Below the pieces are notes generated by a model that saw only the letters and a program-made list of their open reading frames with translations, did not search any database and was not told the origin of the DNA. DNA of 19,118 nucleotides from a virus (Duplodnaviria; Heunggongvirae; Uroviricota; Caudoviricetes): IMG/VR virus record IMGVR_UViG_2506381019_000003, positions 1 to 19,118 of that record, one strand, 5' to 3'. The position numbers and the translations under genes were made by a program. Position 1 is the stretch's first letter. Each line of letters begins with the position of its first letter. Below are positions 1 to 19,118 of the stretch, one piece after another.

Positions 1-1176
1 GTGCGTCTCACCGTCGACCGTGACAGCCTCGCCGATCTCGTCCCCTGGGCTGCCAGAACTCTGCCCTCCAAAGCGACCACCCAGTTGCAGGTGCTCGCCG
101 GCCTGCTCCTCGAAGCGGATGGCAGCGCGCTTCGGGTGTCGGCCTACGACTACGAGGTGGCTACCACTGGCGCCGCGGATGCCCGCGTTGTCGAGGAAGG
201 CCGGGCACTGGTCAACGGCAAGATGCTCGCCGACCTGGTCAAGTCACTGCCGAAGGCCCGCGTCGAGTTGGCGGTGGACGGAACCCGGCTGACGATCACA
301 TCCGGTTCGGCGAGCTTCAAGCTGCCGATGCTGCCCTCCGAGGACTACCCGGCCCTCCCCCCGATGCCGGACCTGCTCGGCACCGTGGACGCAGGCCTGT
401 TCGTGACCGCGGTCGGCCAAGTGGGAATCGCCGCCGGCCGGGACGACACCCTTCCGGTACTCACCGGCATACGGGTCGAGTTCTCCCCGAAGACGATCAC
501 CCTCGCGGCCACGGACCGGTACCGCCTCGCGGTCCGCACCATCCCCTGGGAGCCGGCGCCCGACGCGGACCTGACACTCACCCTCCTGATCCCGGCCCGC
601 ACCCTCTCGGACATCGCACGCGCCGCCGGAGAAGGCCGGATCACCATCGCCGCGGCCGGCCAGAAGAAGGCCGAAGGACGCGGGAGCGGGGAGCCCGCGT
701 CCGCCGGCTTCGACGTCGCCGGCCGGCAGACCACGACCCGTCTCATCGAGGGAACGTTCCCGCCGTACCGGAAGCTGCTGCCAGATTCGACACCGCTGAT
801 CGCTGAGGTCGAGATCCCGCCGCTGGCCGCCGCGGTCAAGCGGGTGGCGCTGGTGGCATCCCGCACCGCCCCGGTACAGCTCACCTTCGCCCCCGGCCTG
901 CTCGCGCTCGAAGCCGGCGCCGGCGGGGAGGCCCAAGCCTCCGAGACGCTGGCGGTCGCCTACGACGGTCCCGAGCTCAAGGTCTCGTTCAACCCGGCGT
1001 ACCTGCTCGACGCGGCCGGCGCCATCGAAGACGACCTGGTGAGGTTCGGGTTCGCCACCGAGGAGCCTGAGATCGCCGCAGTGAAGCCCGCGATCCTCAC
1101 CGGCAAGACCGGCGGCGACCCGGCGGAGATCCCCGACTACCGGTACCTGCTGATGCCGATCCGCCTCAACGGCTGA
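1..1176 (+). CDS. dnaN: DNA polymerase III beta subunit (sliding clamp), extra MGE-borne copy
   Basis: 391 aa. Actinobacterial DnaN motifs: AYDYEV, YPALPPMP, AAGRDDTLPVLTG, ATDRYRLAVR, TRLIEGTFPPYRKLLP, FNPAYLLDA and C-terminal YRYLLMPIRL. The GTG start is at the window edge, so the upstream context is not visible. Confidence 0.96.
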   Translation: MRLTVDRDSLADLVPWAARTLPSKATTQLQVLAGLLLEADGSALRVSAYDYEVATTGAADARVVEEGRALVNGKMLADLVKSLPKARVELAVDGTRLTITSGSASFKLPMLPSEDYPALPPMPDLLGTVDAGLFVTAVGQVGIAAGRDDTLPVLTGIRVEFSPKTITLAATDRYRLAVRTIPWEPAPDADLTLTLLIPARTLSDIARAAGEGRITIAAAGQKKAEGRGSGEPASAGFDVAGRQTTTRLIEGTFPPYRKLLPDSTPLIAEVEIPPLAAAVKRVALVASRTAPVQLTFAPGLLALEAGAGGEAQASETLAVAYDGPELKVSFNPAYLLDAAGAIEDDLVRFGFATEEPEIAAVKPAILTGKTGGDPAEIPDYRYLLMPIRLNG

Positions 1177-1206
1177 CCAGTCACACCGACTGGTTACGCT
1201 CCCCGC
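1173..1206 (+). promoter_or_regulatory. Candidate leaderless sigma-70-type promoter for the 1207 ORF, with an overlapping palindromic operator
   Basis: -35-like CTGACC (1173-1178), 16-bp spacer, -10 TACGCT (1195-1200), then 6 nt to the ATG at 1207 with no Shine-Dalgarno. Inverted repeat TGACCAGTC-acacc-GACTGGTTA at 1174-1196. Confidence 0.45.
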
Positions 1207-2031
1207 ATGGCTGCTGACCCTGACCGGTTCCTCGTCGAGGTCCGGAACCGGTACCCGAATCTTCTCGGTGCGCTGCGGGACATGGCGGGAAAGCGGGGGG
1301 TGCCGCCGCTGCCGGAGTGGCCGGAGTGGTGCTGGCTCCCGATGGCCGCAGCCGCGAGTGCCGCAACTCACCCGGAGGACATTGCCCGTCTGGCCGCGGT
1401 GTCGACGTGGTGGCTCGACCGCGCTGTGATCGAGGTAGACGAGGATCTGGCCTCCCGCCACATTCCCGCGCCAGACCGGGACATCCGCATCGACCGGGAG
1501 CGTCTGCTGACAGGTCTGCCGTCCTGGTGTCCGTACGTGCTGGTACCTGAGCCCCCCACCGCGGCGCCGGCCGGGTTCTGGCCCTGCGGCTTCTTCGTGC
1601 ACACCGAGTGGGACGCGGCCCGAGGCGGGGCGCCCGAACTGCGGATCCTCGCCGACATCGACGGCACATGGGACGGGCTGGTCGCGGTTCCTGTGCACGC
1701 CGATCAGCCGACGGTGCGCTGGTCGGCCCAGGACGCCGCCCGGCTGATGGCCACGAACGCCGCGGCGAAGCTCGTTCCCGACGCCCAGGGAGACTTGCTG
1801 ACCGGCGCGGTGGAGCTCGGGGAGCTGCTGGCCCGGCTGGTGTGGCCGCTGGTCGCCGCGCTGGTGGACCCGGCAGGCCGGGCTATCGGCCGGGACCGGC
1901 CGGGTGAGGTGCTGGAACGTGTGCAGCCCGAGCGGCGCGGCGATGTCGTGGTGTGGCCGCGACGGCCGCGGACGTCGTCCTGGCGGATGACCGCCGGGCC
2001 CGCGCCGCGGCCGGGACTGCGGTCGGTCTGA
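1207..2031 (+). CDS. AcrVA2/FinQ-family-like protein, C-terminally shortened
   Basis: 274 aa with high GC3. Ordered motifs WCWLPMA ... IARLAAVSTW ... IEVDEDL ... LPSWCPYV ... GFFVHTEWD ... ELRILADID ... LVAVPVH ... LVWPLVAAL match my recollection of AcrVA2 (FFPMQ ... LSRLYLYGAW ... YQLDEEI ... LPDWCVYV ... GFWAIYD ... LDFVVDTD ... VYVPQP ... LLPYLLWL). There is no C-terminal PHxRRxHW motif. The CDS itself is more certain than the family call. Confidence 0.65.
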   Translation: MAADPDRFLVEVRNRYPNLLGALRDMAGKRGVPPLPEWPEWCWLPMAAAASAATHPEDIARLAAVSTWWLDRAVIEVDEDLASRHIPAPDRDIRIDRERLLTGLPSWCPYVLVPEPPTAAPAGFWPCGFFVHTEWDAARGGAPELRILADIDGTWDGLVAVPVHADQPTVRWSAQDAARLMATNAAAKLVPDAQGDLLTGAVELGELLARLVWPLVAALVDPAGRAIGRDRPGEVLERVQPERRGDVVVWPRRPRTSSWRMTAGPAPRPGLRSV

Positions 2032-2112
2032 GGTGCGCCAGTAGTCTGTGCTGGCCGGTCCGGTGGGGTGCCTTCGACAGCAGCTCCTCCGGGCCGGTTT
2101 CCTTTGCAGAAA

Positions 2113-2136
2113 AATTGGCAAGCTGGCTTGCTAATT
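2113..2136. promoter_or_regulatory. Palindromic operator-like site overlapping the -35
   Basis: AATTGGCAAGC-tg-GCTTGCTAATT: 11-bp arms with one mismatch and a 2-nt spacer. Confidence 0.6.
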
Positions 2137-2157
2137 ACGGGTGGTGCCTGTCATGCT
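2128..2157 (+). promoter_or_regulatory. Candidate promoter for the 2197 operon
   Basis: -35 TTGCTA (2128-2133), 18-bp spacer, TG at 2149-2150 then CATGCT (2152-2157), an extended -10-like element. 2101-2140 is about 45% GC in an otherwise very GC-rich window. RBS AGGAG at 2182-2186. Confidence 0.5.
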
Positions 2158-2196
2158 CGATCACGTCGAAGGCACCCCTGTAGGAGCGAGCACACC

Positions 2197-3459
2197 ATGA
2201 CCCGGATCACCGTCCCGCCCATCCCGGACCGGCTCACCGGTTGGCGCAAGACCATCACCGCCCTGAACGACCAGGCCCGCGGCGGCTTCGCCATCACCGG
2301 CGAGTGGCTGCAGCCCGGCGACATCGTCGACGTTCCCGCCGACATGCTGATCATCGCCGTGGACAAGACGTTCATCGGCCACGCGCCGGTATCCCGCTTC
2401 TCCGACGGCGCCGCCCGCTACGCGGCAACCGTCACCCTCCACCGCGCCAGCGAAGACGGCCTCACCACCATCTGGACCCGCGCGTTCAAGGACTCGACGT
2501 CCGCGCTCGGTGCGACGACCCGCGCCCAGATCCGCAAGGCCCTCACAGCGCACCCAGCACCCACCGGCCCGGCAACGGTCGTCACCGAAGCCCGCCGGCC
2601 GAACCGGAAGGACGGCGCCTGCCGCTGGTGTCACAACCGGGTGCCCGCGCAGGCCGGTCACTTGGTCGGCCACGGCGACGACCTGCTGGTTGAGCACTGG
2701 CAGACCTGCCCGCCCCGGCTTCTCGCTAACGGCCCGCTGAACTGCGGGCTGTGCGGTGTCGAGCTGCTCGACGCGAACGGCTACCGGGCACCCGACCCGG
2801 CCGAGGTCGTCATGGTCCGCGAGGGTACGGGCCACTGGGAGCCCCGCCACGCCGCCCGCCTGAACTGCACCGAGAACCGGCTGGAGTCCGCGACCGAGCG
2901 GCGCGCCCGCGACGCCGCTGCCCGTGACGCGGAGCAGGCCGCGTTCCAGTCGCGGCAGGCGGCTGCGCAGAAGCGGGAGGATGCGAAGGCCCGCCGGGAG
3001 CAGGCCCGCCGGGACGCCGCCGACGCCGAAGCCGCGCGGGTGAAGGATCTGAAGGTGACCAGCCGGAAGGTCAGCAACCTGTACGACAAGGGCCTCGGCG
3101 AGGGCCAGCGGGCCCGCCTCGACGAGTACGTCGACACCCTGTCGGACGGAACGACCACCACCCGATGGGCGGTCGTCACCTACACCGGGGGCACCGTCGG
3201 CAGCTTCACCGTGGATGGCGACTGGGGCGGCGACGACCCCGAGGGCAGCGCCATCTACCACTACAAGCCGACCGCCCGCATCGCCTACCAGCGGCTGAAG
3301 TACACCCCGCCGGCCCGCGAGCCGTACGAGCCGGGTGGCGAGTGCGCCGAATGCCACGGCGGCGGAGCCCGCTACACCCGGTTCGACTCCTCCGGCATCG
3401 AGGGCAAGGTCTGCGCCCGCTGCAACGACAACCCCGACTACCTGCTGTCGTTCGCCTGA
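2197..3459 (+). CDS. Hypothetical protein with three putative zinc-binding motifs
   Basis: 420 aa. Start moved to ATG 2197 because of the AGGAG RBS. Motifs: C142xxC145...H167xxxC171; C183xxC186...H218x5C224; C383xxC386...C406xxC409. Charged Ala/Arg helical linker in the middle. High GC3. Confidence 0.85.
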   Translation: MTRITVPPIPDRLTGWRKTITALNDQARGGFAITGEWLQPGDIVDVPADMLIIAVDKTFIGHAPVSRFSDGAARYAATVTLHRASEDGLTTIWTRAFKDSTSALGATTRAQIRKALTAHPAPTGPATVVTEARRPNRKDGACRWCHNRVPAQAGHLVGHGDDLLVEHWQTCPPRLLANGPLNCGLCGVELLDANGYRAPDPAEVVMVREGTGHWEPRHAARLNCTENRLESATERRARDAAARDAEQAAFQSRQAAAQKREDAKARREQARRDAADAEAARVKDLKVTSRKVSNLYDKGLGEGQRARLDEYVDTLSDGTTTTRWAVVTYTGGTVGSFTVDGDWGGDDPEGSAIYHYKPTARIAYQRLKYTPPAREPYEPGGECAECHGGGARYTRFDSSGIEGKVCARCNDNPDYLLSFA

Positions 3460-3468
3460 CCATCCCCG

Positions 3469-3493
3469 CCGGGCCCGCGGTTGGCGGGCCCGG
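3469..3493. terminator. GC-rich hairpin between genes (possible terminator or processing site)
   Basis: CCGGGCCCGC-ggttg-GCGGGCCCGG, a perfect 10-bp stem just after the 3459 stop. No U-tract. Confidence 0.45.
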
Positions 3494-3512
3494 ACCGCCG
3501 CCAAGGAGCACC

Positions 3513-4001
3513 GTGACCGATCCACCAATGACCCGCGCCGAGCTCGCCCGCCGGTACGGCGTCGCCCAGTCGGCCATCACCCGCGCACTTCAACGCGCCC
3601 AGGAACGCCACCAGCAGGACCCAGACCGGCACCCGGCCCCGCCCGCGGCGCTGAACCCCGACTCGGCCCACCCGGTGTGGCCGATCGCCGAGTTCGACAG
3701 CTGGTGGAGAAGCCGGCCCGGACGCGGACGTCCACGCCGTTCAACCACGCGAGAGGAACCAGACATGGATCACGACGAGTCGGCTCGGCCGCACCGACGG
3801 ATCGAGCACATAGACGAGAAGAACGCCAAGGTCTACATCGGCAACCGGCTCATTGGCGAGGTCCGCCAAGGTCTCAACGGCAGATGGTTTTCCGCCAACC
3901 TCGACCAGATTTCCTGGTCAGACGACGCATTCTTCTCCGGCCGGGACAACATCGCCGGGACGGGCGCTCCGACGGCTACCGAGGCCGCGAACAACCTGTA
4001 A
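3513..4001 (+). CDS. Helix-turn-helix (AlpA/Xis/MerR-like) protein with AT-hook-like RGRP motif, fused in frame to a second small domain
   Basis: AAGGAG RBS at 3503-3508 and GTG at 3513. MTRAELARRYGVAQSAITRAL is an HTH; WPIAEFDSWWRSRPGRGRPRR is the typical tail of actinobacterial HTH proteins of this type. 162 aa in total. Confidence 0.75.
   Translation: MTDPPMTRAELARRYGVAQSAITRALQRAQERHQQDPDRHPAPPAALNPDSAHPVWPIAEFDSWWRSRPGRGRPRRSTTREEPDMDHDESARPHRRIEHIDEKNAKVYIGNRLIGEVRQGLNGRWFSANLDQISWSDDAFFSGRDNIAGTGAPTATEAANNL
3765..4001 (+). CDS. Small hypothetical protein (78 aa), probable internal in-frame start
   Basis: GAGAGGA RBS at 3751-3757, 7 nt before ATG 3765. The sequence MDHDESARPHRRIEHIDEKNAKVYIGNRLIGEV looks like an independent protein. 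Confidence 0.55.
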   Translation: MDHDESARPHRRIEHIDEKNAKVYIGNRLIGEVRQGLNGRWFSANLDQISWSDDAFFSGRDNIAGTGAPTATEAANNL

Positions 4002-4021
4002 CCCCGCACACGACTGAAGTG

Positions 4022-4114
4022 CCGGCCCGTCTCCGGGCATGCGAAAAGCGGCCTGCCACCCCCGACAGACGGGGGTGGCAGGCCGCTTGTGTGTGGTTGC
4101 CCGAGACGGGCCGG
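4022..4114. terminator. Nested bidirectional terminator hairpin between convergent transcription units
   Basis: Perfect 19-bp inner stem AAGCGGCCTGCCACCCCCG (4046-4064) / 4070-4088 with a 5-nt loop. Outer stem 4022-4039 / 4098-4114 has one bulge. Confidence 0.85.
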
Positions 4115-4120
4115 GGCAGG

Positions 4121-4528
4121 CTACCCGGCCGGGCGCAGGGCAGCGCGCGGCGTGGCCTCGTTGCGTGTCCACAGGCCGAGCACGGTGGCGACGGCGGCCA
4201 GGAACACGGCATCGAAACCGGCCGGCAGGTCCAGGCCGAGCAGCACGCCCAGCGGGATCACCACCTGGAAGAAGCCGTAGAACAGCGCAGGGTTCACACG
4301 CTCACCGCCGGCCGCCTGGACCTTCACCGCGCCGATGATGGCGAACAGCGCAGCGGATACGGCGAGGATCGCACCCTGCAGGCCGGGAGTGAGTGCGTCC
4401 ACCCAGAAGGCGGCCAAGGGCAGGACCGCGGCGAGTACGGCCTGGGCACCACCGAGCAGCGCGGCCGGCTCCCGTGCGGGCAGGGACAGCCGGGCAGTTT
4501 CCGGCAGGGACGGGGCGATCAGGGGCAT
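4121..4528 (-). CDS. Holin-like membrane protein (about 4 TM segments)
   Basis: 135 aa, hydrophobic. REPAALLG... and ...LGLWTRNEATP motifs are typical of actinophage holins. Appears internally duplicated (two 2-TM units). GGAGG RBS; last gene of the lysis cassette. Confidence 0.8.
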   Translation of the reverse strand: MPLIAPSLPETARLSLPAREPAALLGGAQAVLAAVLPLAAFWVDALTPGLQGAILAVSAALFAIIGAVKVQAAGGERVNPALFYGFFQVVIPLGVLLGLDLPAGFDAVFLAAVATVLGLWTRNEATPRAALRPAG

Positions 4529-4576
4529 GACAGAACCTCCGAGAGGCGAGTTTGGGGAGGGGTAAGCAGGGGACGG

Positions 4577-5398
4577 TCAGAAGCCGCGGGCCACGGCCCA
4601 CGTCGCGTAGGCGCCGGCGAACGCCAGGTCGGCGGCGTCGGGACGGGTCGGCACGGGGACGGGCACCGGCACGGGGACGGGTGCGGCCGGGATCGGGGTG
4701 GGTACGGTGACGTCGCCCTGCCGCTGCAGCAGCGCGTCCATGTCGGCCCACGTCAGGTAGGCGCGGCCGTCGAGGCCGAAGCCAGGGCCCCAGCTGTTGG
4801 TCAGCCACACCCGCTTGCGGTCCACGTCGATTTCGTCGACGAGGTACTCGTGACCACCTTCGGCGTTGCCTCGGATCCGGAGCCGGCCGTCGCCGGCCGG
4901 GGTGAACATCTCGGTGAGCCACACGGTGCCGACCATCACCGGGCCCGCCTGCAGCGCGGTCAGCATCGCCTGCAGGCTGAAGGCGTGGCTGTAGGTCGAG
5001 CACAGGCCGACCTGCTGCAGCGCCTTGGCGACGGATAGCCCGTCGGACCCCGTGTCAGTGGGCGGGTAGGTGCCCGGGTAGTCATCGACCTGCGTCGCGA
5101 CCCCGTACAACGCCACGGCGAACAGCTCGTCGACCCGACGTCCGTTGACCGGCGAGACGGACGCACCGTCACGCACGGCGTTGTCGGTTCCGACCCACCC
5201 CGCTGCGGCCTGACCGGTGCAGCTCCCGAGGCTGCCCTGGTCGAACACCGGAACCCGCCGTGTCCATCGCTTGGACTCCAGCGCGCTGGTGGGCACCCCG
5301 GCGACCGCGAACCGCAGCGACCGCCGATCGTGACGGATGTGCCGACCCAACCTGTACGGCAGGTCCGGGGTCTCCGGGATGCGGACGATGGTCGTCAC
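4577..5398 (-). CDS. Papain-like (C1A-type) cysteine peptidase
   Basis: 273 aa. DQGSLGSC (oxyanion Gln and catalytic Cys), GGH (His), NSWG (Asn), followed by a Pro-Val repeat linker and a short C-terminal helix. GTGA overlap with the endolysin stop. Confidence 0.9.
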   Translation of the reverse strand: MTTIVRIPETPDLPYRLGRHIRHDRRSLRFAVAGVPTSALESKRWTRRVPVFDQGSLGSCTGQAAAGWVGTDNAVRDGASVSPVNGRRVDELFAVALYGVATQVDDYPGTYPPTDTGSDGLSVAKALQQVGLCSTYSHAFSLQAMLTALQAGPVMVGTVWLTEMFTPAGDGRLRIRGNAEGGHEYLVDEIDVDRKRVWLTNSWGPGFGLDGRAYLTWADMDALLQRQGDVTVPTPIPAAPVPVPVPVPVPTRPDAADLAFAGAYATWAVARGF

Positions 5399-6330
5399 AG
5401 CGTGGTGCCTCCGGGGGCGACGGTGAGAGTGAGGCTGGAGAGCCGGGCGGACAGCGCGTCCAGCCGGGCGAGCACAGCGGTGAGGTCCACCGCGCCGCCG
5501 TCGCCGGCGGTGAGCCGGGCGACGTCCGCGCGGACCGCGGCGAGGTCGGTGCCGATCGCCCGGGTCCAGGCGACCAGCGCTCCGTCGGTGCTGAGGTAGC
5601 TGCCGACCCGGGCAACCTCGGTCTCCAGTGCGTAGACCCGCGACTGCAGGTCACCCGCCTTCAGGTAGACAGACCCGAGAGTCATGCCGGCGGAGCCCTG
5701 CCGGATCGGCGTCTTCTCGCCGGCCGCGGTGAGGACCTCGGCGAACAGGTCCGCGCGAAGCCGCGCGGAAATCCGGGCAACGTCTTCGTCGGACAGCTGC
5801 ATGTCGTCCTCCTCGGACGGTGGAGGGGATGTGGGGTAGCCGCGGGCGGCGGCGAGGATGTCGGTCCGGCGGCCGGCACGCAGGTCCCCGGGGCAGGCGT
5901 GGCCACCCCAGGAGGCGCCGCCCATCCGATGGGTGCCGAGGCCGTAGCCGTTCGGGTCGTCGGTGATCTGTGCCGGCCAGCCGAACTCGGCCATGCCCCA
6001 CCGGTAGATCTCGGCGAGTCGCCCGAGCTGCTGCGGGGTGTAGTCCTCGGTGGTGAAGCCCTCGCACTCCACGCTGATCCAGAACCGGTTTCCAGCGGCC
6101 TGCGCCCACGCCCGATCCGTGAGGAGCACGTACTCCTCCACGGCGCCCGTCTTGGACACCCACAGATGTGCGCTGACCTGGCTGGCCGCGTTGTCGAACC
6201 AGCCGAACAGGGAGCCGTTGCCCTGCTGGACGTGCACGATCAGCCCGCGGGTGGGCACGACGATCCCGCCGGCCGTGTAGTTCCGCACCGGCCGCCACAC
6301 GGCACCCGGGTAGCGGGTCGGGTAGCTCAC
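5395..6330 (-). CDS. Endolysin, N-acetylmuramoyl-L-alanine amidase (Amidase_2-type)
   Basis: 311 aa. IVH...SAHLWV...EYV...RAWA...ISVECEG...GTH...ACPG give the zinc ligands His/His/Cys. Pro-rich linker, then a helical C-terminal region. Confidence 0.92.
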   Translation of the reverse strand: MSYPTRYPGAVWRPVRNYTAGGIVVPTRGLIVHVQQGNGSLFGWFDNAASQVSAHLWVSKTGAVEEYVLLTDRAWAQAAGNRFWISVECEGFTTEDYTPQQLGRLAEIYRWGMAEFGWPAQITDDPNGYGLGTHRMGGASWGGHACPGDLRAGRRTDILAAARGYPTSPPPSEEDDMQLSDEDVARISARLRADLFAEVLTAAGEKTPIRQGSAGMTLGSVYLKAGDLQSRVYALETEVARVGSYLSTDGALVAWTRAIGTDLAAVRADVARLTAGDGGAVDLTAVLARLDALSARLSSLTLTVAPGGTTL

Positions 6331-6587
6331 CGCACGACCCCCAGCGACCAGAGAGACCAGATGGCGACCACGGCCGGAATCACTGCGGCGACGGCGAGTA
6401 CGGCGGCGGTCCGGAGCCGGCCCGCGGTGTCCTCCGCCGACCTCCGACCCACCGCCCGCGTCGGCCGCTCACCAGCGGCACGCATCCGGGCGTCGACCTC
6501 GGCCTCGGCGTCCATCCATGTCGCCCGGTCGATCCGCCGAGCGCGGTGTCCGCCGGGCCCGGTCTCGTCCCACCACTGGCCGCTCAC
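6327..6587 (-). CDS. Small membrane protein with a C-terminal TM segment (lysis cassette)
   Basis: Start moved to GTG 6587, which overlaps the upstream TGA at 6584-6586 (GTGA). 86 aa. C-terminal AAVLAVAAVIPAVVAIWSLWSLGVV is hydrophobic. Its stop overlaps the endolysin GTG. Confidence 0.7.
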   Translation of the reverse strand: MSGQWWDETGPGGHRARRIDRATWMDAEAEVDARMRAAGERPTRAVGRRSAEDTAGRLRTAAVLAVAAVIPAVVAIWSLWSLGVVR

Positions 6588-6928
6588 GGCGCACCCGGCC
6601 CCGGGTGGTTCCGCACGTGGTCCTCGTAGCGGACGGTCAGCGTCGCCACGGCGGCCTCGGTGCGGTGGACCGCATCCGCCAGGTGCGAGCCGCCGTTCGG
6701 CAGCAGCTGCCGGGTCCGCTCCTCCACCGCCCGCATCCGCGTAGCGATCCCCGGAACCTCGTCCTCGCCCCGCCACGGGTCAGCGGGCTGACCGCACACC
6801 ACGTCCCGGATCGCCGCCTGCTCACTCGCGATCCCCCGGACGGTACGACCGATCCGAGTCACCGCCCACGACACAGAAACACCAATGACCGCCTCAACGG
6901 CCAGAATTGCTACCCAGCCCCACGACAC
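6584..6928 (-). CDS. Membrane protein with an N-terminal TM and PNGGS motif (actinophage lysis-region family)
   Basis: 114 aa. N-terminal hydrophobic segment; LLPNGGSHLADAVHR resembles the PNGGSSxxDxxxR motif common next to actinophage lysins. AGGGGG RBS. Confidence 0.8.
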   Translation of the reverse strand: MSWGWVAILAVEAVIGVSVSWAVTRIGRTVRGIASEQAAIRDVVCGQPADPWRGEDEVPGIATRMRAVEERTRQLLPNGGSHLADAVHRTEAAVATLTVRYEDHVRNHPGPGAP

Positions 6929-6944
6929 GAGCCGCCCCCTATTT

Positions 6945-7466
6945 TTAAGATGCGAGACGGATCACTGAAATTTGACAGCCTCCGTCGTTAGTTGATGTAT
7001 TCAGCGATCCGCCTGAGTTCTGCCAGGCGAACAGCTGGATGTACTCCCCGACGTCCATGTGAACGACCCGTAGTGCCATATCGATAAAGGTTTCGACGGG
7101 GCTGGCGAGCGCTGGAACGGATGCGGCGCGCAGCGTTGTGCCGTTGCGCTTCATCTTCCCGAACCGGCCGCCTGTCGAGTTAGCGGCGAAAGCGACCACT
7201 CCGGCGATCGCGTAGTAGCCCGCGGTGTTCGCTGTAATCTTGGTCGGGTCGCCGCTCGACCACATGTTGTCGACGTTCGGACTGGCCGACCCGAAGGTGA
7301 TTGCAATGTCAGAGGATGTCGCTATCGACTGCGTGCCCGTGGCGAACGCCCGGCACAGCCCGCCGTCGCAGTCCCGAAGGAAATCCATCATCGATGAGAT
7401 CTCGTTCATCTTCGCTGCGGTCAGGACCTCGTTTGTCCAGGTGCGAATAGACGGGACCGTTGCCAT
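6945..7466 (-). CDS. Minor tail protein, probable C1q/TNF-like beta-sandwich; paralog of 7467-8012
   Basis: 173 aa. MATVPSIRTW N-terminus; TKITANTAGYYAIAGVVAF...TGGR...RNG pattern. Lower GC than the flanks. Confidence 0.7.
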   Translation of the reverse strand: MATVPSIRTWTNEVLTAAKMNEISSMMDFLRDCDGGLCRAFATGTQSIATSSDIAITFGSASPNVDNMWSSGDPTKITANTAGYYAIAGVVAFAANSTGGRFGKMKRNGTTLRAASVPALASPVETFIDMALRVVHMDVGEYIQLFAWQNSGGSLNTSTNDGGCQISVIRLAS

Positions 7467-8012
7467 TTAGAGCGCCCCCACGTAGACCACGGACAGGCCC
7501 GAAGCTCCGTCGGTCACGGTCGTGTTCAGTGTCGTTCCCGACGTCTGGCGCGCGACGAGTTCGATGGACTGGCCCACGGTCATCTGCACCAGCCGTGAAC
7601 CGACTGGCACCAGGGTTGCGAAGGCGGACACCGCAGGTCGGATCGCCGCGCACAGGGGAACCCACGTCCCGCTGTTCGCGTCGTAGCGGATCAGTTTCGC
7701 GCTCCGGTAGCCCGTCGAATGCACTTCGAACGCGATGACGCCTGAGACCATGTACCAGCCGTCTGTTTGTGCGTAGTAGCGGCCGATCTGCGTCAGGTCG
7801 GAATGGCCGCCGTCCCGGTCGACAACCTCGTCCTGAAACACGATCGGGTAGTCCGTGTCATTGGGGACGTTCTGAATGAGAGACTGGTTGAGCTCGCAGA
7901 ATCCGCCCTGTCGGCCGTCGAGGAACCGCAGGAAGGCGGATATTTCGTTGAACCGTAGCGACGTGAGTTTGTCGCGTGATCCCCACGTCCGCGATGATGG
8001 AACAGTTGCCAT
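7467..8012 (-). CDS. Minor tail protein, probable C1q/TNF-like beta-sandwich; paralog of 6945-7466
   Basis: Start moved to ATG 8012, just after the upstream stop at 8017. 181 aa. MATVPSSRTW; FQDEVVDRDGGH...RYYAQTDGWYMVSGVIAF...TGYR. Confidence 0.72.
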   Translation of the reverse strand: MATVPSSRTWGSRDKLTSLRFNEISAFLRFLDGRQGGFCELNQSLIQNVPNDTDYPIVFQDEVVDRDGGHSDLTQIGRYYAQTDGWYMVSGVIAFEVHSTGYRSAKLIRYDANSGTWVPLCAAIRPAVSAFATLVPVGSRLVQMTVGQSIELVARQTSGTTLNTTVTDGASGLSVVYVGAL

Positions 8013-8016
8013 TGAC

Positions 8017-10581
8017 CTAATACCATCCCAGCCGGGTCTTCGCCTCACCGAGGGTGGAGCGGGTCAGGTCGGTCGGCTCGTTGGCCTCGTAAAGCTCCGC
8101 CATCTCGTACAGGTTCGTGTTCCACGGTGACAGGCCGAGCTCGACCTCAACGTTGCGGGTGGGGCCCTGCGAAGAGAACGACTTTGACTCGACCATGCAG
8201 TCGAGCGTGGTCGACGGTGCGAGGTCGGGAAGGCCGACGACCTGGATCCTGTCTCCGATTTCCAGGGTGAGGGCGAGTGGCCACAGTGCCGGCCGTGCCC
8301 CCGGCTGCAATATCAGCGTCGCGACCCGCGCGCGGTTCGTCGCGCGCGCTTCCAGCCGGAACCTGCCCGCGGCGATCGGTTCCTCTTCCGACACCACCGA
8401 CAGTTCGATGTCGTCGGATGGGCGCGCCCCGTACCGGGCCATGGATGCCTCGTCGTACAGCATGGAAGCGGCACCCTGGGTGCGCTTCACCCTGACCACG
8501 TTTTCGATGTACTGATCGTCTTTCCGTGGCCGGAACTGTTTCGCGGCCACCGGTGTTCCGTCGACGGCGGTGAACACGGCGGCGGGTTCGGTGTTCACCC
8601 TGTAGTGCCGGTTGCGCATCACCATTTTTCCGGCGCCGTCGAAGTAGACGACTGCGCCGCCCTGCGCGGCCACGCTGTTGACCAGCGTCAGCGCGGACGT
8701 CTCCGCCCATGTGCGGGGCATGAGGGTGGACAGGCCGCGGTCGACCCGGGTCCAGCACTGCGGCCATCCGATGAGGTTGGCGATGCCGCCGGTGCGGTTG
8801 CCTTCCGTCTCAGTGGATCCTCCGGCGAGCCCGACGGACATGTGCGCGTCGATCCGGTCGGAGGACAGGACCCGCTGCCAGAGTGCGAGGTGGCCGACCG
8901 GCACGCGCCACGGGTTGCTGACGTTGCGGTAGTAGTGCCGGTACAGCCCGCCGAGGTAGGTGTAATGCTGACGGCCGGCGGCGAACAGTGACGACGAAAA
9001 GCTGTGCGTGATGTTTTCGACGTTGGTGCGCAGTCGGATCGTCCACGGCCAGCTCCCGCCGGTGAACGTGACAAAGATCGGCCGGGTGCCGCCTACCGCG
9101 TAGTTGTACGCCGTGGCGATGACCTCGCCGGCGCCCGCGATGCTGACCGTGATGACGCCGCCGTCGGTCATCGCCACTTCGATCCCGACCAGGGTGTCAT
9201 CGGCCCCTGAGACGGTCGTCGGGATGGAGCTGCGGTACAGCACCATCCGTTCGGTCGGGGTCGACGACGGCATTTTCGCCCAGATTTCCAACGTCCACGG
9301 AGTGACCGTGTTCGTGGCCGGGTTCCACGCGATGGCCGCCGCGGTGTCGGTCAGCTCGAAGACGTTGCCCGCTCCGTCGGCCGGAACCGACGGGTTGAGC
9401 GAAAGCCACTTCTGATCATCGTCGGCCGTCTTGCCGGTGGTCAGCTCGGGAAGCTCGGAATCCGCCCCGAACACCGTGGCGCCGGTGCCGTACTTCGAGG
9501 TGAGCATCGACGCCTGTGAGTCGTCCCCGGCGATGGATCCGGCGTCCGTGGATCCCTTCTCCTCGTTGAGCCGGAAATAGGCGTCGGGCTGGTCGAGCAT
9601 GATTTCGGCGGGCAGGGGTGGGAGCACCTTGGCGCCGAAGAACTTGGATCCGTCGACACACTGGACGTCGACCTCGGACCAGCCGCCACCCCAGACGGTC
9701 TGCTCCCATGACTCGGTCTGCCCGGCCCATTCGGGGAAGATGACCCCGTCGACCCGGCGGAGCAGCACGAACCGCTGTCCTGAGTCGATGTTGCCGAGGT
9801 AGGGCGCCGGCGCGGTGGTCGAGTCCGGGGTGAGATACCCGTCGGAGTTGATGAGTGTCGCGGTGAGGGTGGATGCCTGCACCGGGCCGAGCTCGTCACT
9901 GCGCCCGCGGCGCCACGTCGGGGACGCCTTGACCCGCGGTGAGATGTCCGTGCCGAGGTAGTCGACGGCGCCGGCGTCGAACCGGTGCTGTTCGTCCTGC
10001 GGGGCGTCGAGGACGGTCACGCGGAACACCAGTCGGCTGACGGTCGCCGGAGCCAGCCCGACGACGCACAGCGGCATGAACTGGCCGACCCGCTGCGTCA
10101 CGGTGCTGGTTACCTGACTGATCAGCGTGTTGCTGGCCGTCATGAACGACACCGTGCCCTGCACGACGCGGGCCTGCGCCCCCTGCCATCCGGGCCGGGT
10201 GTAGATCAGGGCGCCGTACCAGCGATCGGCGGTCACCGAACCGAGGGCGGACCACCAGAACATCGACGGGTCGCCGGTGCCGGCGGTGTTGCGGTAGACG
10301 ACGGCCAGCTGCGTGCCGGCGTAGGCCTGCGAGGAAGGCAGGATTTCGAGGGTGGTGTCGGTGCCGGCGGCCCACGTGCCGGCCCCTTCGAACGTCGCGT
10401 CATCCCCGTTCAGGATCGGGATGTCGGCGAGGTTCTTGTCGAGGGCGAGGAACGCGAGCAGGTCGACCGGGGTGCCGGATGACGGGGTGCCGATCAGTGC
10501 CGGGTCGTAGACGATCGAATCGTCATCCTCGCCGATCCCGAACGTGCCCAGGCCGAAGGTGCCCAGGCCGAAGCCTGGCAT
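8017..10581 (-). CDS. Large baseplate/hub-like minor tail protein with CBM-like and LamG/ConA-like domains
   Basis: 854 aa. RRGRSDELGPVQASTLTATLINSDGYLTP hub-type motif; DQPDAYFRLNE and WTLEIWAK LamG signature; C-terminal IENVVRVKR...ASMARYG...LEIGDRIQV. Confidence 0.8.
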   Translation of the reverse strand: MPGFGLGTFGLGTFGIGEDDDSIVYDPALIGTPSSGTPVDLLAFLALDKNLADIPILNGDDATFEGAGTWAAGTDTTLEILPSSQAYAGTQLAVVYRNTAGTGDPSMFWWSALGSVTADRWYGALIYTRPGWQGAQARVVQGTVSFMTASNTLISQVTSTVTQRVGQFMPLCVVGLAPATVSRLVFRVTVLDAPQDEQHRFDAGAVDYLGTDISPRVKASPTWRRGRSDELGPVQASTLTATLINSDGYLTPDSTTAPAPYLGNIDSGQRFVLLRRVDGVIFPEWAGQTESWEQTVWGGGWSEVDVQCVDGSKFFGAKVLPPLPAEIMLDQPDAYFRLNEEKGSTDAGSIAGDDSQASMLTSKYGTGATVFGADSELPELTTGKTADDDQKWLSLNPSVPADGAGNVFELTDTAAAIAWNPATNTVTPWTLEIWAKMPSSTPTERMVLYRSSIPTTVSGADDTLVGIEVAMTDGGVITVSIAGAGEVIATAYNYAVGGTRPIFVTFTGGSWPWTIRLRTNVENITHSFSSSLFAAGRQHYTYLGGLYRHYYRNVSNPWRVPVGHLALWQRVLSSDRIDAHMSVGLAGGSTETEGNRTGGIANLIGWPQCWTRVDRGLSTLMPRTWAETSALTLVNSVAAQGGAVVYFDGAGKMVMRNRHYRVNTEPAAVFTAVDGTPVAAKQFRPRKDDQYIENVVRVKRTQGAASMLYDEASMARYGARPSDDIELSVVSEEEPIAAGRFRLEARATNRARVATLILQPGARPALWPLALTLEIGDRIQVVGLPDLAPSTTLDCMVESKSFSSQGPTRNVEVELGLSPWNTNLYEMAELYEANEPTDLTRSTLGEAKTRLGWY

Positions 10582-12428
10582 CAGGCCACCTCAAGCCCGT
10601 AGTAGGCGGCGAACCAGGCGACCACCTGAGAGATCTCGGTGGTGGTCAGCGCGCGGTTGTAGAACGCGAGTTCGGCGAGACCGCCGGTCAGGAAGTTGCC
10701 CGATCCGCTGCTGTTGCAGCCGACCCGGACGCCGGGCAGGGCCGCCGATCCGCTGGTGCCGGTGGTGCCGCGGGTGGTGAATACCCGGGAGTCCCAGGCG
10801 ATGGAGCTGGACGCGCCGTTGAAGACGTGGGCGACGATGTGCCAGCTGGCAATGTCCGGGGTTTCGCGTGCGGCGAGCTCCCCGGCCGCGCCGGCGCCGA
10901 CCGCGTAGAGGGACGGGCTGATGCCGCCGTAGACGTAGACCCCGGTTCGGCCCGACCACCAGTTCGCGGCGGCGGCCCTGGAGGTGAACCGGCCGACAAC
11001 GAAAACGGTTATCGGTACTGCGTAGGAGGTTGCCCACGCCCCGGTATCCATGTGCTGCGACGAGCCGGAAGCGAAGTACACGGCCGGCTTGCCGCCCAGG
11101 GATGCTGACGCCGCGATGTACGTGGGCCTGTTGCTGCCCGACTGTGTGAGCGGTGTCGTCTGCGCCCCGGCGGCCGGCGCCCAGCTGGACACCGGGTCGT
11201 TGTTGGCCAGGGCCAGAGTGCTTGCTCGCCACCACGACAGCAGGCCGGACAGCGAGCTCGGCGACACGATGTCCGGGGTGACCAGCTGCATCCCGGCGAG
11301 ACGCGGGGACCGCAACGCGACGGCGAGCAGGTCCGCCATTTCCGCGTATCCGCGGTCCGTCTGGTGGATGTCGTCGCTCGAAATGATGTTGTAGTGGTCG
11401 ACGGACTGCGACTGTGGGTAGACGCTGCCGATGTCGACCCAGGCGCAGTTCATCGGGTCGTTGGCGGCGATGTCGCGCAGCTGATCGCCGTACGCGCTCC
11501 ACGGGTATGACGGGCTGGTGACGTCGAACCGGCGGTAGGTGGAGACCAGGAGGAAGCTCGGCGGCGGGTACTGTGCCGCCCTGATGTTGTCGATGATCGT
11601 GCGGACGGTCGTGCCGAACGTGGCCGGTGCGACCCCGGTTTCGTAGTCGTTGCTGCCCAGCATCAGGATCACCAGGCCGGGCAGCAGCTGCCCGCACCTG
11701 GTGGCGATCGACGCGGCGCCGCTGAAGTCTGCGGCCACCGACCCGGACTTACCTGACGTGTAGACCTGCACCCCGGACGACTCGTCCCCGTTGTGCGCGT
11801 ACACGCCAGAGATCGCGCACGCACCGACCGCCGTGATCAGGATCGAGTGCGAGCCGGCCGCGACCGTGCCGCTGGACCATGTCCCGTCGTGCCGGTTCGC
11901 CGACCCGGATGTGCTCGGCGTGACCGTCGTCGCGGCCCCGCCGTCGACGCTGACCGTGAACTGGCCGGAGGTCGGCCCCTGCTCGAACAGGACGGTGAAG
12001 CTCGTACAGGGGTTGATGGTGCGGCCCATCGTCGCCCCGGCCGCCAGCGTCGTCGTCGACAGGCCGAGGCCCACCGCGGTCGTACCGGTGGTGCCGGTGA
12101 GCGTCCACCCGGAGTCCCCGGCCATGAAATAGGCCCCGCCGACCACCCCGGTCGGGTTGTAATCGCGGTGCAGCGCGTCACCCAACCTGTTCGTGTACCG
12201 GCGATCCAACGCGCCGGCACCGAACCCGGCGGTGGTGCTCGACCCGATGGCCACCACCCGCGCCGCGCCGTACCAGCGGTTGCCGAGCGCGGCCCGCCAG
12301 GATCGGAGCGCCTGCACCGACCGGGGCGCCTCCACCTCGGTGTCAAAGGCGTCGAAGGCATCGACGATGTCCCCGCCCCACACGTCGGCCGGGGACACGG
12401 ACAGCGCCGGAAGGGTGTAGTCGACCAC
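10581..12428 (-). CDS. Tail-associated SGNH/GDSL hydrolase with a C-terminal LamG/ConA-like domain
   Basis: 615 aa. Block I VVAIGSSTTAG, block II SGKSG, block III LMLGSND, block V DDIH. C-terminal LLSWWRAS...PVSSW...RPTY...GKPAVYF domain. GGGAG RBS; TGATG overlap with the next gene. Confidence 0.85.
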   Translation of the reverse strand: MVDYTLPALSVSPADVWGGDIVDAFDAFDTEVEAPRSVQALRSWRAALGNRWYGAARVVAIGSSTTAGFGAGALDRRYTNRLGDALHRDYNPTGVVGGAYFMAGDSGWTLTGTTGTTAVGLGLSTTTLAAGATMGRTINPCTSFTVLFEQGPTSGQFTVSVDGGAATTVTPSTSGSANRHDGTWSSGTVAAGSHSILITAVGACAISGVYAHNGDESSGVQVYTSGKSGSVAADFSGAASIATRCGQLLPGLVILMLGSNDYETGVAPATFGTTVRTIIDNIRAAQYPPPSFLLVSTYRRFDVTSPSYPWSAYGDQLRDIAANDPMNCAWVDIGSVYPQSQSVDHYNIISSDDIHQTDRGYAEMADLLAVALRSPRLAGMQLVTPDIVSPSSLSGLLSWWRASTLALANNDPVSSWAPAAGAQTTPLTQSGSNRPTYIAASASLGGKPAVYFASGSSQHMDTGAWATSYAVPITVFVVGRFTSRAAAANWWSGRTGVYVYGGISPSLYAVGAGAAGELAARETPDIASWHIVAHVFNGASSSIAWDSRVFTTRGTTGTSGSAALPGVRVGCNSSGSGNFLTGGLAELAFYNRALTTTEISQVVAWFAAYYGLEVA

Positions 12429-12468
12429 GATTGCTCCCGAACCAGGTAGGTGAGGCGGCGGGCCGCGA

Positions 12469-15453
12469 CTAGGCGGCGATGCCGGCAGAGCCGCCGTTGC
12501 GGTCGGCGTGCTTGTTGAGCTCGTTGCGGATGGGGACCGCGATGTCGCGCGCGAGGCGGGCGATTCCGGCCGAGTCGGCGAAGACGTTGCCGGTGAACTG
12601 GACGTTGACCGGCGTGGAGCCGCCGCCCGCGGTGGATGTGACCGCCCCGGCGGGTGCGGGCCCTACCGCGTTCATGGCCAGGTCGGCCAGTGCCGGCGCC
12701 ACCTGTGAGAGGTAGGTGGCGACCTGCGGCCACTTGGCTTGCAGGCCGTCGAGCAGGGACGACATGATCGCCCCGCCGGCGGGGATGAGCAGCTGCCGGT
12801 CGTAGGGCAGGGGGCCCTTCAGATCCTTGATCTTGCTGCCGAGGCCGCCGACCCAGCCTGAGACGGTCTTCCAGCCCTCTTTGAGGCCGCCGAAGAGGCC
12901 GTTCATGATCGCTTTGCCGGCGTCGACCAGCCACCGACTCGCGTCCGCGAACAAGCCGGTGATCTTGGCGCCGAGGCCGGCGAACCAGCCGACGATCCCC
13001 CCGACCGCCTGACCGACCGTGCCGACCAGCGCGGTCAGGACGCCGATCATGATGCGGATCGCGCCGACACCCACCGTGATCGCCGCCGTCAAAATGTTCT
13101 GTACCGTCAAAGCCAAGTTGACGATGATTTGCGTGAGCGGAACAATGATCGGCATTAGCGCGTTGAGGAGCTGAACGACCAATTCCGCGATAACCGAAAT
13201 CAAGGGCACGAAAGCCAGGTAAAGCTGCAGGAAAGCCGGTATCAAAGGCAGCAAAGTAGGTAGGAGCTGAACGACCGCGTCAACGATGGCAAACAGTGCC
13301 GGGCTGGCTTCCTGTAGGGCGATAACCAGTTGATCGGCGAGAGTCTGCGCCATCTGGATGATCACCGGTATGATCGGCTGCAAACCGACCAGCAGTCGGG
13401 AAAGCAATTCACCGGCGATCATTACGATGGGGCCTATCAGCTGCAGGAAGACCCCGACCAGCTGACCGACCATCGGGAGAAGTGGTGCTATCGCAACAAA
13501 GACCTTGCCGAGCGCCTGAGCGATCATGAAGATCGTCGGTTCGAGCGCCTTCATGATCTCCGAAAGGCCCTTACCGAAGGCCACCGCCAACTGCCCGACC
13601 GGCTTCGCCAATTCGGTGAGAGCGGGGCCCATCAGCCCGACCGCGCCCAGGATCTTCAGGAACGGACCGAGGGGGCCGGTCGCGAAAAGCATGAAGATGG
13701 GCATCAGTTCCGTGAACATCGGCGCAAGCTGCTGGATGCTGGGTAGCAGCTGCTCAAGCACCTTGAACACGGTCTCAAGGGCGGAACCGAGAGTTCCGGA
13801 GAAAGCTGCCGCCAGCTGGCGGACAATCTCAAGGACGGCCTTGTTCTCCGTGAATCTGAGAAACGCGGAAGAGAGCGACTCCAGCGTGTTGAGGACACCG
13901 CCGCCGCTACTCGAAAAGGCACCGAGAAGGTTCCCGAAACCCTTGCCGATGTCTTCGACGATCCTGCCCAGCTGCTTCAGGTTGAGGACAGCTGTCTCGA
14001 TCCACCCGGTCATATCGCCGCTTTGGTTCGCGCGATCCGCCCAGTCGGTGAACCTGCCGGTGATTATGAGCAGGGAGTTGGACATTTCTCGGAGGATCGG
14101 TGCCCCTGCCGCACCTATCGAGAACAGTCCGCGGACAACGTTGCCGAGGGCGCCGAACAGGTTGCCGGTCGCTACGGCGTTGTTGTCCATGATCTTTGTC
14201 AGGTCGGCCTGGAACTGGGCCGTGGAGAACACCCTCCCGGCCTGCTCCGCCATACCGCCGATCTCCAGGGCGGTCTTCCGGATCCCCTCTTCGAGGATGG
14301 GGAGGTTCGGCAGCAGACCCTTGATGCCGGCGGTCATGCCTGGGAACATTTCCGACGCGGCCTCTTTGAGCCGGTCGAACTGCGGCTTCAGCCCGACCAG
14401 GAATTTCACGAACGCCTGCGTCTTCGCCGGCAGGTCTTTCAGTGCATCGGCGTAGGCGTCGACACCGCCGGCGGCCGAGGCCGCGGACTGCTCGCGGGCG
14501 GACTGCAGGCTGCGCTCCGCCTGCTCGACCGCGTGCAGCGCGTCCCGGACGCTGCGCTGCCCGTCGAGCTGCGTCTCTACGATGGCGGCGGCCGACTCCT
14601 GCACACGCTCCTGTGCGGCGACGACCTCGTCCGAACCGTCGACGCCCTTCGCGGTCGCGTCGGCCAGTTCGGCCTTGTTCTTCCCGATCTCCTCGCGGGT
14701 GTCAGCAAGGGCGTTTTTCGCCCTTTCATAGCCGAGGATGGCCCGCTCACGGTCGTCCGCGGTGGATGTGCCGGACCCCTGCACCCGGGCGAGCTCGCGT
14801 TCGGCATCCCGCAGTGACAGCGCCGCTTCCCGCTCGTCGAGGCTGCCCCGCTCGACTTCCCGGCGCAGATCCTCCAACCGCTGCAGCGCGTCCTCACGGG
14901 CCCGGTTCAGGTCCCGCTGCGCGGCGGCGGCTTCCCGCTGGGCCGAGACGTTGTTCCGCTCCGCCTGCTGCATCGCCTCGGCTGCCCGCTCACGCGACAG
15001 CATCAGCGACCATTCGGCGTCTTTGATCGCCTGCGCGCGCTGCTTGGCTGCGGCGGCCGTGTCCCCGCCGCCGCCACCACCGCCGCCGCCCTTGGCCGCT
15101 TTCATGCCGGCGGACAGGGCGGATCCGACCCCGCTGAAAGCGAGCTTCAGCGTGCCGAAGGCCTGCGCGAGACCCATCACGGCGGGCACCGCGAGCAGCG
15201 CCGCGGGGGCGATCGACCCGAGGACGGCGCCGGCACCGGAAAGGGTCTGCAGCGCCGACGCGGCGGCGCCGGCGTAGGAGACGATCGACCCGAGGCCCTG
15301 GCCGAACATTTTGAACATCGAGCCGGCCGAGGTGAGTCCGCGCGTGAACCTGGACGTGTCCAGGTCCAAGGTGGCGAACAGCCTGCCGACGTTGACCCCA
15401 CCCCCGCCGGAGCGGGTGAACCGGCCACGGGCATCACGCGCCTGCCCTGCCAT
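12469..15453 (-). CDS. Tape measure protein
   Basis: 994 aa directly after the chaperone genes. VGRLFATLDLD N-terminus, coiled-coil region, long amphipathic Ile/Leu/Pro/Trp repeats, GPLPYDRQLLIPAG motif. GGGAGG RBS. Confidence 0.96.
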   Translation of the reverse strand: MAGQARDARGRFTRSGGGGVNVGRLFATLDLDTSRFTRGLTSAGSMFKMFGQGLGSIVSYAGAAASALQTLSGAGAVLGSIAPAALLAVPAVMGLAQAFGTLKLAFSGVGSALSAGMKAAKGGGGGGGGGDTAAAAKQRAQAIKDAEWSLMLSRERAAEAMQQAERNNVSAQREAAAAQRDLNRAREDALQRLEDLRREVERGSLDEREAALSLRDAERELARVQGSGTSTADDRERAILGYERAKNALADTREEIGKNKAELADATAKGVDGSDEVVAAQERVQESAAAIVETQLDGQRSVRDALHAVEQAERSLQSAREQSAASAAGGVDAYADALKDLPAKTQAFVKFLVGLKPQFDRLKEAASEMFPGMTAGIKGLLPNLPILEEGIRKTALEIGGMAEQAGRVFSTAQFQADLTKIMDNNAVATGNLFGALGNVVRGLFSIGAAGAPILREMSNSLLIITGRFTDWADRANQSGDMTGWIETAVLNLKQLGRIVEDIGKGFGNLLGAFSSSGGGVLNTLESLSSAFLRFTENKAVLEIVRQLAAAFSGTLGSALETVFKVLEQLLPSIQQLAPMFTELMPIFMLFATGPLGPFLKILGAVGLMGPALTELAKPVGQLAVAFGKGLSEIMKALEPTIFMIAQALGKVFVAIAPLLPMVGQLVGVFLQLIGPIVMIAGELLSRLLVGLQPIIPVIIQMAQTLADQLVIALQEASPALFAIVDAVVQLLPTLLPLIPAFLQLYLAFVPLISVIAELVVQLLNALMPIIVPLTQIIVNLALTVQNILTAAITVGVGAIRIMIGVLTALVGTVGQAVGGIVGWFAGLGAKITGLFADASRWLVDAGKAIMNGLFGGLKEGWKTVSGWVGGLGSKIKDLKGPLPYDRQLLIPAGGAIMSSLLDGLQAKWPQVATYLSQVAPALADLAMNAVGPAPAGAVTSTAGGGSTPVNVQFTGNVFADSAGIARLARDIAVPIRNELNKHADRNGGSAGIAA

Positions 15454-15473
15454 GGGATACCTCCCGGGTCAGG

Positions 15474-16162
15474 TCACATGCGTGTGGAGATCAGATGGCG
15501 GATGGCGTCGTCGTCGCGGAGCACCTTGGGTGCCCGGCGGACCATCTGCCGGTACACCGCATCCGGCGACAGGCCGCCGAGAAGCCAGCAGAAATGCCGC
15601 CAGGACAGGCCGGCTATCTCCGACGCGCTGAGGTGGTACTCGCGCGCGAAGTCCGCGACGACGAACGGCCAGAAGCGGATCCACGGGGGCTGTTCGCCGC
15701 GCGGCGCTCCGCCCGGTTGGTAGGGCGGGCGGCGTTCTGCTCGGCAACGAGCTCCGCGGCCTCGGCGAACGTCACCCGCCTACCGGCGCCGTTGGCCATG
15801 CCCCACGCGCAGATGACGGGGAACTGGTTCGACGTGATCCCGGCGTCGATCCACTGCTCGAACACGTCCGCGCCGAAGATCAGCGTGACGACACGGTCAA
15901 CGTCGTCGCTGGTCAGCTGGCCCGCGTCCCGCTGAACGATGGCCTCCACTTCCAGCGGCAGATCGGTCGGGACTTCGACCTCCACGCCGAGGATCCGCGC
16001 GCGGCGGACCTCCGGCTCGACACCGTGCTCGGCCCAGTAGACGTCAAAGTCTTCGATCTCGTCCCGGTCGTCCCGGTCGTCCCGGTCAGAGGGTTCGATC
16101 TCGTCCGGGTCGACTCGCGTCTCGTCGTCGTCGCCCACCACGCGGCCCGCGTTGCGGTTCAC
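15474..16162 (-). CDS. Tail assembly chaperone, -1 frameshift-extended form (GT-like), about 229 aa
   Basis: The -1 frame is open from 15779 to the stop at 15474 and has no ATG/GTG/TTG before WIRFWPFVVADFAREYHLSASEIAGLSWRHFCWLLGGLSPDAVYRQM, a typical chaperone extension domain. Confidence 0.75.
15614..16162 (-). CDS. Tail assembly chaperone (G-like), 182 aa
   Basis: GTG 16162 overlaps the tail tube gene stop (GTGA). DFDVYWAE...ILGVEVEVPTDLPL...LFG-like pattern and NRAERRA followed by a Ser/Arg-rich tail. Lies between the major tail and tape measure genes. Confidence 0.88.
   Translation of the reverse strand: MNRNAGRVVGDDDETRVDPDEIEPSDRDDRDDRDEIEDFDVYWAEHGVEPEVRRARILGVEVEVPTDLPLEVEAIVQRDAGQLTSDDVDRVVTLIFGADVFEQWIDAGITSNQFPVICAWGMANGAGRRVTFAEAAELVAEQNAARPTNRAERRAANSPRGSASGRSSSRTSRASTTSARRR
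15720..15725 (-). promoter_or_regulatory. Candidate -1 frameshift site CCCTAC (CGC CCT ACC, R-P-T)
   Basis: No XXXYYYZ heptamer lies in the permitted window 15779 to about 15690. P-site CCT could re-pair to CCC. Alternative site: AGC CCC CGT at 15685-15690. Confidence 0.45.
16059..16087. repeat. 9-bp tandem repeat (TCGTCCCGG)x3 encoding DRD repeats in the chaperone N-terminus
   Basis: Read directly from the sequence. Confidence 0.85.
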
Positions 16163-16611
16163 GGGGCACTCGCCGTCGTGCTCGCGCCGGTGCGGGTGAA
16201 CGTGCATGACCAGCCGGTCATGTCGTTGTTGCCGCCGCCCTGCTCCCCGATGGAGACGATGACGTCCCAGATCTTCCAGACGCTTTCCATCGGGTGGCGG
16301 AAGCGGATCCGGCCTACCGAGTCTTCGGCGAGGCTGTCGGCGAGAACTTCGATGCGGGCCTGGCCGGCGTCCTGGACCCCTGTCGCATGGTCCTTGATCA
16401 TCTTGCCTTCGCCGGCCATCGACTTGCCGATCTGCATCTTGCGCGACTCCGCGTTGCCGTTGGAGTCGTAGGTCGTGGTGTCGGTGGTCTCCTCACCCTC
16501 GGCCGGGTTGACCGTCCATGAGGTGATGCCCTTGACGGGCAGATAGGTGGACCCGTCCGCGGCCCTGACCTGCACGATCAGGCTCCGCGCCGGGATCTGG
16601 ATAGCTGTCAT
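16159..16611 (-). CDS. Major tail (tube) protein
   Basis: 150 aa. KGITSWTV...ETTDTTTYDSNGNAE...DAGQARIE...RIRF...GEQGGGNNDMTGWSCTFTRTG pattern of actinophage tail tube proteins; position before the chaperones. Confidence 0.9.
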   Translation of the reverse strand: MTAIQIPARSLIVQVRAADGSTYLPVKGITSWTVNPAEGEETTDTTTYDSNGNAESRKMQIGKSMAGEGKMIKDHATGVQDAGQARIEVLADSLAEDSVGRIRFRHPMESVWKIWDVIVSIGEQGGGNNDMTGWSCTFTRTGASTTASAP

Positions 16612-16620
16612 GCCGGCTCC

Positions 16621-16652
16621 AGAAACGCGAAAACCCCGCCAGGTGGCGGGGT
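16621..16652 (-). terminator. Intrinsic terminator-like hairpin upstream of the major tail gene
   Basis: Minus strand ACCCCGCC-acct-GGCGGGGT followed by TTTCGCGTTTCT, then GGAG RBS and ATG. Confidence 0.65.
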
Positions 16653-16681
16653 CGATGGGTGGAGAGGGGGAAGGGAGGGGG

Positions 16682-17110
16682 CTAGTAGCGGTGCGCGGTT
16701 GGCGCGGCGATGTCGCAGGTCACCGTGATGACCCACTGCCAACGTCCGGACTCGTCCGGAGCGGACGGGATCGGCTGGCCGTCGCACACCGCCAGGCCGA
16801 GCCAGGTGCCATCGGGCAGCGTCAGGTTTTCCAGGCCCTGCAGCGCCGAATAGCAGTCCTTGGCGATCTGCCATGAGGTCCGCGGGTCACGGTCTCCCCG
16901 AACCCGGACCTGCAACCCGGGGTTGTCCCAGGGCAGTGCGCTGTCCGAATGGCCGCCGGTGGCGGTGAGTACCGCAACCGCGAGATCCGGGGAGGTGGGG
17001 AGCTGCTCGACTGTCACACCGATCTGGGTGTCCGCGTAGATGCCGCCCGGCTCCCAGCTCAGGCCGGGGACGGTGGTGCCGAGCAGCTCGGCGACACCCG
17101 CGGACAGCAT
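16682..17110 (-). CDS. Tail terminator / tail completion protein (A118 gp11-like minor capsid family)
   Basis: 142 aa. PDLAVAV...NPGLQVRVRG...AKDCYSALQGL...LPDGT...DESGRW pattern; directly before the tail tube gene. Confidence 0.85.
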   Translation of the reverse strand: MLSAGVAELLGTTVPGLSWEPGGIYADTQIGVTVEQLPTSPDLAVAVLTATGGHSDSALPWDNPGLQVRVRGDRDPRTSWQIAKDCYSALQGLENLTLPDGTWLGLAVCDGQPIPSAPDESGRWQWVITVTCDIAAPTAHRY

Positions 17111-17454
17111 CAGGTCGCCCGGCCCAGATCGACCACCCCGACGACGACGGTTGTCGACGACGACAGGTCGATGTACACGTAGCCGTCGTTCTGCCGGTAG
17201 ATGCTGGCCCGGGTGTCGATCAGCCGGGACGCGCCGGCTGCGACGGTCACGGTCCGGTCGGGGACGGTCAGGCCGTCGACGGTGCCGTTGGCTCGCACGG
17301 TGACCGTGATCGACGCCCCGGAACCGTTGCGGACGCAGAACATCCGCGATGTCGAGTACGTGAACTGGTGCCCGTTGGCTGCGTCCCCGGACGACGGGAA
17401 CGGGTCGACGCCCGTAGGGGTGAGAGTGCCCGCGGAAATGTCGGTGCGCGCCAT
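17110..17454 (-). CDS. Small beta-rich virion protein (decoration/Ig-like family)
   Basis: Start moved to ATG 17454 (GAGGAG RBS). 114 aa. MART...GDAANGHQF...VRNGSGASITVTV...VDGLTVPDRTVTVAAG...DGYVYIDLSS pattern seen in phage structural regions. Confidence 0.75.
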   Translation of the reverse strand: MARTDISAGTLTPTGVDPFPSSGDAANGHQFTYSTSRMFCVRNGSGASITVTVRANGTVDGLTVPDRTVTVAAGASRLIDTRASIYRQNDGYVYIDLSSSTTVVVGVVDLGRAT

Positions 17455-17467
17455 GGCGGTGAGCTCC

Positions 17468-17800
17468 TCACTGGAGGGTGATTTCGAGGTGATCGGGGGT
17501 GGGGAGACCTCCGCCGTCACGGCGGTTGGAGGTGAGGACCCGCGCCCGGGGCGCCATCACCGACCCGTCGGCCGCGAAGATCGTCACCATCGACTCGGCC
17601 GGGCAGACGGTGCCCAGCGAAAACCACACGGTGGTGTTCGCGGTGACCCGTTTCGACTCGCGGTCGACGGTGAGGGTGCGCCGGTGCTCGGCGAAGCAGC
17701 GGACCGTCACCGCGGGGCCGTGTACCGGGCCGTACGCGCCGGCCCCCTGGTAGGGCTCGATCGCCGCGGTGAACCGCAGCAGGAACTCAGGCAGATCCAC
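17468..17800 (-). CDS. Head-to-tail stopper (head closure)
   Basis: 110 aa. IEPYQGAGAYGPVHG...VRCF...RRDGGGLPTPDHLEITL pattern; GGGGAG RBS. Confidence 0.85.
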   Translation of the reverse strand: MDLPEFLLRFTAAIEPYQGAGAYGPVHGPAVTVRCFAEHRRTLTVDRESKRVTANTTVWFSLGTVCPAESMVTIFAADGSVMAPRARVLTSNRRDGGGLPTPDHLEITLQ

Positions 17801-18006
17801 GGGGCTCCCCTGTGTCGCCGGTCACTGGTTGGGGGCTGGCCGCCGCGGGCGCACATACAACCCGGGGCGCCCGCCGGCGGTACCGTGGGCGGCGAAAGCG
17901 CGGCCGAGTCCTGCTAGCGGGCGAAACGGGTCCGAGGCCTCGCCTGGGCAGCACGGTCGACACAGCGAGGACCCCGCCGTGGCCGGCCGCCCGCGATGGG
18001 AGTGGC

Positions 18007-18456
18007 ATGGAAGAGGCCGCCGCGCCGACGTCCTGGTGCGGACATCCAGACCCGCACGCCGCACACGGTGACTGCGTGGGTGTCGCGCGCGCGATCTGGC
18101 TCCCTGGCGGTCAGGTGTGGCTCGAACCCGTCACGCCCCACTTCGGCGCTTTCCCTGACGCTGCGGTGGCCAGCATTCCGAGCAGGCCCAGCCATGACGA
18201 TCTCGCCCGCGCGTATCGCCGGGGTGCCCCCTGCCTCTGCGGCTATGACGGTGAGTGGTGGCAGTGCGTCAACGGCGCCGTGTACGGACCATGCGAGGCG
18301 GAGAACTGCGGCGGCCTGTGCCAGTACACGGGGGGCTGCCCCTGCCCCTGCCACTCACCCCGTGGTGATCGGGTAGAGCGGGAGGAGCCCGGCGGCCCGA
18401 AGTGTGGTGAACGCTTCGGGGGCCATCCGGTCCGCGGCGGTGGGGACACCACCTGA
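18007..18456 (+). CDS. Cys/His-rich hypothetical protein, antisense insertion (moron-like)
   Basis: GGGAG before ATG 18007. 149 aa with 12 Cys (WCGHPDPHAAHGDC; CLC...C...C...C...C...CPCPCH). Plus-frame codons have high GC3 in the Cys cluster. The last 102 nt overlap the adaptor gene 3' end. Confidence 0.62.
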   Translation: MEEAAAPTSWCGHPDPHAAHGDCVGVARAIWLPGGQVWLEPVTPHFGAFPDAAVASIPSRPSHDDLARAYRRGAPCLCGYDGEWWQCVNGAVYGPCEAENCGGLCQYTGGCPCPCHSPRGDRVEREEPGGPKCGERFGGHPVRGGGDTT

Positions 18457-19056
18457 CGCGGCCCCACCACCCCGGGACAGCGAGACGGATCCGATCGACA
18501 TCGACGGGAAAGCCGTGGTCACCCCGTGCGGGTCACCGGTGAGGGCCCACCAGCGGACCTGCTGACAGACCGCCCGCATCAGCGCGCGGGCCACCTTCGG
18601 ATCGGTCGGGAGCTCGGTGTCTTCGTCGACGTCGTACACGGCGCCGACCAGCAGATCGTCGACCAGCTCGGAAGCATCCGACAGCTTCCGGACGACGTCG
18701 CCGGGCGGAACCTGGCCGGTTACCTGCCGATAGTCGGCAGGGGTCGCGTACACCGGCGCGTACACCGCGGTGTCGAGGAGGGAGCTTTCGACGTCCCATT
18801 CGAACCCGATCCGGTCGTGCGGGGTGGTCGTCAGGTACTCGGCGGTGTGCCGGCCGGCCGCGGTGTTGGTGTGCAGATACAGGTACGTGCCGGCGCTGGT
18901 GCGGGTGAGCCCCCCGGCCGCGACCACGATCAGTGTGCCGTCCGGCAGCTTGATCGTCAGCATGATCGACGCCGGGTCGACCAGCACGTCGGCCGCGTCC
19001 CGCACCAGCGTGCGGAGCTCGGTCACCCCACCGATCGGAAACAGGTCAGCGGCCAC
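18355..19056 (-). CDS. Head-to-tail adaptor with an N-terminal Ig-like (BppU_N-like) domain
   Basis: Start moved to GTG 19056 (GGAG RBS). 233 aa. C-terminal half YATPADY...LSDASELVD...AVYDVD...PTD...ALMRAVCQQVRWW...GD...SIGSVSL...LRAAGLL is adaptor-like. N-terminal LTIKLPDGT...TRTSAGTY...AGRH is Ig-like. Confidence 0.85.
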   Translation of the reverse strand: MAADLFPIGGVTELRTLVRDAADVLVDPASIMLTIKLPDGTLIVVAAGGLTRTSAGTYLYLHTNTAAGRHTAEYLTTTPHDRIGFEWDVESSLLDTAVYAPVYATPADYRQVTGQVPPGDVVRKLSDASELVDDLLVGAVYDVDEDTELPTDPKVARALMRAVCQQVRWWALTGDPHGVTTAFPSMSIGSVSLSRGGGAASGGVPTAADRMAPEAFTTLRAAGLLPLYPITTG

Positions 19057-19069
19057 AGCACAGCTCCAA

Positions 19070-19117
19070 TCAGACGACGGTGACGGCGAGACCACCGCGG
19101 CGACTGACCGCCGCCGC
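19070..19117 (-). CDS. Possible 3' end of the upstream head gene (truncated by the window edge)
   Basis: Open frame ...AAAVSRRGGLAVTVV* ends with TGA at 19070-19072, just before the adaptor RBS. Too short to identify. Confidence 0.25.
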   Translation of the reverse strand, partial: AAAVSRRGGLAVTVV

Positions 19118-19118
19118 G

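What the first reader, a model, noticed from the sequence alone, without database searches (positions are those of the whole stretch)
1..4001. Candidate undescribed anti-defence module: beta clamp + AcrVA2-like gene + switch-like promoter + Zn-finger + Aca-like HTH
Seen: five plus-strand ORFs convergent on the lysis cassette, two candidate promoters each overlapped by a different palindrome, and a terminal HTH gene. Established: acr loci typically have a strong promoter with inverted-repeat operators, followed by small unknown genes and an HTH aca repressor at the operon end. Inference: this is an acr/aca-like counter-defence or host-takeover island in a Frankia-like phage, with unusual cargo (a sliding clamp) and possibly phase-variable control.
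Basis: partly seen in the sequence, partly recalled or inferred. Interest (0 to 1): 0.75.

Follow-up and report, generated by a model that had tools for sequence, protein, structure and literature searches.

The report
Prophage accessory arm with AcrVA2-like gene
The end of a Parafrankia-type prophage carries a phage sliding-clamp gene, a shortened relative of the anti-CRISPR AcrVA2 that lacks its key catalytic residues, and a separate self-regulated gene cassette (unknown zinc protein plus small DNA-binding protein) shared with actinobacterial plasmids. This fits a role in conflicts between mobile elements and hosts, but no anti-defence activity is shown.

Summary
Four plus-strand genes converge on a holin/endolysin cassette.

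- **Clamp (1-1176):** a complete DnaN-type sliding clamp.
- **ORF2 (1207-2031):** a true member of the AcrVA2/FinQ family (profile vs PDB 7CI1, E 3e-20). It belongs to a short actinobacterial clade that ends before the HxR...HWH motif needed for AcrVA2 activity.
- **ORF3 (2197-3459):** a 420-aa multi-zinc-site protein of a new family.
- **ORF4 (3513-4001):** an excisionase/BldC-like HTH with an AT-hook and an orphan 78-aa tail.

The region is not one operon. A terminator-like stem, a promoter whose -35 box lies in the 2113-2136 palindrome, and 14-bp inverted repeats form a non-coding cassette upstream of ORF3. This cassette is conserved in five distant loci, and only those loci carry the ORF4-like HTH. 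ORF3/ORF4 is therefore most likely an insulated, autoregulated unit.

ORF3 relatives sit next to short AcrVA2-like genes in 4 of 17 loci. The clamp is linked in none.

The "promoter" at 1170-1200 is a chance-level hairpin in a 30-bp gap. Phase variation has no support.

Anti-defence function is plausible by association only. Other first-stage notes on this same window had already flagged the truncated AcrVA2-like protein and the inverted-repeat-bracketed promoter.

The parts
1..1176 (+). DnaN-type sliding clamp, complete (391 aa). The GTG start is base 1 of the record, so its promoter and upstream genes are not visible.
   Evidence: Pfam DNA_pol3_beta N, central and C domains (E 2e-34, 3e-23, 1e-21). 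TIGR00663 229 bits against a cut-off of 137.65. phrog_947 processivity factor E 2e-73. 34-43% identity to clamps of 154 phage records.
1176..1194 (+). Small hairpin ACCAGTC-acacc-GACTGGT in the 30-bp clamp/ORF2 gap.
   Evidence: Sequence read. Unique in the 83-kb record. Stems of this size occur at chance frequency. No promoter hexamers and no T-run.
1207..2031 (+). ORF2, 274 aa: short AcrVA2/FinQ-like protein (PF26125) lacking the C-terminal HxR...HWH module.
   Evidence: Precomputed PF26125. Atlas feature score 0.97 and structural TM 0.71 to AcrVA2 clusters. Profile A1 vs PDB 7CI1 AcrVA2 E 3e-20 over profile positions 18-281. C-terminus ends at PRPGLRSV.
2055..2105 (+). Terminator-like GC stem (2055-2063 / 2089-2097) followed by TTTCCTTT. 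Its loop holds the left inverted-repeat arm.
   Evidence: RNA fold of 2055-2199, z = -4.1. The same stem plus T-run is present in L005, L029, L030 and L031.
2065..2078 (.). Left arm of the 14-bp perfect inverted repeat, GGGGTGCCTTCGAC.
   Evidence: A core TGCCT(T)CGAC is invariant in five loci, and the flanking bases change in a compensatory way.
2113..2136 (.). Palindrome AATTGGCAAGC-tg-GCTTGCTAATT, the candidate operator. It overlaps the -35 box TTGCTA at 2128-2133.
   Evidence: A palindrome sits at the same place in L005 (19-bp arms). In L030 I read arms of about 15 bp with two mismatches by eye from the sequence; the repeat scan did not list it. The same palindrome also occurs at second promoters of L005 and L029.
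2152..2157 (+). Inferred -10 box CATGCT, 18 nt after the -35 box. The start site is predicted near 2164.
   Evidence: It aligns with TATACT (L031), CACACT (L029), CACCAT (L030) and CAGGCT (L005), each 17-18 nt after TTGC(G/T)N. This is inference; no transcript data are available.
2165..2178 (.). Right arm of the inverted repeat, GTCGAAGGCACCCC, lying between the predicted start site and the SD AGGAG at 2182-2186.
   Evidence: The same element GGACnCGTCGAGGCA follows the -10 box at seven promoters in five loci.
2197..3459 (+). ORF3, 420 aa, new family. Layout: N-terminal beta domain, Cys/His zinc region, a long helix spanning residues 232-282, a beta-sheet domain, and a C-terminal CxxC...CxxC ribbon.
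   Evidence: 18 homologs, all unnamed. Invariant C142, C145, C171, C183, C186, H218, C224, C386, C406 and C409. AF2 pLDDT 87.8. No significant PDB or Atlas match. No Pfam, PHROG, NCBIfam or PADLOC family.
3469..3493 (+). 10-bp perfect GC hairpin between ORF3 and ORF4, with no T-run.
3513..4001 (+). ORF4. It has an N-terminal HTH (excisionase/BldC-like) with an RPGRGRP AT-hook up to about 3764. A 78-aa orphan extension follows from the in-frame ATG at 3765, which has its own SD GAGAGGAA. The start is GTG 3513 (SD AAGGAG 3503-3508) or ATG 3528.
   Evidence: phrog_597 E 3e-6 and phrog_66 E 5e-3. Homologs of 80-98 aa lack the tail. AF2 residues 1-62 have pLDDT about 96, and the tail is low. The best fold matches are weak: BldC, GIsul2 and RdfS excisionases. 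Sequence read.
4046..4088 (.). Perfect 19-bp stem with a 5-nt loop, a bidirectional terminator between the converging units.
   Evidence: None in shuffles.
4121..6330 (-). Lysis cassette (context): holin 4121-4528, cysteine peptidase 4577-5398, amidase 5395-6330.
   Evidence: phrog_9752 holin, phrog_16701 peptidase and PF01510 Amidase_2 / phrog_1493 endolysin.

Best explanation
Bases 1-4001 are the accessory arm at the end of an integrated Parafrankia-type prophage, opposite the integrase end. The arm holds two separate transcription units.

**Unit A.** This is a phage DnaN clamp followed 30 bp later by a short AcrVA2/FinQ-family protein. Its promoter lies upstream of the record. The short protein keeps the N-terminal residues equivalent to AcrVA2 W79 and D89. 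It has lost the C-terminal HxR...HWH module that AcrVA2 needs to destroy its target's mRNA. It probably binds some host or rival-element protein (inferred) and is not a Cas12a inhibitor.

**Unit B.** This is a portable cassette also found on actinobacterial plasmids and integrative elements. Its parts, in order:
- a terminator-like stem that insulates it from unit A;
- a promoter whose -35 box sits inside a palindromic operator;
- a conserved GTCGAGGCA element at the start site, mirrored upstream as an inverted repeat;
- a 420-aa zinc protein of a new family (ORF3);
- a small excisionase-fold HTH with an AT-hook (ORF4);
- a strong bidirectional terminator.

The HTH most likely represses its own promoter through the palindrome (inferred from co-occurrence; no binding data). 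ORF3 is the regulated cargo. Its recurrent position next to short AcrVA2-like genes and at the head of operons with IbrA/IbrB-like genes suggests a role in establishment of mobile elements or in conflict between them.
For: **Position in the prophage**
- The record is an 83-kb provirus whose right end is a tyrosine integrase. The window is its left end.

**Gene calls and families**
- Gene frames come from codon-position GC.
- Clamp domains are complete.
- ORF2 matches AcrVA2: profile vs 7CI1 E 3e-20, with W68 and D78 aligning to AcrVA2 W79 and D89.
- All 17 actinobacterial copies end at ...PRxGLRxV without HWH. 60 of 149 more distant representatives keep HxRxxHWH.
- Marino et al. (bioRxiv 10.1101/2022.11.29.518452) show that H286A, R288A and H291A abolish AcrVA2 activity but not binding.

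**The conserved cassette**
- The cassette is conserved in WIN, L005, L029, L030 and L031, whose ORF3 proteins are only 40-47% identical.
- -35/-10 spacing is 17-18 nt, and the inverted-repeat arms are 10-16 bp with compensatory changes.
- A second copy of the same promoter and palindrome lies in front of another gene in L005 and L029.
- An ORF4-like HTH is present downstream in all five cassette loci. It is absent from L002, L004 and L013, which lack the cassette.
- The prophage's dispersed operator motif is absent from the window.

**ORF3 linkage to short AcrVA2-like genes**
- ORF3 relatives are immediate neighbours in WIN, L004, L013 and L015, lie within 8 kb in L024, and lie about 2.4 kb away on Streptomyces plasmid NZ_CP107915.
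Against: - No transcript, binding or phenotype data exist. The promoter is not found by the consensus scan.
- Within this window alone the palindrome and the inverted repeat are not statistically exceptional.
- Which protein binds the palindrome or the inverted-repeat arms is unknown. It could be ORF4, ORF3 or a host factor.
- The closer relatedness of the WIN and L030 HTHs, which share an operator type, could reflect ancestry alone.
- ORF3 has no informative fold match, so 'cargo for conflict or establishment' rests on neighbourhood only.
- Most short AcrVA2-like loci (11 of 17) have no ORF3 relative nearby. Mycobacterial copies are instead followed by an integrase.
- The DNA upstream of the clamp and the closest homologous locus (Parafrankia sp. 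EUN1f) could not be read.
Confidence: 0.55

Rival explanations
1. The whole 4 kb is one acr/aca-type counter-defence island: AcrVA2-like and ORF3 are inhibitors of host defence, the clamp is host-takeover cargo, and ORF4 is the Aca repressor of the locus.
For: - ORF2 belongs to the AcrVA2 family.
- A promoter with an operator palindrome and an HTH at the operon end match acr-aca logic.
- ORF2 and ORF3 are recurrently linked.
- One ORF3 locus (L029) has a weak Aca2_YdiL hit just upstream and a PycTM gene about 2 kb upstream.
- The region lies at the end of the record opposite the integrase, next to the lysis cassette, which is where prophage accessory genes often sit (my own knowledge).
Against: - A terminator-like stem and a separate promoter split ORF2 from ORF3/ORF4.
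- The clamp is linked in 0 of 20 other AcrVA2-like loci and is a normal replication gene in actinophages.
- ORF2 lacks the residues essential for AcrVA2 activity.
- ORF3 is 420 aa with several domains, unlike typical Acr proteins.
- ORF4 matches no Aca-type Pfam family.
- No ORF was tested against any defence system.
Confidence: 0.15
2. Unit B, with or without ORF2, is a prophage-borne defence or exclusion system, or a plasmid-type establishment regulator. ORF3 would be a DNA-binding zinc protein acting on incoming or rival DNA, rather than an inhibitor of host immunity.
For: - FinQ, an AcrVA2 relative, is a fertility inhibitor acting against a rival plasmid.
- The invariant TGCCTCGAC core flanking its own promoter could be an ORF3 site.
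- The cassette heads operons containing PAPS-reductase/DUF3440 genes in L005 and L029, with a weak ParB_N hit in L029 only.
- ORF3 relatives lie on plasmids and integrative elements, not in sequenced phages.
Against: - No PADLOC defence family matches.
- No nuclease, ATPase or other effector domain is recognisable.
Confidence: 0.2
3. The 14-bp inverted repeats make the ORF3 promoter an invertible ON/OFF switch (phase variation).
For: - Perfect 14-bp inverted repeats bracket the -35/-10 boxes.
- The arms co-vary between loci, as recombination sites would.
- Tyrosine integrase genes lie 1-5 kb from ORF3 in L031 and L002.
Against: - The segment between the arms is only 79-88 bp, very short for site-specific inversion (my own knowledge).
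- All five independent assemblies have the same ON orientation.
- The second promoter copies in L005 and L029 carry only the proximal arm.
- The left arm lies inside a conserved terminator stem-loop that inversion would break.
- No recombinase gene is seen within the 19-kb window. The only integrase found in the 83-kb record is at its far end (81622-83118).
Confidence: 0.05
4. The four genes are simply the tail end of the phage replication/recombination module, with ORF2 to ORF4 as replication accessory proteins working with the clamp.
For: - The clamp is a replication protein, and in known actinophages it sits among SSB, helicase and RusA genes.
- ORF3 has zinc ribbons, which are common in primases and helicase loaders (my own knowledge).
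- The record is cut at the clamp start, so upstream replication genes could exist.
Against: - The phage's replication-initiator-like gene lies near 71-72 kb, far from this arm.
- ORF2, ORF3 and ORF4 relatives occur without clamps on plasmids and integrative elements.
- Unit B has its own insulated promoter.
Confidence: 0.05

Closest known systems
AcrVA2 (Moraxella bovoculi prophage; PDB 7CI1/7CI2) and FinQ of IncI plasmids; Pfam PF26125 AcrVA2-like
   Same: ORF2 is homologous over nearly its whole length (profile E 3e-20). It keeps equivalents of W79 and D89 and is carried by a mobile element in a host class where Cas12a is not expected. Marino et al. report the same for most family members.
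   Different: ORF2 ends where the HxR motif begins. H286 is replaced by Gly, and H291 and the HWH...WLPPI tail are absent. All 17 actinobacterial copies examined show this. The AcrVA2 mechanism of translation-coupled mRNA destruction therefore cannot be assumed.
acr-aca operons (for example JBD30 acrIF1-aca1, and Aca2 loci), in which an HTH Aca represses the acr promoter through inverted repeats
   Same: Unit B has a promoter with a palindrome over the -35 box, an unknown cargo gene, and a small HTH as the last gene. The HTH and the promoter cassette co-occur strictly (5 of 5 loci).
   Different: - The AcrVA2-like gene lies outside this unit.
- The cargo is a 420-aa multidomain zinc protein.
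- The HTH has an excisionase/BldC-like fold with an AT-hook, not a recognised Aca family.
- In plasmids and integrative elements the same promoter also drives IbrA/IbrB-like operons.
- No anti-CRISPR activity is known.
Phage-encoded DnaN sliding clamps (phrog_947; Arthrobacter phages Colucci and Persistence, mycobacteriophages)
   Same: Three-domain clamp with 34-37% identity to the listed Arthrobacter phage clamps (43% to an unannotated 'Bacteriophage sp.' record). The phage lacks an obvious polymerase of its own in the parts scanned, as many such phages do.
   Different: Here the clamp sits at the prophage end next to accessory genes, far from the initiator gene. In the reference phages it lies inside the replication module.
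Small excisionase / MerR-like winged-helix regulators (BldC of Streptomyces, RdfS, GIsul2 Xis)
   Same: The ORF4 N-terminal 62 residues are confidently modelled as a compact helical DNA-binding domain. The best, though weak, structural matches are BldC and excisionases, and there is a weak phrog_66 match.
   Different: - Foldseek E-values are about 1-2 (not significant).
- ORF4 has a Pro-rich linker, an RPGRGRP AT-hook and, only in this phage, a 78-aa orphan tail.
- It is not next to the integrase.

Membership tests
AcrVA2-like (PF26125) | Sequence or profile homology to AcrVA2 over most of its length | tested here: met
   Profile A1 vs 7CI1 chain A: E 3e-20, profile positions 18-281 to chain residues 9-290. 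Precomputed PF26125 hit. Atlas structural TM 0.71. The local Pfam copy lacks this model.
AcrVA2-like (PF26125) | Conserved N-terminal residues W79 and D89, whose mutation causes moderate loss of function | tested here: met
   W68 is invariant in A1/A2, and D78 aligns to D89 in the profile/AcrVA2 alignment.
AcrVA2 mechanism (translation-dependent mRNA down-regulation) | C-terminal H286-x-R288 and H291 (HxRRxHWH), essential for activity according to Marino et al. | tested here: not met
   ORF2 ends ...PRPGLRSV. Gly replaces H286, Arg is kept, and H291/HWH are absent. The same holds in 17 of 17 actinobacterial copies. Paper read.
AcrVA2 mechanism (translation-dependent mRNA down-regulation) | A Cas12a target in the host | not testable with these tools
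   The host chromosome is not held; the record is a trimmed provirus.
acr-aca operon | HTH (Aca) gene co-transcribed with the acr gene | tested here: inconclusive
   ORF4 shares a unit with ORF3. It is separated from the AcrVA2-like ORF2 by a terminator-like stem and a separate promoter. No transcript data.
acr-aca operon | Inverted-repeat operator in the promoter | tested here: met
   A palindrome overlaps the -35 box in WIN and L005 and at the two secondary promoters. One is also read by eye in L030 from the sequence. Binding has not been tested.
acr-aca operon | HTH belongs to a described Aca family | tested here: inconclusive
   No Pfam family at E <= 0.01, including Aca2_YdiL. Weak phrog_597 and phrog_66 matches. 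AcaFinder models are not available here.
acr-aca operon | Demonstrated inhibition of a defence system | not testable with these tools
   Needs experiments.
DnaN sliding clamp | Three beta-clamp domains, full length | tested here: met
   PF00712, PF02767 and PF02768 are all above their cut-offs. TIGR00663 229 bits against 137.65.
Invertible promoter (inverton) | Inverted repeats flanking a promoter | tested here: met
   14-bp perfect repeats at 2065-2078 and 2165-2178.
Invertible promoter (inverton) | Both orientations observed, and a cognate recombinase nearby | tested here: not met
   Five of five assemblies show the same orientation. No recombinase gene is seen in 1-19 kb. The read-level test was unavailable.

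The most novel reading that the evidence does not exclude
Short AcrVA2-like proteins and the ORF3 zinc protein form a previously undescribed two-part conflict system of actinobacterial mobile elements. The truncated AcrVA2-like protein would recognise a target protein, and ORF3 would supply the effector function lost with the HxR/HWH tail. The system would be controlled by a portable insulated promoter-operator cassette and an excisionase-fold, AT-hook repressor.
Probability: 0.1. Interest if true: 0.75.

Novelty: new variant of a known kind. Interest (0 to 1): 0.45.

Why it matters
AcrVA2 is the only anti-CRISPR known to silence its target by recognising the nascent protein, and most of its relatives have unknown targets.

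A whole actinobacterial clade keeps the recognition part of the protein but has lost the catalytic tail. That gives a natural test of which part does what.

The clade's repeated pairing with one unknown zinc protein gives a concrete partner to test.

The conserved terminator-promoter-operator cassette with its small HTH is a compact, apparently self-contained control unit shared by actinobacterial prophages, plasmids and integrative elements. It could serve as a marker for early or establishment genes in these poorly studied elements. If confirmed, it could also be a portable regulatory part for Streptomyces and Frankia genetics.

Tried and rejected
**Searches that found nothing informative**
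- Single-sequence PDB searches for ORF2, ORF3 and ORF4 found nothing.
- The local Pfam copy has no PF26125 model, so direct scans were blank.
- Fused or long AcrVA2-like representatives showed no Pfam domain in their N-terminal extensions.
- The ORF4 fold search gave no significant match.
- The PADLOC scan gave nothing but a weak mad1 hit on 28 residues of ORF4.
- Rfam found nothing relevant in 1-4600. The window has no tRNA.
- tblastn of ORF2 and ORF3 against sequenced phages gave no match.
- IMG/VR scans gave no relative for single-sequence ORF2, for the ORF3 profile or for the clamp.
- The metagenome scan for ORF3 gave one 1.7-kb fragment only.

**Data I could not reach**
- Exact-sequence look-ups of ORF2 and its Parafrankia EUN1f homolog were not on record or were withheld. 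Synteny in the closest relative could therefore not be checked.

**Readings considered and rejected**
- The 5' neighbours of ORF3 in L002 (513 aa) and L005 (415 aa) are not AcrVA2-like by profile.
- I considered the clamp being the host's own dnaN at oriC. I rejected this because the gene that follows is not recF or gnd, the usual neighbours in my own knowledge, and the clamp scores as a divergent, phage-type clamp.
- I considered a single-stranded-DNA (Frpo-like) promoter for the inverted repeat. I rejected this because the segments flanking the -10 box are not complementary.

Full report
**Where the window lies**

The window is the first 19,118 bases of an 83,118-base IMG/VR provirus record. 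The last gene of the record (81622-83118, plus strand) is a tyrosine integrase that ends exactly at the record end. Base 1 is the GTG start of the clamp gene. The record was therefore trimmed at gene boundaries, and anything upstream of the clamp is invisible.

Elsewhere the record carries tail and head genes on the minus strand, an FtsK-like gene, a Ro60-like gene, an RNA ligase and a gene with a weak match (E 1.7e-5) to lambda-O-type replication initiators near 71-72 kb.

**Gene structure**

GC content by codon position shows plus-strand coding in one frame over about 1-1900 and about 2160-3400, with a dip across the 2032-2196 gap. A second plus frame codes over about 3480-3960, and minus-strand coding starts from about 4020. 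The genes are:
- **Clamp, 1-1176.** All three DnaN domains are present. It scores TIGR00663 229 bits against a cut-off of 137.65 and phrog_947 E 2e-73.
- **ORF2, 1207-2031 (274 aa).**
- **ORF3, 2197-3459 (420 aa).** All homologs start at the equivalent M-x-I-T-V-P-P, so the longer GTG 2068 start is not used.
- **ORF4.** The best start is GTG 3513, behind AAGGAG at 3503-3508. The database calls ATG 3528.

That makes four genes, not five. A fifth exists only if the in-frame ATG at 3765, which has its own GAGAGGAA, is also used.

These genes converge on holin, cysteine peptidase and amidase genes. A perfect 19-bp hairpin at 4046-4088 separates the two sets. No shuffle reproduced it.

**ORF2 is AcrVA2-like, but of a truncated kind**

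Family membership rests on four results:
- The protein database carries a precomputed PF26125 hit.
- The Atlas gives AcrVA2-like clusters by features (0.97) and by structure (TM 0.71).
- An exhaustive phmmer search found 485 representative clusters.
- A profile of 45 of them hits AcrVA2 (7CI1) at E 3e-20 over nearly the full length.

Marino et al. report that W79A and D89A weaken AcrVA2, and that H286A, R288A and H291A abolish activity while binding is retained. In ORF2, W68 and D78 align to W79 and D89. The protein then ends at ...PRPGLRSV: Gly stands in place of H286, Arg is kept, and the HWH...WLPPI tail is missing.

This is a clade feature and not a broken gene. All 17 actinobacterial copies I fetched end the same way (Streptomyces, Embleya, Nonomuraea, Sphaerisporangium, Streptosporangium, Nocardia, Mycobacterium and the window). 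Copies from outside the Actinomycetota (a Blastocatellia MAG) and from two viral contigs of unknown host keep HxRRAHWH, as do 60 of 149 representatives.

The mycobacterial copies are followed by a tyrosine integrase. Two Streptomyces copies sit beside ParA. Others lie on actinobacterial plasmids. ORF2 is thus a mobile-element gene of the AcrVA2/FinQ family. The published mechanism cannot be transferred to it.

**The clamp is not part of a conserved module**

None of the 20 other AcrVA2-like loci has a clamp within 10 kb. Sliding clamps occur in 154 phage records, mostly Arthrobacter and Mycobacterium phages, inside replication modules. The clamp/ORF2 gap is 30 bp. It contains a 7-bp stem (1176-1194) of a size expected by chance, and no promoter-like hexamers.

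**ORF3 and its upstream cassette**

ORF3 has 18 unnamed homologs at 35-53% identity (the search reported 36-52%). They share ten invariant Cys/His residues, a long helix and a C-terminal CxxC...CxxC ribbon. The AF2 model is confident (pLDDT 87.8), but no library gives a significant match.

The 165-bp gap upstream of ORF3 is the most informative part of the finding. The same non-coding cassette precedes ORF3 homologs in L005, L029, L030 and L031, although those proteins are only 40-47% identical to ORF3. Its parts, in order:
- A GC stem followed by a T-run (WIN 2055-2105). It folds well (z = -4.1 in WIN, -8.7 in L005).
- TTGC(G/T)N, then 17-18 nt, then a -10-like hexamer. This is TATACT in L031 and CATGCT at 2152-2157 in WIN.
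- A palindrome over the -35 box. L005 has 19-bp arms. L030 has arms of about 15 bp with two mismatches, read by eye.
- GGACnCGTCGAGGCA immediately after the -10 box.

The reverse complement of that last element lies in the loop of the upstream stem. This gives inverted repeats of 14 bp (WIN, L029), 11 bp (L031), 10 bp (L030) and 16 bp with one mismatch (L005). The bases flanking the invariant core differ between loci but remain complementary.

In L005 and L029 a second copy of the same promoter lies in front of another gene, downstream of an IbrA-like PAPS-reductase/DUF3440 gene. This copy has the palindrome, the -10 box and the GTCGAGGCA element but no distal arm.

Within the window alone, neither the palindrome nor the inverted repeat exceeds shuffles. 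The support is comparative.

**ORF4 and the cassette**

A local iterative search finds ORF4-like proteins (80-98 aa) downstream of ORF3 in all five cassette loci. It finds none in the three full-length ORF3 loci that lack the cassette: L002, L004 and L013.

The family has a conserved HTH (TRAELARRYGV..STVTRAL), a Pro-rich linker, a Trp pair and an RPGRGRP AT-hook. WIN and L030 share both the operator type (AATT(G/A)GCA...) and the closest HTH (59% identity). L005 and L029 share AATGCGCA.

The N-terminal 62 residues model at pLDDT about 96. The best matches are weak: BldC and the GIsul2 and RdfS excisionases. These agree with a weak phrog_66 hit.

Only the window's copy carries a 78-aa tail. 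The tail has no homolog and low model confidence.

I infer that ORF4 is the autoregulator of the cassette. This is aca-like logic, but no binding has been shown.

**Linkage between ORF3 and the short AcrVA2-like genes**

- ORF3 homologs are immediate neighbours of short AcrVA2-like genes in the window, L004 (Nonomuraea), L013 (Streptomyces) and, divergently, L015 (Sphaerisporangium).
- A partial relative lies 8 kb away in L024.
- A Streptomyces plasmid has both about 2.4 kb apart.

ORF3 is a rare family: 19 clusters among 5.8 billion. The pairing is not obligatory, however. ORF3 is absent from 11 of 17 loci.

ORF3 relatives were not found in sequenced phages or IMG/VR. They occur in contexts with integrase, relaxase, HTH_17 and IbrA/IbrB-like genes.

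**Phase variation**

The segment between the arms is 79-88 bp. All five assemblies have the same orientation. The left arm lies inside the conserved terminator stem. The secondary promoters have a single arm. No recombinase gene is seen within the window. I put this reading at about 5%. A read-level test was not possible.

**Verdict**

The single 'anti-defence module' reading is only partly supported.

The best account has two units:
- A clamp plus a catalytically truncated AcrVA2/FinQ-like gene.
- A portable, insulated, probably autoregulated ORF3-HTH cassette shared with actinobacterial plasmids and integrative elements.

A role in conflict or establishment of mobile elements is plausible by association. 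Nothing shows anti-defence activity. That fits independent control of this arm.

Noticed in passing
L005:12650-12735 and L029:10315-10390: A second copy of the ORF3-type promoter lies just after an IbrA-like PAPS-reductase/DUF3440 gene and in front of a conserved gene of about 140 aa. It has the palindrome over the -35 box, the -10 box and GGACCCGTCGAGGCA. This suggests a small regulon under one operator type in these plasmid- or ICE-like elements.
   Followed up: partly
window 3765-4001: The 78-aa tail of ORF4 is in frame with no stop codon. It has its own SD and ATG, no homolog anywhere, and only a weakly predicted beta hairpin. It may be a stop-loss fusion of a small orphan gene to the HTH gene.
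   Followed up: partly
L016, L017, L019, L020, L025 (Mycobacterium and related MAGs): Short AcrVA2-like genes are immediately followed, with a 40-70 nt overlap, by a tyrosine integrase gene. They therefore sit at the very edge of integrated elements.
   Followed up: partly
L029:3660-4184 and 5325-5735: An ORF3 locus carries a Pycsar-type PycTM gene about 2 kb upstream of the ORF3 cassette and a weak Aca2_YdiL-like gene just upstream of it. This points to a defence/anti-defence neighbourhood.
   Followed up: no
window 3469-3493: A perfect 10-bp GC hairpin lies between ORF3 and ORF4, with no T-run. It could be a processing or attenuation site inside the operon.
   Followed up: no
L034 (Streptomyces plasmid NZ_CP107915, 209575-214983): A short AcrVA2-like gene lies directly beside a 4.3-kb SNF2-related helicase gene on a linear plasmid.
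   Followed up: no
window 6945-7466: A 173-aa protein next to the lysis genes gives a weak BclA C-terminal (C1q-like) match and matches the C-terminal end of a virion structural protein family. It is probably a tail-fibre tip.
   Followed up: no
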